A DNA stretch of 63,884 bases, counting the filler, from an uncultured Acidimicrobiia bacterium (lineage in GTDB: Bacteria; Actinomycetota; Acidimicrobiia; Spongiisociales; JAOTWH01): NCBI GenBank assembly GCA_964347285.1. It is 3 parts of 3 records of this genome, joined end to end, with 100 filler letters (N's around TTAATTAATTAA, not from the genome) between each part and the next. Parts side by side here need not be neighbours in the genome. Positions count along the whole stretch, not along the records: positions 27,545 to 54,896 come from CAYFYE010000023.1; 2 more parts are not named here. One strand, 5' to 3'. The position numbers and the translations under genes are program-made. Shown here in pieces: positions 1 through 63,884 of this stretch (position 1 is its first letter; every line of letters begins with the position of its first letter). The notes under the pieces were generated by a model that worked only from the letters and a program-made list of their open reading frames with translations, was not told the origin of the DNA and searched no databases.

Positions 1-1
1 A

Positions 2-1189
2 GCCGGCCGTTACGTGGTCGATCGCCGGGCTACCGGCCAAAAGGGCGTGGGTGGCCGGGCTGCTGTTTTCGGCCAGCGGGCCCAGGAGCGGGTCGAGGCC
101 CACCAGGTCGTTGGGCGCTCCGGTGAACGAGCAGTCGGTGGGCGCCATCGCCCCCAACAGATTGAAACCACTCGTCGCCACCGAACCGGCAAAACGGAAG
201 CAATCGGGATTGGGGGCCACGCCCGAGGTGGCCGTGTTCCCGGACAGGATCGTGGCGCCCAGGGTCGCCGACCCTCCCTGCACCCACGCCCCCCCGCCCC
301 GGAACGCGGAGTTGGCGTAGATGGTCGAGTGGGTGGAAGTCAGCGCTCGACCGCGTAGGAAGAACCCTCCCCCCTGGCCGAGTCCGCTCCCCTGGACGAT
401 GTCCAGGGTGCCGGCCTGGTTGCCGCTCAACGTGACGTTGGTCATAGTCACGGTGCCGCTACCCACGGCGTTGAGGCCTCCGCCGTCGTTCCCGGCCCGG
501 TTCCCGCTCAGTGTGCTGCGGACGATGGTTGCGGTCCCCATGTCGGCCAGGTGGACCCCTCCGCCGTGGTTGGCGGTGGCGATGTTGTCCTTGACGGTGG
601 AGTCGGTGATCGTCAGTTGATTGCCGTTGCCGACCGAGGAGATGCCCCCGCCGCTGGACCCGGCCGTGTTGTCGACCACCGAGGTCGAGACGATCGAGAC
701 CGTGGCCCCCCGGTTGGCGATCCCTCCGCCGTTGGCCACCGCCATGTTTTCGGTAACGACGCTGTCGCCCAACTCGAGCGAGGTTCCGGCCCCTTCGACG
801 CGGATGCCTCCGCCGCCTCCACTCGGACCGGCGTCGCCGTTGGAGCCCCTGCGGATGGTGACGCCGCTGATCTTGACCGTGGCACCGCCGGTGACCGTGA
901 CCGTCGTCCCGGCCAATCCTCCGTCCAGGAACGTAGCGGCGGCCCCGGCCCCGCTGAGGGTGAGGTTCTTCGCGATGGTGAGGTTCTCGGTGCAGACACC
1001 GGCGCCGATATCGATCGTGTCGCCGGGCGCAGCGGCGTCGATCGCCGACTGAAGCGTTGGCGGGCCGGGACAGGCGACGGTCGCCGCCTCCGCCGATGCG
1101 GACGAGACGAGTGCCAGTGCCGCCCCCAGCGCAAATACCGCGCTCCCGATGACGAGTCTCCTATGAGGGACGATCCGCCGGGCCTCCAT
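2..1189 (-). CDS. Secreted right-handed beta-helix protein (Pmp-like GGG(I)..N repeats, choice-of-anchor Q-like C-terminus); runs off the window start
   Basis: Absent from the ORF track because it has no stop in the window. Manual translation from ATG 1189 (GGGAG RBS): MEARRIVPHRRLVIGSAVFALGAALALVSSASAEAATVACPGPPTLQSAIDAAAPGDTIDIGAG..., repeated NxAxxxGGGI motifs, DPLLGPLAEN..THALLAGSPAID. Confidence 0.85.
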   Translation of the reverse strand, partial: MEARRIVPHRRLVIGSAVFALGAALALVSSASAEAATVACPGPPTLQSAIDAAAPGDTIDIGAGVCTENLTIAKNLTLSGAGAAATFLDGGLAGTTVTVTGGATVKISGVTIRRGSNGDAGPSGGGGGIRVEGAGTSLELGDSVVTENMAVANGGGIANRGATVSIVSTSVVDNTAGSSGGGISSVGNGNQLTITDSTVKDNIATANHGGGVHLADMGTATIVRSTLSGNRAGNDGGGLNAVGSGTVTMTNVTLSGNQAGTLDIVQGSGLGQGGGFFLRGRALTSTHSTIYANSAFRGGGAWVQGGSATLGATILSGNTATSGVAPNPDCFRFAGSVATSGFNLLGAMAPTDCSFTGAPNDLVGLDPLLGPLAENSSPATHALLAGSPAIDHVTAG

Positions 1190-1333
1190 GTCACTCCCCG
1201 ATCGCGCTTCGGGCAGCTTTCGGTACGTGGCCTACTACGGCCCCACTGCCCTGCTTTTCCAGAGCGTACCGACGCGGGCGGACAGACGTCCGGGAAGGGG
1301 CCGGCGAAATGCGGTCGCCGCCGCCCAGTTGCC

Positions 1334-2092
1334 TTACCGGCGCGGTTTGATCCCTTCGATGGTGAACGACGCCACCGGGGTCTCGTCGTGTCTCGATACT
1401 TCGACCCCCTCGTGGCGCGGCCGTACCTGGACTTCTTCGAAGCCGGCCTCGGTCAGCCAGCCGGTATGGTCCTCGACCGTGGCCGCGCCCCCCACACACG
1501 AGGCGTAGAGATCGGGATCATTGCGAACCTCGGGTGGAAGGGGCGATACCGCCACGAGGTCGCTCACCGACAGCCGCCCGCCGGGACGCAGGACCCGGTA
1601 GGCCTCCCGAAACACTCCCGCCTTGTCCGGGGACAGATTGATGACGCAGTTCGAGATCACGACATCGACGCTGTCGTCGGCCACCGGAAGGTGCTCGATC
1701 TCGCCGAGACGGAACTCGACGTTGTCGAAGTGATTGCGGGCCGCGCTCTCTCGGGCCGAACTCAACATCTCCGGCGTCATGTCCACACCGATGACCTGGC
1801 CCTCCGGGCCGACCCGCCGGGCCGCCAAGAAGCAGTCGAACCCACCACCCGAGCCGAGATCGAGAACGACCTCACCGGGACGGAGGGCGGCCAGGGCCAC
1901 CGGATTGCCACAGCCCAGGCCCAGGTTGGCTTCGGCCGGCATCGATTCGACGTCCTCGCTCGAGTAGCCGAGTCCGGTGACGTCGGTTGGCGACGCCTCG
2001 GGTCCACAGCAAGATGACCCCTTGGCGGCGATCTCGGCGTAGCGATCGCGCACGCCCCGGCGCACCGTGTCTGCTTGAAGCTGATCGACCAT
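1334..2092 (-). CDS. arsM: Arsenite S-adenosylmethionine methyltransferase
   Basis: N-terminal SCC, LGLGCGNP, VLDLGSGGGFD, ISNCVINL, ASCVGGA; GGAGGAG RBS before ATG 2092. Confidence 0.85.
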   Translation of the reverse strand: MVDQLQADTVRRGVRDRYAEIAAKGSSCCGPEASPTDVTGLGYSSEDVESMPAEANLGLGCGNPVALAALRPGEVVLDLGSGGGFDCFLAARRVGPEGQVIGVDMTPEMLSSARESAARNHFDNVEFRLGEIEHLPVADDSVDVVISNCVINLSPDKAGVFREAYRVLRPGGRLSVSDLVAVSPLPPEVRNDPDLYASCVGGAATVEDHTGWLTEAGFEEVQVRPRHEGVEVSRHDETPVASFTIEGIKPRR

Positions 2093-2101
2093 GACTCCTC
2101 C

Positions 2102-2155
2102 ATATATCGATCTATGTCGATATATTAGGGGACGCATAGATGGATGTCAATATAT
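2102..2155 (-). promoter_or_regulatory. sigma70-type promoter of arsM with overlapping palindromic operator (ArsR/SmtB-like)
   Basis: Minus strand TTGACA (2150-2145), 17 nt, TAATAT (2127-2122); perfect inverted repeat ATATATCGA-N6-TCGATATAT at 2102-2125; degenerate second copy over the -35. Confidence 0.8.
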
Positions 2156-2176
2156 AAATGAGCGCCTGAATTCGAT

Positions 2177-5100
2177 TTACTCCTCGTATCCGGGATGGGC
2201 GATCTTCCCGACCGGCTGCCTCCCGCCGACCGTCAACGCCGAAGGGATGTGCGGCATCGAGCGGCGCAAACCCTGCAGTAGCACATACATCGAGGCGGCC
2301 TGCTCCAGCGAAAGGACTTGCCCCTCGGCGGCGGCACCGTTGGGCTCGGTTTCCAGCACGGAGAAATCGCCGGTATCGATCCGGGCGGTGAACGCCGGTG
2401 AGGAGTACCGCAAGTCGCCGTTGAGCTCGATGCGATGGGTCTCCCCGTCCCAGCGAGCCACCAGTGCGGCGGTGTCGCCCTCGTAGAACATCATGAAGGC
2501 GTTGTCCTTCTGGGCCTCGAAGTCCTCCCGATCGAGGTAGAGGCGGGGCTTGTCCCGGTAGGGCTCGCCCGAGGTGGGACAGAAGGTGACGCAGTTGCCG
2601 CACTCATTGCAGAAGTCGGTCAGCACCACGATCTGGTAGCGCTGGTCGACCTGCCACGGCGACCTCTCTCCCGCCACGACCTTTCCCCCACTCACCGTCA
2701 GCTCGGCCAGCTCGACGGCGAACGGCTCTATCTGGTACGTCATCAGCGCCATGTTGGGGCACACCCCGACGCACAGGCTGCACAGGTTGTGGCAGTCCAG
2801 GCAGCGGCCGGCCTCAGCCATGGCCTCTTGGGGAGTGAAGGTGACGATGGTCTCGTTGAAGTTGTTGCGCTGGTCGAGCGGGGTGTGGGTGATCGGTACC
2901 CGGTACTCCCGATGGGCCCGGCGGATGATCAGGTCGTGGAAGTCGAAGGTCTGGGGCACGGCCCGCTCGCCGTTGGGCGGACCCTTCACCCTGGCGATGA
3001 GGGCCTCGGCCATGGTTTTACCGTCGCCGGCGGCCATCACGATGGACTGTGGGCCGTGAGCGGACACGTCGCCGATGGCAAACACCCCGTCGATCGAGGT
3101 CTCGAAACGCTCGTTGGTGGCGATGTAGCCCCGATCGGTCAGCTCGGGCGGGGCGTATCCGAAGAAGTCCAGAATCGAGTGCTGACTGATCGCCAGCAGC
3201 AGGGTGTCGAGCGGGATCTCGAACTCGGACCCCTCCACCTCATGAGGGATCTTGCGGCCCGAGGCATCTCGGTCGCCTCGATACTCGTTGCGGGCGCACA
3301 CCAAAGCGGCCAGCTTCCCGTTTTCGACACGGAGCGCCTTGGGCTTGGCCAGCTCCACCACCTTGACACCTTCCGCCGTAGCGGCATGGACCTCCTCGCG
3401 ATCGGCCGGCATCTGGTCGATGGTGCGCCGGTAGATCAGCGATACGTCGCTGGCACCCACCCGCCAGGCAGAACGAACGCAGTCCATGGCCGTGTCGCCG
3501 GCGCCGATGACGCCCACTCGCTTTCCGATGTCGGGCGGCTCCCCGTGGCGCACCGCCCGCAAGAAGTCGATACCGTCCATGATGCCCTCGGCGTCCTCAC
3601 CGGCCAGTTCCAGCTTTTTGGGGAGCTGGGCGCCCACGGCGATGACCGTGTACTCGTAGCCCTCGTCCTCGAGCTGCTCCAGGGTGAAATCCACTCCGGC
3701 CTCTACTCCGTAGTGGATCTCGACGCCCAGGGCCTCGAGCACCGCCATGTCTTGGTCGATTTGGGCCTGGGGCAGGCGGAACTCGGGGATGGCACCTCCC
3801 ACCATGCCGGCCGGGTAGGGATGCATCTCGAAGATCGTGACCGTGAATCCGGCATACGCCAGCTGCTCGGCGGCGGCCATGCCGGCCGGACCGGCTCCGA
3901 TGATCGCCACCTTGACCCCGATCGGCTCGGCCCGCGGCAAGAGATACGGCTGTCGCTCGTGTTCCATGATGAACCGCTTCATCTCCCGGATGGCCAGCGG
4001 CTCGTCGTAGTGGGTGCGGATGCACACCGCCTCGCACAAGTGGTCGCACACCCGGCCCAGAATGGCGCCGAGGGGGTTGTCCTCCCTGGTGATGGCGACT
4101 GCCCCGGCGAAGTCGCCCTCCCGCACCGCTTGCATGTATTGCGGCACCTTCTGGTCGACGGCGCACCCGTCCTGGCACGGAGCCTCGATGCAGTCGAACA
4201 ACCCCAGATGGCGCGGGGTCTTGGAGCGGTCGGTGCGGTAGGTGTCCTTGATATTGCGCTTGTCGGTCCGGGCGGCGGCGGCGTAGTGGCGCAGGTTGAC
4301 CAAGGCCATCTCCGCCGGCGACATGCCCTCGGTGTCGCTGTGGCGAGCGGCCGACGTGGCGATGAACTCGTCCAGGTTGCCGGCACCTACCTCGTCCTGG
4401 GCCTTGCCCAGCTCCTCGAAGTACTGGAGCATCCGCAGGTAGCCGCCCGACTTCAGAAAGTCGGAGCACACGGTGACCGTGCGCATCCCGGATCGGAGCA
4501 GCTCGGGGGTGTTGAAGGCATCGGCTCCTCCGGCGAAGGAGATCAGCATGCCGGGGAACGCCTCGGCGATGCGGAGCGCCAGATTTGTGGTGACCGGATG
4601 CAGCGCCCGTCCCGACAGGTACATCATTTCGTCGTCCGGGAAGACGGTGCGCCAGTTCTTGACCTCCAGGGTGTTGGTGAGCTTGACGCCGAAAGTCAGA
4701 CCCTCCCGCTCCCCCACCTCCCGCAGGTTGGTGAACATCGGCACCGCGTCCTCCCACCACAGGTCGTGCCCGAAGGCCTCGTCGGGGACGGGGACGTCGC
4801 GGAAGCCCAGCTCGTCGTTGACGATGGTGCGCACGGCTTCGGGACCCAGCAGCGTCGGGTTGCACTTCACCGAGGTATGCAGGGCCTGCTCCTCCATGAG
4901 GTAGGTACAGATGGCCTCGATCTCATCGGGGGGACAGCCGTGCATGGTCGACAGCGTCATCGAGTCCGATAGGCGCTCCGGTATCTCGATGTCGGCCACC
5001 TCGGGGCAGTGCCGGGCGACGATGTCGATGTACTCCTGCTTGTAGGCCGAGGCGTCTCGCATCCGGTCGAGGTACCACTGGACATTGGGCTTCTTGATCC

Positions 5101-5572
5101 CGGCCAGGTCGTACCCCACGCTCATATTGAAGATCATCCCGGGCGAGTCGCCGGGGAAGCCCAGCCGGCGGTGCAACGCGTGGATGAGCACCCAGGCCCG
5201 CAGGTACTCGTCGAACGACTCGTAGACCTTCAGCTCCTGAGACCATTCGACGTTGTAGCCCTCGTCCTGGCAGTCGATGCAGGGCTTGTTGATGTCGAGC
5301 TCGTCGAGGGTCTGGATCGTCTTCAGCTCGAGAAATCGAGACCCGGTCAGCCAGGCCACGACGATGTTCTGGGCCATCTGCGAGTGAGGCCCGGCGGCCA
5401 CCCCGAGCGGCGTTTCCAGCCGGTGCCCGTACTTGTGGGTGATGAAGCGGTCGGAGCCGGGCCGGAAGAATGCCCGGCGGGGGATGCCGAAGATGGCGTC
5501 GCTGTGCTCCAGCTCGGTGAACACCCAGTCGGTGAGCTGCTCCATGGCGATCGGATGAAAGCGATCAGACAC
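2177..5572 (-). CDS. ygfK: YgfK-like Fe-S flavoprotein oxidoreductase (putative selenate reductase subunit family)
   Basis: GVAAGPHSQMAQN, TLSTMHGCPPDEIE, KLTNTL, GltD-like GRVCDHLC, two GAG(P/D) dinucleotide-binding motifs, C-terminal CLDC..CSLCVGVCP and CNECGNCVTFCP ferredoxin motifs. Confidence 0.9.
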   Translation of the reverse strand: MSDRFHPIAMEQLTDWVFTELEHSDAIFGIPRRAFFRPGSDRFITHKYGHRLETPLGVAAGPHSQMAQNIVVAWLTGSRFLELKTIQTLDELDINKPCIDCQDEGYNVEWSQELKVYESFDEYLRAWVLIHALHRRLGFPGDSPGMIFNMSVGYDLAGIKKPNVQWYLDRMRDASAYKQEYIDIVARHCPEVADIEIPERLSDSMTLSTMHGCPPDEIEAICTYLMEEQALHTSVKCNPTLLGPEAVRTIVNDELGFRDVPVPDEAFGHDLWWEDAVPMFTNLREVGEREGLTFGVKLTNTLEVKNWRTVFPDDEMMYLSGRALHPVTTNLALRIAEAFPGMLISFAGGADAFNTPELLRSGMRTVTVCSDFLKSGGYLRMLQYFEELGKAQDEVGAGNLDEFIATSAARHSDTEGMSPAEMALVNLRHYAAAARTDKRNIKDTYRTDRSKTPRHLGLFDCIEAPCQDGCAVDQKVPQYMQAVREGDFAGAVAITREDNPLGAILGRVCDHLCEAVCIRTHYDEPLAIREMKRFIMEHERQPYLLPRAEPIGVKVAIIGAGPAGMAAAEQLAYAGFTVTIFEMHPYPAGMVGGAIPEFRLPQAQIDQDMAVLEALGVEIHYGVEAGVDFTLEQLEDEGYEYTVIAVGAQLPKKLELAGEDAEGIMDGIDFLRAVRHGEPPDIGKRVGVIGAGDTAMDCVRSAWRVGASDVSLIYRRTIDQMPADREEVHAATAEGVKVVELAKPKALRVENGKLAALVCARNEYRGDRDASGRKIPHEVEGSEFEIPLDTLLLAISQHSILDFFGYAPPELTDRGYIATNERFETSIDGVFAIGDVSAHGPQSIVMAAGDGKTMAEALIARVKGPPNGERAVPQTFDFHDLIIRRAHREYRVPITHTPLDQRNNFNETIVTFTPQEAMAEAGRCLDCHNLCSLCVGVCPNMALMTYQIEPFAVELAELTVSGGKVVAGERSPWQVDQRYQIVVLTDFCNECGNCVTFCPTSGEPYRDKPRLYLDREDFEAQKDNAFMMFYEGDTAALVARWDGETHRIELNGDLRYSSPAFTARIDTGDFSVLETEPNGAAAEGQVLSLEQAASMYVLLQGLRRSMPHIPSALTVGGRQPVGKIAHPGYEE

Positions 5573-5616
5573 GACTCACCCTCCCCGTGCGCTCGATGCC
5601 AACTATGCCCGATTCC

Positions 5617-6639
5617 TCACAGCCGGGCATGGAGCCGGGCCGCCTGCTCCCGGGCCTTGGCCCGCACCTCGTCGGCGTCCACTCTGGTGGGTTTGCCGTC
5701 GGCGAACACCACCTCTCCGCCCACCTCAACCCGTAAGGGCCGGATCCCGGACGTGAAAGCGATGTGCCACGGATCCATCGGCTCGTAGGACCAGGTCACG
5801 GTGTCGTTGCGGGCTTCGGGGACCAGGTCCCAACCCTTCTCCAGCCACGACCAGGCCGGCTCGGGGGTGGCCGTGACGTCGACGGTCCGGTGCAGCACGT
5901 AGGCGAGGCGAAACGCTTCGATCATGTTGGCGCCGATGCCGTCGGTGCCGAGCGCCACCGGGTTGCGGAAGCGCACCGGGTCGGCGTAACCCACCGAGTT
6001 GTTCATGTTGGACCGGGGATTGTGGAGGATGGTTCCCGCCAGCTCGTGGTCGGTGGGCAAATGGACGCCGTGGGCCAGCAGCCATCTCTCCTTGGTGAGG
6101 CCCGCCAGCCGCTGCGGGGCATCGATGTCCTCGGGTCCCTCGGCGACGTGGATGTGGACACCCACTCCCAGATCGTCGGCCAGCCCGGCGGCAGCCGCCA
6201 GCGTCTCCTCCGAGCAGGTGAACGAGGCGTGAACGCCGACCAGGCCCCGACCTCCCTCCTTCAGAAATCGCTCGTTCTCGGCCAAGCCCCGCTTGGCGCC
6301 CTCTGGGCCGTGGCGGTCGGTGACCCCGTAGGCACACAGCGCCCGAACGCCCACCTCGGCGCAGGCCTCGGCGATGACGGACAGCGACCCCTCGATGGCG
6401 CCGGGCGTCTCGTTGTGGTCGACGATGGCGGTGGTGCCCGCCTCCAGGGCCTCGACGGCGCCGAGCATCGCCGACCAGCGCAGCATCTCCAGGTCGAGGG
6501 CGGCGTCGAGCCGCCACCAGATCTGCTCCAGGATCTCCTGGAAGCTCGTGGGGGTCTTCGGGGGCGGAGGCATTCCCCGGGCCAGCTCTGAGTAGAGGTG
6601 ATGGTGGCCGCATACCAGGCCCGGCGTAGTCGCGGTCAA
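5617..6639 (-). CDS. ssnA: SsnA-like amidohydrolase
   Basis: PGLVCGHHHLYSELARGM, IWWRLD, GTTAIVDH, GVHASFT, HIHVAEG, HNPRSNMNN, LGTDG; TTG start overlaps the xdh stop. Confidence 0.8.
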   Translation of the reverse strand: MTATTPGLVCGHHHLYSELARGMPPPPKTPTSFQEILEQIWWRLDAALDLEMLRWSAMLGAVEALEAGTTAIVDHNETPGAIEGSLSVIAEACAEVGVRALCAYGVTDRHGPEGAKRGLAENERFLKEGGRGLVGVHASFTCSEETLAAAAGLADDLGVGVHIHVAEGPEDIDAPQRLAGLTKERWLLAHGVHLPTDHELAGTILHNPRSNMNNSVGYADPVRFRNPVALGTDGIGANMIEAFRLAYVLHRTVDVTATPEPAWSWLEKGWDLVPEARNDTVTWSYEPMDPWHIAFTSGIRPLRVEVGGEVVFADGKPTRVDADEVRAKAREQAARLHARL

Positions 6640-9221
6640 GCGTCGACCTCCAGGGGCTCATGGACGTTGAAGGGGAGGCGGGTCCGCCACTTGCCGTCGA
6701 CGGCATGAAACGCCGCCGCCACCGCCCCGGCGGTGGGCACCAGGCCGATCTCACCGATGCCCTTGATGCCGTACGGCGAATCGGGCTGGGGCTTCTCCAC
6801 CAGGATCACCTCGACGGGAGGCATGTCCTTGGGGCGGAGGATCGCCAAGCTGCGCAGCGTCATGTTGGTGGGTCGGCCCTCATCGTCGCACGGAAAGTCC
6901 TCGCTGAGGGCATAGCCCAGACCCATGTGCACCGAGCCCTGGATCTGACCCTCACACAGCGAGGGATTGATGGCCTTGCCCACGTCGTGGGCGGCGATCA
7001 CCTTCTCGATCTTTCCGGTCTCGGGATCGGCAATGACCATCTGGGCGGCGTACCCGAAGGTGGAGTGAATGATCGGGCTCTCCACCTCGTCGTAGAGGGA
7101 GTTGGTCCAGTTGACCCGGTACTCGCCCAGATAGTCGATCCCGGTGTGGCGTCCGCCCTCTTTGGCGACCCGGCATGCATCGGCGACGGCGCCGGCCCCC
7201 ATCAGCGTGCCCCGCGATCCGGTGGTCTGGCCGGCATTCAGGTCCCTGGTGGTGTCGACCACGACCCGTACCGAGGCCGGATCGAGTCCCAGCTCCTCAC
7301 AGGCCACCTGGCGGGCAACGGTGTGGATTCCTTGGCCCATCTCGGTCCAGCAATGCCGGACCTCTACGGTGCCGTCCTGCTCGAAGCGGACGACCGCCCG
7401 GGAGATCTCGTTGGCCCCGTTGCCCAAGCCCGAGTTCTTGATGCCCAGCCCAATGCCGACCGCCCGGCCCGCCTCGCGGGCGGCGTCGTAGGCCGGCTTG
7501 AGCGCCTCCAGACAGGCCTTGGCCCCGAGGCTGCCGTCGTCCATGACCTGGCCGGGACCCCACACCTCGCCCGGCTCCACGGCGTTGCGCCATCGCATCT
7601 CCCAGCCGGAGAGGCCCGCCGCCGCGGCGAGACGGTCGATGATTCCCTCCATGGCAAACTGCGCCTGGTTGGCCCCGAAGCCCCGAAAGGCACCACACAC
7701 CGAGTTGTTGGTGCGCACCGCCACCGACTCCACGTCGATATTGGGGAAGACGTAGGGGCCGCCGGCGTGGCCGGCCGCCCTCTCCAGGACCTTCATCCCC
7801 ACCGAGGCGTAGGGACCGCTGTCTCCGATCATGCGGGCTCGAAGGGCGGTGAGCTTGCCGTCGACGTCGCAGCCGGCCCACGCCTCGATGCGGATGGGAT
7901 GGCGCTTGGGGTGGAGCAGAAACGACTCCTCGCGTGACAGGGTGCACTTCACCGGCCGGTGCAGCAACCAGGCGGCCAGCGCCGTCTGGGCCTGGTTGGA
8001 CATGTCCTCCTTGGCTCCAAAGGCGCCACCGTTCGACACCAGCTCGACGACCACTCGATCCGGCTCAACGCCGAGCACGCTGGCGATCTGGCGCCGGTCG
8101 TCCCACACCCCTTGGCCGCCCGAGTACACGAGGAGTCGACCGTCCTCGAGGTGCATCGCCAGGGTGGACTCCGGTTCCAGGAAGGCATGCTCGATGCGCT
8201 GGGTCTGGAAGACCTCATGAACGGTGTGGGCCGAGCCGGCCAAGGCGGCATCGACGTCACCGCGGCTGTAGCTCGAGGTCGAGAGGATGTTCCCCTTGAG
8301 TCCCCACACCGCATCCTCGTCGCTCGACATTGCCGACAAAGGATCGGTCAACGGCGTCAGGACGACGTACTCCACCTCGACCAGTCGGGCCGCCTCACGG
8401 GCGATCTGGCGGCTGTCGGCTACCACCATGGCGATGACGTCGCCGAGGTAGGACGTCCGGCCGCCTTCCGGAATGAACACCGGCCAGTCCCGATCGATCA
8501 GGCCGACCCGGAGCTCGCCGGGCACGTCGTCGGCGGTGAGCACGCGCACCACCCCCGGCATCTCCTCCGCCTTGGTGGTGTCGATGCGAACCACATCGGC
8601 TCGGGCGTGGTCGGCCAGCCGGAAGGCCCCGTGGAGCAGGCCGGCGGGGTTCATGTCGTCGACATAGGGGCGGTCGCCCAGGGCCAGCTCCAGCGCCTCG
8701 TACTTGATACCGGACTTGCCGATCCCATCGGCCAGCTCCGGCATGGGAATCTCCCCGGCCGCCAGCATCTCGATGGCCTCGAAGATCTTCGTGTAGCCGG
8801 TGCACCGACACAGATGCGCCCCCAGGCGTCCGGCCGCTTCGGCCGCGGTGAGATCCGGACCCTTCTTGTCGAGAAGCGCTTTGGTACGCACCAGGATGCC
8901 CGGCGTGCAGAACCCGCACTGCAGGGCGCCCGTCACGGCAAAAGCCGTCGCCAGGCGCTCCCGTTCATGGTCGGGGAAACCCTCCAGCGTGGTCACCACG
9001 GTGCCGGCGGCCTTCTCCATGGAGGTCTGGCAGGCAACCACGGCCTTGCCGTCGACGAGCACCGTACAGCAGCCGCATTGGCCGGAAGGGGAGCAGCCGT
9101 CCTTTGGCGAGATGATGCCCAGCTCGTCACGGAGAGCAGCCAGCAAGTGGGGGTGGTCAGCCGACACCGTCACTGCGGTGCCGTTGACCTCAAGGTTCAC
9201 GGGTCCGTTGGGCGAGGTCAT
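6636..9221 (-). CDS. Xanthine dehydrogenase-family molybdoenzyme with fused 2x[2Fe-2S] and Mo domains (selenium-dependent XDH-like)
   Basis: KDGCSPSGQCGCCTV, QCGFCTPG, HLCRCTGY, EHAFLEPE, GGAFGAKE, GAFRGFG, GQTTGSR, GIKGIGE. Confidence 0.85.
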   Translation of the reverse strand: MTSPNGPVNLEVNGTAVTVSADHPHLLAALRDELGIISPKDGCSPSGQCGCCTVLVDGKAVVACQTSMEKAAGTVVTTLEGFPDHERERLATAFAVTGALQCGFCTPGILVRTKALLDKKGPDLTAAEAAGRLGAHLCRCTGYTKIFEAIEMLAAGEIPMPELADGIGKSGIKYEALELALGDRPYVDDMNPAGLLHGAFRLADHARADVVRIDTTKAEEMPGVVRVLTADDVPGELRVGLIDRDWPVFIPEGGRTSYLGDVIAMVVADSRQIAREAARLVEVEYVVLTPLTDPLSAMSSDEDAVWGLKGNILSTSSYSRGDVDAALAGSAHTVHEVFQTQRIEHAFLEPESTLAMHLEDGRLLVYSGGQGVWDDRRQIASVLGVEPDRVVVELVSNGGAFGAKEDMSNQAQTALAAWLLHRPVKCTLSREESFLLHPKRHPIRIEAWAGCDVDGKLTALRARMIGDSGPYASVGMKVLERAAGHAGGPYVFPNIDVESVAVRTNNSVCGAFRGFGANQAQFAMEGIIDRLAAAAGLSGWEMRWRNAVEPGEVWGPGQVMDDGSLGAKACLEALKPAYDAAREAGRAVGIGLGIKNSGLGNGANEISRAVVRFEQDGTVEVRHCWTEMGQGIHTVARQVACEELGLDPASVRVVVDTTRDLNAGQTTGSRGTLMGAGAVADACRVAKEGGRHTGIDYLGEYRVNWTNSLYDEVESPIIHSTFGYAAQMVIADPETGKIEKVIAAHDVGKAINPSLCEGQIQGSVHMGLGYALSEDFPCDDEGRPTNMTLRSLAILRPKDMPPVEVILVEKPQPDSPYGIKGIGEIGLVPTAGAVAAAFHAVDGKWRTRLPFNVHEPLEVDA

Positions 9222-9268
9222 GGAGCATCAACCATACTCCGCACCCGATATTCGGCGGCCGCGTCTGC

Positions 9269-9790
9269 TCAGGGCAGCTCTTCGACCGAGAAGCCGTCCT
9301 CGGTGGCCACCACCAGCACCCCATCGCCCTTGGGCAACGGCGGAATAGTGATACCGGTCAGGCCCAGCACCGCGGCCTCGTTGGTGGGGCTGTGGCCAAC
9401 GACCAGGGCTCGTCCCCCATCGGGAAGGGCGTCGAGGATCCGCCGGAGGGCGGCACTCAGCGCGGCAGAGTCCTCCTCGACCAGCTCGGGATCGGCCGCT
9501 CGCAGCGAGTCGAGGTCGCCGGCTCCGGCCTGTTTGTAGGCGGCTCGCCACCGATCCTCGAAGGCGGAGCGCAAGGCGGGCTCGACCACGATGCCTCCCA
9601 GAATCCGCTGACCGAATCCGGCCAGGAGGCAGGCCAGGGTCTGGGTGGCCCGTTGTGCCCCAGTGGATACGGCCACGTCGTATCCGCCTCCGAGGGTACG
9701 CCCGATCTCCACCGCCTGGCGCACCCCGATATCGGTCAAGACGTCCCCGTCGCTGTCGGTGTGCCGCAGCAGTTCGATGTATTTGGCCAT
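9269..9790 (-). CDS. Histidine phosphatase superfamily protein
   Basis: LLRHTD, RATQT and LVVGHSP motifs; GGAGAGG RBS. Confidence 0.7.
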   Translation of the reverse strand: MAKYIELLRHTDSDGDVLTDIGVRQAVEIGRTLGGGYDVAVSTGAQRATQTLACLLAGFGQRILGGIVVEPALRSAFEDRWRAAYKQAGAGDLDSLRAADPELVEEDSAALSAALRRILDALPDGGRALVVGHSPTNEAAVLGLTGITIPPLPKGDGVLVVATEDGFSVEELP

Positions 9791-9884
9791 GCTCTCACCT
9801 CTCCCAGCACCATTCTGCCCGGCCGGTCAGCTCGGCGCCGCCCACGGCAATCCCATCGCGTTTCGCCGTCCTAGGGTGGGCGCC

Positions 9885-11582
9885 ATGTCGATTCCCACCG
9901 ACCTCGACATCGCTCGTAACGCTTCACTCCAACCCATCGCCGAGATCGCGGCCACGATGGGCATCGGCTCCCATCTCATCGAGCAGTACGGCGAGCATGT
10001 CGCCAAGGTCCGGCTCGATGCCATCGATGAGCTGGCCGACCGCCCCCCGGCCAAGTACGTCTTGGTCTCGGCCATCACCCCCACGCCGCTGGGCGAGGGC
10101 AAGACCACTACCAGCGTCGGCCTCGGGCAAGGGTTCAAACACCTCGGCAAGCGGGCGGTGCTGGCCCTCCGGCAACCCTCCATGGGCCCCACCTTCGGCA
10201 TCAAGGGTGGAGCAGCCGGGGGCGGCTACAGCCAGGTCGTGCCCATGGAAACGCTCAACCTCCACCTCACCGGGGACATGCACGCGGTCACCGCCGCCCA
10301 CAACATGCTGGCGGCGATCATCGACAACCACCTGTTCCGGAGCACCGCTGTCGACCTCGACCAACACCGCATCACCTGGCAGCGGGTATTGGACGTGAAC
10401 GACCGGGCGCTGCGCAAGATCATCGTCGGCCTGGGGACCCGCGGGGACGGCATCCCCCGCCAGACCGGGTTCGACATCACCGCCGCCTCCGAGGTCATGG
10501 CGGTCTTGGCCCTCGCCACCTCACTCCAGGACATGCGAGAGCGCATGGGTCGCATCGTGGTCGGGCAGAACCACGCCCAGGAACCGGTCACCGCCGAGCA
10601 ACTGAAAGCGGCCGGCGCCATGACCGTGATCATGCGGGAGGCGGTCAAGCCCAACTTGATGCAGACCCTGGAGAACACCCCGGTGCTCATCCATGCCGGC
10701 CCGTTTGGCAACATCGCCCACGGAAACTCATCGGTCGTCGCCGACCTGATCGGAATCCGCGGCGGTGACTACCTCATCACCGAGGCCGGCTTCGGTGCCG
10801 ACATGGGCGCCGAGCGCTTCTTCAACATCAAATGCCGCACTTCCGGGCTCAAGCCCGATGCGGCAGTGATCGTGGCCACGGTGCGAGCACTCAAGACCCA
10901 CTCGGGCCGCCATCGCATCGTGCCGGGACGCCCGTTGCCCCCCGAACTCCTGGCCGAAAACCCCGACGACGTCGGGGCCGGGGCGGGCAATCTCCTCAAG
11001 CACATCGAGAACATCCGTCTCCACGGCATCGAGCCGGTCGTGGCCATCAACGCCTTCCCCACCGACCACCCATCCGAGCACGACGCGATCCGGGAGATCG
11101 CCGATCAAGCGGGGGTGATCGCCGCGGTATCGACCCACTTCATGGAAGGCGGAAAGGGTGCCGTGGAGCTGGCCGAGGCGGTGACGGCCGCGTGCGAGCG
11201 GCCCCACGACTTCCGGTTCCTCTATCCGGAGAACATCCCGCTGCGAGACAAGATCCACACGATCGCCACCAAGGTGTACGGAGCCGACGACGTTTCCTAC
11301 GACCACCTCGCCGCTCGCGAGCTCGACTACCTGGAGTCGAACGGCTTCGGCGATCTATCGATCTGCATCGCCAAGACCCATCTGTCGATCTCCCACGATC
11401 CCGCCCTCAAGGGCGCCCCCTCCGGCTGGGTGCTCCCGGTCCGCGAGCTGCGGGGTGCCATCGGAGCCGGGTTCATCTACCCCATCTGCGGGGACATGCG
11501 GACGATGCCCGGTCTGGCCACCAGTCCTGCTGCCGAGCGCATCGACATTGACGAAGACGGCCAGATCGTCGGCCTGAGCTGA
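9885..11582 (+). CDS. fhs: Formate--tetrahydrofolate ligase
   Basis: ITPTPLGEGKTTT, GIKGGAAGGGYSQV, HAGPFGNIAHG, TEAGFGADMGAE, MPGL; ATG 9885 lies 7 nt after TAGGGT. Confidence 0.97.
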   Translation: MSIPTDLDIARNASLQPIAEIAATMGIGSHLIEQYGEHVAKVRLDAIDELADRPPAKYVLVSAITPTPLGEGKTTTSVGLGQGFKHLGKRAVLALRQPSMGPTFGIKGGAAGGGYSQVVPMETLNLHLTGDMHAVTAAHNMLAAIIDNHLFRSTAVDLDQHRITWQRVLDVNDRALRKIIVGLGTRGDGIPRQTGFDITAASEVMAVLALATSLQDMRERMGRIVVGQNHAQEPVTAEQLKAAGAMTVIMREAVKPNLMQTLENTPVLIHAGPFGNIAHGNSSVVADLIGIRGGDYLITEAGFGADMGAERFFNIKCRTSGLKPDAAVIVATVRALKTHSGRHRIVPGRPLPPELLAENPDDVGAGAGNLLKHIENIRLHGIEPVVAINAFPTDHPSEHDAIREIADQAGVIAAVSTHFMEGGKGAVELAEAVTAACERPHDFRFLYPENIPLRDKIHTIATKVYGADDVSYDHLAARELDYLESNGFGDLSICIAKTHLSISHDPALKGAPSGWVLPVRELRGAIGAGFIYPICGDMRTMPGLATSPAAERIDIDEDGQIVGLS

Positions 11583-11677
11583 GACGAAAGCACCTTCATG
11601 CCCGCGTCCGACCGGCCCGGCACGGCACGGCTACTCTGCCCCACAGCCCCACCCCGGGGAGGAAGGGAGGTGAGTAG

Positions 11678-13579
11678 ATGGGCAAGCGCTACCCACGCCT
11701 CACCGAGCCACTCGTGAGGGACGACGGCGAGCTCCGATCCAGCTCGTGGGACGAGGCCCTCGATCGGGTGGCCTCCGGGTTTCGTGAGGTAATGGAGATC
11801 CATCCGGGGACCGCCTTCGGCATGTTCAGCTGCTCCAAGGCCACCAACGAGATGAACTTCATGGCGCAGAAGTTCGCCCGTGTGGTCCTGGGGACCAACA
11901 ACATCGACTCCTGTAACCGGACCTGACACGCCCCCAGCGTCTCCGGTCTGGCGGCGGTATTCGGCGCCGGTGGAGGCACCAGCAGCTACAAGGAAATCGA
12001 GGACACCGACCTCATCATCCTGTGGGGCTCGAACGCGCGCGAGGCCCATCCGATCTTCTTCCATCATCTCCTCAAGGGAGTGCACCGCGGCGCCCGGATG
12101 TATGCGGTCGACCCCCGCCGCACCTCGTCGGCGGCCTGGGCCGACGTCTGGCTCGGTATTGACGTGGGCTCCGACATCGCCCTGGCCAATGCGCTGGGTC
12201 GAGAGATCATTCACGCCGGGCTCACCAACGACGCCTTCATCGAGCGAGCTACGACCGACTTCGACGCGTACGCCGAAGCAGTCGAGCCCTACACGCCGGA
12301 ACGGGCCGCCGAGATCACCGGGGTCCCGGCCGGGGCCATCAGGGAGCTGGCCCACGACTACGCCGGCGCCTCCACCGCCCAGCTGTGCTGGACCCTGGGC
12401 ATCACCGAGCACCACAACGCCACCGACAACGTCCTGGCCCTCATCAATCTCGCCCTGCTCACCGGTCACGTGGGCCGCTACGGCTCGGGGCTGGTGCCGC
12501 TCCGGGGCCAGAACAACGTCCAGGGAGGCGGCGACATGGGAGCCCTGCCCAACAAACTCCCCGGGTTCCAAGACGTCGAAGACGACGAGAAGCGGGGCAA
12601 GTTCGAGGCCGAGTGGGGAGTGGAGATCCCGCCGGCGGCCGGCTGGCACCTCACCGCCATGTTCGAGGCCATGGACCGGGGCGACCTGCGGGCCCTCTAC
12701 ATCATCGGCGAGAACCCGGCCCAGGCCGAGGCCGACGTCGGGAGAGCCCGCCGCCTGCTCAAAGGCCTGGACTTCCTGGTGGTCCAGGACATCTTCATGA
12801 CCCGCACCGCCCAGATGGCCGATGTGGTCCTCCCGGCGGCGGCCGCCTGGGCCGAGACCGACGGCACGGTGACGTCTTCGGAGCGCCGGGTGCAGCGGGT
12901 TCGCAAGGCGCTCGATCCGCCCGGCCGGGCTCGGGACGATGTTGCCATCCTGTGCGATCTGGCCGGCCGCCTCGGTCACGACTGGGGATACCCCAGCGCC
13001 GAGGAGGTCTGGGATGAGCTGCGCAGCCTGTCGCCCGTACACGCCGGCATGAGCTATCGGCGCCTCGAAGAGCATCGCGGCCTGCAGTGGCCCTGCTACG
13101 ACGAGGAGCATCCCGGAGAACTGTTCCTCCACGGGCGGCTGTGGGCGGACGATCCCGACGAACGGGGACGGCCGGCGCCGTTCAGTCCTACCGAGTGGGT
13201 GCCGCCGGTCGATGAGCTCACCGAGGAGTTCCCGATCCGGCTCACCACCGGGCGGCGCCTCGATTCGTACAACACCGGAGTGCAATCGAGCGGCTACCGC
13301 TCACCCATTCGTTCCGCCGAGACGATCGATCTCGATCCGGTCGATGGCGAGCGGCTCGGCATTGCCGACGGGGAACGGGTACGGGTGGTGTCGCGGCGGG
13401 GGGCGGTGGAAGCGCCGGCCCGTTTCGCAACCGACCTGCGGCCCGGGCTGGCCTTCATGACGCTGCACTTCCCCGATGAAGTCGACACCAATCTGCTCAC
13501 GATCGAAGCCTGGGATCCCAAATCGGGGACGGCCGAGTTCAAGGCCACCGCCGTACGGATCGAGAAGATCGGGGTCTGA
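11678..13579 (+). CDS. Selenocysteine-containing Mo/W-bisPGD formate dehydrogenase catalytic subunit (UGA read-through at 11924-11926)
   Basis: ORFs 11678-11926 and 12080-13579 are in one frame separated by a single TGA in NNIDSCNRT-U-HAPS, the FdhF Sec-His site; LRGQNNVQG and C-terminal molydopterin-binding motifs. Confidence 0.92.
11927..11965 (+). promoter_or_regulatory. Candidate bacterial SECIS element
   Basis: CGTC-T-CC-GGTCT-GG-C-GGCG hairpin about 11 nt after the UGA; the GGUC-type loop resembles the E. coli fdhF SECIS. Confidence 0.7.
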
Positions 13580-13581
13580 CG

Positions 13582-15404
<1,823 letters not shown>

Positions 15405-15405
<1 letters not shown>

Positions 15406-16328
15406 TGGAAACGACTGTCCCCTTCCCCGCACGCGCCGTGGAGCTCACCGTCGATGGGTTGGAGGTTCGGGTGCCGGACGGCTCGACCATCCTCGACGCC
15501 TGCAACGCGGTCGGCATCGAGACACCCACTCTGTGTTTCCTCGAGACCCTCACCCCGGTGAATGCCTGCCGGGTGTGCGTGGTGGAGATAGAGGGATCGC
15601 AGGCGCTGGTGCCGGCCTGTTCCCGCCGGGCGGAGGCGGACATGGTGGTGCGCACCGGTACCGAACGGGTCCGCCACAGCCGCAGACTCGTTCTCGAGCT
15701 CCTGGCTTCGTCGGTGGACCTGTCGCTGGCCGCCGGAACGTCCGCCTGGGTGACCGAATACGGCGCCGAGCCTGATCGATTCGGCCCGGCCGCTCCCCCC
15801 GCTGCGCCGGGAACGCGGGACCGGCTCCGCGCCGGCCATCACGAGGCCCCCGACGGCACGACCTCGGCAACCGTGGCCCAGCCGGTCAAGATTCACGACG
15901 ACCTCTACATTCGCGACTACGGCCGCTGCATCCTCTGTTACAAGTGCGTCGAGGCCTGCGGCGTGGATGCGCAGAACACGTTCGCCATTTCGGTGGCCGG
16001 ACGGGGCTTCGACGCTCGGATCTCGACCGAGTTCGACGTTGCGCTCCCCGAATCGGCCTGCGTCTACTGCGGCAACTGCATCGGGGTGTGCCCAACCGGA
16101 GCCCTGCTGCCGAAGAGCGAATTCGACATGCGGGCCGCCGGCACATGGGACCCGGTTCGACAGACCGTCACCGAGACCATCTGCCCCTACTGCGGGGTGG
16201 GATGCTCGCTCGAGCTGGTCGTCCAGGACAACGAGATCGTCAAAGTCACGTCGCCGCTCGACCACGACGTGACCTCCGGCAACCTGTGCATCAAGGGCCG
16301 CTTCGGCTGGGGCTACGTGACCGGCTGA
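15405..16328 (+). CDS. Fe-S subunit equivalent to the N-terminal part of FdsA/NuoG
   Basis: PTLC..NACRVCVV..PAC, CILCYKCVEAC, CVYCGNCIGVCP and C-terminal CPYCGVGC..LCIKGRFG. Confidence 0.9.
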
Positions 16329-16334
16329 AGGTCC

Positions 16335-16375
16335 AAAAACGGACAGAGGGCCCGACCATCGAGGCCGAGCCCTCT
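16335..16375. terminator. Intrinsic terminator between the convergent fdh operon and HU
   Basis: AGAGGGC..GCCCTCT stem (16345-16375); AAAAA at 16335-16339 gives a U-tract for the minus-strand transcript. Confidence 0.6.
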
Positions 16376-16393
16376 CTCTACGGGATTGGTCTC

Positions 16394-16687
16394 CTACTCG
16401 GCGACCCGATCCTTGAGGCCCTTGGCTGCGGTGAACTTGGCGACCTTGCGGGCCGGGATCATGATCGTGTCACCGGTGGCCGGGTTGCGGCCCTCACGAG
16501 CCTTGCGACGGCTCGTGCTGAACTTGCCGAATCCGGAAATCGAGACCTCGCGGTCGGCGTCCAGTTCCACGGCGATGATGCCGTGGCCTGACTTGGTCGA
16601 GAAGATGGCATCGATCACATCCTCGGCCTTGGCCTTGGGGATGTCGACCTTGCCGGCCAGCTTCTCCGCCATTTCGGACTTGTTCAT
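16394..16687 (-). CDS. hup: DNA-binding protein HU
   Basis: MNKSEM.., GFGKF, REGRNPATG, KFTAAKGLKD; AGGAGG RBS. Confidence 0.93.
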   Translation of the reverse strand: MNKSEMAEKLAGKVDIPKAKAEDVIDAIFSTKSGHGIIAVELDADREVSISGFGKFSTSRRKAREGRNPATGDTIMIPARKVAKFTAAKGLKDRVAE

Positions 16688-16887
16688 GTTCCTCCTTTTC
16701 CATCCGCCCACTTTGGCGGGAACCCAAGTCCCGGCCCAAAGCTACCGAAATCTACGGCAAAAGAGGGATCATCCGGGGAAAAACGCCGCCGAGCCACCAC
16801 TCAGAGTGTTCGTACTCCCGGCGTGGACGCAAGGGAAGTCAACCGTTCGCGCCCGGACGCCCCGTCGCACGGCGTTGCGTGGCAACT

Positions 16888-17523
16888 TCAGCCGGCCGCG
16901 TCCGCCTGGATGGCCCGGAACACCCCGAAGAAGGCGCCGCGCTCCTCGACCACCCGCAGCCCGGCCTCAGCAACCAGCAGGTCCGGCTCCTGCGTCCAGC
17001 GGCAGCCGGCCGACCGATAGTGCTTTTCGGCCCGTCGTTCCTGGAAGCGGGCCAGCCACCCGGAAGAGCTCCGGCCGTGCTCGAATAGCAGCACCCGGCC
17101 GCCCGCCTTGGCCACCCGGCCCATCTCCCGCAACGCCCCGACGGGATCGGGAAACGTGCATGTGGAGAGGGCCGATGTCACCGTATCGAACGTGCCATCG
17201 GCGAAGTCCAGATCCTCGGCGGCCATCACCCGGACGTCGACCTCCATTCCCAGGCGACCGGCCCGGCGTCGGGCCTGTTCCACCATCTTGGGACTCAGGT
17301 CGACGGCGATGACCGAATCCGCATCGGCGAAGTAGCGGAAGTTCTCCCCGGTGCCGCAGGCGACGTCCAGCACCCGCCCCGACGCCTTGGCCATGACCCC
17401 CCGGCGCAGCCTCCTGGTTCTGAAGAGGCGGTCGTTGATCCAGGCGGCGTATCGATAGCCCGAGGCGAACCGGTCGTAGATCCTGGCCAGGTCTCCGTGG
17501 TCGTAGCGCCGGTCATCGCTCAT
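16888..17523 (-). CDS. Class I SAM-dependent methyltransferase
   Basis: VLDVACGTG, VDLSPKM, FDTV..LCTFPDP, GGRVLLFEH. Confidence 0.85.
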   Translation of the reverse strand: MSDDRRYDHGDLARIYDRFASGYRYAAWINDRLFRTRRLRRGVMAKASGRVLDVACGTGENFRYFADADSVIAVDLSPKMVEQARRRAGRLGMEVDVRVMAAEDLDFADGTFDTVTSALSTCTFPDPVGALREMGRVAKAGGRVLLFEHGRSSSGWLARFQERRAEKHYRSAGCRWTQEPDLLVAEAGLRVVEERGAFFGVFRAIQADAAG

Positions 17524-17621
17524 CGCCGCATTATGGACGCAGGGCTCGGCACGGTTCCCCCTCGACGGCCATGGCGCTTCTTCGGCAGTCTCGAGCTCCG
17601 ACCTCGCAGCCCGACTGCTCC

Positions 17622-18665
17622 CTAAGCCGACAGCGCCGTGATCTGGGCCGCAGTTGCGGCATCCCCGGTGGCGGCGGGTAGCCACAAGGAGAAGGTGGAC
17701 CCGCGACCCGGCCCCTCCGAGGCCGCGGTGAGGCGCCCGTTCATGGCATCGGCGAAGGTGCGGCTCACCGCCAGGCCCAGCCCGGTGGAGTCGGACCTGC
17801 CCTCGCCGAGGGTCGCCTGCTCGAAGGCCCCGAAGATGCGCTCGAGGTCCTCGGTTTTGATCCCGGGCCCGTCGTCGACGATGTCGAAGCGAACGCCGTT
17901 ATCGGCGAGAGAGGTCCGCACGACGATCTTGCCTTTGTCGGAGTACTTGATGGCGTTGGCCACCAGGTTGATGAGCACCTGCTGGAGCCGGCCCTCATCG
18001 GCGCGACACACGGCGGCCGGGCACAGCTCGGCGACAACTGCGAGGCCCTTCTGGGCCGCAAGCGGCAGCATGCGGCGAACGACCCCGCCGGCGATGTCAT
18101 TACCGTCGACGTCGGCGAGCTCGATGCTGATGCCTCCCGTCTTGAGCCGGGCGGCATCGAGGAGATCGTTCACGACCTCGAGTAGGGCACGGGCAGAGCT
18201 GTAGATCTCGCTCAGGTAGCCGCCGACTTCGGTGGGGGCGATGCGGAGCTCCTCGGTGAGGTGGCTGTAGCCCATGATGGCGGTGAGCGGCGTGCGCATC
18301 TCGTGGGACAGGGCGGCGTAGAAACTCTGCCGCTCCTCGAGCGACTCGGCCAACTGCAGGTTGGCGGCGTGGAGGTCGGCCGTCCAGGCGGCTGCGATCT
18401 GCCAGGCCTGCTCCTCGGTGCGGCGGCGGGCATGGACGAGCTTCAGGTGGAGCGATCCGATGAGGAGGCCGGCGATGCCGAGGACCGTGGGCAACATGTC
18501 GACCACCCACATCAGGGAGTGCCGATCATGGAGTTCGGCGAACGTGAGCGGGCCCGACTGGGAAACGGCAATCCTCCAGGCAAGCATCACCATGGCGGCG
18601 CCGAGCGCGGCACCTGCCAGGGCCCAGCGGGCGACGTAGAAGCGCGGCGCGGGTTCGAGGGCCAT
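17622..18665 (-). CDS. Membrane sensor histidine kinase (HisKA + HATPase)
   Basis: Two hydrophobic segments; SHEMRTPL H-box, NLVANAIKY, DDGPGI, GLGLAVS, GSTF. Confidence 0.88.
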   Translation of the reverse strand: MALEPAPRFYVARWALAGAALGAAMVMLAWRIAVSQSGPLTFAELHDRHSLMWVVDMLPTVLGIAGLLIGSLHLKLVHARRRTEEQAWQIAAAWTADLHAANLQLAESLEERQSFYAALSHEMRTPLTAIMGYSHLTEELRIAPTEVGGYLSEIYSSARALLEVVNDLLDAARLKTGGISIELADVDGNDIAGGVVRRMLPLAAQKGLAVVAELCPAAVCRADEGRLQQVLINLVANAIKYSDKGKIVVRTSLADNGVRFDIVDDGPGIKTEDLERIFGAFEQATLGEGRSDSTGLGLAVSRTFADAMNGRLTAASEGPGRGSTFSLWLPAATGDAATAAQITALSA

Positions 18666-18856
18666 GTACGGCCGATATCGGCAAGCGCAACGGCCGGCTT
18701 GATACCCGGGCACCCCGGCGGGGTCGCTCCAGCGGCTCGCCCTGCTCCCACTCGAGCCAGGAGCGGGCGCGGGCATCGCCGGTGCCTTCGAGCCCCGCCT
18801 GCCGATCACACCAGTTCACGAACGACGAGCACCGTGGCGTCTCGTCCTCGGTCGCC

Positions 18857-19356
18857 TTATGGTCGAGGGCTTCGTGGAACCGACGATCCGGGGATTGTCC
18901 CCGAAGCCCCTATCTCTTCTACGCCGATGGCCATCTCGCCCCTGGCGAATTCCAGCCACACGGGATCCGGCCCCCGCGCCGCACCTTCATCTGCGCTGCC
19001 CGACCCGAGTCCCTGGAGCCGTGCGTAGAAGCTGTCGGGCAACAGGCGCCCGCCGGTCGCGTCGGCGTGCTGCGTCGTCACTTTCCCGCCACTGAACAAC
19101 AAGGGCAGCATCGGCTTCCCGGTGGCGTGCTACGCCGGCTCGTTCGCCAGCCATGTGGATGCCTTGGAGCTCTCGCTCATGATCACCAACACTGCCACGC
19201 AATTGTCGAGGTGCTCCTTGATGACCCCGGGGTACTCGTCGCCGTACTCGATCTCGTAGTCCATCCAAACCTCGATCCCACGGTGGCGCAGGCTCTTCGT
19301 GAGCTTCGCGCGTACTCCGTGTCACGGCGGCTATAGCTGAGGAATACATGGGCCAC
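18857..19356 (-). pseudogene. TIR-domain protein disrupted by a frameshift and a nonsense codon
   Basis: GTG 19356 gives MAHVFLSYSRRDTEYA; after a frameshift near 19305, KLTKSLRHRGIEVWMDYEIEYGDEYPGVIKEHLDNCVAVLVIMSESSKASTWLANEPA; TAG 19130-19132; then GKPMLPLL continues in frame to 18857. Confidence 0.75.
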
Positions 19357-19574
19357 AGCAGCCCTCCGGTGTGGGAGCGGGTCACCATGGGCGTGACGGC
19401 TCGGAGGCGGAAGGGCGTTGCTGCCGCAGAATCGGGGCCGGACGCCGACACACCCATACGGACAGCGCGGCGCCGCGGCCGTTGCCGACCACGCGCCGGC
19501 CCCCCGAGCCGGTGACCCGGGGGGCCGGATGAGCAGGTCGGGTGCGCACCGGCACCCCGACCTGCGTCGCTTCG

Positions 19575-20978
19575 CTACTTGGGTGGAGGCGGGACCAGGC
19601 AGGACACCTGCGGTGAGACCGCGCCCAAGCCGTCCACCGCGAACGCGGCCGCATCGCCGGTTCCCCTGATGTGCCAGTCAACTGCGTTGGCCTGCCCGTT
19701 ACCGCTGCCGTTGTTTCCGCCCATCGGCATGATCGACGGGGTCGCCCCGTTGGCCTCCGTGTACTTGATCTTCGTGCCGCTGGGGAACGGTCCGAAGATC
19801 ATGCCGCTGCCCGTGTCCTCGACCCAGACCTCGAGGGGGTCGGGGCCGTCGGCATCGTCGGCCGAGACCTCGTAGAACCCGTCCTCGTTCTGGCCGCCCT
19901 TGGGTCCCGGCAGCGTGGAGCTGCCGGCAGGCGGGACCGTCTTCCCATGCGGGTTGACGGTCTCGTTGCAGAACGCCTCCGGCGGCGTGTTCAGCTGCAG
20001 CGCCAGCCCGTACGGGGTGCCCAGGTCCGACAGCTCGACCTGCACGTCGGAACCGTCGAAGTTGGCGCTACGGATCTCCCCTGCGCCCGGCGCGGTGTAC
20101 CAGATCCGCTGGCCGATCGGGTCGATCTCGATGTCCCAGTACCCGGTGTCGGGGTCCTGCCCCACGGCCGGGATGATCTGCGTCTCCGTTCCCAACGCGA
20201 TGTCGTAGGCGAAGACCGCACCCCCGGTGCCGGGGCTCAGCGGGTTATGTGAGGTGAGGAAGATCGTCGAGCTCACCGGCTCGAGCGCAAATCCTCGGCC
20301 CCGCCCGGTCACGTGGGGCGTGAGCTGGGTTGGCAGCGGCCCCACCGCGAGGGTGGAGGCGGTCATCTGGTTCACCGACCCGTTCGGCGGGAGGAACAGC
20401 ACCCCGATGTCGCCCCAGTAGAGAATGTCGTTGACGGGGTCGTGCGCCAGGCCCGACGGGAACCACCCCGGCCCGCCGCCCCCGCCGGCGAGGAACGAGA
20501 CGGTGTAGCCCGCACAGCCGGGACCGTAGTTCACCCGGGAGACCTCGTGGTTGTCGTAGCTGACACCGCGGGTGAAGTAGATCTGCTGGGCCACGGGATC
20601 GAGCGCCAGCTGGTGCACTGCGTCCCCCAAAGTGCCCGGACCACACACCGGCGCGAGGCCCGTACCGTCGGTGTTCACCTGGTTGATCGTGCCCTGGCTG
20701 CCGGGGAACCCGACAGGGCCCCAGTCGGCGAAGTAGAGGACGCCAGCCGCTGCGTCCAGGTCGACGTCTTGGAGACGTCCACCGGTGGGAGCGACGAGCT
20801 GCTTGGTCACGCCGCTGGCCACATCGGTCACCGAAACCGTCGCGGCGTTCCGGTCGGTCCAGAAGACGCGGGCAACGGCGCTGTGTCCGGCCGCGTCCGC
20901 ACCGCTGCCAGCCACGGCCAACAATGCGCCGATCATGGCGATCAGCACGAGCAGTACTCGCCACTGCTTGGCTCTCAT
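19575..20978 (-). CDS. Secreted YWTD/LDLR-class-B-like beta-propeller protein with an uncharacterised C-terminal domain
   Basis: Signal peptide; blades with FWTD, YFAD, YFTR, YWGD, WYTA; GGAGG RBS. Confidence 0.75.
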   Translation of the reverse strand: MRAKQWRVLLVLIAMIGALLAVAGSGADAAGHSAVARVFWTDRNAATVSVTDVASGVTKQLVAPTGGRLQDVDLDAAAGVLYFADWGPVGFPGSQGTINQVNTDGTGLAPVCGPGTLGDAVHQLALDPVAQQIYFTRGVSYDNHEVSRVNYGPGCAGYTVSFLAGGGGGPGWFPSGLAHDPVNDILYWGDIGVLFLPPNGSVNQMTASTLAVGPLPTQLTPHVTGRGRGFALEPVSSTIFLTSHNPLSPGTGGAVFAYDIALGTETQIIPAVGQDPDTGYWDIEIDPIGQRIWYTAPGAGEIRSANFDGSDVQVELSDLGTPYGLALQLNTPPEAFCNETVNPHGKTVPPAGSSTLPGPKGGQNEDGFYEVSADDADGPDPLEVWVEDTGSGMIFGPFPSGTKIKYTEANGATPSIMPMGGNNGSGNGQANAVDWHIRGTGDAAAFAVDGLGAVSPQVSCLVPPPPK

Positions 20979-21240
20979 GTGATACCTCCCTGTAGAGCGC
21001 GTGGAACGGCCCGGTGCGCCAAGGCTGGTGAGCTACCCCCGAGATCCCAAGGCACCCTCCCCGATGCTGGACCGCGGCGGCCAGCCTACATGCTCGCGCT
21101 CGTGTGGGGCAACCAGGCCGGGGGACCGGCTACAAGTAGTCCGCACCCACGAAGACCCCCAAAAGTCAACGACGCTTGGCGGCGCGACTCCGCCAAACGG
21201 CCCTATTCGGCGCCGCCCCGGCGCGCAGTACGATCATGGT

Positions 21241-21411
21241 ATGGGCAAGAGGAAGCACGAACACGACGACCACGAAGTGACCGGTGTCTGGGTTCTCAAC
21301 GAGAGAGCCGTCGCCCGCTTCCACGCTGCCCACCCCGCCGACCATTCCGACGAGATTAAGGGCAGCACGCGCAGTCACCGCCACCACGGAAGGCACGGCA
21401 AGGCTGCTTAG
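21241..21411 (+). CDS. Small His-rich protein (56 aa)
   Basis: MGKRKHEHDDHEVTGVWVLNE...HRHHGRHGKAA; TACGAT 6 nt upstream suggests a leaderless start. Confidence 0.55.
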   Translation: MGKRKHEHDDHEVTGVWVLNERAVARFHAAHPADHSDEIKGSTRSHRHHGRHGKAA

Positions 21412-21594
21412 CGGGCTGTCGAGGTCCCCCCGAGCGCTCGCCTGAGCCAAAAGGGGGAGAGGCAATAACCCCTGGACGCGGGTGCTCGGGGGTTGCGCGT
21501 GTCCAATACTGAGGACGGTGTGTCCGCTTTCGTGTCGAGGACCTGGCGTGGACTCGGACCGGGGCCCCCTCCGACAGCGGGTAGTGTGCGCCAG

Positions 21595-22095
21595 GTGAGT
21601 CCGGCGCCGATCATCACGATGGTGGTGGAAATCCCCCGGGGCAGCCGCAACAAGTACGAGCTCGACCATGCCACCGGAGAGATCTACCTCGACCGTATGT
21701 TGTTTACTGCGACACGGTACCCGACCGACTACGGGTTCGTCCCCGACACCATCGCCGAGGACGGCGACCCTCTCGACGCCCTGGCCCTGGTGTCGGAGCC
21801 GACGTTTCCCGGTTGTCACATTCGGATACGGCCGGTGGGGCTCTTCCTGATGGAAGACCAGGGACTGCCCGACCACAAGCTGCTCGGTGTGCCGATCGGT
21901 GAGCCGGTGTGGGCCGAGGTGGAGCGGCTCGAGGACGTTCCCCACCACTTGCTGAGGGAGATCGAGCACTTCTTCGCCGTCTACAAGGAACTCGAAGCCA
22001 AGAAGACGGCGGTGCTCGGCTGGCGCGACCTCGAAGAGGCGCTCGATGTGTTGGCCCGGTCGCAACGGGCCCATGCCGACCAAAGCGGGGCCTGA
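21595..22095 (+). CDS. ppa: Inorganic pyrophosphatase (family I)
   Basis: VEIPRGSRNKYE, YPTDYGF, DGDPLD, HFFAVYKELE. Confidence 0.95.
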   Translation: MSPAPIITMVVEIPRGSRNKYELDHATGEIYLDRMLFTATRYPTDYGFVPDTIAEDGDPLDALALVSEPTFPGCHIRIRPVGLFLMEDQGLPDHKLLGVPIGEPVWAEVERLEDVPHHLLREIEHFFAVYKELEAKKTAVLGWRDLEEALDVLARSQRAHADQSGA

Positions 22096-22103
22096 AGGCC
22101 CGA

Positions 22104-22946
22104 TCACACCCGGTAGCCGCTCAGCAGGTCCCGGTAGGCGTCGTGGTGACGGGAAGGCTCGACGTTCTCGAGGGCCGGCTTCCGTTCCCGGCCGGTGGGC
22201 GTCGCTGCGCCGTCCCGGAAGACCATCCCCACCGCCATACGGCCCTCGAGGCTCGCCTCGACGGATACGGCCAGCGCACCGGTGCGGTCCGCCGGGTCGT
22301 AGGCGGAATCCTGGTCCACGTCGTGAAGCATGGCCTCCCACTCCGGGTAGGTGTCGTTGTAGGTGACGCACGGTGACAGCACCTCGAGGAAGGCGAAGCC
22401 GAGGCCGGCGCGCGCATGCTCGAGGGCAGCAGTCGTCAGCTCCACCAGCTGGTCGCTCCAGCGGGCAAACCCCCGCGCCACGAACGTGGACCCCGCTATC
22501 GACAGGCCGAGGCTCACCGCGTCGATGGGGCGCTCTCCGGCCGTAGCCTCGTCCAGCGTGGGAGAGGCCTGGCCCTTGGTGAGCCCGTAGATCCCGTTGT
22601 TCATGACGATGTAGACGAGCGAGGGATTGCGCCGGAAGGTGTGGACCAGATGGCCCATGCCGATGGCATAGCCATCGCCGTCCCCTCCGGTGGCAATGAC
22701 GGTCAGGTCGGGATTGGCCAAGTGGACACCGGTCGCTGCGGGAAGGACCCGTCCGTGGAGGGCGTGGTATCCGTAGGTGCCAAGGTTGTTCTGGATGGTG
22801 CCGCTGCATCCGATGCCGGCCAGCACGATCACCTCGTGAGGCCGGATGCCCAGATCGTCGAGTGCCCGAATCAGAGCTGCCTGCACGCCGAAGTGCCCGC
22901 ACCCGGCACACCAGATGGGCTGAGCGGGGGCATAGGTATCGGTCAC
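22104..22946 (-). CDS. korB: 2-oxoacid:ferredoxin oxidoreductase beta (TPP-binding) subunit
   Basis: WCAGCG, GIGCSG, GGDGDGYAIG, NNGIYGLTKGQ, SPCVTYN. Confidence 0.9.
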   Translation of the reverse strand: MTDTYAPAQPIWCAGCGHFGVQAALIRALDDLGIRPHEVIVLAGIGCSGTIQNNLGTYGYHALHGRVLPAATGVHLANPDLTVIATGGDGDGYAIGMGHLVHTFRRNPSLVYIVMNNGIYGLTKGQASPTLDEATAGERPIDAVSLGLSIAGSTFVARGFARWSDQLVELTTAALEHARAGLGFAFLEVLSPCVTYNDTYPEWEAMLHDVDQDSAYDPADRTGALAVSVEASLEGRMAVGMVFRDGAATPTGRERKPALENVEPSRHHDAYRDLLSGYRV

Positions 22947-24715
22947 GGCGCCCCCCGTTCGGCCTCGAGGATTCGCTGTGCCAGCTCACCGGGCCGGAAG
23001 GGCTCTCCGTCGAACTTGAGAATGTTGCGCAGCCGGTCGTGGGGAGCCCCGACCGAGGCCAGCAGGTGGGCCAGCTGGCCCTCGGCGTTGTGCTCGATCA
23101 CGTACACCCTCCGTCGCTCTCGAACGAACTGCACCGTCTCCTCGAGCACCGGCCACAAGGTGCGGGGATGGTGGCAGGCCGCCGCCAACCCGGCACCGTC
23201 GAGGAGCTCCGAGGCTTCCTGCATCGGCCCTACCTCCATCCCGATCCCCAACAGGCCGACCGCAGCGCCCGGGTCGCCCCAGAACCGGCCGCTCGGCAGT
23301 TCGGAGCGGATGTGATCGACTTTGCGCATGCGCTTGAGCAGCATCTCCCCCCGATTGGCCGGTTCGGTCGACACGTGTCCCCATTCGGTCCGCTCATTGC
23401 CGGTGATCAGGCTCATGCCCCCCGGAGTCCCCGGCAGCGCCCAGGGGGAGACGCCGTCTTCGGTGATGAGATAGCGCCGGTACTCGGCCATTCCGGTCAG
23501 GTCGTCGCCGGACAGGCGCTTGCCGGGGGCGACGGACACCGAGGCGAAGTCGAACGGCTCCACCGTGGCCGAATCTTGGGAGACCTTCTGGTCGAGGGCC
23601 AGGTACACCGGGCACTGCAGGCGCTGGGAGAGGTTGGTGGCCGCCGCCGCCAGCTCGAAGCAGTCGGCCGGGTCGCCCGGTGCCAGCACGACGCGGGGGA
23701 AGTCGCCGTTCCCGCCGTGGACCAGCATGTTGATGTCGCTCTGCTCGGGCTTGGTCGGCATTCCGGTCGACGGCCCGGATCGCTGGCAATCGACGACCAC
23801 CATGGGGATCTCGGCCGATCCCAGGTGGCTGACCCCCTCCTGCATGAGGGCAATACCGGGACCGGAGGTGGCCGTCATGGCCCGGGTGCCGGCCAGCGCC
23901 GCCCCGATCCCCATGTTGATCGCCGACAGCTCGTCCTCGGTCTGGACCGCCACCCCGCCGAACTTGGGCAAGTTCCTCGACAGCCACTCGAGGATCTCCG
24001 AGGCCGGGGTGATCGGGTAGCCGGTGTAAAAGCGCCCGCCGGCCGCCACGAAGCCCATGGCGATGGCCTCGTTGCCACTGATGAGAATGCGCTCGTCCCG
24101 CTCGACCCGGGCCAGCGTGAAGGGCCCCTCGCCCGCTCCCAGACCGTGCTCGTCGGCATAGGCGAAGCCGGCCCGGAGCGCCCGCAGGTTGGCCTCGATG
24201 AGCGCTTCCGAACGGCGCCGGAACCGGTCTCGGAGGCAGGTCACCGCCTCGACGTCGTCCACCCCCAGCGTGCGGGCCACCACCCCGAAACCGAGGCTGT
24301 TCTTGAACAGATCGCGCCGCAGGTCGCGCACCGCCATCCGGGCGAAGGGAACCTCGAAGACCCGAGCGGTGTCGGGCAGGTATCCGGGGGGGACCGGGCC
24401 GGCCGAGGCGTCGAAGATGACCACCCCCTCCGCCGAGAGACGGCTGCCCGCCTTTTCGATCGCCTCGCCGTCGAAGGCAACCAGCAGGTCGAGCCGGTCG
24501 CCGATGCACCCCCGGGGCACGGTGGACCCGCGTAGCAGAGCAGCGGCATGGCCTCCTTTGATGCGCGAGGCGACGTTGCGAGCCGTATACATGTCGAATC
24601 CGCGGCGGGCCAGCAGCTGTCCCAGCAGCGTGACCACGGTCAGCGATCCGTCGCCGCCCTGGCCGGCCACCATCACGTTGATGTCGGTGAGCTTGGTCCG
24701 GGCCCCGACGGTCAT
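22943..24715 (-). CDS. korA: 2-oxoacid:ferredoxin oxidoreductase alpha subunit (gamma-alpha fusion)
   Basis: AGQGGDG, SGNEAIAMG, YPITPASE, QTEDE, ATSGPG, QRSGPSTGMPTK. Confidence 0.9.
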   Translation of the reverse strand: MTVGARTKLTDINVMVAGQGGDGSLTVVTLLGQLLARRGFDMYTARNVASRIKGGHAAALLRGSTVPRGCIGDRLDLLVAFDGEAIEKAGSRLSAEGVVIFDASAGPVPPGYLPDTARVFEVPFARMAVRDLRRDLFKNSLGFGVVARTLGVDDVEAVTCLRDRFRRRSEALIEANLRALRAGFAYADEHGLGAGEGPFTLARVERDERILISGNEAIAMGFVAAGGRFYTGYPITPASEILEWLSRNLPKFGGVAVQTEDELSAINMGIGAALAGTRAMTATSGPGIALMQEGVSHLGSAEIPMVVVDCQRSGPSTGMPTKPEQSDINMLVHGGNGDFPRVVLAPGDPADCFELAAAATNLSQRLQCPVYLALDQKVSQDSATVEPFDFASVSVAPGKRLSGDDLTGMAEYRRYLITEDGVSPWALPGTPGGMSLITGNERTEWGHVSTEPANRGEMLLKRMRKVDHIRSELPSGRFWGDPGAAVGLLGIGMEVGPMQEASELLDGAGLAAACHHPRTLWPVLEETVQFVRERRRVYVIEHNAEGQLAHLLASVGAPHDRLRNILKFDGEPFRPGELAQRILEAERGAP

Positions 24716-26022
24716 GGCCCATCGCCTCCGTTGGGACCGGCCGCATCAGGAGCCCCGGGACCCTTGGTGTAGAAGGTCTTCGGGTCCAGATGGTCGAGCG
24801 CAATGCGCTCGTCGAGCGTCGGCATCTGGGCGGGCAGGGGCCGATTCCGCTTCTTGTCGGCGGAGAGCTTGTCGAGGAGAAACTCTCCCCTGGGCTCGTC
24901 GTCCAACGGCCTGGTTTCGATCCAGCCGTCGTCGACCGCAGCCTGAAAGGCCCGATGGCCTTCCTCGGTCCTGATCAGGGTGTAGGTCCACCCATCGAGG
25001 CCGATTCCCCCGGCCCCGATGTCGGAGTTCTCGGCCCCGTAGTCCAGGCAGTACAGGCAGGCCGGCCTTGCGAACTGCCGGTATTTCTTGAGCGAGGTGG
25101 TGACGACTTCGTCGTCGTCGAGGCGCACGATGACCTTTCCCTTGATGTTGATGTTCTCGATCCGCCCCGGCTCCACGTCGATCATCTCCCCCAGCTTCTC
25201 GATGCTCTCGTGGGTGAAGCTTTCCGAGCAGAACAGTCCAATCACCAGAGAGATGTTGTCCCGGTACCAGTTGGCCATCTCGAGGCGGATGCTCGAAAAC
25301 TGCTGGAGCCGTACCCCGTCCACCTGGCATGGCACACCCACCACCGCCAGCGGGCGGACGTCTCGTCGCATCGCCTCCAGGAGAGCGAGGGTGTTCGGCG
25401 AGTAGGTGTAGCGGGATCCGGCACAGGCCAGCACCTCGGACCGGGTCCGCGCCAGCTTGTGACGGCCGATCTGGGAGTTGTCGGGCATCACATCGCCGAG
25501 GATCGCTCCGGCCAGCGTGCCGGCTTCCAGCCCATGGATCACCAGGGCCGACACCATTCCGCCGTCCTGGCCCCTTCCGAGGATCTCGGGATCGACGGCC
25601 CGGGCGTAGACGCCGTAGCTGTAGGTGCCGTAGACCGAGTCGTGGGCCGGGGGGCGGAATGCCAGCAGCTGGGGCAGATCCTTGTCGACCGGCCGGAGCA
25701 CCGGGCACACCTCGGCGCACAGCACGCAGAAAACGCACGCGTCGGTTCGGGTATCGACCGGGCGCTCGTCCAGGTAATCGAACACGTCGACCGGGCAGAT
25801 GGTCACGCACGAGGCGCACCCCACGCACTTGCCGGATTCGACGATCTCCTCCATCAGGAAGTCGACGGCACGAAACCCGCCGCGGTTCAGCTCGGTGCGC
25901 CAGGAATACGCCCATTCGTGAGGATCGGCGCCTTCCGCCAGGAGCCGGCGATATCGGTCTCGAACCCGCTGCGACCCACCGTCCGACCGGGGATAGCGAC
26001 TCGCCGCAGCGGGATCGGTCAT
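24712..26022 (-). CDS. FrhB/FpoF-like FAD/Fe-S protein with a 2x[4Fe-4S] ferredoxin domain
   Basis: CVGCASCVTICP and CVFCVLCAEVCP; GQDGGMVSAL, GSRYT, VGVPCQV, IGLFCSESF, CLYCLDY..DIGAG..GWT..LIRT. Confidence 0.85.
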   Translation of the reverse strand: MTDPAAASRYPRSDGGSQRVRDRYRRLLAEGADPHEWAYSWRTELNRGGFRAVDFLMEEIVESGKCVGCASCVTICPVDVFDYLDERPVDTRTDACVFCVLCAEVCPVLRPVDKDLPQLLAFRPPAHDSVYGTYSYGVYARAVDPEILGRGQDGGMVSALVIHGLEAGTLAGAILGDVMPDNSQIGRHKLARTRSEVLACAGSRYTYSPNTLALLEAMRRDVRPLAVVGVPCQVDGVRLQQFSSIRLEMANWYRDNISLVIGLFCSESFTHESIEKLGEMIDVEPGRIENINIKGKVIVRLDDDEVVTTSLKKYRQFARPACLYCLDYGAENSDIGAGGIGLDGWTYTLIRTEEGHRAFQAAVDDGWIETRPLDDEPRGEFLLDKLSADKKRNRPLPAQMPTLDERIALDHLDPKTFYTKGPGAPDAAGPNGGDGP

Positions 26023-26066
26023 CGGTCCGCCTCGGTACGAGTAGCTGGCACGGCGCCGGATCCCGT

Positions 26067-26324
26067 CTACATCTCCACGATGAGGTGGACGCCGTCCGCC
26101 ACGTCGTACGACCCGCAATCCTCATCACTGACGAAGAGGCACACCTCGAGGGGAGGCTCGGGGTGCTCGTCGCTGAAGTGGGCGAATCCATCGCCGTCCG
26201 TGGTTTCCGAGCTCCAGGTCCGGGGGCTGCCTTCGTAGCGGTAGCGGGCGCCCACCTCGAGGTCGGGTACCGGGATGCCCTCGCCGTCGACCACCTCGAC
26301 GGCGAACGAGACCCTGACGGCCAT
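26067..26324 (-). CDS. Hypothetical small beta-sandwich-like protein
   Basis: 85 aa with VVDGEGIPVP..TTDGDGFAHF pattern; AAAGG RBS. Confidence 0.55.
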   Translation of the reverse strand: MAVRVSFAVEVVDGEGIPVPDLEVGARYRYEGSPRTWSSETTDGDGFAHFSDEHPEPPLEVCLFVSDEDCGSYDVADGVHLIVEM

Positions 26325-26477
26325 GATCACGCCTTTCTGCCGGGCTCGACGCTGCGAAGGGGCGACGACCACGGCACGGTCAGCTTACCGGAGTCCGCCG
26401 CGCCCCAAGAGGCGGGGCGCGCAGGCTCCCCGACTCGGGGAGCCTGCTGCGAGGAGGAGCGGAGTAGCCTCGTCCCC

Positions 26478-27444
26478 ATGCCCCTCGACGACGACCTCAG
26501 GGCGCTGCTGGGCGACGAGCAGGTGCTGACCGAGCCGCTGGAGCTCCATCTCTACGGCACCGACGCCGGGGTGCGGCGCGGTGAGGCGGCGGCGGTGGCG
26601 TTTCCCGAGACGACCGAGCAGGTGGCCGCCATCATCGAGATCGCTCGGCGCTACGAAATCCCGGTGGTGGCCCGGGGGGCCGGAACCGGCCTGGCCGGAG
26701 GAGCGGTTCCCACAGAGCCGTCCCTGCTGTTGGTGCTGACCCGGATGAATCGCATCTGGGAGGTCGACGGCGACCAGCAGCGGGCCTGGGTGGGACCGGG
26801 GGTCATCAACCTCGACCTGACCCGCCACACGGCCTCGCTGGGGCTTCATTTCGCGCCGGATCCCTCATCCCAGCAGGCGTGCACCATCGGCGGCAACGTG
26901 GCCACCAACTCCGGGGGGCCTCACTGCCTGGCCGAGGGGACCACCGTCAATCACGTCCTGGCGATCGAGATGGTCACGGCAGCCGGCGATGTAATGACCC
27001 TGGGCGGAGAGGCACCCGATCCGCTCGGCCTGGATCTGCGGGCGGTGGTGGTGGGCTCGGAAGGCACGCTGGGCATCGTCACCCGGGTGCTCGTCAAGCT
27101 GACGCCAGACCCTCCCGCGGTGCGAACCATGCTGGTGGCCTTCGACTCGATGGAGGAGGCCGCCGCCACCGTCTCGGGAATCATCGCAGCGGGTGTGGTC
27201 CCCGCCGCCCTGGAGATGATGGATCGCCCCATGGTCCGCTGCGTCGAGAACTGGCTTCACGCCGGCCTGAACACGGAGGCGGCCGTCCTCCTGCTCACCG
27301 AGGTGGCCGGCCACCCGGCGGCCGTGGCCCCTGAAACCGAGGTGATCGAGCGCATCTCCCGCGAGCACCGGGCGGCCGAGATCCGGGTCGCCCGGGACGA
27401 GGCGGAGCGGGCCCTGCTGTGGAAGGGGCGCAAGTCGGCGTTCG
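26478..27444 (+). CDS. FAD-linked oxidase of the GlcD/D-lactate dehydrogenase family; truncated at the contig end
   Basis: VARGAGTGLAGG, PDPSSQQACTIGGNVATNSGGPHC, GSEGTLG. Confidence 0.88.
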
Positions 27445-27544
27445 NNNNNNNNNNNNNNNNNNNNNNNNNNNNNNNNNNNNNNNNNNNNTTAATTAATTAA
27501 NNNNNNNNNNNNNNNNNNNNNNNNNNNNNNNNNNNNNNNNNNNN
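27445..27544. other. Artificial contig linker
   Basis: N44-TTAATTAATTAA-N44; stop codons in all six frames; genes truncated on both sides. Confidence 0.97.
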
Positions 27545-28337
27545 CCTGGGGGCGATCGCCGCCAGTTGGGTTGCCCGCGAGGTTCCCGGGCCCTCCGCGG
27601 TGGTGATTCCGGTTGCGATCGTCGCCGGCATCGTCGGAGGGACGCTGTGGGCGCTTCTGGCCGGAGTGTTGAAGACCCGGGGCAAGGTCAACGAGATCTT
27701 CGGGGGCCTCGGACTCGACTTCGTTGCCACCAGCCTCGCCATCTATCTCGTCATCGGGCCCTGGGCTCGGGAAGGGATCGCCTCGACCAGCGGCACCGAC
27801 CTGTTCCGGCGGGAGGCCTGGCTTCCCACCGTCGGCAACACCAACCTCTCGCTGGTCGCCGTGGGCCTGGTGGTGGCCGGAGTCGTGATGGTCTACATCC
27901 TGATGCGGGGGACCCTGTTCGGACTCAAGCTGAAGGCCGTGGGCCGCAACATCCGTAGCGCCTTCCTGCTCGGCATTCCCACCGAGCGTTTCTTGCTCGG
28001 TGCCTTCGCGCTGTGTGGAGCCCTGGCGGGGATCGGCGGAACCGTGCAGGCCATCGGGTTCCACCACAAGCTGGTGCCGGCGGTGTCGGGAGGCTACGGA
28101 TTCCTCGGGATCCTGGTCGTCCTCTTGGCCGGATTCCGAGCCGCCTGGGTCGCCCCCATTGCCCTGTTCTTCGCCATGATCTCGGTGGGCAGCACGCAGC
28201 TCCAGCTGCGCCTCGATCTCGACACCTCGCTGGGGGGCGTGCTGCAGGGCGTGCTGGTGCTGTTCGTCGTGCTGGGCGGCGGGTATCAGCTGTGGCGCTC
28301 CTTGCGGGCGCCCGCTGCCACACCGGGGGAGGAGTAG
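27545..28337 (+). CDS. Nucleoside/sugar ABC transporter permease; 5' end truncated
   Basis: Multiple TM segments; VNEIFGGL, LKAVGRN..A..LGI loop, GYGFLGILVVLL. Confidence 0.85.
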
Positions 28338-28340
28338 CGC

Positions 28341-29315
28341 GTGGACGCGCTGGAAGCCATCCGCGACGTCTTCACAGTGGCAGGCCTGGCCTCCATCGTG
28401 GCCGCCGCTTCTCCCCTGATCTATGCAACGATCGGCGAGACGATCACCGAGAAGTCGGGGGTCATCAACCTCTCCCTCGAGGGCAGCATCATGCTGTCGG
28501 CGATGGTCGCATTTGCCGCCTCCTTCGTCAGCGGAAACGTGATCGTCGGCTTCCTGGCGGCTGCGGCGGTCGGGTTGGTGATCGCCGCCCTCATCGCCTT
28601 CGCCTCGATCGAGCTGCGCCTCAACCAGATCGCAGTCGGGTTCGTCCTGACCCTGCTGGCCGTCGATCTCAGCGACTTCCTCGGCAATTCCTACGTCGGC
28701 CAGCCCGGGCCGCGCGTTTCGCCGATGGCGATCCCCTGGCTGTCGGACATCCCATGGGTAGGGGAAGTCTTCTTCGACCACAACCTGGCGGTCTACGGAA
28801 GCTATGTGGCCATCATCGCCGCGTTCGTGTTCATCTACAAGACCCGGCGCGGGCTGGAGCTACAGGGGATCGGCGAGCGGCCCGAAGGTGCCTTCGCCCG
28901 GGGCGTCCCGGTCAACAAGCTGCGCTACTTCTACACGGTCCTCGGCGGAGCCCTGGTCGGAGTGGCCGGGGCCGCCTTCTCCCTCGACCAGAGGCTGGGC
29001 TGGCGGGACAACCTCACGCTCAACCTGGGCTGGATCGCTCTGGCGATCGTCATCTTCGGGGGCTGGCACCCGATCCGGGTCGCCATCGGCGTCTACTTGT
29101 TCGGCTTTCTCCAGGCGGTGGCGCTCAAGCTGCAGCCGGTCTTCCCGGACCTGTCCCAGGTGCTGCCGACCGCTCCCTTCCCCATGATGATCGCCATGCT
29201 GCTCATCGTGTACACCCAGTGGTTCCGACGCATGGGCGACCGTTACCCAAACGTGCGCGGGTTCTTGTCGTCCGATCCTCCGTCCGGCATCGGGGTGGCC
29301 TTCCACAGGGAATGA
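28341..29315 (+). CDS. Nucleoside ABC transporter permease
   Basis: IGETITEKSGVINLSLEG, GERPEGAFARGV, GWIALAIVIFGGW. Confidence 0.9.
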   Translation: MDALEAIRDVFTVAGLASIVAAASPLIYATIGETITEKSGVINLSLEGSIMLSAMVAFAASFVSGNVIVGFLAAAAVGLVIAALIAFASIELRLNQIAVGFVLTLLAVDLSDFLGNSYVGQPGPRVSPMAIPWLSDIPWVGEVFFDHNLAVYGSYVAIIAAFVFIYKTRRGLELQGIGERPEGAFARGVPVNKLRYFYTVLGGALVGVAGAAFSLDQRLGWRDNLTLNLGWIALAIVIFGGWHPIRVAIGVYLFGFLQAVALKLQPVFPDLSQVLPTAPFPMMIAMLLIVYTQWFRRMGDRYPNVRGFLSSDPPSGIGVAFHRE

Positions 29316-29328
29316 CGCGGTGGTGCCG

Positions 29329-30339
29329 TCAGTCGTTGGCGGCCCCGTAGGCGTCGACCTCCGCCAGGTAGCCCGCCTTCTCCCCCTCCGGTAGAAACGA
29401 AGCCTCGAACGAGTTACGGGCGAGGGTCAGCAGGTCGGTGCGGCTGAGCTCGAGCGCTCGGGCCGTCTCGAGGTAGTTGTCGCCGATGTAGCCGCCGAAG
29501 TAGGCGGGGTCGTCGGAGTTGATCGTGATCACCACTCCCCGATCCAGAAGGCGCTTCAGGTTGTGCTCCTCGAGTGCGGGGAATACCCGCAGCTTGACAT
29601 TCGACAAAGGGCACACGGTCAGCGGAGTGCGTTGGTCGATGAGGCGAAGGAGAAGATCCTCGTCGTCCTCGCAGCGAACGCCATGGTCGATGCGATCTGC
29701 GTCCAGGTGGTCGAGTGCTCCGGCGATGTAATCGGCCGGCCCCTCTTCGCCGGCGTGAGCCACCGTCCGCAGCCCGGCGGCCCGAGCCCGGGCAAAGACT
29801 TCGGCGAATCTCTCGGGAGGGTTGCCCACCTCCGACGAGTCCAGTCCAACGGCAACGATCTGGTCCCGAAAGGGAAGGGCCTGGTCCAGAGTCTCCATGG
29901 CCGCTGCTTCGCTCAGATGGCGAAGGAAGCACATGATGAGGTAGGACGAGATACCCAGACGTTCGGCGGCGTCGGCTCGGGCTCGGGCGAAGCCGTTCAT
30001 GAAGGCCTCGAATGGGAGCCGGCGCTCGGTGTGGGTCTGCGGGTCGAAGAAGATCTCGGCGTGCCGCACACCGTCGGCGCCGGCCCGCTCGAAGTAGGCG
30101 GTCATCAGCTCGTAGAAGTCCTGTTCGTTTTGGAGGACGGCCGCCCCTTGGTAGTAGATGTCGAGGAAGGACTGCAGGTTGGTGAACTGGTACGCGGCCC
30201 GAACCTCGTCGACGGACTGGAAGGCAAGCGAGACCCCGTTGCGGGCCGCCAATTCGAACATCATCTCCGGCTCGAGTGTGCCTTCGATGTGAACGTGCAA
30301 CTCGGCCTTGGGAACACCCCTGACGAAGGCGTCGAGCAT
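29329..30339 (-). CDS. add: Adenosine/adenine deaminase
   Basis: PKAELHVHIEGTLEP, HAGEEG, RIDHG, CPLSN, NSDDPAYF. Confidence 0.9.
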   Translation of the reverse strand: MLDAFVRGVPKAELHVHIEGTLEPEMMFELAARNGVSLAFQSVDEVRAAYQFTNLQSFLDIYYQGAAVLQNEQDFYELMTAYFERAGADGVRHAEIFFDPQTHTERRLPFEAFMNGFARARADAAERLGISSYLIMCFLRHLSEAAAMETLDQALPFRDQIVAVGLDSSEVGNPPERFAEVFARARAAGLRTVAHAGEEGPADYIAGALDHLDADRIDHGVRCEDDEDLLLRLIDQRTPLTVCPLSNVKLRVFPALEEHNLKRLLDRGVVITINSDDPAYFGGYIGDNYLETARALELSRTDLLTLARNSFEASFLPEGEKAGYLAEVDAYGAAND

Positions 30340-30407
30340 CGCCAGATTCAAGCAGGTGGAGACCAGCGATGAGAGCGACGAGCGCTCCGCGAGTACAGTC
30401 CCGTCCG

Positions 30408-30980
30408 ATGCTGGTGCTGGCCTCCCGCTCGCCCGGTCGCCGCCTCGTCCTCGAAATGCTCGGGATCGACCACGTCGTCGACCCGGTCGCCATCGACGAG
30501 GCCCGCCGCCCCGACGAGGCGCCGGTCGCCTACGTCTCCCGGCTCGCCGCCGAAAAGGCACACGAGGCTGCCCGGCGTCATCCCGACACCTGGGTTCTGG
30601 CCGCCGACACCGCCGTGTCCTTCGACGGGCAGATTCTCGGCAAGCCACCGTCTGAGTCCGGAGCAGTGGAGATGCTGGACATGCTGTGTGGCCACCGCCA
30701 CGAGGTGGTCACCGCCGTGGCGCTGGGCCGCGACGATGCGGTGCGGACCGGTGTCGACGCCACCTCGGTATGGCTGAGGCGGGCCAGCCTCCGACAGCTC
30801 GAGGCCTATGTGGCGACCGGCGAGCCGATGGACAAGGCCGGCGCCTATGCCGCCCAGGGCAAAGGGGCGTCGCTGGTCGAGCGAGTCGAGGGTGACTACT
30901 TCGGTGTCGTCGGGCTCCCGGTCGGCGTACTCGTCGGCCTGCTCGAGGGCGCCGGCATCCCCTACGGCTTCGCCGACTAG
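30408..30980 (+). CDS. maf: Maf nucleoside triphosphate pyrophosphatase
   Basis: LASRSPGR, LAADT, LGKP, GEPMDKAGAY, VVGLP. Confidence 0.93.
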   Translation: MLVLASRSPGRRLVLEMLGIDHVVDPVAIDEARRPDEAPVAYVSRLAAEKAHEAARRHPDTWVLAADTAVSFDGQILGKPPSESGAVEMLDMLCGHRHEVVTAVALGRDDAVRTGVDATSVWLRRASLRQLEAYVATGEPMDKAGAYAAQGKGASLVERVEGDYFGVVGLPVGVLVGLLEGAGIPYGFAD

Positions 30981-31348
30981 CCCTGCGGGCCCGGAGTCTC
31001 CTCCATCCACCACTCGACGAATTCGCTACAGCGGCCGCCGTCGGCCAGCCGAATGACCCACAGGTTGCTGTAGGCGGTGGGAGGATCCGTATAGGTGGTC
31101 CACCCCCGCACCAGGCCCAGGTCATCGGCGATCGCCAGGACCTCCCAGCGGAAGGTCCACTCGTCCGGCTCGTCCCGGTGCTCCAGCCACCCGGCCACGA
31201 TCCCCTCGCCTCCCCGCCACGGCTCGCGGAAGGGAGCGGTGTAGTAGAGGGCATCCTCAGTGAACAGGCTGCCGATGTCACCGGGGTCGTTGCTCTCCCA
31301 CGCCGTTAGGTAGCCCCCCATCCACACCTCGAGGTCCTCGACCTCCAT
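30977..31348 (-). CDS. SnoaL/NTF2-like protein
   Basis: AWESND..LFTEDA, YSNLW, CSEFVEWW; GGAGG RBS. Confidence 0.8.
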   Translation of the reverse strand: MEVEDLEVWMGGYLTAWESNDPGDIGSLFTEDALYYTAPFREPWRGGEGIVAGWLEHRDEPDEWTFRWEVLAIADDLGLVRGWTTYTDPPTAYSNLWVIRLADGGRCSEFVEWWMEETPGPQG

Positions 31349-31462
31349 GCTGCCTCCTTCTCTCCCGTCGTTCAGCCTACGTCGCCGACGCTCGGGCCCG
31401 CTGGTAGCACGTGGTTGCACCGGGCAGAATGTGGGTGGACTGCCAGGCGAGGAGACCAGACC

Positions 31463-31723
31463 ATGGGCGAGCAATTGATAGGAACGGTGACCCACTACTT
31501 CGGCCATATCGACGTCGCCGCCTTCGAGATCACGGACGGTGGACTCAAGGTCGGCGACACCATTCACATCGTCGGTCACACGTCGGACTTCACCCAGACG
31601 GTTGACTCGATGCAGATCGAGCACGAGCAGGTGGAATCGGCCACGGTGGGGGACCAAGTGGGAGTCAAGGTAGGCGAGAAAGCCCGGGAGCACGACAAAG
31701 TATTCAAGGTGACGCCCGACTGA
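31463..31723 (+). CDS. Small translation-factor domain II-like beta-barrel protein (U32 peptidase C-terminal-like)
   Basis: IGTVTHYF, LKVGDTIHI.GHT.DF.Q.V.SMQ; GAGGAG RBS. Confidence 0.8.
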   Translation: MGEQLIGTVTHYFGHIDVAAFEITDGGLKVGDTIHIVGHTSDFTQTVDSMQIEHEQVESATVGDQVGVKVGEKAREHDKVFKVTPD

Positions 31724-31749
31724 GGTAGTCGTACCTCGCCGGGGACGGG

Positions 31750-32922
31750 GTGCATGCGAGGGCGACTCCCTTTGGCGCTGGGGGCGGACCGGCGACCCCG
31801 AGATTGTTGCTACCTTCGGCGGCCGTGACCGCCCTGCCCTTCGTCGTCCGTCGGCCCTGGCTGCTCGTCCACGGGACGCTGGCCAATCGAGACCGGCCCA
31901 ACCTGACCCGGCTCCGCTCGATGGAAGATCCAGAGAGGTTCGTGTGGGCCATTCTGCCCCACGCCGCCCGGACGTTTGCGGCCAGCATCGCCATGCTGCC
32001 CGCCGCCAAGGCACGAACCGCCGCGGTGGCCTACCTCTACTGCCGGATGCTCGACACCTACGAGGATCTCCATCCCGATCCCCACGCCAAACAAGTCGCG
32101 CTCGGCACCTTCGCCACTCGCCTCGGCGAGGAGCCCATGCCCGACGCCCCGGCCCTGCCGGGAACCGAAGCCCGCGACCAGCGCGATCTCGTTCACCTGT
32201 TGCTGGTCGACCGGTGCGCACTCGTCGATCGGGTCTTCGAGAGCCTTCCGCCCGAAGACCAGAAGAACATCAACAAGCTGGTCCGCTCGATGGCCGGGGG
32301 GATGCGCTGGTCGGCCGAAGCATTCCAGACACAGGGAGGCGTACTTCTCTCGGACGAGCAGCTCGACCGCTACTGCCACAACGTCATCGGTGAACCTGCC
32401 CTGTTCACGATCAGGCTGCTCGTCCCCGGACCGATCTCAGAAGCCCATCGTCGGGATGCCATGCGGGTCAGCGAAATGATCCAGCTGGCCAATGTGACCC
32501 GCGACATCGAACGGGACCTGGAACGCGGCATCGCCTACCACCGATCCCTGAAACCGTTCCTGGGCCGTTCGGTCACCGAAGATGCCAAAATCGGCCACCG
32601 AGTCCGCGAGGTACGGCGAGAGCTGCTCCTCCGGGCCCTGCAAACCGCCCCCGCCTATCGGCGGCTCGTGGAGGAACTCGATCTGCCGCCCGTCAGCACG
32701 GCCCGGGCCTCGGCGGTGTTGATGCTCCTGTTCACCGATCGCTACTACCGGTCGTGCACGGCCCGGATCGATGGGCCGGTGTGGAGAGGACCCACCAGAA
32801 CCTCGGCACTCGTGCTGTCGGCGGCCATGGCCGCGGTGTCCCCCCGCTGGGCCACGAGAGTCATGGCCCGGGTAGAGGACGACTTCCGGGCCGCCTCCCT
32901 GGCGATCGGCGGCGCCCCGTGA
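31750..32922 (+). CDS. Squalene/phytoene synthase family protein
   Basis: ARTFA, YLYCRMLDTYED, YCHNV, QLANVTRDIERD; exact start uncertain. Confidence 0.8.
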   Translation: MHARATPFGAGGGPATPRLLLPSAAVTALPFVVRRPWLLVHGTLANRDRPNLTRLRSMEDPERFVWAILPHAARTFAASIAMLPAAKARTAAVAYLYCRMLDTYEDLHPDPHAKQVALGTFATRLGEEPMPDAPALPGTEARDQRDLVHLLLVDRCALVDRVFESLPPEDQKNINKLVRSMAGGMRWSAEAFQTQGGVLLSDEQLDRYCHNVIGEPALFTIRLLVPGPISEAHRRDAMRVSEMIQLANVTRDIERDLERGIAYHRSLKPFLGRSVTEDAKIGHRVREVRRELLLRALQTAPAYRRLVEELDLPPVSTARASAVLMLLFTDRYYRSCTARIDGPVWRGPTRTSALVLSAAMAAVSPRWATRVMARVEDDFRAASLAIGGAP

Positions 32923-33342
32923 TCAGTCCGGTTTGAGAAACACGATCGGGATCTCTCGATCCGTCCGGCCCTGGTAAGCGGTATACCCGTCGTAGGCGTC
33001 CACGGCCCGCCGCCACCAGTCCGCCCGCTCGGTCGGCCCGGCCGTACGGGCGCGGACCCGCCGTTTCTCACCGCCGACGTCGACCTCGGCGTCGGGATGG
33101 TCCACCAGGTTCAGGTACCACTCGGGGTGCCGATCGCGACCGCCCCACGAGGCAATCACCACAAACACCTCACCATCTTGCAGATACAGCAGCGGAACGG
33201 TGTGCGACCGGCCCGTCTTCCGGCCCCGCGTCGTCAGCAACAGCATGTCGTTTCCGACCAGACGGCCCCCCAACCGACCCCGGGTCGTCCGGTACAGGAT
33301 GGTGTGCATTCGGGACAAGCGGCGCGCGGTGGCATCTCTCAC
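32923..33342 (-). CDS. Deazaflavin (F420H2)-dependent nitroreductase family protein
   Basis: LLLTTRGRKTG, VIASWGG..HPEWYLNL, YQGRTDREIP. Confidence 0.88.
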   Translation of the reverse strand: MRDATARRLSRMHTILYRTTRGRLGGRLVGNDMLLLTTRGRKTGRSHTVPLLYLQDGEVFVVIASWGGRDRHPEWYLNLVDHPDAEVDVGGEKRRVRARTAGPTERADWWRRAVDAYDGYTAYQGRTDREIPIVFLKPD

Positions 33343-33640
33343 AAATCTGATGTTGGCCCTTCGGTCGGGGTTTCGCACCCCCGGGGACGACGGCCCGGAC
33401 CGCGCGAAGCCGCCTGCGGAACCACATGACGAGCCGAGAGGTCTCGGCTCCGGTAGCGCCGGGCCTCGACCGTCCATCCCGGGAGGCCGGCCTCGCCGCC
33501 GGAGCGGAACGTAGTGCCTTCCACCAACAGGATCTCTTCGACGTTCCGCCGGACCTGGGTTGTGACCTCCGGCACTGTCAACGAACTCGGTCCGGGTCCA
33601 TGATGAGCCTGAGCCCGCATCGCGCGTGGATGCTGCCGGA

Positions 33641-34630
33641 ATGCGCAAGATCGGCTTGCTGGTTGTGGCCTTTACGCTGACGGCTGTGGGCTGCGGCGCG
33701 TCTGAGACCACCTCGGTGACTGCAGCCAGTTCCCAGCCGCCCACCACTCCGTCTTCGACGACCGGCATTCCGACGACCGCAGCAATTTCCACTACTACCA
33801 CCACCACAAGAACGACCACCACGACCGCACCCTTCACCGTCGAGCCGATCGAGGACGACTGGACGCTTGCCGAGATCACGTGGGGCGTACAAGCGGGATG
33901 TTGCGAACTGCCGGCGCTTGGGCCGGTCTCTCCCGAAGGCCCGATCCCCGCACAAGGCTGGCCCGCCGACGGCTTCTACGACGTGACCGCCACCCGAATG
34001 GGCGATCCGCCCGGCGTCCTGGCGCTGGCAATCAGGCGCTGGGTGCCCTGTGCCGATCTCCCCAATCGCTGTATCCACGACGCTCCGAAAGAGGGCATCG
34101 TCGCCGACCCGGCGAGTGAGGTCGCAAGGACCCTGATCATGGACGAGGAACTCACCATCGTGATCCGTCCGATCCAGCGCTTCGAGGATGGCCGACAAAC
34201 GTCGATCGGACTTACCGGCACCGGACGGGCTCTCCAACGGCTGCTGTCGGGCTTCTGCGCCGGCTATCTGCCGCCACAGAACACCACGAATTGCGGCATC
34301 GACCACGCCTTCATCGATTGGGTCTGGGACCCCTACCAGGATGGCCGGTCGATCGATGAAATCGAGCAGCAAATCGTGGCCCACGGCACCGATCCGGCCT
34401 TTCCGCTCGGAATGTTCGACGACGGATCATCGGCCATCCCCTGTTCGGCCGACCGCCGCTGTCCGATTGCCTATCGAGGCCCGCACGGTGCCCACCTCGT
34501 GATCGATCCGGGACTGGTCGAATGGGTCGAGGGGTTCCCCGGCTCCGTGCTCTACGGGTGGTGGACCTCACTCGAGATCCGGAAAGGGCGCCCCATCCTC
34601 TACATCGATGCCGGTCAGATCGCCGGCTGA
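33641..34630 (+). CDS. Hypothetical lipoprotein with a Thr-rich linker
   Basis: Signal peptide with AVG-C lipobox, poly-Thr tract, Cys-containing globular region. Confidence 0.7.
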   Translation: MRKIGLLVVAFTLTAVGCGASETTSVTAASSQPPTTPSSTTGIPTTAAISTTTTTTRTTTTTAPFTVEPIEDDWTLAEITWGVQAGCCELPALGPVSPEGPIPAQGWPADGFYDVTATRMGDPPGVLALAIRRWVPCADLPNRCIHDAPKEGIVADPASEVARTLIMDEELTIVIRPIQRFEDGRQTSIGLTGTGRALQRLLSGFCAGYLPPQNTTNCGIDHAFIDWVWDPYQDGRSIDEIEQQIVAHGTDPAFPLGMFDDGSSAIPCSADRRCPIAYRGPHGAHLVIDPGLVEWVEGFPGSVLYGWWTSLEIRKGRPILYIDAGQIAG

Positions 34631-34753
34631 GGCTCGGGGTCGCAGCACCCGCCGACTCACGGAGACCTCAGCCCAGGGTTTCCGCCATCCGCCCCGTCAG
34701 GGAACCGAGGACGAGAACCGAAGGCCTATCGTGTCCTGCGTGCAAGGACGGTC

Positions 34754-36145
34754 ATGCAGCGACAATTGATCAAGTACGTCCTCGACCGGGAGGACTTCGG
34801 GTCCGAGGTGACGGTCGCCGGATGGGTTCGGACACGCCGGGATTCGAAGGGCGGCTTCTCGTTCCTTGAACTCAACGATGGCTCGAGCTCTACCGGACTA
34901 CAGATCATCGCCGATGACGGCCTCCCCAACTACGAGTCGGAGGTCCTGCGTCTCGGCATCGGCAGCGCCGCCCGGATCACCGGTGAGTTGACCGAGTCGC
35001 CCGGGGCGGGACAGCGGATCGAGCTCAAGGCGACGGAGGTCGAGGTGTACGGCTTCGCCGACCCCGACACGTACCCGCTCCAGAAGAAGCGGGTGTCCTT
35101 CGAGCGGCTGCGGGAGATCGCCCACCTGCGCCCCCGCACCGGCACCATCGGGGCCGTTACCCGGGTCCGCAATGAGCTTTCCTACGCCACCCATCGCTTC
35201 TTCCAGGATCGGGACTTCCTGTACCTGCAGACGCCGGTGATCACCGCCAGCGACGCCGAGGGCGCCGGAGCCATGTTCCGGGTGACCGCGCTCGATCCGG
35301 CCGGGCCCCCGCGCACCGATGGAGGGGCCGTCGATTACTCCGAGGACTTCTTCGGCAAGCCCACCTTCCTCACCGTGAGCGGACAGCTCAACGCCGAGGC
35401 CTTCGCACTCGCCCTGGACCGGGTCTACACGTTCGGTCCCACGTTTCGAGCCGAGAACTCCAACACCCGCCGCCACCTGGCCGAGTTCTGGATGATCGAA
35501 CCGGAGATGGCCTTCGCCGACCTGAACGACAATGCCGACCTGGCCGAGGACTACGTGAGGTACCTGGCCCGGTCGGTCCTGGACAACTGCGGCCCCGATC
35601 TCGAATTCTTCCACCGACTAGACGAAGGGCTCCTCGACACCCTCGCCTCCGTGGCCGATACCGAGTTCGAGCGCATCACCTACACCGAGGCGATCGACGT
35701 GCTCGCTCGGGCCGACGAAGCGTTCGAATACCCGGTTGCCTGGGGAGCCGATCTCCAGTCGGAGCACGAGCGCTACCTCACGGAGCGAGCGCTAGGGAAG
35801 CCCACGATCGTCACCGACTTCCCGTTCGACTTCAAGGCCTTCTACATGCGCCGCAACGACGACGGCAGGACCGTGGCCGCCATGGACGTGCTTGTGCCGC
35901 GGGTCGGCGAGATCGTGGGCGGCAGCCAACGTGAAGAGCGGCTCGACGTGCTGGTCGACAGCATGGCCCGCAAGGGCCTGGACCAGGACCATTATTGGTG
36001 GTATCTGGATCTACGGCGCTTCGGCAGCGTCCCCCACTCCGGCTTCGGGCTCGGTCTGGAACGAGTCGTCCAGTTCTGCACCGGGATGCAGAACATCCGC
36101 GAAGTCATCCCATTTCCCCGCTCGCCACGCAGTGCCGAGTTCTGA
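34754..36145 (+). CDS. asnS: Asparagine--tRNA ligase
   Basis: [56 protein letters not shown]. Confidence 0.96.
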
Positions 36146-36172
36146 CGCCGGGCTCCTCGCCGTATTGAGAAT

Positions 36173-36985
36173 CTAGACGGCCGCCCGACGCCTGCGGTGA
36201 AGCTCGAGCAAGGGTTTGTAGAGGCCGTAATGCTTCATGCGGGACAGCGTCAGGTTCCGGTAGTTGAAATCGCCGCTTTGCGTTTGCAAGAACTCTGCCA
36301 CGTCTGCCTCCAGTGAGGCACCGTATTCTCGCCGATAACCTTCCAACAACTCCTGCTTCACATAGTCGTAGAGCTGGAGGTCGGCGGCGTGGGCTTCGGC
36401 GATCATTTCCCGCGTCCTCTCCGTCGAGAGCAGGCGCTCCTTGATGGCATTGGAGGAAGCGACGTTGACTCGTTTGTAGGAGATGTTCAGCTCGTTGAAC
36501 CGGAGTCTCTTCAGCAACACCATCGATTCATCGAAATGCTCGGCCAGGCCCACGAACATGTTTCTCTTCTCGATGATGCGGATCGCTTCGTTCACATCAT
36601 CAACGCCGGCAATCTGCTTCGTCGCCGGATTACGCGTCCAATCCTGCTGGATCCAGTCTTCGAAAGCGATCTTCTTCCCCGATACTTCCTTCTTGTACTG
36701 ATAATGCGAAGCCGATGACTTGACGGGATCGCGGATCATCGTGAAATAGTCGAACCGGTCGCCATCGTCCCCGAGGTCGACGTAGCCGGTGACACGATGC
36801 CCGGCAATGCTCCTCAGATTCGGATACAGCTTGCGCAGGCGCTCCAGATCTTGGATCGAGAAGGGCGGCCCGGTCCACCGGGCGTGCCAGGGCTCCACCT
36901 GACAGTGTCGCAGACCATAGGTACTACGAAGGATATAGGTCACGGTCGTGCCACCCGACTTACTCAGATGAACAAATACACGCAT
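36173..36985 (-). CDS. Sulfotransferase family 2-like protein
   Basis: 5'-PSB motif FVHLSKSGGTT; 3'-PB motif IRDPVKSSASHY; FVGLAEHFDES. Confidence 0.8.
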   Translation of the reverse strand: MRVFVHLSKSGGTTVTYILRSTYGLRHCQVEPWHARWTGPPFSIQDLERLRKLYPNLRSIAGHRVTGYVDLGDDGDRFDYFTMIRDPVKSSASHYQYKKEVSGKKIAFEDWIQQDWTRNPATKQIAGVDDVNEAIRIIEKRNMFVGLAEHFDESMVLLKRLRFNELNISYKRVNVASSNAIKERLLSTERTREMIAEAHAADLQLYDYVKQELLEGYRREYGASLEADVAEFLQTQSGDFNYRNLTLSRMKHYGLYKPLLELHRRRRAAV

Positions 36986-37018
36986 GAGCCACCTCGTGCC
37001 ATTGGCGGATAGACCGAC

Positions 37019-39277
37019 CTAATCGAACTCTTCAAATACTTGTTCGCCTCCGCTGACCGCACCGAGTATCGCCTCTGCGACTTCCGGCCGCATGAACCAC
37101 TCGGGAGGTGTTTCGCCCCGTAGGAACATGGCCCTTGCTTCGGTGCCGCTCAGCAAGTAGCGCCTATCTCCGTCCGGCTCGGACTCGCCATTCACCTCCA
37201 CATAGCCGTCCAGTTGTTGCGAATAGACGACTTCCCTGAACTTGACGATTGTCATCCCCAGGTCGGCAAAGGCGTCGAACAGCTCATGCGAGGCATAGGG
37301 ATCGTAGAAGCTTCCCACACCGGTGTGATCGCGACCAACAATGAAATGACTACAGCCAAAGTTCTTTCGACACAGGGCCGTGAAGAGAGCCTCTCGAGGT
37401 CCGGCATATCGCGAGAACGTGGCAAATGCGGCGCAGACCACCGTATCCTTCGGGTAATAGCGGTCCATCATCAACTCGTAGCTCTTGATGATGTATTTGG
37501 GCTTGAAGTCTCCCGGCTTCTTTCGACCGACCACCGGTTGCACCAGAATGCCGTCACAATGCGTTTCTTCCATTGCCCGCAGCTGCATGAACTCGTGACC
37601 TCTGTGGATGACATTCCGAGTGTGGAAGCCCAGGACCCTCGCCCAGCCGCGTTCGTCGAAGAGTTTGCGTACCTGTTTCGGCGTCAGCTCGTACGCTCTG
37701 GTTTCTGATTGCCTCCCCTTGACCAGGTCTATTCGGCCGGCCAGCAAAACCTCCCCGGCGGCTTGGATCGTCCTGACCCCAGGATGGTCACGATCGCTCG
37801 TGCCGTACAGCCGCCGGGCTGTGTCCTCTCGGTCGAACTCGAACTTCTCATCCAAGCGAAGAAGAGCCATGACTTCGCTGCGATCATCGGTCAAGCCAAC
37901 GACCTGGCCGATCGACAAGCTATCTGCCGTGTCCTTTGCGACATCTAGGGTGATCGGAAGCGGCCACACGGTACCGTCGGCCAACCGCATGTCCGACAAG
38001 ACCGAGCGGAAGTCCTCCGCGCCCATGAAGCCTTCCAATGGGCTGTAGGTTCCGACTGCTATTTGCTCTACTTCCATCTGCTTGTTCGGATCGAGCCTGA
38101 CCTTGGGCAATGCGGCCAGGAAGTCTTTGTCGGGCACCTCGCTGAGAACGCGGTTCACCAAGGATCCTCCGTGGGGCGGTATGAGGGACCCCGTGCCGTT
38201 CTGCAGCAGGTAGGGTGAACGCTCGAGGACCTGAACAAACCCCGGGTAGCCGCGATCGTGGCGACTCTCGCTCATGACTGCCTCCGCGTGGAGTATCAGC
38301 CTGTTCAGCATGTTGATGCACTCCATGGGATGTCTGCCGATGGCCGTTTCCGCCGCCAAGGTGAGGCCCTGCGCTCCATCGAGGATTGTGTTCACGACGT
38401 CCTGGACTTCGGCTCGGGTCGGCTTCCGATTCTCGATCATCGTTTCGAGCAGGTTCGTGGCGACGAAGACCCCGGTATCGTGTTGACGGGCCTTGGAGAT
38501 GATCACCTTTTGGGTGAACGGTATCTTCTCTATCGGGATCTCTTTGCTGAGATCTCCCCGATCGATCAATACGAGATCTGATTTCTCGATGATTTCGTCG
38601 ATGTTCTCCAGCGCATCGACCGACTCGACCTTCGAAATGATCTTCATCTTGCCTTGTGTGGCCCTTCTCGCCTCATCGATTGAGGCTCCGGACCGCACAA
38701 ATGAGACCGCAATGTGCTCTATCCCGGCTTCCAAACCGAGCTCGATCGACTGATAGTCCTTCGATGACAAAGGTGGGAGGTCCAGCTTCTTCGCGAAGAC
38801 GGGATCCACGACGACGGCCTTGTTTCTCCCGACGTAGCCCCCAAAGATGGCCCTGGCCGTGACATAACCCGCTGATGCTGTGGATACATCCATGACTCGC
38901 AAAATCAGCGTGTCGAAGTCGACGTGGATCAAATCACCCGAGGACAATTGGTTGATTACGAAGCCCGGCCGGAGATGAATGTTGCGAGCGTCGCCGACTA
39001 TCTCGTCCGAACAAAGCCTGACATCATCGTTCTCGGCAAAATAGACAATCTCATTCTCCAGATCTCCGGTCCTGACCTGGGATCCTTCGGTGTCGAGGAT
39101 GAAAGGTATGCCAACGCTCTGGGCCATTCCGATGCAGCGTTCCAGGTACTCGAGACTGGAGTGGGACATGTTCACCCTGACGAAGTCGACGCCCCGGTCT
39201 TTCATCTTCGTCAGATAGGTCTCGGTGTGCGAGGCCGGCCCGAGGGTGACGATGATCTTCGTTCTTCTTTGGTCCAC
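37019..39277 (-). CDS. Pyruvate kinase-like domain fused to sulfate adenylyltransferase (Sat-type ATP sulfurylase)
   Basis: PK part: TKIIVTLGPAS, RVNMSH, RGDL, PTRAEVQDV, AETAIG. Sat part: PHGG.L, YSPLEGFM, WPLPITL, HTRNVIHRGHE, YAGPREA, IVGRDH, LSGT. One uninterrupted frame. Confidence 0.88.
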   Translation of the reverse strand: MDQRRTKIIVTLGPASHTETYLTKMKDRGVDFVRVNMSHSSLEYLERCIGMAQSVGIPFILDTEGSQVRTGDLENEIVYFAENDDVRLCSDEIVGDARNIHLRPGFVINQLSSGDLIHVDFDTLILRVMDVSTASAGYVTARAIFGGYVGRNKAVVVDPVFAKKLDLPPLSSKDYQSIELGLEAGIEHIAVSFVRSGASIDEARRATQGKMKIISKVESVDALENIDEIIEKSDLVLIDRGDLSKEIPIEKIPFTQKVIISKARQHDTGVFVATNLLETMIENRKPTRAEVQDVVNTILDGAQGLTLAAETAIGRHPMECINMLNRLILHAEAVMSESRHDRGYPGFVQVLERSPYLLQNGTGSLIPPHGGSLVNRVLSEVPDKDFLAALPKVRLDPNKQMEVEQIAVGTYSPLEGFMGAEDFRSVLSDMRLADGTVWPLPITLDVAKDTADSLSIGQVVGLTDDRSEVMALLRLDEKFEFDREDTARRLYGTSDRDHPGVRTIQAAGEVLLAGRIDLVKGRQSETRAYELTPKQVRKLFDERGWARVLGFHTRNVIHRGHEFMQLRAMEETHCDGILVQPVVGRKKPGDFKPKYIIKSYELMMDRYYPKDTVVCAAFATFSRYAGPREALFTALCRKNFGCSHFIVGRDHTGVGSFYDPYASHELFDAFADLGMTIVKFREVVYSQQLDGYVEVNGESEPDGDRRYLLSGTEARAMFLRGETPPEWFMRPEVAEAILGAVSGGEQVFEEFD

Positions 39278-39641
39278 GGCTCTCTCTGCACCGAGGGGTC
39301 GCCGGGCTGGGTGATGCAGCCAGAACCTGGTGGCTCGGCCCCACGGCATATCGGCGGTCTGCTTCGTGGGCGAACCATGAGCTCCCTGGCCTTGCTCCGC
39401 CCGGTGGAAAGGATACCACTTTAAGTGGTTAGGGTGACCCAGCGAGGCCGAGAGGACCACCCCCCGCGTTCGTGGATAGCCTGCATGAGATGCGCGCCCT
39501 CAGCGCGAGTCGACGTCTGACCGATGACCGGGCGCCCCTCAGTTACTCCACAGGTTCGAAGGGGTCGCCCGTGGAGGCCGATCTGCGCCCCCCTCGCCCC
39601 CCCGAAGAGAGGGAGCGCCCTTCGGAAGCAGCGACGGTCGC

Positions 39642-40025
39642 CTAACCGAAGAACTCGTCGACGGCTCGCTGGTCTTCGTCCACGACCCAGAGCTCAGTGA
39701 TCTTGTCGCCACTCAAGTGATATACCACGACCCGGTTCGAGCTCAGGCTCTTTCCGCCCCGCTCGGCGTGCATGATGCTGAGCACCACCGCATGGTCGTC
39801 GCTGGCCAGCAAGTCGTGCTCTTCGATGCGCATCGAATCGACCATCCCGGTCGCCTGGGCCAGGTACCCGGCGAACTCCGCCTTGCTCCCATAGACACCG
39901 CTCGTGGGACTGTGACCACCAATGTGGGCAACCAGATCGTCGGCGTAGAAGGCGGTCGCTCCCTCGAAGTCACCCGCCGTCATCCGATTCAGATACTCTC
40001 GCATCACCTCGAGCGTCCCCGACAT
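39642..40025 (-). CDS. SnoaL/NTF2-like protein
   Basis: GDF..A..FYADD, SGVY.SK, GDKITELW; GGAGGG RBS. Confidence 0.8.
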   Translation of the reverse strand: MSGTLEVMREYLNRMTAGDFEGATAFYADDLVAHIGGHSPTSGVYGSKAEFAGYLAQATGMVDSMRIEEHDLLASDDHAVVLSIMHAERGGKSLSSNRVVVYHLSGDKITELWVVDEDQRAVDEFFG

Positions 40026-40099
40026 CAGTCCACCCTCCTCTCGTGTGGCCGGAACCCCGCCGAGGCTACTCGTCCCGACCCCTCGGGCGCCGACAGGCA

Positions 40100-41221
40100 T
40101 CAACCGCAGAAAACGCCGACCAGTTCCACGAGGATCCGCCGGCACGTCTCGACCGTCTGCAGATCCACCCACTCCCGACGGCTGTGGAGGCCGTCGCCGC
40201 CCGGCCCGAAGACGACCGCCGGTATTCCCGCCTCGGTGAGGAGGGCGGCATCCGTCCAGAACGGCGCTCCGCCGATCGGCGGAGCCCGACCCAAGACGTT
40301 TCTGGCAGCGGCCGCCAGTGCGACCACGATCGGCTCGTCGGCCGAGAGCCGCAACGGCGCCCGGTACAGCGAGGCGGTGTGCTCGACGGTGGCGGGCGGC
40401 TGCACCAGCGCCGCCAACCGGGCCAGGTCCGCTTGCCAGTCTTTGGGCTCCTCCCCCGGAACGATGCGCCGCTCCAGATGTATGACGCACTCCCCCGGAT
40501 ACGACGAGATCTCCTGGCCACCACTGATCAACGAGGCGTGGACGGCACCATGACCCACCACTGGGTCGGACGCCCTCTGCTGCAACTCGGCGTGGAGATC
40601 GGAGATCCCCCTCAAGACGGGCCCGGCGTGGGCGATGGCGTCGACGCCGACGTCGGCGTTCGAGCCGTGGGCGGCAACGCCGTGGACGGTGAGTTCGCCC
40701 CAGGCAAACCCGCGATGGGCGACGGCGATCTCGAGGTTGGTCGGCTCGACCACCACTGCGGCGTCGGCCCTCCACCCGGCGACGACCGCCTCTGTCCCCT
40801 TGCTCCCGGCCTCCTCGTCGATCACGCCGGTGAAGATCACATCACCGGGAAGATCCATCTCGGCGGCGGCGACGACGGCTTCCATCGCAGCTACGACGCC
40901 GGCCTTAGTGTCGAGCGAGCCCCGCCCGTAAAGGCGATCACCGACCACGGACGGGGTGAAGGGATCGGGGTATCCGTCGACTCCCACGGTGTCGAAGTGG
41001 GCGTTGAGCATCAAGCTGCGGCCGCCGCCCGAGCCGTGGGCGACGGCGACGACGTTGGGGCGGGTCGGCTCCACCTCTTCAATCGAGACCTCGAGTCCCG
41101 CGCCCCCCAGCCAACCGGCGACGGCGTCCGCCACCGCTCCCTCCCCTGCCCCGGCCCCGAGATCGGGGTTGGTGGAGTCGATGGCTACCAGTTCACGGAG
41201 CATGGACGGACCGTCGAGCAC
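40100..41221 (-). CDS. M20 family metallo-deacylase (ArgE/DapE-like)
   Basis: NAHFDTV, YGRGSLDTK, DEE, VEPT, AAHGS, WTDA, HSRRE. Confidence 0.88.
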   Translation of the reverse strand: MLDGPSMLRELVAIDSTNPDLGAGAGEGAVADAVAGWLGGAGLEVSIEEVEPTRPNVVAVAHGSGGGRSLMLNAHFDTVGVDGYPDPFTPSVVGDRLYGRGSLDTKAGVVAAMEAVVAAAEMDLPGDVIFTGVIDEEAGSKGTEAVVAGWRADAAVVVEPTNLEIAVAHRGFAWGELTVHGVAAHGSNADVGVDAIAHAGPVLRGISDLHAELQQRASDPVVGHGAVHASLISGGQEISSYPGECVIHLERRIVPGEEPKDWQADLARLAALVQPPATVEHTASLYRAPLRLSADEPIVVALAAAARNVLGRAPPIGGAPFWTDAALLTEAGIPAVVFGPGGDGLHSRREWVDLQTVETCRRILVELVGVFCG

Positions 41222-41414
41222 GGGCCCAGGGTATCCGGAGAGACACAGCCGGCACCCCGCCGGCGGAGGGCAGGACGCTGCTGTCCCCTACCGCCGGCCC
41301 ACCCCCGAGAACCGGGGCATCCCCACATCGGCACGGCCCGTTGGCGGGGTCGGGGTTTACGTTCGGCGGATCCGTACACTGCACGGCGACCACCACACCA
41401 AGGGAGACCAACCA

Positions 41415-41996
41415 ATGGCCGTGACCTCGACCATGCTGCCGCTGGGCACCTCCGCCCCGGCTTTCGAACTGCCGGACACGGTGAGCGGCGACCGGGTCTC
41501 GATCGAAGACTTCGCCAATAAGAAAGCGCTGTTGGTGATGTTCATCTGCAATCACTGTCCCTACGTGCAGCACATACGACACGGCTTGGCCGCGCTCGGG
41601 AACGATTACGCCGACAGCGACCTGGCAATCGTGGCGATCTCGTCGAATGACCCCGAGACCTACCCGACGGATAGCCCCGATGGGATGGCCCGGGAGGCAA
41701 GGGAGGTTGGCTACCGCTTCCCCTACCTCTTCGACGAGAGCCAGAAGGTGGCGAAGGCGTACACCGCGATGTGCACGCCGGACTTCTTCCTCTTCGGCCC
41801 GGACAGGACATTGGTGTACCGGGGCCGCTTCGACGGGGCCCGGCCCAACACCATCGGCAAGGTGACCGGGGCCGACCTGCGGGCCGCCATCGAGGCGGTG
41901 CTCAACGACGAGCCGGTGTCGAATGAGCAGTTCCCATCGATGGGCTGCTCGATCAAGTGGAAGCCCGGCAACGAGCCCCACTACTACTCGGGCTAG
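41415..41996 (+). CDS. Thioredoxin-fold AhpC/TSA family protein
   Basis: FICNHCPYV, ISSND, CTPDFF, YRGRFD, GCSIKW. Confidence 0.9.
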   Translation: MAVTSTMLPLGTSAPAFELPDTVSGDRVSIEDFANKKALLVMFICNHCPYVQHIRHGLAALGNDYADSDLAIVAISSNDPETYPTDSPDGMAREAREVGYRFPYLFDESQKVAKAYTAMCTPDFFLFGPDRTLVYRGRFDGARPNTIGKVTGADLRAAIEAVLNDEPVSNEQFPSMGCSIKWKPGNEPHYYSG

Positions 41997-42139
41997 GCGG
42001 AGCGGCTCTGGCGCCTCCACAGCCGGCGGGGACAGGCTCCAGGCGGGCGGGTGATGCCCGGCATCGAGAACCTCCTCCGGCGCCACGGCCTCGGCGTTCC
42101 CCGGGCCCTTCGGGCGACCACACGCTGGAGATCGAAGCC

Positions 42140-42682
42140 CTAATCGGCGGGTACGAAGTAGACGTCGGTGGGCTTGAGCTTGCTGTTCCGTAGAAAGCGG
42201 GGGCTCACCTGCATACCGATCCAGTCCAACGACGCTTGGGCATGGTCGACCCCCAGTAACCGACCGAGGAAGAGCGTGTCGACCCCCTCGTACTCGATGA
42301 GCGCCAAGACGAACGGGGTCTCCGGCAGAAACTCCTCCGAGCCGAAGTAGCAGACGGTGAATGCGTGCACTCGGGCCTTCCGCTCGGTGATGTCGAGCCA
42401 ATCGGTCTCCTGGCCCGAGTACATGTCGTGGCCCCTGGGAGTGGCGTAGGTGTATCCGGACTCGGGATCGGTGCTGGCGAGCAGGGTCTTGTTTGCGGCT
42501 CCGGCAAACCACGGGCTGTCCTGGGCGTAGGAGTGGAGATAGGTGATCGAGTACTCCTGCTCGATCTGAATCGGAGCCATCCGCTTGAGAAAGGCCAGGG
42601 CATCGGCATCGGTCTCCCGGGGAAACGGTATGCCGTGAACGATGTACCCGCCGAGAGTCTCTTTCCGCTTCGCTTCGCTCAT
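42140..42682 (-). CDS. DUF35 OB-fold protein (thiolase partner)
   Basis: YLHSYAQDSPWF, ATPRGH, VHAFTVC, PFVLALIE; overlaps the thiolase stop. Confidence 0.82.
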   Translation of the reverse strand: MSEAKRKETLGGYIVHGIPFPRETDADALAFLKRMAPIQIEQEYSITYLHSYAQDSPWFAGAANKTLLASTDPESGYTYATPRGHDMYSGQETDWLDITERKARVHAFTVCYFGSEEFLPETPFVLALIEYEGVDTLFLGRLLGVDHAQASLDWIGMQVSPRFLRNSKLKPTDVYFVPAD

Positions 42683-44049
42683 ACCTGCCCTTCCCTCTCC
42701 AGGATGGTCACGGTGACATACGTTCCGGTGCCGGCGTGGGAGTGGATCGCGCCCCGCCGGGCGTCGGCGACCTGAAGCGTGTCATCGAGGAAGTGCTTGC
42801 CGATGGTGCCTTGGAGCTGCCAGATGGCAAACACTCCCTGCATGAGGCCGGTGGCACCCACCGGGTGGCCGCAGGCGATCAGACCCCCGGACGGGTTCAC
42901 CGGGCACACCGGTTCCTCCTTCAGGTCGAGTCCGTACTCGATCCCCGGCATGAAGGCCTGCCCGGAGGCAGCGAACGGCCCGCCCTCGCCGTACCGGCAA
43001 AGTCCTAGATCCTCGTACGTCTGGATCTCACTGGAGGTGTAGGCGTCGTGCAGCTCGATGAAGTCGAGCTCGTCGAGGGGGTCGATGATCCCGGCCTGGC
43101 GGTAGGCCATGTTGCCGGCGGCACGGCCGGCCCGAAAGGAGTGGACTCCCGGATAGCGGGTGCCCCGGTCCCACAGCTCCCGGTAGTAAGCCCGAGTCTC
43201 GTCCGAATCGCGCTCCCGGTCGGTGGCGTACTCCCTCATGAACGTTTCGTAGTCGACGCGGGGACGGTCGGCCATCCGCATCGCATCGGTCCCTCGGCCG
43301 ATGCCCACCACCTCGACCAGGGGCCGATGAATCTGCGCCCCGGCCGCCTCGAGCTTCTGGATGCCTTCCTCCGAAGCCAAGATCACCGCCGCAGCCCCGT
43401 CGGACATCACGCAGATATCGAGGCGGGTGAGGGGCCAGGCCACCATGGGAGCAGCCCGCACCTCATCGATCGTGTAGCGGTTGCGCTTCTGCGCATAGGG
43501 GTTGTGATACGCATTGAGGTGGTTCTTGACGGAAACGTGCGCCATCTGCTCTACGGTGGTGCCGTACTCCTTCATGTGCCGGGTGACCATCATCGCGTAG
43601 TAGCCGGAGTAGAACCCGCCCACCGGGTAATCCCACGACACGTCCGAAGCCAGGGCGATGAACTCGTTTCCCTTCCACGTCTCGACGTGACTCATCGTCT
43701 CGAAGCCGTAGGCCACGCACACGTCCATGTGCCCGCTCGCCACCGACTTCCATGCCTCCTGGAAGCACAGCCCGCCCGTAGCGCCGCCCCCTTCCACCCG
43801 GTGGCCCGGCTTGGGACAGAGGCCCAAGTAGTCCTGAGCCATGATCCCGGCCATGAGCTGACGGCTGAAGTGATCGGAGAAGTACGAAGCCACCGACCCG
43901 TCCACGGTCCAGGTGAAAGTGGGGAAGTCGAGGGCCAGATCGGCGATCGCGTAGTCGTAGGCCTCTTTCACGACCGCCTGGAACGTCTTGTCCGGACGTG
44001 CCTTGGTGAACTTGGATACCCCTCCCGAGAGCGCGTACACCGGGCGCAT
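42679..44049 (-). CDS. SCP-x/archaeal-type thiolase-domain protein
   Basis: YGFETMS, VSVKNHLNA..NPYAQ, SDGAAA, IELHDAY, NPSGGLIACGHPVGATG, HSHAGTG. Confidence 0.85.
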   Translation of the reverse strand: MRPVYALSGGVSKFTKARPDKTFQAVVKEAYDYAIADLALDFPTFTWTVDGSVASYFSDHFSRQLMAGIMAQDYLGLCPKPGHRVEGGGATGGLCFQEAWKSVASGHMDVCVAYGFETMSHVETWKGNEFIALASDVSWDYPVGGFYSGYYAMMVTRHMKEYGTTVEQMAHVSVKNHLNAYHNPYAQKRNRYTIDEVRAAPMVAWPLTRLDICVMSDGAAAVILASEEGIQKLEAAGAQIHRPLVEVVGIGRGTDAMRMADRPRVDYETFMREYATDRERDSDETRAYYRELWDRGTRYPGVHSFRAGRAAGNMAYRQAGIIDPLDELDFIELHDAYTSSEIQTYEDLGLCRYGEGGPFAASGQAFMPGIEYGLDLKEEPVCPVNPSGGLIACGHPVGATGLMQGVFAIWQLQGTIGKHFLDDTLQVADARRGAIHSHAGTGTYVTVTILEREGQV

Positions 44050-44366
44050 CCGTGCCCCTCTGCGTGAGCCGATAGGTGAGGCGGATCCTAGCGAGGCACT
44101 CCTTGGGCCCATTTGTCGCCCGGTGAGCGATCATCCAGAGCCGGCGCTGGCTCGACCCGACCGCCGGCTTCGGCTGATCACGACGCCAGCGCAAAGATCT
44201 GGCCGAGCCGGAGGCTCTTCTCCCGCGCTTTCGGTACCCGATCGATGCACGTCGTTCGGCCTCCTGGGCCCGTGGGTATCGCCGGATCGGCGGACTGCCG
44301 TACCGTACCTCTCGATACGATGGGACCACCTGCGGGGGTCAGCCTCGCCCACAACGGAAGGAGCGG

Positions 44367-45461
44367 ATGATGCCGGGACCCGAGTCGATCCCGCACACGA
44401 TGGACGCTCTCCGTCTCCTCGGACCCAATGAGTTCGACATCGCCACCGAAGACGTGCCGGCGCCGGCCTCGCACGAGGTCCTGTGCCGGGTCGAGTCGGT
44501 AGCGATCTGCGGTACCGACCGCGAGATCATCTCCGGCAACTTCCTCGAGAAGGGATGGCCCCGCGCCTACCCCTATACCCCCGGCCACGAATGGTCCGGG
44601 GTGGTGGCGGCACTCGGCGACCGCGCCGCCGACTTCGGATTCCGATTGGGCGACCGCGTGGCCGGAACCGCTCATGCCGGATGCGGGTACTGCCGGATGT
44701 GCGCCACGGGGAGGTACAACCTCTGCTTCAACTACGGGCGTGAGGATCTCGGGCACCGGCACTACGGCCACTACTCGACGGGTGCCCTCCGGCAGTACCA
44801 CAACTCCTCCATCAAGAGCGTCTTCCCGATTCCCGACTCGATGACCCTGGACGAGGGCGCCCTGGTGGATGCCTCGTCGATCGCCCTCCACGCCGTGAAG
44901 AGGGGGCGGGTCGAGTCGGGTGACACGGTGGCGATCATCGGACCGGGCGCTCAGGGTCTGCTGGCCGGACAATGCGCCGCCACCTTCGGAGCGGCCCGAG
45001 TCGTCGTGGTCGGGCGGGGGGAGCGGCTCGCCAAGGCATCGTCGTTCGGTTTCGAAGTCGTCGACAACACCGACGTCGACGGCCCAACTGCGGTGAGGGA
45101 GTTGACCGGCGGGCGGGGAGCCGACATGACCGTCGACACCGCCGCCCGAGGCGAGACCCCGCGCCAGGCGGTGGACATGACCCGCAAAGGCGGGAGGGTG
45201 GCTTTGATCGGGGTGCCGCTCGAGCCCTGTGTCCTTCCCCTGCAACGGATCGTCTTCGAGGAGATGGACATCTTCGGGGTTCGAGCCAACCCCAATACAT
45301 GTGAGGAGGTGATCCCGCTGATCGCGGCACGAAAGATCGACGTCTCCGCGGTCACCACCCACAGCTTCCCGCTGAAGGAATTCGGACGCGCCTTCGAGAC
45401 CTTCACCAAACGGATCGACGGGGCACTCAAGGTGTTGGTCAAGCCCAACGCCGACTCGTGA
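44367..45461 (+). CDS. Zn-dependent medium-chain (polyol-type) dehydrogenase
   Basis: ICGTD, PGHEWSG, CGYCRMC..NLC, IIGPGAQG. Confidence 0.88.
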   Translation: MMPGPESIPHTMDALRLLGPNEFDIATEDVPAPASHEVLCRVESVAICGTDREIISGNFLEKGWPRAYPYTPGHEWSGVVAALGDRAADFGFRLGDRVAGTAHAGCGYCRMCATGRYNLCFNYGREDLGHRHYGHYSTGALRQYHNSSIKSVFPIPDSMTLDEGALVDASSIALHAVKRGRVESGDTVAIIGPGAQGLLAGQCAATFGAARVVVVGRGERLAKASSFGFEVVDNTDVDGPTAVRELTGGRGADMTVDTAARGETPRQAVDMTRKGGRVALIGVPLEPCVLPLQRIVFEEMDIFGVRANPNTCEEVIPLIAARKIDVSAVTTHSFPLKEFGRAFETFTKRIDGALKVLVKPNADS

Positions 45462-46057
45462 CGAGGCCCGTGGAAGTCACCCACCGCCGTACCCCCGATG
45501 ACCCGGCTCAAATGCGGTTCCGCGACGGGAGGCTCGACACCCTGGCGGACTGGGGAAGGCGGCTGGCCGAACTGGGTGTTTCCCCCGAGGCCTCCGGCAA
45601 CCTGAGCTGCCGGAGTGCGGACGGGTTTTTCATCACTCGCACCAGTGTGCCTCTAGGCGTCATCGAACCGGACGACTGGGTGGAGGTGACGGCCGTCACT
45701 CCCCGCCCGGACGGGGGGCTCGAGGTGAAATCGCGGGGAGACCACGAGCCGTCCCGGGACGCCGCCGTCCACGCCGCCATCTACGACCACCACCCTGCCG
45801 CCACCGCCGTCTTCCATCTCCACCCCGACTACCTCGACACATTGAGCGATGCCATGAGCATCCCCGCCACCGAGCACCACCGGCAGGCGGGCACGGTCGA
45901 GTCGGTCCGCGAGATCGAGGGCTTCCTGGCCGACCACCCGGACACCCGCTACTTCGTCCTGGTCGAGCACGGAATCGTGGCGTGGGGGGCCACGATCGAG
46001 GAGGCCGGAGAGGCGGTCGAGGCGCACCACGGCGTCGCTGTCGGATTGCGGCGGTGA
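45458..46057 (+). CDS. Class II aldolase/adducin family protein
   Basis: SGNLSCR, PSRDAAVHAAIY, VFHLH, EHGIVAWG. Confidence 0.82.
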   Translation: MTRPVEVTHRRTPDDPAQMRFRDGRLDTLADWGRRLAELGVSPEASGNLSCRSADGFFITRTSVPLGVIEPDDWVEVTAVTPRPDGGLEVKSRGDHEPSRDAAVHAAIYDHHPAATAVFHLHPDYLDTLSDAMSIPATEHHRQAGTVESVREIEGFLADHPDTRYFVLVEHGIVAWGATIEEAGEAVEAHHGVAVGLRR

Positions 46058-46061
46058 CCCG

Positions 46062-47060
46062 GTGCGGGTGATGGCCATCGGGACCGTCATGGTCGACGTC
46101 CTGGCGGTGAGGCTCCCCAGAATCGCCGAACCGGGCCAGGTCCTCTACACCCCCGACGAAATCGAGACCCGGATCGGCGGTCATCCGATCGACGTAGCCA
46201 TCGACCTGGTCGAACTCGGCCATCCCCCCGATCAGGTGGCGGTGGTCGCGGCCGTCGGCGAGGGGCCATACGGGACCTTCGTGCGGAGCGAGATCAACCG
46301 GCGCGGGCTGACGACGTTTCTCCAATCGGTGCCCGACCGCGACACCGGCAAGAACATCGTCCTGGAGGTGAGCGGTGAGGACCGGCGGTTCCACCTCGAC
46401 CCCGGGGCCAACTGGGTCCTCGATCTCCGCCACGTCGCCTCGGCACTCCATGACTGGGCGCCGGACGTGGTGACGCTGCGCCCCGGCTATTCGGGAATCG
46501 ACCTCGAGCTCGACACCCTCCTCGCCCCGCTCGACGGCACCCTGATCATGCTCGACATCATGGAGCCCCACCCGTCCCGGCCGACCGGCTTCCTCGAGCC
46601 GGCCCTGCGGCGTGCCGCAATCGTGCACTGCAACGAGATCGAGGCACGAGTGGCCACCGGTCGCGACACCGTCGAGGCCGCGATCGCCGACTTCTTCGCC
46701 CAGGGCGTCGAGCTGGTCCTGATCACCTCGGGTGGAAGTGGAGCCACCGCATACACGCCGAGTCATACCGTCCGTCAGCCCGGCTTCGACGTCGATGTTG
46801 TCGACGTCACCGGATGCGGGGACGCCTTCTGCGCCGGGATCCTGCACCGGCTCGGCGAGTTGGGTCCCGCCGCCCTCGACCGGTCGACCTCCACAGAGCT
46901 GTCGAGCCTGCTGCTCGTCGGCCAGGCGGTCGGGGCCTCCGCCGCCACCCGCGTCGGATGCGTCGAAGGTGTGTCGGCCGAGCTGGTCGACCGGATCATA
47001 CGGGAGCAAGGGGAGTCGATCCTGGCAGATACCGAAGTCATCGAGAACGAATCCGGCTAG
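46062..47060 (+). CDS. PfkB family carbohydrate kinase
   Basis: IGGHP, DPGAN, HCNEIE, DVTGCGDAFCAG. Confidence 0.88.
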   Translation: MRVMAIGTVMVDVLAVRLPRIAEPGQVLYTPDEIETRIGGHPIDVAIDLVELGHPPDQVAVVAAVGEGPYGTFVRSEINRRGLTTFLQSVPDRDTGKNIVLEVSGEDRRFHLDPGANWVLDLRHVASALHDWAPDVVTLRPGYSGIDLELDTLLAPLDGTLIMLDIMEPHPSRPTGFLEPALRRAAIVHCNEIEARVATGRDTVEAAIADFFAQGVELVLITSGGSGATAYTPSHTVRQPGFDVDVVDVTGCGDAFCAGILHRLGELGPAALDRSTSTELSSLLLVGQAVGASAATRVGCVEGVSAELVDRIIREQGESILADTEVIENESG

Positions 47061-47077
47061 AGACGAAAGGAGCGGGC

Positions 47078-48169
47078 ATGGCCGCCACGAAGTTCATTGC
47101 GCCCGAGTTCGAGGACACCTCGGTCGGCGTGCTGAAACGGCAGATCTGGGAGGCGTCCGACGAAGAGATCGACCGGATCCTCAGCGAGGAGTTCGAGATC
47201 CCTTCCCCCGGCGAGATGGAAACCCCGGGCTGCTACATCCAGATGACCCATCCCGACGAGCTGGCGAGGCGGCGGGAGACGAACGACGTCGTGCTGATCC
47301 CGCTCGGATCGACGGAGCTGCACGGTCCACACAGCGTCAGCGCCCAGGACAGCCTGCAGGTGAGCAGGCTGGCCGAGGGCATCCGGAGAGCCACCAAACG
47401 CCGGGGCCGGGAGGTGGCCCTCGCGTATTCTCCGTGGCTGTACGGAAACCACCCCAAGCACCACGTCGGGCTGATCGGGACCATCCCCATCAGCCAGAGC
47501 GTCCTCGAGATGCTGCTCGTGGACGTGATGTTCGGTCTGTGGTCCCAGGGGTATCGGAAGATGGTGCTCTTGAACAACCACGCCCAGCATTGGGTGATCT
47601 CGAGCGCGATCGACCGGTTCGCCCTCCGCTACCCCGAGCTGCCGTTCCTGGCGATCGCCGTCGACTGGTGCTGCACGATGTCGGAGTTCTTCCGGACCGC
47701 GGACCGGGGCGGACCGTTCGAAGACGACTTCGTCCACGCCGACGAGGCCGAAACGTCGCTGGCGCTGCTGCTGGCACCGGAGACGGTGGACATGACCAAA
47801 GCGGTCGACACCGTCCCCCAGGGCTACTTGCCCGACGGACATTTCAACAAGTCGGCGGCGCAGCGAAGCCGTCCCCATCTGTGGTGGAGCGTGCGCAACA
47901 ACACCCCGCTCGAGATGATCGCCACGCCGGTGGGAGTGGTCGGGCGGGCCACCCTCGCCTCGGCCGACAAGGCCAAGCGGGCCGTGGCCGGAGCGCTGCG
48001 CTATCTGACGCTGCTGGTCGACGAGATCCTGGAGACATTCCCGCCCGGGGTCACGCCCCCGATCGAGGACGTCACCCTGTTCTCGAACGCCGAGATCGAG
48101 GGCTATCTGAAGCAGCCCGGAGAGCCCGGGTACCTCAACCCGTACCGCATCTGGCGCCCGTTCCAATAG
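47078..48169 (+). CDS. iolN: Creatininase-family hydrolase resembling 3-dehydro-scyllo-inosose hydrolase
   Basis: N-terminal extension FEDTSVGVLKRQIWEASDEEIDRIL..IPSPGE..GCYIQ recalled as IolN-like; GSTELHGPH, NNHAQ, HADEAETS. Confidence 0.65.
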   Translation: MAATKFIAPEFEDTSVGVLKRQIWEASDEEIDRILSEEFEIPSPGEMETPGCYIQMTHPDELARRRETNDVVLIPLGSTELHGPHSVSAQDSLQVSRLAEGIRRATKRRGREVALAYSPWLYGNHPKHHVGLIGTIPISQSVLEMLLVDVMFGLWSQGYRKMVLLNNHAQHWVISSAIDRFALRYPELPFLAIAVDWCCTMSEFFRTADRGGPFEDDFVHADEAETSLALLLAPETVDMTKAVDTVPQGYLPDGHFNKSAAQRSRPHLWWSVRNNTPLEMIATPVGVVGRATLASADKAKRAVAGALRYLTLLVDEILETFPPGVTPPIEDVTLFSNAEIEGYLKQPGEPGYLNPYRIWRPFQ

Positions 48170-48206
48170 GGATCGACGACAGGGGTCGCCGAGCACAGCC
48201 CCGCTC

Positions 48207-48785
48207 TCAGGCGTCGGAGGGACCTGGTTCCCAGCCCGTCGACGCCGCCCACTCCGGGGCGGCGGACATGAACAGGTCGAACGCCGGATCCTTGACGTCG
48301 TAGTAGGCATCGACGTCGTCGGGGAAGCGCCCGGCAAGCCGGCGTTTGACCTCGGCGTAGGCATCGGCCGTACCGCGATGAGCGCGTAGGTAGTCGCGGC
48401 ACAGCAGCGCGTAGCGCTGGTTGAAGCGTCCCGCTTGGCGCACATGCACGTTGGCCCGGCGGGCCGGCGGTTCGAACACGAACACCAGCTTGCGGAGCTC
48501 TTCCGGGTCCAGCACGCTGCCGGGAGGCAGGTGATCGGAGGTGAGGTCGGTCGGACGGGCTCCGGCCCGCTCGAACGCTGCCTCGATCTCCGGGGCGTCG
48601 AGGGCCTCCACCGTGATCTGCACATCGATCACGTCCTTGGCGGCCAACCCCGGAACCGCGGTGCTCCCGATGTGGTCGATCCGCACCGCCCGCTCGCCGA
48701 GCTCCCTCCGGAGCATGGCACCGATCCGCCGGAACTCAGTGGGCCACTCGGGCCGATACTCACTGATCTCGATGGGCGAAGCCAT
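48207..48785 (-). CDS. GrpB family nucleotidyltransferase-like protein
   Basis: IDHIGSTAVPGLAAKDVIDV, RDYLR, Y..VK. Confidence 0.88.
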   Translation of the reverse strand: MASPIEISEYRPEWPTEFRRIGAMLRRELGERAVRIDHIGSTAVPGLAAKDVIDVQITVEALDAPEIEAAFERAGARPTDLTSDHLPPGSVLDPEELRKLVFVFEPPARRANVHVRQAGRFNQRYALLCRDYLRAHRGTADAYAEVKRRLAGRFPDDVDAYYDVKDPAFDLFMSAAPEWAASTGWEPGPSDA

Positions 48786-49018
48786 CGAGATCAGTCTGGC
48801 AGCGCCCTTCGGCCCTCCGGTCGGCGCGGCCGCGTGCGGCCAGATACACCGATCGGATCGCTGCCGAAGAGCGACCCGTTCGGTGTCGACCTTCAGGCCC
48901 TCCCGACCCGCTGCCGGCGTGAAGGCGGGACGGACGCCGCAGAGGTGGGAGAGAGGGTCGGGGGTATAAGGTTGGTGCCGACTGCCGGAGCCGCCGAATC
49001 TGACGGAGGAGGACCCAC

Positions 49019-50176
49019 GTGAGCTACCTGAGAACCGGAGTTGTGGGGACTTCCCGTAAGGAGCACGAGTCGCGGGTCGCGATCCATCCCCACCATCTGG
49101 CCTTCCTACCCGAGGCGCTGCGTGCGAATCTGGTGTTCGAAGAAGGCTACGGCACCAACTTCGGAGTCGGCGATGACCGGCTCGAGGAGCTCGGCGTCGC
49201 CCTGGCGAGTCGGGCCGAGATCCTGGGATCGAGCGACGTCGTGATCTTGCCCAAACCCATGGCCGAAGATCTCCAGGAGCTGAAGACCGGGCGAATCCTG
49301 TGGGGATGGCCCCACTGCGTGCAGCAGCAGGAGATCACCGAGGCGGCGATCGACCGGCGGCTGACGCTGATCGCCTTCGAGGCGATGTTCCTGTGGGGCC
49401 GCGACGGCGATCGGCAGATGCACGTCTTCTACAAGAACAACGAGCTGGCCGGGTATTGCGGAGTACTGCACGCCTTGGAGCTGACGGGCAGGGACGGCTT
49501 CTACGGACCCCCGCAGCGGACCACAGTGCTGGGGTTCGGCTCGGTGAGTCGCGGGGCCATCTACGCGCTGCAGGGACGGGGCTTCTCCGACATCACGGTC
49601 TACACCCAGCGGCCTCCCCATCTGGTCCGGGACCAGGTCCTCGGGTGTCGTCATCGCCACATGCGCAGACCGAGCGAGCCCGACGGACCGATGACAACGG
49701 TGATCGAGGACGGCAAGGAAGTCCTGTTGGCTGATGAGCTGGCGGCCGCCGATTTGGTGGTAAACGGGACGCTTCAGGACACGGACGATCCCCTGATGTT
49801 TCTGCAGCCGGGAGACGAGAAGCGCCTGCGGCCGGGCTCGCTCATCATCGACGTGAGCTGCGACCTGGGAATGGGATTCCCGTTCGCTCGGCCCACGTCG
49901 TTCACAGAACCCACCTTCCACGTGGGAGGCAAAACCGGAGCCGTCTACTACGCCGTCGACCACACTCCTACCTACCTCTGGGGCAGCGCCTCGTGGGAGA
50001 TCTCGCTCGCACTCCTTCCCTACCTCGAGGTGATCATGTCCGGCCCCGCGGCCTGGGCCGACGACCCCACCATCGGGCGGGCGATCGAGATCAGGGAGGG
50101 GGTTGTCCAGAACCCCAAGATCCTCTCTTTCCAGCATCGCGCCACCGATTACCCGCACCCGATCGTGGCCCCGTAG
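49019..50176 (+). CDS. ceo: N5-(carboxyethyl)ornithine synthase-like (AlaDH/PNT family)
   Basis: SRKEHESRV, WGWPHCVQ, KNNELAGY, GFGSVSRGA, DVSCD, VDHTP. Confidence 0.8.
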   Translation: MSYLRTGVVGTSRKEHESRVAIHPHHLAFLPEALRANLVFEEGYGTNFGVGDDRLEELGVALASRAEILGSSDVVILPKPMAEDLQELKTGRILWGWPHCVQQQEITEAAIDRRLTLIAFEAMFLWGRDGDRQMHVFYKNNELAGYCGVLHALELTGRDGFYGPPQRTTVLGFGSVSRGAIYALQGRGFSDITVYTQRPPHLVRDQVLGCRHRHMRRPSEPDGPMTTVIEDGKEVLLADELAAADLVVNGTLQDTDDPLMFLQPGDEKRLRPGSLIIDVSCDLGMGFPFARPTSFTEPTFHVGGKTGAVYYAVDHTPTYLWGSASWEISLALLPYLEVIMSGPAAWADDPTIGRAIEIREGVVQNPKILSFQHRATDYPHPIVAP

Positions 50177-50206
50177 CCGGCCGATCGGGCCGCTCGTGAA
50201 TCCTGC

Positions 50207-50983
50207 CTAGCTCGACACTCCCAACCACAGCCCCAAGTGGGCATCATGCTCGACCAGCCGGACCACGTTGGAGTGGACGGTGGCGAGGAGGTTGCCGCGT
50301 TCGACCCCGCGAATGCGAGCCAGCTCGTCCACGATGCTTTCGATGAGGGGTGGATACCCAGTCTCGCCGGTTACCCATCGGGGCCCGCCCGGGTTGTCGG
50401 TTTCCGTGAGCAGCTGGTCGGTCGGAATGGCTCGAGCCACAGTCCGCACATGGTCCGAATGCAGCAGTTCGACGCCGACCGTGAACATGAACCCGGCCGT
50501 GATCAGTTGGGCCAGCACATCGAGGGGTCCCGAGTACCAATGGATGATGCCCCGCTCGATGCCATGCTCACGCAGTAGGTCGACCGTGTCGTGCTCCGCA
50601 CCTGCGCAATGAACGTTGACCAGCTTGCGCTGTTCACGGGCCCACGTCAGGAATCGAGCGAACACCGTGCGCTGGGCACCGTATTGGGACTCGTCCGGAA
50701 CGAACCGATAGTCGAGTCCGATCTCCCCGATCAGTGGGCTCCGCTCGACCAGCCCTTCGACATCTTCGAGTGCGTCGACGTAACGCGGCGCCTCCCATGG
50801 CTGAACACCGAACGCAGGGACGACGAGATTCGATCGTGCCGCGATCATCTCCGTCCGTAGGAACGATGGGACATCGACCGACACGCTCAACGTCAAGATC
50901 CCGAGCCGCTCAATGGCATCGAGGACGCCGGGAATCTCTTCGGCGTCGTACTTGTCGAGATGGGCGTGGGCGTCGATGAACAC
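50207..50983 (-). CDS. TatD family hydrolase
   Basis: IDAHAHL, IGEIGLD, IIHWYSG, LTETDNP. Confidence 0.88.
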   Translation of the reverse strand: MFIDAHAHLDKYDAEEIPGVLDAIERLGILTLSVSVDVPSFLRTEMIAARSNLVVPAFGVQPWEAPRYVDALEDVEGLVERSPLIGEIGLDYRFVPDESQYGAQRTVFARFLTWAREQRKLVNVHCAGAEHDTVDLLREHGIERGIIHWYSGPLDVLAQLITAGFMFTVGVELLHSDHVRTVARAIPTDQLLTETDNPGGPRWVTGETGYPPLIESIVDELARIRGVERGNLLATVHSNVVRLVEHDAHLGLWLGVSS

Positions 50984-51492
50984 GGCGTCTTTCGGTCTTC
51001 CTCAAGCTAACGCAGGGCCTGATGTTGCCCATGAATCCGGGTGCCCGTCCCGCTCGGCCGCACCACCTTCCCTCGCCGAACTGGGCCAACCTACCAACCC
51101 GCCCCGGGGCCCTGGCGGCGTTCCAGGTGGTGATTCGGGGCCCTGTTTCCTCTGGTCACCGGCGCCGCCGGGAAAACGATGATGTCCCTTCCCATCGCTC
51201 CCCGAGCAGCACCCGACCAGAAGCGATCGGCGCAAATCGGCGAAAGCCCGACACCGCCTGCCAAGGGATCGCCCGCGGTGCCGACGGGAGGTCGGCGGCA
51301 GACGATCTGGGCTGATCCACCGCCCCCGGGTGCGGCGCGGCGGAAGCGCTCGAGATCATGCGATCTGCGCGGCGAGGGAAAACGCCGGCGAACGCCGAGG
51401 CCCTCCTTCAGAGATCTCATCACCGCGCCGGAGCGGTAGCTGCTCGGTGAAGGGACGAGCCGGAGAGGGGCCCGGAACCGGCCCCCGATCGA

Positions 51493-51912
51493 TCACATCT
51501 CGGGTGTTATCCCGAGCTGCTCCATCATCGCGACCTGATCCATCACGCCCCAATGGGCCGTCGCCTTGTCGCCGCGGAATTCAAGGATGTCGAAAACCTG
51601 GACGTTGCAGCTCTTGGTCGTGGGCGGGATGCCCATGAACTCGCCCTGGTGGGTACCGGTCATCGTGGCCCGCACTGCAACCCTGTCCCCCTCGGCGATC
51701 ATCTCGTTGGGGGTGAATCGGAGGTCGGGAAAGGCGGCCCGGAACATGCCGAGCGCCGCCTTGGGAGCCTCCGGACCGATGCTGGGTAGACCGGGGAACT
51801 CCTCGTGCTCAACGAAATCCGCAGAGATCAGTTCGTCGAACAAGTCGAGGTTTCCTTGGTTGATGGCGTCATAGATGCGCTGTGCCACCGCCTTGTTGTT
51901 TTCGACGGACAT
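51493..51912 (-). CDS. SnoaL-like ester cyclase
   Basis: AFPDL, AEGDRV, GTHQGEFMGIPPT; AGGAGGTG RBS. Confidence 0.88.
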   Translation of the reverse strand: MSVENNKAVAQRIYDAINQGNLDLFDELISADFVEHEEFPGLPSIGPEAPKAALGMFRAAFPDLRFTPNEMIAEGDRVAVRATMTGTHQGEFMGIPPTTKSCNVQVFDILEFRGDKATAHWGVMDQVAMMEQLGITPEM

Positions 51913-52383
51913 GCCAATCACCTCCTGAGTCGCGGCGTGGCGCCGAGCTTACCGGGACGGGAGGTATCGGCGACGGGCGCAGAGATCGGGAGGCCCACTG
52001 TGGTCGCGGCCGAGAAAGCCCGATTCGGACCGGGCGCCCCGCGACCGACGGTGCGGGCACGGGCGTCCTCCTCGAGCGATACCTCGTAGTTCGGATCGAG
52101 TGCACCGCCGGCCAGTCCCGCCCCGAGAAGGAGTCCCGGCGGTGTGGGTTGGAGCGGTCATCGAAGCCGAGGTCGGATCCACCTTCGGTGTGGGTCGTTC
52201 GAGGGAAACCGATGGCCACGTAACGTGGCTTGATGGTTTGGTTTTCAGCCACGGAGAGTGTAATCTGCACTCCGCGGGGCCAGTCCGACACTCAGGGTGG
52301 TATGGGCACTCTGACACCGCAAGCGGAGGGCAATCGAGGTCGGCCCGGCCCCGGGCGAAGTGGTTCGGTCGAGGGAGGCACAA

Positions 52384-54896
52384 ATGAGAGGGGCCATTCG
52401 GGCATATCGCAGACGTGGCGTTCGGCCGGGGAGGGTGACGAGAGCTGCCACAGCTCTCCTCCTCGTGCTCACGGTTACCGCGCCGGCCCATGCAGTCGCA
52501 CCGCCGGCAGGCCTCCTGGCGTCCGCGCAAACCGACACTATCAGCGCGCCCCCCGCGGAAGAGGTGGCGACCCTCATCCAGACGATTGACCTGCTCAGGC
52601 ACGAGGAACAGTCGATCTACGTCGAAGCGGCAGGCGGCACCTTCACCCTGAGCCTCGAGGGGCAGGGTCCGACCGGAGACCTTGACTATCAGGATGCTCT
52701 CATCGGGGTCAACGAGGTGCAGAAGCTGTACAACGACAGCGGGCCCGTCGACGAGCAGCAATCGATCCACAACGACGCCTCGGGCGGCACCTTCACGATC
52801 AGTTTCGACGGGCAGGGTCCGACGGGAGATTTGGAGTACAACGCCCCAATCAACAANNNNNNNNNNNNNNNNNNNNNNNNNNNNNNNNNNNNNNNNNNNN
52901 NNNNNNNNNNNNNNNNNNNNNNNNNNNNNNNNNNNNNNNNNNNNNNNNNNNNNNNNCGGGTCCGGGAGTTCCAGTGATCCCTGGCTGATTACCTTCCTCG
53001 ATCCCGGCGGCCAAGACATGGCCGACTTGACCACCGCCGACAACTTCACCGACGGTTCATCTTCCACCATCACCACGACTACCCAGGGATCGGATGGTGG
53101 AACGTTTACCCTCAGCTTCGATGGGCAAGGGCCGACCAACCCCATTGCCCACAACGCCGACCCGTCCACCATCAAATCCGAGCTCGAATCGCTTGACAAC
53201 ATCACAACGGTGGCGGTCTCCGGTTCGGGGACGCTTGCGTCTCCCTGGCAGATAGCTTTCGTGGACCCGGGTCACCAGCCGGTCGCCCAGATCACAACCA
53301 CGGATAGCTTCCCTGGCGCTGCTGCGTCGATGATCTCCACCACGACCGAGGGCACCCGCAGCCTCGAGGCGGAACTCGAACTGCTCCCCAACGTGGCCGA
53401 CGTCACCGTTACCGGAGCCGGCACCTCGGATACGCCGTGGGTGGTCACCTTCCTCGACCCGAAGCCGAAGGACCGCGATTTGCTGGTAGCCGACGATACG
53501 AATCTGGGCGGTGGCTCAACGACCATCGGCGAAGAGGTGGCCGGCCTGCTGATCATCGACCCGGCCGGGGTCACTTACCTCGAGCACAAGGACGCTCTGT
53601 TGGTCGCCGATTCGGAAATCGACGAGGAGGCGGACCTGTTCGACGGTTTCAACATGTGGGAGATGACCCGGGACGCCGATGTCCACACCACCGGGCTCAG
53701 CCCAGAGCCGGGAAGGAAAGAGCCGACGGGCCTCGCCTACGATCCGGGCAGCCGCCACGCCTTCATCGTGAACGACCGCAAACCACCGGAGGTGTACGAG
53801 GTCGACCCCGGGGCCGACAAGGAGTACGGAACCGGTGATGATGTTGTCGTAGAGCTGTTCAGCGACAATCCCGACTTCTGGGATACTGCTCTCCCGGCGA
53901 CCGACGTCGAGGACGTTGCCTACGACTGGGCGTTGACCCCGGGCGACATCACCGACGACAGCCTGTTCCTGGCCGACGGACTCAACCAGATCGTGTACCG
54001 GGTGAGGCCCGGGCCCAACGGGCAGTTCGACGGCACAGACGATGTCGTGACGAGCATCGACCTCTTCACTCTGGCCGACATCCATGACGCAGAAGGCCTC
54101 GAATACCGCCCGGCGTCCGACACGATCCTGGTGCTGGAGAGCGCCCTCAACGATGCCATCCACGAGTTGACCAAGGATTTCCAGATCCTGCGCACCATCG
54201 ACATCTCGTTCCTGAAGAGGCCCGGGATCGCCCTCAAGCCGGCAGACCTCGCACTCGCACCCGCCTCGGACGACTCGGGGCCGGATCACCTGTACGTCGT
54301 CGACCGGGCGGACGACAACAATTCCGCCATACCGGCTCCCCAGGATGGGCTCATGTACGAACTGAGCGTTCCCTTCGAGAACTTGGCGCCGTTCGTCGAC
54401 GCCGGCCCCAACCAGGTGGTTCCATTCGGCACCCCGGCTCAACTCGACGCACTGGTCTACGACGACGGACAACCCCCACCTCCGGGCCCGCCCGCCATCA
54501 CGTGGACGCAGCTGAGCGGACCCGGCACGGTCACCTTCTCAGATCCCAACGCCGCGTCCACGGTCGCCAGCTTCAGCGCACCCGGCGCCTACGTAGTTCA
54601 AATCGAGGCGAACGACGGAGCCCTGACCACCACCGAGACGGTCGATATTCAGGTGACGCAGGTGAACGAAGCGCCGAACGTGTTCGCCGGTCCAGACGAA
54701 ATCATCACCTGGCCCGCTGGTGCGAGCTTGTCCGGCTTCGCCACCGACGATGGGCTCCCGAATCCCCCCGGGGCGTTCACAACCCGGTGGACCAAGGTGT
54801 CCGGGCCGGGAACGGTGACCTTCGCAGATCCCAGCTCGACGACGACCACGGCCAGCTTCTCTGCCTCCGGTGTGTACGTGTTGCGCCTCACCGCCG
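52384..54896 (+). CDS. Large secreted protein: nested repeat domains, a beta-propeller and PKD/REJ-like Ig repeats; spans a scaffold gap and is truncated at the contig end
   Basis: Signal peptide ending APAHA; three GGTFT(L/I)S..GQGPT repeats; DPAGVTY / EPTGLAY / DVEDVAY / DAEGLEY blades; two VDAGP..W..SGPG.VTF.D repeats. Confidence 0.8.
52857..52956. other. Scaffold gap (100 N) inside the repeat region of a gene
   Basis: N run without a linker, flanked by the same repeat family. Confidence 0.95.
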
Positions 54897-54996
54897 NNNN
54901 NNNNNNNNNNNNNNNNNNNNNNNNNNNNNNNNNNNNNNNNTTAATTAATTAANNNNNNNNNNNNNNNNNNNNNNNNNNNNNNNNNNNNNNNNNNNN
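54897..54996. other. Artificial contig linker
   Basis: N44-TTAATTAATTAA-N44. Confidence 0.97.
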
Positions 54997-55995
54997 CCCG
55001 AGAGCCACTCGGTGTCCTTCGCCTACATCGTGTACGCCTCGGCCTGGCTCAAGTACCACTGGCCCACCGAGTTCCTCGCCGGACTCCTCAACGCCCAGCC
55101 GATGGGCTTCTACAGCCCCAATACCTTGGTGCAGGATTCCATCCGCCACGGGGTGGTGGTCTTGCCCCCCGACGTCAACGAGTCCGACTTCGACTGCACG
55201 GTGCTACCCGCCGAAACCGATCCCGACGACACCGTCACCTACTACGGCATGACCTGGCGGCGGGGGAGGGGGCCGATCGACGACCCCGTCCGCCCGGCCG
55301 TGGCGCTGCGGATGGGGCTGCGCTACGTGCGCAATCTCGGTGACGCCGAGATCACCCGTATCGAGGCGGCCCGCCGGGTGGCCGGCCCGTTCACCTCACC
55401 CGCCGACCTGGCGCAGCGCACCGGATTGTCCGGCGACGCCCTCGAGGGTCTGGCGGCGGCCGGGGCGTTCGCTCCGCTGGGGGCGAGAAGGCGGGAAGGG
55501 CTGTGGACCGCGGGGGCTCTGGCCGGCCTGGGGCCGGACCGCCTCGCCGTTGCCGCCGGTGCCGAACCGCCCGAGCTGGCCGAGATGACTTCCTACGAGC
55601 ACCACCAGGCCGACCTGTGGTCGACCGGGGTGTCGGTGACCCATCCGGTGAGTTTCGTGAGAGAGCGGCTGGGCGACGAGGGCTGTCTCACCATTGCCGA
55701 CGCCCTGGCGCAGCGCAGCCACGGATTGCGGGCAAGGGTGGGAGGCATCGTCACCCATCGTCAGCGACCCGGAACGGCCAAGGGGGTCCGATTTCTCAAC
55801 CTGGAGGACGAAACCGGCATCCTCAACGTGGTGGTGCTGCCCGAGGTGTGGGATCAGAATCTGGAGGTAGTCCGCAAGGCGATCGGAGTGGTCATCGAGG
55901 GCCGCCTCGAGTTCCGCGATGGTGTCACCAACCTGGTGGCCCATCGCTTCTGGGAGTGGCCGGTGACCGGGGTCCGCTCCCGGGACTTCCGCTGA
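54997..55995 (+). CDS. dnaE2: Error-prone DNA polymerase III alpha, C-terminal part; 5' end truncated
   Basis: PESHSVSFA..YASAWLK, LLNAQPMGFY, RQRPGTAKG..FLNLEDETG, terminal SRDFR. Confidence 0.93.
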   Translation, partial: PESHSVSFAYIVYASAWLKYHWPTEFLAGLLNAQPMGFYSPNTLVQDSIRHGVVVLPPDVNESDFDCTVLPAETDPDDTVTYYGMTWRRGRGPIDDPVRPAVALRMGLRYVRNLGDAEITRIEAARRVAGPFTSPADLAQRTGLSGDALEGLAAAGAFAPLGARRREGLWTAGALAGLGPDRLAVAAGAEPPELAEMTSYEHHQADLWSTGVSVTHPVSFVRERLGDEGCLTIADALAQRSHGLRARVGGIVTHRQRPGTAKGVRFLNLEDETGILNVVVLPEVWDQNLEVVRKAIGVVIEGRLEFRDGVTNLVAHRFWEWPVTGVRSRDFR

Positions 55996-56096
55996 GGATC
56001 CCCGTTCCAGCCGATCAGTGGTCAAAAGACACTGCAATTCCTGGCCGTAGGGCTTCTGTGCCCTATCTTTCTTCAACTGTTTCCTCAATTCTTGCA

Positions 56097-56176
56097 TTGC
56101 GCTCAGAGTAGCGATGTACTACTCTAAGTAGCCAGCCAGTAGGGAGTCGGGTTGGGCCACGGGCGGCCCACCGACT
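56097..56176 (+). promoter_or_regulatory. Putative promoter, operator and 5'UTR hairpin of the surface-protein genes
   Basis: TTGCGC-17-TACTCT (56097-56125); AGAGTAG-N7-CTACTCT inverted repeat (56105-56125); hairpin 56145-56176 just before the AAGGAAGG RBS. Confidence 0.5.
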
Positions 56177-56194
56177 AAGGAAGGGATCAGTCAA

Positions 56195-59100
56195 ATGGGC
56201 GAGAGACTCTCGTCCGTCGGGGCCAGGAAGCCACTTCGGACCACCACACACGTTACGTCGCGGCGGCGAATCCGAGAGCGCATGCTCGTTTACGCCTCGA
56301 CGATCGCGCTCGTCTCGGCAGTGCTGCCGTCGCTACCCGTCTCCGCCGAGACCGTCCTCCCGCCGGAGCCCTCGCAGTTTCTCACCGAGGAGGCTCCCGC
56401 CGAAGAGCCGATGGCCGACCAGGAGCCGGCCGACGAGGAGCCCCTGCCCGAGGAACTGCTCGCCGGAGAGGTTCCCGCCGAGGACCCGTTGCCCCAGGAG
56501 CCGGCCGACGAGGAGCCCCTGCCCGAGGAACTGCTCGCCGAAGAGGTTCCCGCCGACGAGCCGTTGGCCGAGGATCCGCTCGCCGGAGAGGTTCCCGCCG
56601 AGGACCCGTTGCCCCAGGAACCGGCCGACGAGGAGCCCCTGCCCGAGGAACTGCTCGCCGAAGAGGTTCCCGCCGAGGAGCCGTTGGCTGAAGAGTCGCC
56701 GCCCGAGGAGCCGCCCGCCGAAGAGGTTCCCGCCGAGGAGCCGCCGGCTGAAGAGTCGCCGCCCGAGGAGCCGCCCGCCGAAGAGGTTACCGCCGAGGAC
56801 CCCACACTGTGGACGACGGACGCCGCCGGCAATGCTCAGTTCGACTTCTCTCCCGGCTCGACCGTGTACATCCACGGCTCGGGCTTCAAGCCCGACACTG
56901 CCTACGACATCCCCATCACCCGGCCCGACGGATCCATCGTCAAGGGTGACGGCAACTTCGATCCCGCCGACCACAGCTACGCCTGTCCCGACGGGGCCGC
57001 CTCCTGTTGGGACTCGACGATCACCGACGCCGACGGCGCTCTCTACTACGAGTACATCCTCAACGGAATCGAAGGCCTCTACTACGTGAGCGTCTACAGG
57101 CACCCGTGGAATGGCCCGGAGTCGGCCGACGAGCCGGTGGCAACCCTGGAGTTCTCGGATGCGGTGGGCGATCTCACGGTCACCGACCACGAGGGCCAGC
57201 TCAAGGTTGCCGGAGTGACTGCCGGTTACAGCAACGGAAACATCACCGAGTACGCCGAACTCGAGGCTATCAACTTCCGGTTCGACCTCGACGCCACAGC
57301 CGGTGGGTCCGGGACGTTGGAAATCAGATTCAGTGGGAACGTGAGTGGTGGGAGCGGATGCAGCCCGTTCTTCCAGCAGGAGCTCAGTCTGGGCACCTGG
57401 GACGGGAGCGCGCCAGTTGTGGAAGCGTTCAACGGACCAGCACCCACAGTGAGCCTTGTCGGTACGCCGACGCCCGTCGGGGACGAGTGGGTGCAGACGC
57501 TCAACGTGGTGTTCACGGGCGCCGGCTCGGCGAGGGTCAACTACTACCTCACCCTCTCCGACGTTGCCGGCACCTGCAACGGTTCTTCGCAGCACAGCCG
57601 CATCGGTGCGACCACGGGCGACTTCGGCAACGCCGGAGCTCAAAACGTACCGGTACCGGCCAAGGACATTCTCGAGCTGCCGCAGATCACCGTGATCAAG
57701 AAGATCGATCGCAATGGTGACGGAAGTTTCGAGTCGACGGCTGCCGCCGGGGAGTTTTGCTTCAGCCTCGATGGTGGGGCCTGTCAGCCCACCGATGCCG
57801 CGGGAACCGTCGTTTTCGAAGACATTCCAGCCCCAGGGCTCGACCCGGCACAACCGCACTCACATCAGATCATCGAGCAGCAGCTGGACTTCACACAAGG
57901 GACCTATGCATACGTTTCGGGATCGGGTGTCAACTGCACGTTTGATGACCCATCCGAAACGGCAGCGGCGACCATTGCTGCAGGAAGTACCAGCCCACAG
58001 AATGCCGAGTGCACATTCCAGAATGGGCTGACAACCGGCTCGATAGTCATCCAGAAGGACGCTTTCCCTAACGACGCCCAGGACTTCTCGTTCACCTCCA
58101 GCATTCCCGGCTTCGGCACCTTCACCCTCGATGACGACGCCGGGGCAACGGGTGAGGACGGCACGTACTCAAACAGCATCGCTATGGCGGACGTGACGGT
58201 CGGGAGATACACCGTCACCGAGGATGCGAAGACCGGCTGGGATCTCACCGGCCTGAGCTGTACGGATCCAGATGGTGGCTCCTCCGCGGACCTGACCGCC
58301 CGCACCGCCACTATCGAGCTCGACCCCGGCGAGACCGTCACCTGCACCTTCCTCAACACCCAGCGGGGCTCGATCATCGTCGAAAAGCAGACCCTGCCCG
58401 ACGGCGACCCGGCCACATTCGACTTCGACGGCCCCGGTGCATTCGATCCCACTCTCAGCGACGGTCAAACCGACATGCTGGAGGTGTCACCCGGTCCACA
58501 CACCGTCACCGAGACCGTGCCCCCGGGTTGGGCGCTCACCGACATCTCCTGCGACGACGCCGACTCAACAGGCGACACCGGCACGGCCACTGCCACCTTC
58601 AACGTGGAGCCCGGCGAGACGGTCACCTGCACCTTCACCAACACCAAGGACGCGCCCGACATCCTCTTGGACAAGTTCCTGGCCGACGACGGTTTCCCAC
58701 CACTCGACTGGCTGAATGATCTTGATGGGTCGCTGGACGTGAGTCTGGGGGACATCATCACCTACTCCTACAAGATCACGAACACGGGGAACGTGACACT
58801 GGACCCGGTCGTGCTCTCCGATCCACACATAGGGCTGGTGGGCCTCTCGTGTCCGCTTAGCTCACTTCCCGCTGGTGCGACGATGACGTGTTCGGCCACC
58901 TACACGGTCTCGCAAGCGGATGTCGATGCTGGCGTCATCAACAACGCAGCGACGGCAACGGGCACGCCGCCATTCGGGCCAGACGTTGAGTCGTCAGATT
59001 CGTTGTCGATAGATGTACCGCAGGACCCCGGCGTCGGCTTGGACAAGTCCCACGGCTACGCCGACCCCGCCGACGACCTGGCCCCGCCCGGGGCGTCGCT

Positions 59101-61866
59101 GGGCGACACCGTGACCTACAGCTTCTTGGTCACCAACACCGGCGACGTGACCCTGACCTCATACACCCTGTCGGAGATCTCCTTCTCCGGCTCGGGGACC
59201 CCCTCGGCCTTCGACTGCACCGGCCAGCCCACCACCTTGGGCCCGGGTGACGCCGCCACCTGCACCGCCACCTACGTCATCACCCAAGACGACGTCGACG
59301 CCGGGCTCATCGACAACGAGGCCCGGGTCGACGCCGCCACCGCCAACGCCGGCTCGGTCTTCGACCAGGACACCGATCGGGTCCTCATCGACCAGGACCC
59401 CGGCGTCGGCTTGGACAAGTCCCACGGCTACGCCGACCCCGCCGACGNNNNNNNNNNNNNNNNNNNNNNNNNNNNNNNNNNNNNNNNNNNNNNNNNNNNN
59501 NNNNNNNNNNNNNNNNNNNNNNNNNNNNNNNNNNNNNNNNNNNNNNNCAGGACCCCGGCGTCGGCTTGGACAAGTCCCACGGCTACGCCGACCCCGCCGA
59601 CGACCTGGCCCCGCCCGGGGCGTCGCTGGGCGACACCGTGACCTACAGCTTCTTGGTCACCAACACCGGCGACGTGACCCTGACCTCATACACCCTGTCG
59701 GAGATCTCCTTCTCCGGCTCGGGGACCCCCTCGGCCTTCGACTGCACCGGCCAGCCCACCACCTTGGGCCCGGGTGACGCCGCCACCTGCACCGCCACCT
59801 ACGTCATCACCCAAGACGACGTCGACGCCGGGCTCATCGACAACGAGGCCCGGGTCGACGCCGCCACCGCCAACGCCGGCTCGGTCTTCGACCAGGACAC
59901 CGATCGGGTCCTCATCGACCAGGACCCCGGAATATCCATTGTGAAAGAGGGCAGTCTCGACACGACGGTGGTCAACCCGTCTGATCGGGCCGACGTAGGA
60001 GACCAGATCACCTACACGTTCACGATCACCAACACCGGCAACGTGACCCTGGACAACGTCACCGTCAACGACGCGGTGGCCGGAGTGGTGGACTGCCTGA
60101 TCGGCAGCATGGCACCGGGTGACGTGGACACCACGACCTGCCTGGGGATGTATGCATTGACCCAAGCCGACATCGATGCCGGCGTAGTCTTCAACCAAGC
60201 ATTCGTCACCGGCGACGACCCCAACGCCGATCCGGTCGGCGACGACGATCGGAACGCCGAGGACGTACCCCAGGTGCCCGGTATCGAGATCGCCAAGGAT
60301 CCCGACACGCAAACGGTGACCCTGGGTACCGACGCTCAGTTCACCATCACCGTCACCAACACAGGCAACGTCACTCTGACGAACGTGACGGTCTCGGACC
60401 CCAACGCAGCAACCTGTGATGCCGATCTCGGCACGATGTCGCCCGGGGATGCGAAGCAAAGGCTGTGCGCGGTCACCGTGACCGATGACCTCGTGAACGT
60501 GGCGACGGCAACGGGCACGCCACCTGCCGGCGAACCCGTCGATGACGAGGACGACGCCGCCGTCAATGCAATCCCGCAGATTTCAACAGCCAAGTCTGCC
60601 GTGGGCAGCATCGATGAGCCGGGCGGGGTGGTGCTCTTCACCGTCACCATAAGCAACGATTCTGGCGCCAGCGATCCGGTGACCCTCATCTCCATTGTTG
60701 ACGACGTCTATGGAGACCTGACCAGCCCCGCCAACCCGGCTATCTCGAACTCGACGTGTGCGCTGGTGACCATCCAGCCGAGGGGTTTCTACACCTGCAC
60801 CTTCGAGGGCGAGTTCATCGGTAACGCCGGTGAACTCGAGAAGGACACCGTGAGGGCCGAGGGTGTCGACGATGAGCAGACGCCGACAAGCGATGAGGAT
60901 GACCACACGATCGCCCTCAACGACGTCCCATCGTCGGTCGAGGTGACCAAGACGGCGAACCCGACCAGCGTGCCGGAGACGGGTGGCAACGTCACCTTCA
61001 CCGTGACCATCAAGAACACCTCCGTAGCGGATGTGGTCATGATCGATACTGTGGTCGACGACCTCTACGGCGATGTTTCGGCCGGCTGCGACAAGCCATT
61101 GCCGACATCGCTGAGCATCGGTGAGACGCTGACCTGCCGGTTCACTGAGCTCGTGTCTGGGGCGGCTGCTTCCGACCACAGAAACGTTGCGACTGCCAAA
61201 GGCACGGACGACGACGGCCAACAGGTTGAGGGCAGCGACGGTGCGGTGGTCGATCTCACGCCGGTCATCGACCTCGAGCTGAACGTCGTGTCCCAGCCGA
61301 CCCTTGGCGACGTTGGCCAGCAAGCGACTTACACGATCATCCTGACCAATCAGGGCCCATCGGGTGCAACCGGGGTGGTGGTCACCAACACGCTGCCGCC
61401 CGGCGTCACCTACCTCTCCGACACCAGCGGCGGGGCCTTCGATCCGGCCACTGGGCTGTGGACGGTGGGCAACCTGCCCGCCGGATCGACGGTGCAGTAC
61501 TCGATCGTGGTCGTCCTGACAACTGAAGGCCTCCACGTCGACACGGCTGAGGTGACGGCGGCCAACGAGCAGGACAGGGATTCGGTACCCGCCGACGGAA
61601 GCGGTGACGACTGGGATCGGGACACCATCCAGGCGGTTCTGGTGCTGCCGGTGACGCTGCCGGAGACATTGCCGGTGACGGGAGGCCCGCACACCGATCG
61701 GTTGGTGCTGACCGGCTTGGTGCTGGTGCTGCTGGGCGGGGCGCTCGTGCTGGCGGCGAGGAGCTCTTACCCGGCGTTGGCCGCCGGCGGAGGTGCGGGC
61801 AGTTGGGGTCGAGCACCCGCCGCCCGGCGACAACGATCGGATCGAGGAGAACACGAAGGCAACTGA
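56195..61866 (+). CDS. Large sortase-anchored surface protein: Glu/Pro stalk, prealbumin-like and DUF11-type Ig repeats, LPVTG motif; spans a scaffold gap
   Basis: Signal peptide; many (V/I)TNTG(N/D)VTL repeats; LPVTG followed by a TM helix and basic tail; ORFs 56195-59641 and 59566-61866 are one gene broken by the N gap. Confidence 0.88.
56387..56803 (+). repeat. Coding 15-bp degenerate tandem repeat (EExPA-type pentapeptides) with higher-order units
   Basis: QEPADEEPLPEELLA occurs three times; EESPPEEPPAEEV occurs twice. Confidence 0.9.
59021..59930 (+). repeat. 372-bp apparently identical tandem repeat (124-aa Ig-like domain); copy number unresolved across the gap at 59448-59547
   Basis: Units start with CAGGACCCCGGCGTCGGCTTGGAC at 59021, 59393 and 59548. 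Confidence 0.92.
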
Positions 61867-61884
61867 GGAAACGAGAGGGACCAA

Positions 61885-63884
61885 ATGAGGGCTAGGAAGG
61901 GAACCGAAGGAAGGATGCGATCGCGACTGCGACGGGGACTGGCGATCACCTGGGTAGTGGTGATGGTGTTCGCTTTGTTGCCTTCGCTGGCGGCGCTCGC
62001 CCAAGAAGAGTTGCCCCCCGGCTGGGGAGACGTACCGCCTCCCGCCGAAGAGCCTCCGGCCCCGGCGGTCCCACCGGCCCCGCCCATCCAAGACCCGGTC
62101 CCGGCTGCTCCAAACGAACCGGCTCCGTCCGAGGCTCCAGCTCCGGCTTCGGAGCCCGAGTTGCCTGAGGGCTGGGGTGAGCCCGCCGCGGCGTCCAGCG
62201 ATGAGCCGGCCGATCCCGAACCCGAGGCGGAAGTCGACCCCGAACCTGACGAGGAAGACAGCGGCCTGCGGCCCTCGTTCTCGGTGCCATGGCTGCTTCT
62301 CCACGGCGCCGAGGAGGAACCAGACGAAGCCGAGGAAGAGGAGCCCATCGAGCCCACCCTGTGGACGACCGACGCCGCCGGCAATCCCCGGTACGACTTT
62401 TCTCCGGGCTCCACGGTGTACATCCACGGGTCGGGGTTCGACCCCAACACCACGTACGACATCCCGGTCACCCGTCCCGACGGCTCCATCATCAAGGGCG
62501 ACGGCAACTTCGATCCGGCCGACCATCGATACGTATGCCCCGACGGTGCCTGGGCGTGCTGGGACAACACCACCACCAATGGCGACGGCGACCTCTCCTA
62601 CCAGTACATTCTGAACGGCATCGAAGGCCTCTACCGCGTGGCGGTCTTCACCTATCCATGGGGCGGTCCCGGTTCGGTCGACGAGCCGGTGGCGACGGTG
62701 GCGTTCTCGGATTCGGCAGGCGATCTCGACATCGTGGGGGGCTCCCACGAGAGCCAGCAGAAAGCTGCCGGAGTGCTCGGCTCCTACACGAGTGGCAATG
62801 CGACCCAATACGCCGAGCTCGATCCGATCAACTTCCGGCTCGAGGTGTCCCACTCCGGGGCGGGGTCGGCGCTGGGCACGTTCGATATCGGGTTCAGTGG
62901 CGACGTCGGCGGCGGCAGTGGGTGTAGCCCCTTCTTCCAGCAGGCATTCGCCCTGGGCACGCACGACGGAAGCAACCCGGCGGTGGTGACCAACTCCGGA
63001 GCGACACCGTCGGTGAGCCTGGTCGGGGCACCCGTGCCGGGGACCGGTCCGAGTTCAGGCGACTGGATTCAAACGGTCCAGGTGGAGTTCACGAGCGGGC
63101 CGGGCAACGCGACGATCTACTACTACCTGACACTTTCCGACGTGGCCGGGGAGTGCGGCGGCTCCTCGCAGCATTCCCGGATCAACGGCACCGGCGGGGA
63201 CTTCGGCAACGAGGGTGATCAGAACATTCCGGTCCCGGCAAGGGCCATCCTCGAGCTGCCGCAGATCACCGTTACCAAGATGGTCGATCGCGACGGAGAC
63301 GGTTCCTTCGAGACGACCGCGGCCGCCGGCGAGTTCTGCTTCAGCCTCGACGGGGGGACCTGCGTACCCATCGATGCAGCGGGGCAAGTCGTGTTCGGCA
63401 ACCTGGTGTCGACCGACCCCGACGCGGATCCGGCCACCGCTCACGCCCACACCATCACCGAGCAGCAACTCGACTCCAGCCTGGGCACCTACATATACGG
63501 GTCGGGCGCCGGTACGAACTGCACGTTCGATGATCCCAGCGCCACGGCAACGGCCACCGTGCAGGCGTCGAGCAGGGGGCCGGAGAACGCTTCTTGCATC
63601 TTCAGGAACGGGCGGACCAAGGCGGACCTGGGCATCGGAAAGTCCGACTCACCCGATCCGGTGGTGGCCGGCACCAACCTCACTTACTCCCTGGTGGTCA
63701 CCAACCACGGCCCCTCGGTGTCGTCGGGGTTCACCGTCTCCGATACCTTGGATGCCAACACCAGCTTCGTCTCATTCGACAACGCCGCCGCCACTGCCGA
63801 GTGCCTCCACCTGGCCGGGGTGATCACTTGCACCCACAGCTCCGATCTGGCAGTGGCCGGCACGGTCATCTACACGTTCACGGT
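61885..63884 (+). CDS. Second paralogous large surface protein; runs off the window end
   Basis: Absent from the ORF track (no stop). MRARKGTEGRMRSRLRRGLAITWVVVMVFALLPSLAALA, Pro/Glu linker, PTLWTTDAAGNPRYDFSPGSTVYIHGSGF.., then DUF11-type ADLGIGKSDSPDPVVAG..VTNHGPS; alternative ATG at 61915. Confidence 0.88.
   Translation, partial: MRARKGTEGRMRSRLRRGLAITWVVVMVFALLPSLAALAQEELPPGWGDVPPPAEEPPAPAVPPAPPIQDPVPAAPNEPAPSEAPAPASEPELPEGWGEPAAASSDEPADPEPEAEVDPEPDEEDSGLRPSFSVPWLLLHGAEEEPDEAEEEEPIEPTLWTTDAAGNPRYDFSPGSTVYIHGSGFDPNTTYDIPVTRPDGSIIKGDGNFDPADHRYVCPDGAWACWDNTTTNGDGDLSYQYILNGIEGLYRVAVFTYPWGGPGSVDEPVATVAFSDSAGDLDIVGGSHESQQKAAGVLGSYTSGNATQYAELDPINFRLEVSHSGAGSALGTFDIGFSGDVGGGSGCSPFFQQAFALGTHDGSNPAVVTNSGATPSVSLVGAPVPGTGPSSGDWIQTVQVEFTSGPGNATIYYYLTLSDVAGECGGSSQHSRINGTGGDFGNEGDQNIPVPARAILELPQITVTKMVDRDGDGSFETTAAAGEFCFSLDGGTCVPIDAAGQVVFGNLVSTDPDADPATAHAHTITEQQLDSSLGTYIYGSGAGTNCTFDDPSATATATVQASSRGPENASCIFRNGRTKADLGIGKSDSPDPVVAGTNLTYSLVVTNHGPSVSSGFTVSDTLDANTSFVSFDNAAATAECLHLAGVITCTHSSDLAVAGTVIYTFT

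Follow-up and report, generated by a model that had tools for sequence, protein, structure and literature searches.

A gene of an uncultured Acidimicrobiia bacterium (assembly GCA_964347285.1) encodes, in one frame of 752 codons, a pyruvate kinase (PK) barrel plus lid that lacks the C-terminal domain and is followed by a complete ATP sulfurylase (Sat). We consider it likely, with a probability of roughly 0.7, that this protein is a sulfate-activating enzyme carrying its own ATP-recharging unit. Judging from its residues and genomic associations, the PK half most likely uses PEP to turn ADP back into ATP, working with APS kinase and not replacing it. The PK-Sat family is large and unstudied, and occurs widely among uncultured bacteria and archaea with sulfated surface glycans. 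Positions below refer to the window, the whole analysed stretch of 63,884 nucleotides.

Results

The fusion gene

37019..39277, minus strand: PK-Sat fusion gene, 752 aa from GTG 39277
38315..39268, minus strand: PK barrel plus lid, 'PK-lite', residues 4-321 (PF00224, 9.6e-70)
38183..38314, minus strand: PK-to-PUA_2 linker, residues 322-365, bridged by contigs from two runs
37718..38182, minus strand: PUA_2 domain of ATP sulfurylase, residues 366-520 (PF14306, 8.5e-46)
37064..37696, minus strand: ATP sulfurylase catalytic domain, residues 528-738 (PF01747, 1.1e-76)

The longest open frame (37019..39460, minus strand) spans 813 aa; the start was put at GTG 39277 because relatives of 750-757 aa begin there too. 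HMM searches recovered the architecture proposed in the initial annotation, PF00224, PUA_2 and ATP sulfurylase in that order. In the Pfam search of the 813-aa frame, the PF00224 match covers profile positions 2-328 of 328, and neither the C-terminal allosteric domain of PK (PK_C) nor, anywhere in the fusion protein, the APS kinase domain (PF01583) was matched. The Sat half exceeds the cut-offs of NF003166 (NCBIfam sulfate adenylyltransferase; 417.9 bits against 387) and TIGR00339 (363 bits against 322.95). The full-length PK equivalog TIGR01064 scores 292.3 bits, under its cut-off of 306.4, a near miss that is expected because the C domain is absent. The structure model has a mean pLDDT of 90.3, with the linker modelled less surely (59-77 in blocks 331-370).

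The junction between the two halves is bridged by a separate assembly. A 3148-nt contig from sequencing run X1, possibly the very sample that yielded the genome, spans positions 36213-39360 with two substitutions and no indel or joint, and sequence from another sample, X2, is identical to 38196-38413. We therefore reject a misassembly of the PK-Sat joint.

Conserved and altered residues

Twelve residues of the PK half (R34, N36, S38, H39, D62, R69, K153, K216, E218, D242, T274 and E310) are kept in 17/17 fusion rows and are the same as in 70 canonical PKs in an alignment to solved PKs. We take them to be the PEP, Mg2+, K+ and nucleotide ligands, with roles transferred from rabbit muscle PK. 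These presumed catalytic residues are invariant across PK-lite clades that share only about 43% mutual identity. Other positions that are conserved in canonical PKs, close to the active site or within the lid, are substituted in the fusion family: K to E64, P to S66, D to F121, A to D239, G to S244, Q to N275, M to L276 and S to A308. PK-lite also has a 3-residue insert after K153 relative to canonical PKs.

The Sat half reads FHTRN, HRGH and GRDHTG at the motifs QxRN, HxxH and GRDHAG, presumably those of the ATP sulfurylase active site. HRGH is thus kept, and QTRN and GRDHAG have become HTRN and GRDHTG. Both changes are family-wide, with H552 in 136/136 and T652 in 135/136 aligned sequences. 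The deviant motifs noted initially (DTEGS, DRGDLS, ATNLLE and FHTRN) were all read in frame and characterise the family as a whole: E64, D239, N275 and L276, like H552, occur in every one of the 136 aligned sequences. At the sequence level, this invariant signature defines a distinct PK-lite subfamily without a C domain. Because many conserved positions near the active site and lid have changed, the subfamily could use a phosphoryl acceptor other than ADP or require a cation other than K+.

The adjacent sulfotransferase gene

36173..36985, minus strand: Sulfotransfer_2/Gal-3-O-sulfotransferase-like gene, 270 aa (PF06990, 3.7e-8)
36986..37018, minus strand: 33-nt spacer with GAGGTGG just before the sulfotransferase ATG, read directly
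39278..39641, minus strand: upstream intergenic region, probable promoter region of the cassette, read directly
36050..39350, no strand: low-GC islet, 0.53-0.62 (surroundings 0.64-0.72 GC)

A sulfotransferase-like gene does lie 33 nt downstream of the fusion on the same strand, as had been proposed. Its PF06990 match is partial (33.1 bits against a cut-off of 27, residues 130-217 only); the assignment is supported by 418 relatives of about 271 aa, among which PF03567 and PF06990 are found, and by the closest clusters in the Atlas, with a score of 0.97. By eye we spotted HLSKSGGTT and RDPVKSSASHY, which we take to be the 5'-phosphosulfate and 3'-phosphate binding motifs of PAPS-dependent sulfotransferases. 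Both align with the motifs of heparan sulfate 6-O-sulfotransferase in a weak match (E 3.4 only), the single one from a profile search against solved structures; a sequence search against the same structures gave no match. The structure model of this protein, built from a 27-row alignment, is too poor for fold comparison (mean pLDDT 47.7, pTM 0.31). The presumed 3'-phosphate-binding motif of PAPS users in this protein also speaks against a PK domain that replaces APS kinase.

The short spacer with GAGGTGG suggests that the fusion and sulfotransferase genes may be co-transcribed. The low-GC islet corresponds to this two-gene cassette. No sigma-70-like promoter site was found in 39278..39641, terminator-like sites at the cassette are no more numerous than in shuffled sequence, and no mobile-element flanking repeats were seen around it. 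A DNA search of 40 relatives recovered no conserved synteny around the cassette, and no insertion site could therefore be placed.

Sulfate activation elsewhere in the genome and order

The initial annotation saw no APS kinase in the window, and an HMM search of the window's ORFs likewise finds none. A different contig of the genome, C169, carries a Sat-APS kinase whose P-loop is intact, and a separate canonical PK is also encoded. In the C169 protein three active-site residues are missing from the Sat part, and its motifs read QTHN and GQNHAG; it is conceivable, though rather unlikely, that the fusion, if acquired, is the only working sulfurylase in the genome. Within its Acidimicrobiia order the fusion is rare (6/301 genomes). 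Four further genomes show the same single PK-Sat frame, and APS kinase was found in 4/5 of the other genomes with the fusion.

Family architectures and neighbouring genes

The PK-Sat architecture is common to at least 119 other protein clusters, and 11 species-representative loci likewise encode it in one frame. Among the 150 representative clusters that match the PK domain best, there are 85 of PK-Sat, three of PK-Sat-APS kinase, two of PK-APS kinase and one of PK-PK-adenylate kinase. A search of the literature outside subscription journals found no paper describing a PK-Sat fusion.

PK-lite also exists as stand-alone genes, for which 69 metagenome loci were collected, 52 of them informative and 17 on contigs too short to tell. 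An APS kinase gene is directly adjacent on the same strand in 35 of the 52 and a Sat gene in 2; in the other 15, whose contigs extend far enough in both directions, neither gene is adjacent. A sulfotransferase gene lies near the fusion in 12 of 16 distinct fusion loci, and homologues of the 270-aa protein stand beside PK-Sat in L004, L005 and L011; the counted loci are related to one another and hence not independent. APS kinase genes occur in fusion loci L007, L010 and L014, and in L009 APS kinase is fused behind PK-Sat. Co-occurrence with sulfotransferases and APS kinase is thus observed across the family. A complex prediction for a stand-alone PK-lite and the adjacent APS kinase of locus L101 gave no verdict (score 0.00), which speaks neither for nor against binding.

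Discussion

A proposed PEP-driven step in sulfate activation

The activation of sulfate is thermodynamically unfavourable and inhibited by its products; the remedies known so far are a pyrophosphatase, an APS kinase or the hydrolysis of GTP. From the features described above we infer which reactions are catalysed, in which direction they run and what is sulfated, as follows. The Sat half would convert ATP and sulfate to APS, and the APS kinase of contig C169 would convert APS to PAPS with release of ADP. The PK half would transfer phosphate from PEP to this ADP. ADP would thereby stay scarce and ATP plentiful near two enzymes that ADP-type ligands inhibit, and the cost of the 3'-phosphate would be borne by PEP. 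According to a review, ADP binds sulfurylase much like APS. The downstream sulfotransferase would then use PAPS, with a surface glycan or similar molecule as its most likely acceptor. A natural fusion that brings PEP as an energy source would add a further remedy to those above. When sulfated sugars are made enzymatically, such a protein would also be an existing tool for regenerating PAPS at low cost.

The invariant catalytic residues, the fusions of this PK subfamily to APS kinase and adenylate kinase, the operons with APS kinase, the sulfotransferase genes near the fusion, and the separate canonical PK and Sat-APS kinase of this genome all favour this account. The earlier suggestion of a local ATP supply, made by PK out of PEP and ADP, thus fits the residues, fusions and operons. 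Three observations count against it: the PK domain departs from canonical PKs at the positions listed above, Sat releases no ADP, so that fusion to Sat is less direct than fusion to APS kinase would be, and the 15 stand-alone loci mentioned above have no adjacent sulfation gene.

Alternative explanations

It is possible, though rather unlikely, that PK-lite is a specialised sulfate-activation partner and not a general ATP regenerator, its invariant changes reflecting an altered acceptor, an altered cation need or direct hand-over of nucleotide to APS kinase or Sat. If so, PAPS synthesis would be effectively PEP-driven and uncoupled from cellular energy charge.

We regard as improbable that the PK domain is catalytically silent, serving as a scaffold or as a regulatory domain that senses PEP or nucleotides. 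Inactive partner domains do have precedents in this pathway: in PMC2275785 the APS-kinase-like domain of fungal ATP sulfurylase is described as regulatory, and bioRxiv 10.64898/2026.04.02.716029 describes inactive sulfurylase-like domains in the APS kinases of E. histolytica and T. denitrificans. However, the presumed catalytic residues of PK-lite remain invariant across its divergent clades, and the domain also occurs as stand-alone genes.

A new phosphotransfer role, in which PK would accept APS in place of the similar ADP and make an APS kinase dispensable, was also raised initially. It would accord with the lack of an APS kinase in the window and with the family-wide departures from canonical PKs at the active-site periphery and lid. 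However, APS kinase is encoded in this genome and in four of the five others of the order that have the fusion. It follows PK-Sat within one protein in L009 and three representative clusters, is joined directly to PK-lite in others, and adjoins 35 stand-alone PK-lite genes. Moreover, PK chemistry acts on a terminal phosphate and not on the ribose 3'-OH. We consider this role very unlikely, and replacement of APS kinase finds no support in the data.

Finally, the source genome is metagenome-assembled and fragmented (187 contigs), but the chance that misassembly or a frameshift has joined two separate genes into this frame is negligible, given the separate contig across the junction and the same frame in other clusters, species-representative loci and genomes of the order.

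Comparison with known systems

ATP recycling by a fused PK would place this enzyme beside several known arrangements. Bifunctional ATP sulfurylase-APS kinases, or PAPS synthases (Aquifex aeolicus 2gks, which matches the Sat half at 9.1e-78, and human PAPSS1 1x6v), likewise combine a Sat having a PUA-like N-domain with a helper for PAPS synthesis; here the partner is an N-terminal pyruvate kinase instead of APS kinase, and QxRN reads HTRN. The closest solved relative of the Sat half (residues 6-378 of that query, 2e-93) is the Sat of Methanothermococcus thermolithotrophicus (8a8d), which stands alone and has FQTRN and GRDHAG, whereas the fusion family has FHTRN and GRDHTG. Canonical PKs (G. stearothermophilus 2e28, the best solved relative of the PK half, and E. 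coli PykF 1pky) align end to end over barrel and lid (1.7e-52 for 2e28) and share the catalytic residues; the fusion's PK differs in lacking the C-terminal allosteric domain and in its invariant substitutions near the active site and lid.

According to PMC2275785, stramenopiles and haptophytes have an ATP sulfurylase fused to inorganic pyrophosphatase, likewise a helper that shifts the unfavourable sulfurylase equilibrium. That helper removes PPi, whereas the PK here would remove ADP and supply ATP, and lineage and domain differ. PK/PEP regeneration of ATP also serves enzymatic PAPS synthesis in vitro, where, according to PMC9885120, the same three activities are combined with the same aim of avoiding an enzyme-ADP-APS dead-end complex. 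That system is a laboratory mix of separate enzymes, whereas the protein described here is a natural fusion.

Results

The PK-Sat fusion and a 270-aa sulfotransferase gene form a two-gene cassette.

37019-39460, minus strand: longest frame of the PK-Sat fusion gene, with GTG 39277 giving a protein of 752 aa

The GTG 39277 start agrees with relatives in length and start position. Pfam recovers a whole pyruvate kinase (PK) barrel with lid (PF00224, 9.6e-70, profile 2-328 of 328), followed C-terminally by PUA_2 (8.5e-46) and ATP-sulfurylase (1.1e-76), and no PK_C domain in the frame. These searches bear out the three-domain architecture proposed in the initial annotation, and every PK and Sat motif quoted there is present in the frame. 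In NCBIfam, the protein exceeds the cut-offs of the sulfate adenylyltransferase models and falls slightly below that of the full-length PK equivalog (292.3 bits vs 306.4). The predicted structure of the whole protein has a mean pLDDT of 90.3 and a pTM of 0.85, the sole lower-confidence stretch being the linker (blocks 331-370, pLDDT 59-77).

The domain junction, for which the initial annotation asked a check of read support, is crossed without indels in two sequencing runs. A contig from X1, possibly the source sample itself, spans 36213-39360 with two substitutions, no indels and no joints, and a piece from a second sample, X2, covers 38196-38413 without differences from the window. The architecture is also widespread: PK, PUA_2 and Sat domains occur in all 119 clusters among the matches listed (66-73% identical, the window's own partial copy excluded), giving at least 119 further clusters with this organization. 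Their source names are 'pyruvate kinase' or 'sulfate adenylyltransferase', and no publication describing such a fusion turned up in a full-text literature search outside subscription journals.

The closest solved relatives of the PK half are ordinary pyruvate kinases (2e28 at 1.7e-52). We compared 17 fusion rows, representing 16 distinct sequences because loci L004 and L094 carry the same protein, with 70 canonical PKs. The residues that we take to be catalytic from the rabbit muscle enzyme (R34, N36, S38, H39, D62, R69, K153, K216, E218, D242, T274 and E310) are invariant in 17/17 fusion rows. The changes fixed in the PK-Sat family sit at sites conserved among canonical PKs: E64 replaces the K of DTKGP, and S or A at position 66 and a fixed F121 stand in place of conserved canonical residues. 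Further differences are A154, V/T at 156, D158 plus a 3-residue insert, D239, S244, K/R at 245, N275, L276, T297 and A308. E64, D239, N275 and L276 are each found in 136/136 aligned sequences.

Used by itself as the query of an exhaustive search, the PK domain matched 15080 proteins (E <= 0.001). The top 150 representative clusters were sorted with purpose-built HMMs, and some were further resolved with Pfam.

Architectures among the best 150 representative clusters of the PK-domain search (HMM classing), with individual Pfam assignments
PK-Sat: 85
PK barrel alone or with other partners: 50 (~30 of these 324-376 aa)
Canonical PK with PK_C: 9, the lowest-ranked
PK-Sat-APS kinase: 3
PK-APS kinase: 2 (P0248 and P0338, confirmed by Pfam)
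Tandem PK: 1 (P0279, PK-PK-adenylate kinase, HMM classing, then Pfam)
Phosphodiest (PF01663)-PK: P0361 (Pfam)
Phosphodiest-PK-PUA_2-Sat: P0367 (Pfam)
PK-CBS: P0269 (Pfam)

The signature of PK-lite, the PK subfamily without the C-terminal domain, is common to fused and stand-alone forms and missing in all 9 canonical PKs of this set.

Co-occurrence with sulfotransferases and APS kinases, a check proposed in the initial annotation, was examined in the window, L004 (= L094), L005-L014 and L095-L098, which together make up 16 distinct loci with the fusion. At least one sulfotransferase gene lies close by in 12/16; APS kinase is encoded in L007, in L014 and, as a fusion with a CysQ-like domain, in L010, and in L009 it is fused C-terminally to the Sat of PK-Sat. 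Other frequent neighbours are flippases, Wzy, Wzz, glycosyltransferases and enzymes that modify sugars. In four loci, which represent two phyla, Big_9/cadherin-like proteins with a metallophosphoesterase domain adjoin PK-Sat; their role may be that of a surface protein that becomes sulfated or of a partner in nucleotide processing:

L005:5155-7707
L011:1-6573
L097:16-1212
L098:3592-4719

The best 80 metagenome loci matching a profile of stand-alone PK-lite proteins comprise 69 stand-alone PK-lite genes, 10 fused PK-Sat genes and one locus without an ORF; the counts are not independent because these are best matches, many of them related. A same-strand APS kinase gene directly adjoins the stand-alone gene in 35/69 (gaps -88 to +95 nt) and a Sat gene does so in 2/69. 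Another 15/69, all with 700 nt or more of sequence to either side, have neither gene adjacent; two of these, L150 and L157, have APS kinase at a greater distance. For 17/69 the contig is too short to judge. Individual neighbourhoods range from TauE, sulfotransferase, PK-lite, APS kinase, glycosyltransferase (L135) and PK-lite next to three sulfotransferases (L153) to housekeeping genes only (L111).

The sulfotransferase gene of the cassette begins 33 nt downstream of PK-Sat, with GAGGTGG ahead of its ATG. Its Pfam match to Gal-3-O-sulfotransferase is partial (33.1 bits vs a cut-off of 27), PF03567 and PF06990 are found on relatives, the nearest clusters in the Atlas protein-cluster resource are Sulfotransfer_2 families (score 0.97), and the solved-structure match is weak (E 3.4). 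HLSKSGGTT and RDPVKSSASHY resemble what we take to be two PAPS-binding motifs of the superfamily. Most of its 418 relatives (~271 aa) lack a name. A homologue is encoded close to PK-Sat in L004 (58% identity), in L011 (62% identity) and in L005, and three sulfotransferase/PK-Sat match pairs have equal longest contigs (21997, 34284 and 42376). The homologue in L005, a Chloroflexia MAG, is split across three reading frames (14892-15669), reflecting either a pseudogene or an assembly error.

The host assembly comprises 2.63 Mb in 187 contigs and is 90.5% complete. The window is a concatenation of contigs, so gene order is not real across the following N runs:

27445-27544
52857-52956
54897-54996
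59448-59547

On its contig, C23, the cassette is flanked by a class II tRNA synthetase gene on one side and SnoaL and M20 peptidase genes on the other, with no glycan cluster around it. GC is 0.53-0.62 over 36050-39350 vs 0.64-0.72 in the flanks. Full-length PK-Sat occurs in 6/301 genomes sampled from the order (unpublished genome G022 counted in the denominator only) and in 0/7 other same-family genomes sampled. In a tree, the window protein pairs with that of one of the six, the Acidimicrobiia MAG G189 (support 100/100), inside a mostly Chloroflexota group, and the other four belong to a distant clade. This is compatible with acquisition by transfer. The order holds two strongly divergent PK-Sat clades, ~43% (L095-L098) vs ~70% (L004) identical to the window protein, which suggests separate acquisitions.

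The host genome also encodes a canonical PK and a resident Sat-APS kinase.

C169, L001:766-2556, minus strand: resident Sat-APS kinase

Its APS kinase P-loop, GLSGSGKS, is intact. Its Sat domain has QTHN and GQNHAG vs QTRN and GRDHAG in solved fungal enzymes; the latter motifs also occur in 18/20 examined relatives, the remaining 2 being unreadable. All three changes are reachable by single G-to-A changes, and judging from these motifs the domain may be inactive. If so, it would resemble the inactive Sat domains in APS kinases of T. denitrificans and E. histolytica. No PF01507 protein (PAPS_reduct; CysD/CysH type) was found in the 90.5% complete assembly, and sulfate activation may here serve sulfation only, not assimilation. 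Because the Sat motifs of C169, a 2.6-kb contig placed by binning, are altered and no CysD/CysH-type protein was found, PK-Sat may be the sole intact sulfurylase of this genome. Two more weak Sulfotransfer_3-like genes lie on C73 and C131.

Discussion

We propose, with a probability of about 0.7 and with enzyme activities as predicted, that the PK half recycles ADP to ATP from PEP for PAPS synthesis. Sat would form APS and PPi, APS kinase would convert APS to PAPS and ADP, and a PK joined to these enzymes, or encoded alongside them, would clear the ADP and restore ATP, spending PEP. A review describes the sulfurylase step as highly endergonic and reports that its product APS inhibits it potently, in competition with ATP. 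In a biocatalytic cascade, PAPS synthesis by PAPSS1 needed PK/PEP regeneration to avoid an enzyme-ADP-APS dead-end complex (PMC9885120).

An ATP-recycling PK predicts APS kinase fusions, an adenylate kinase fusion and PK-lite/APS kinase operons, all of which are seen. The initial annotation had considered two roles for the PK half. Local ATP supply from PEP and ADP fits these fusions and operons, whereas a PK taking over the role of APS kinase in sulfate activation predicts the opposite of them, and we regard such a replacement as very improbable.

The closest known systems to this putative ATP-recycling fusion include the Sat-APS kinase PAPS synthases, the Sat-pyrophosphatase fusions of stramenopiles (PMC2275785), and the laboratory PK/PEP regeneration scheme.
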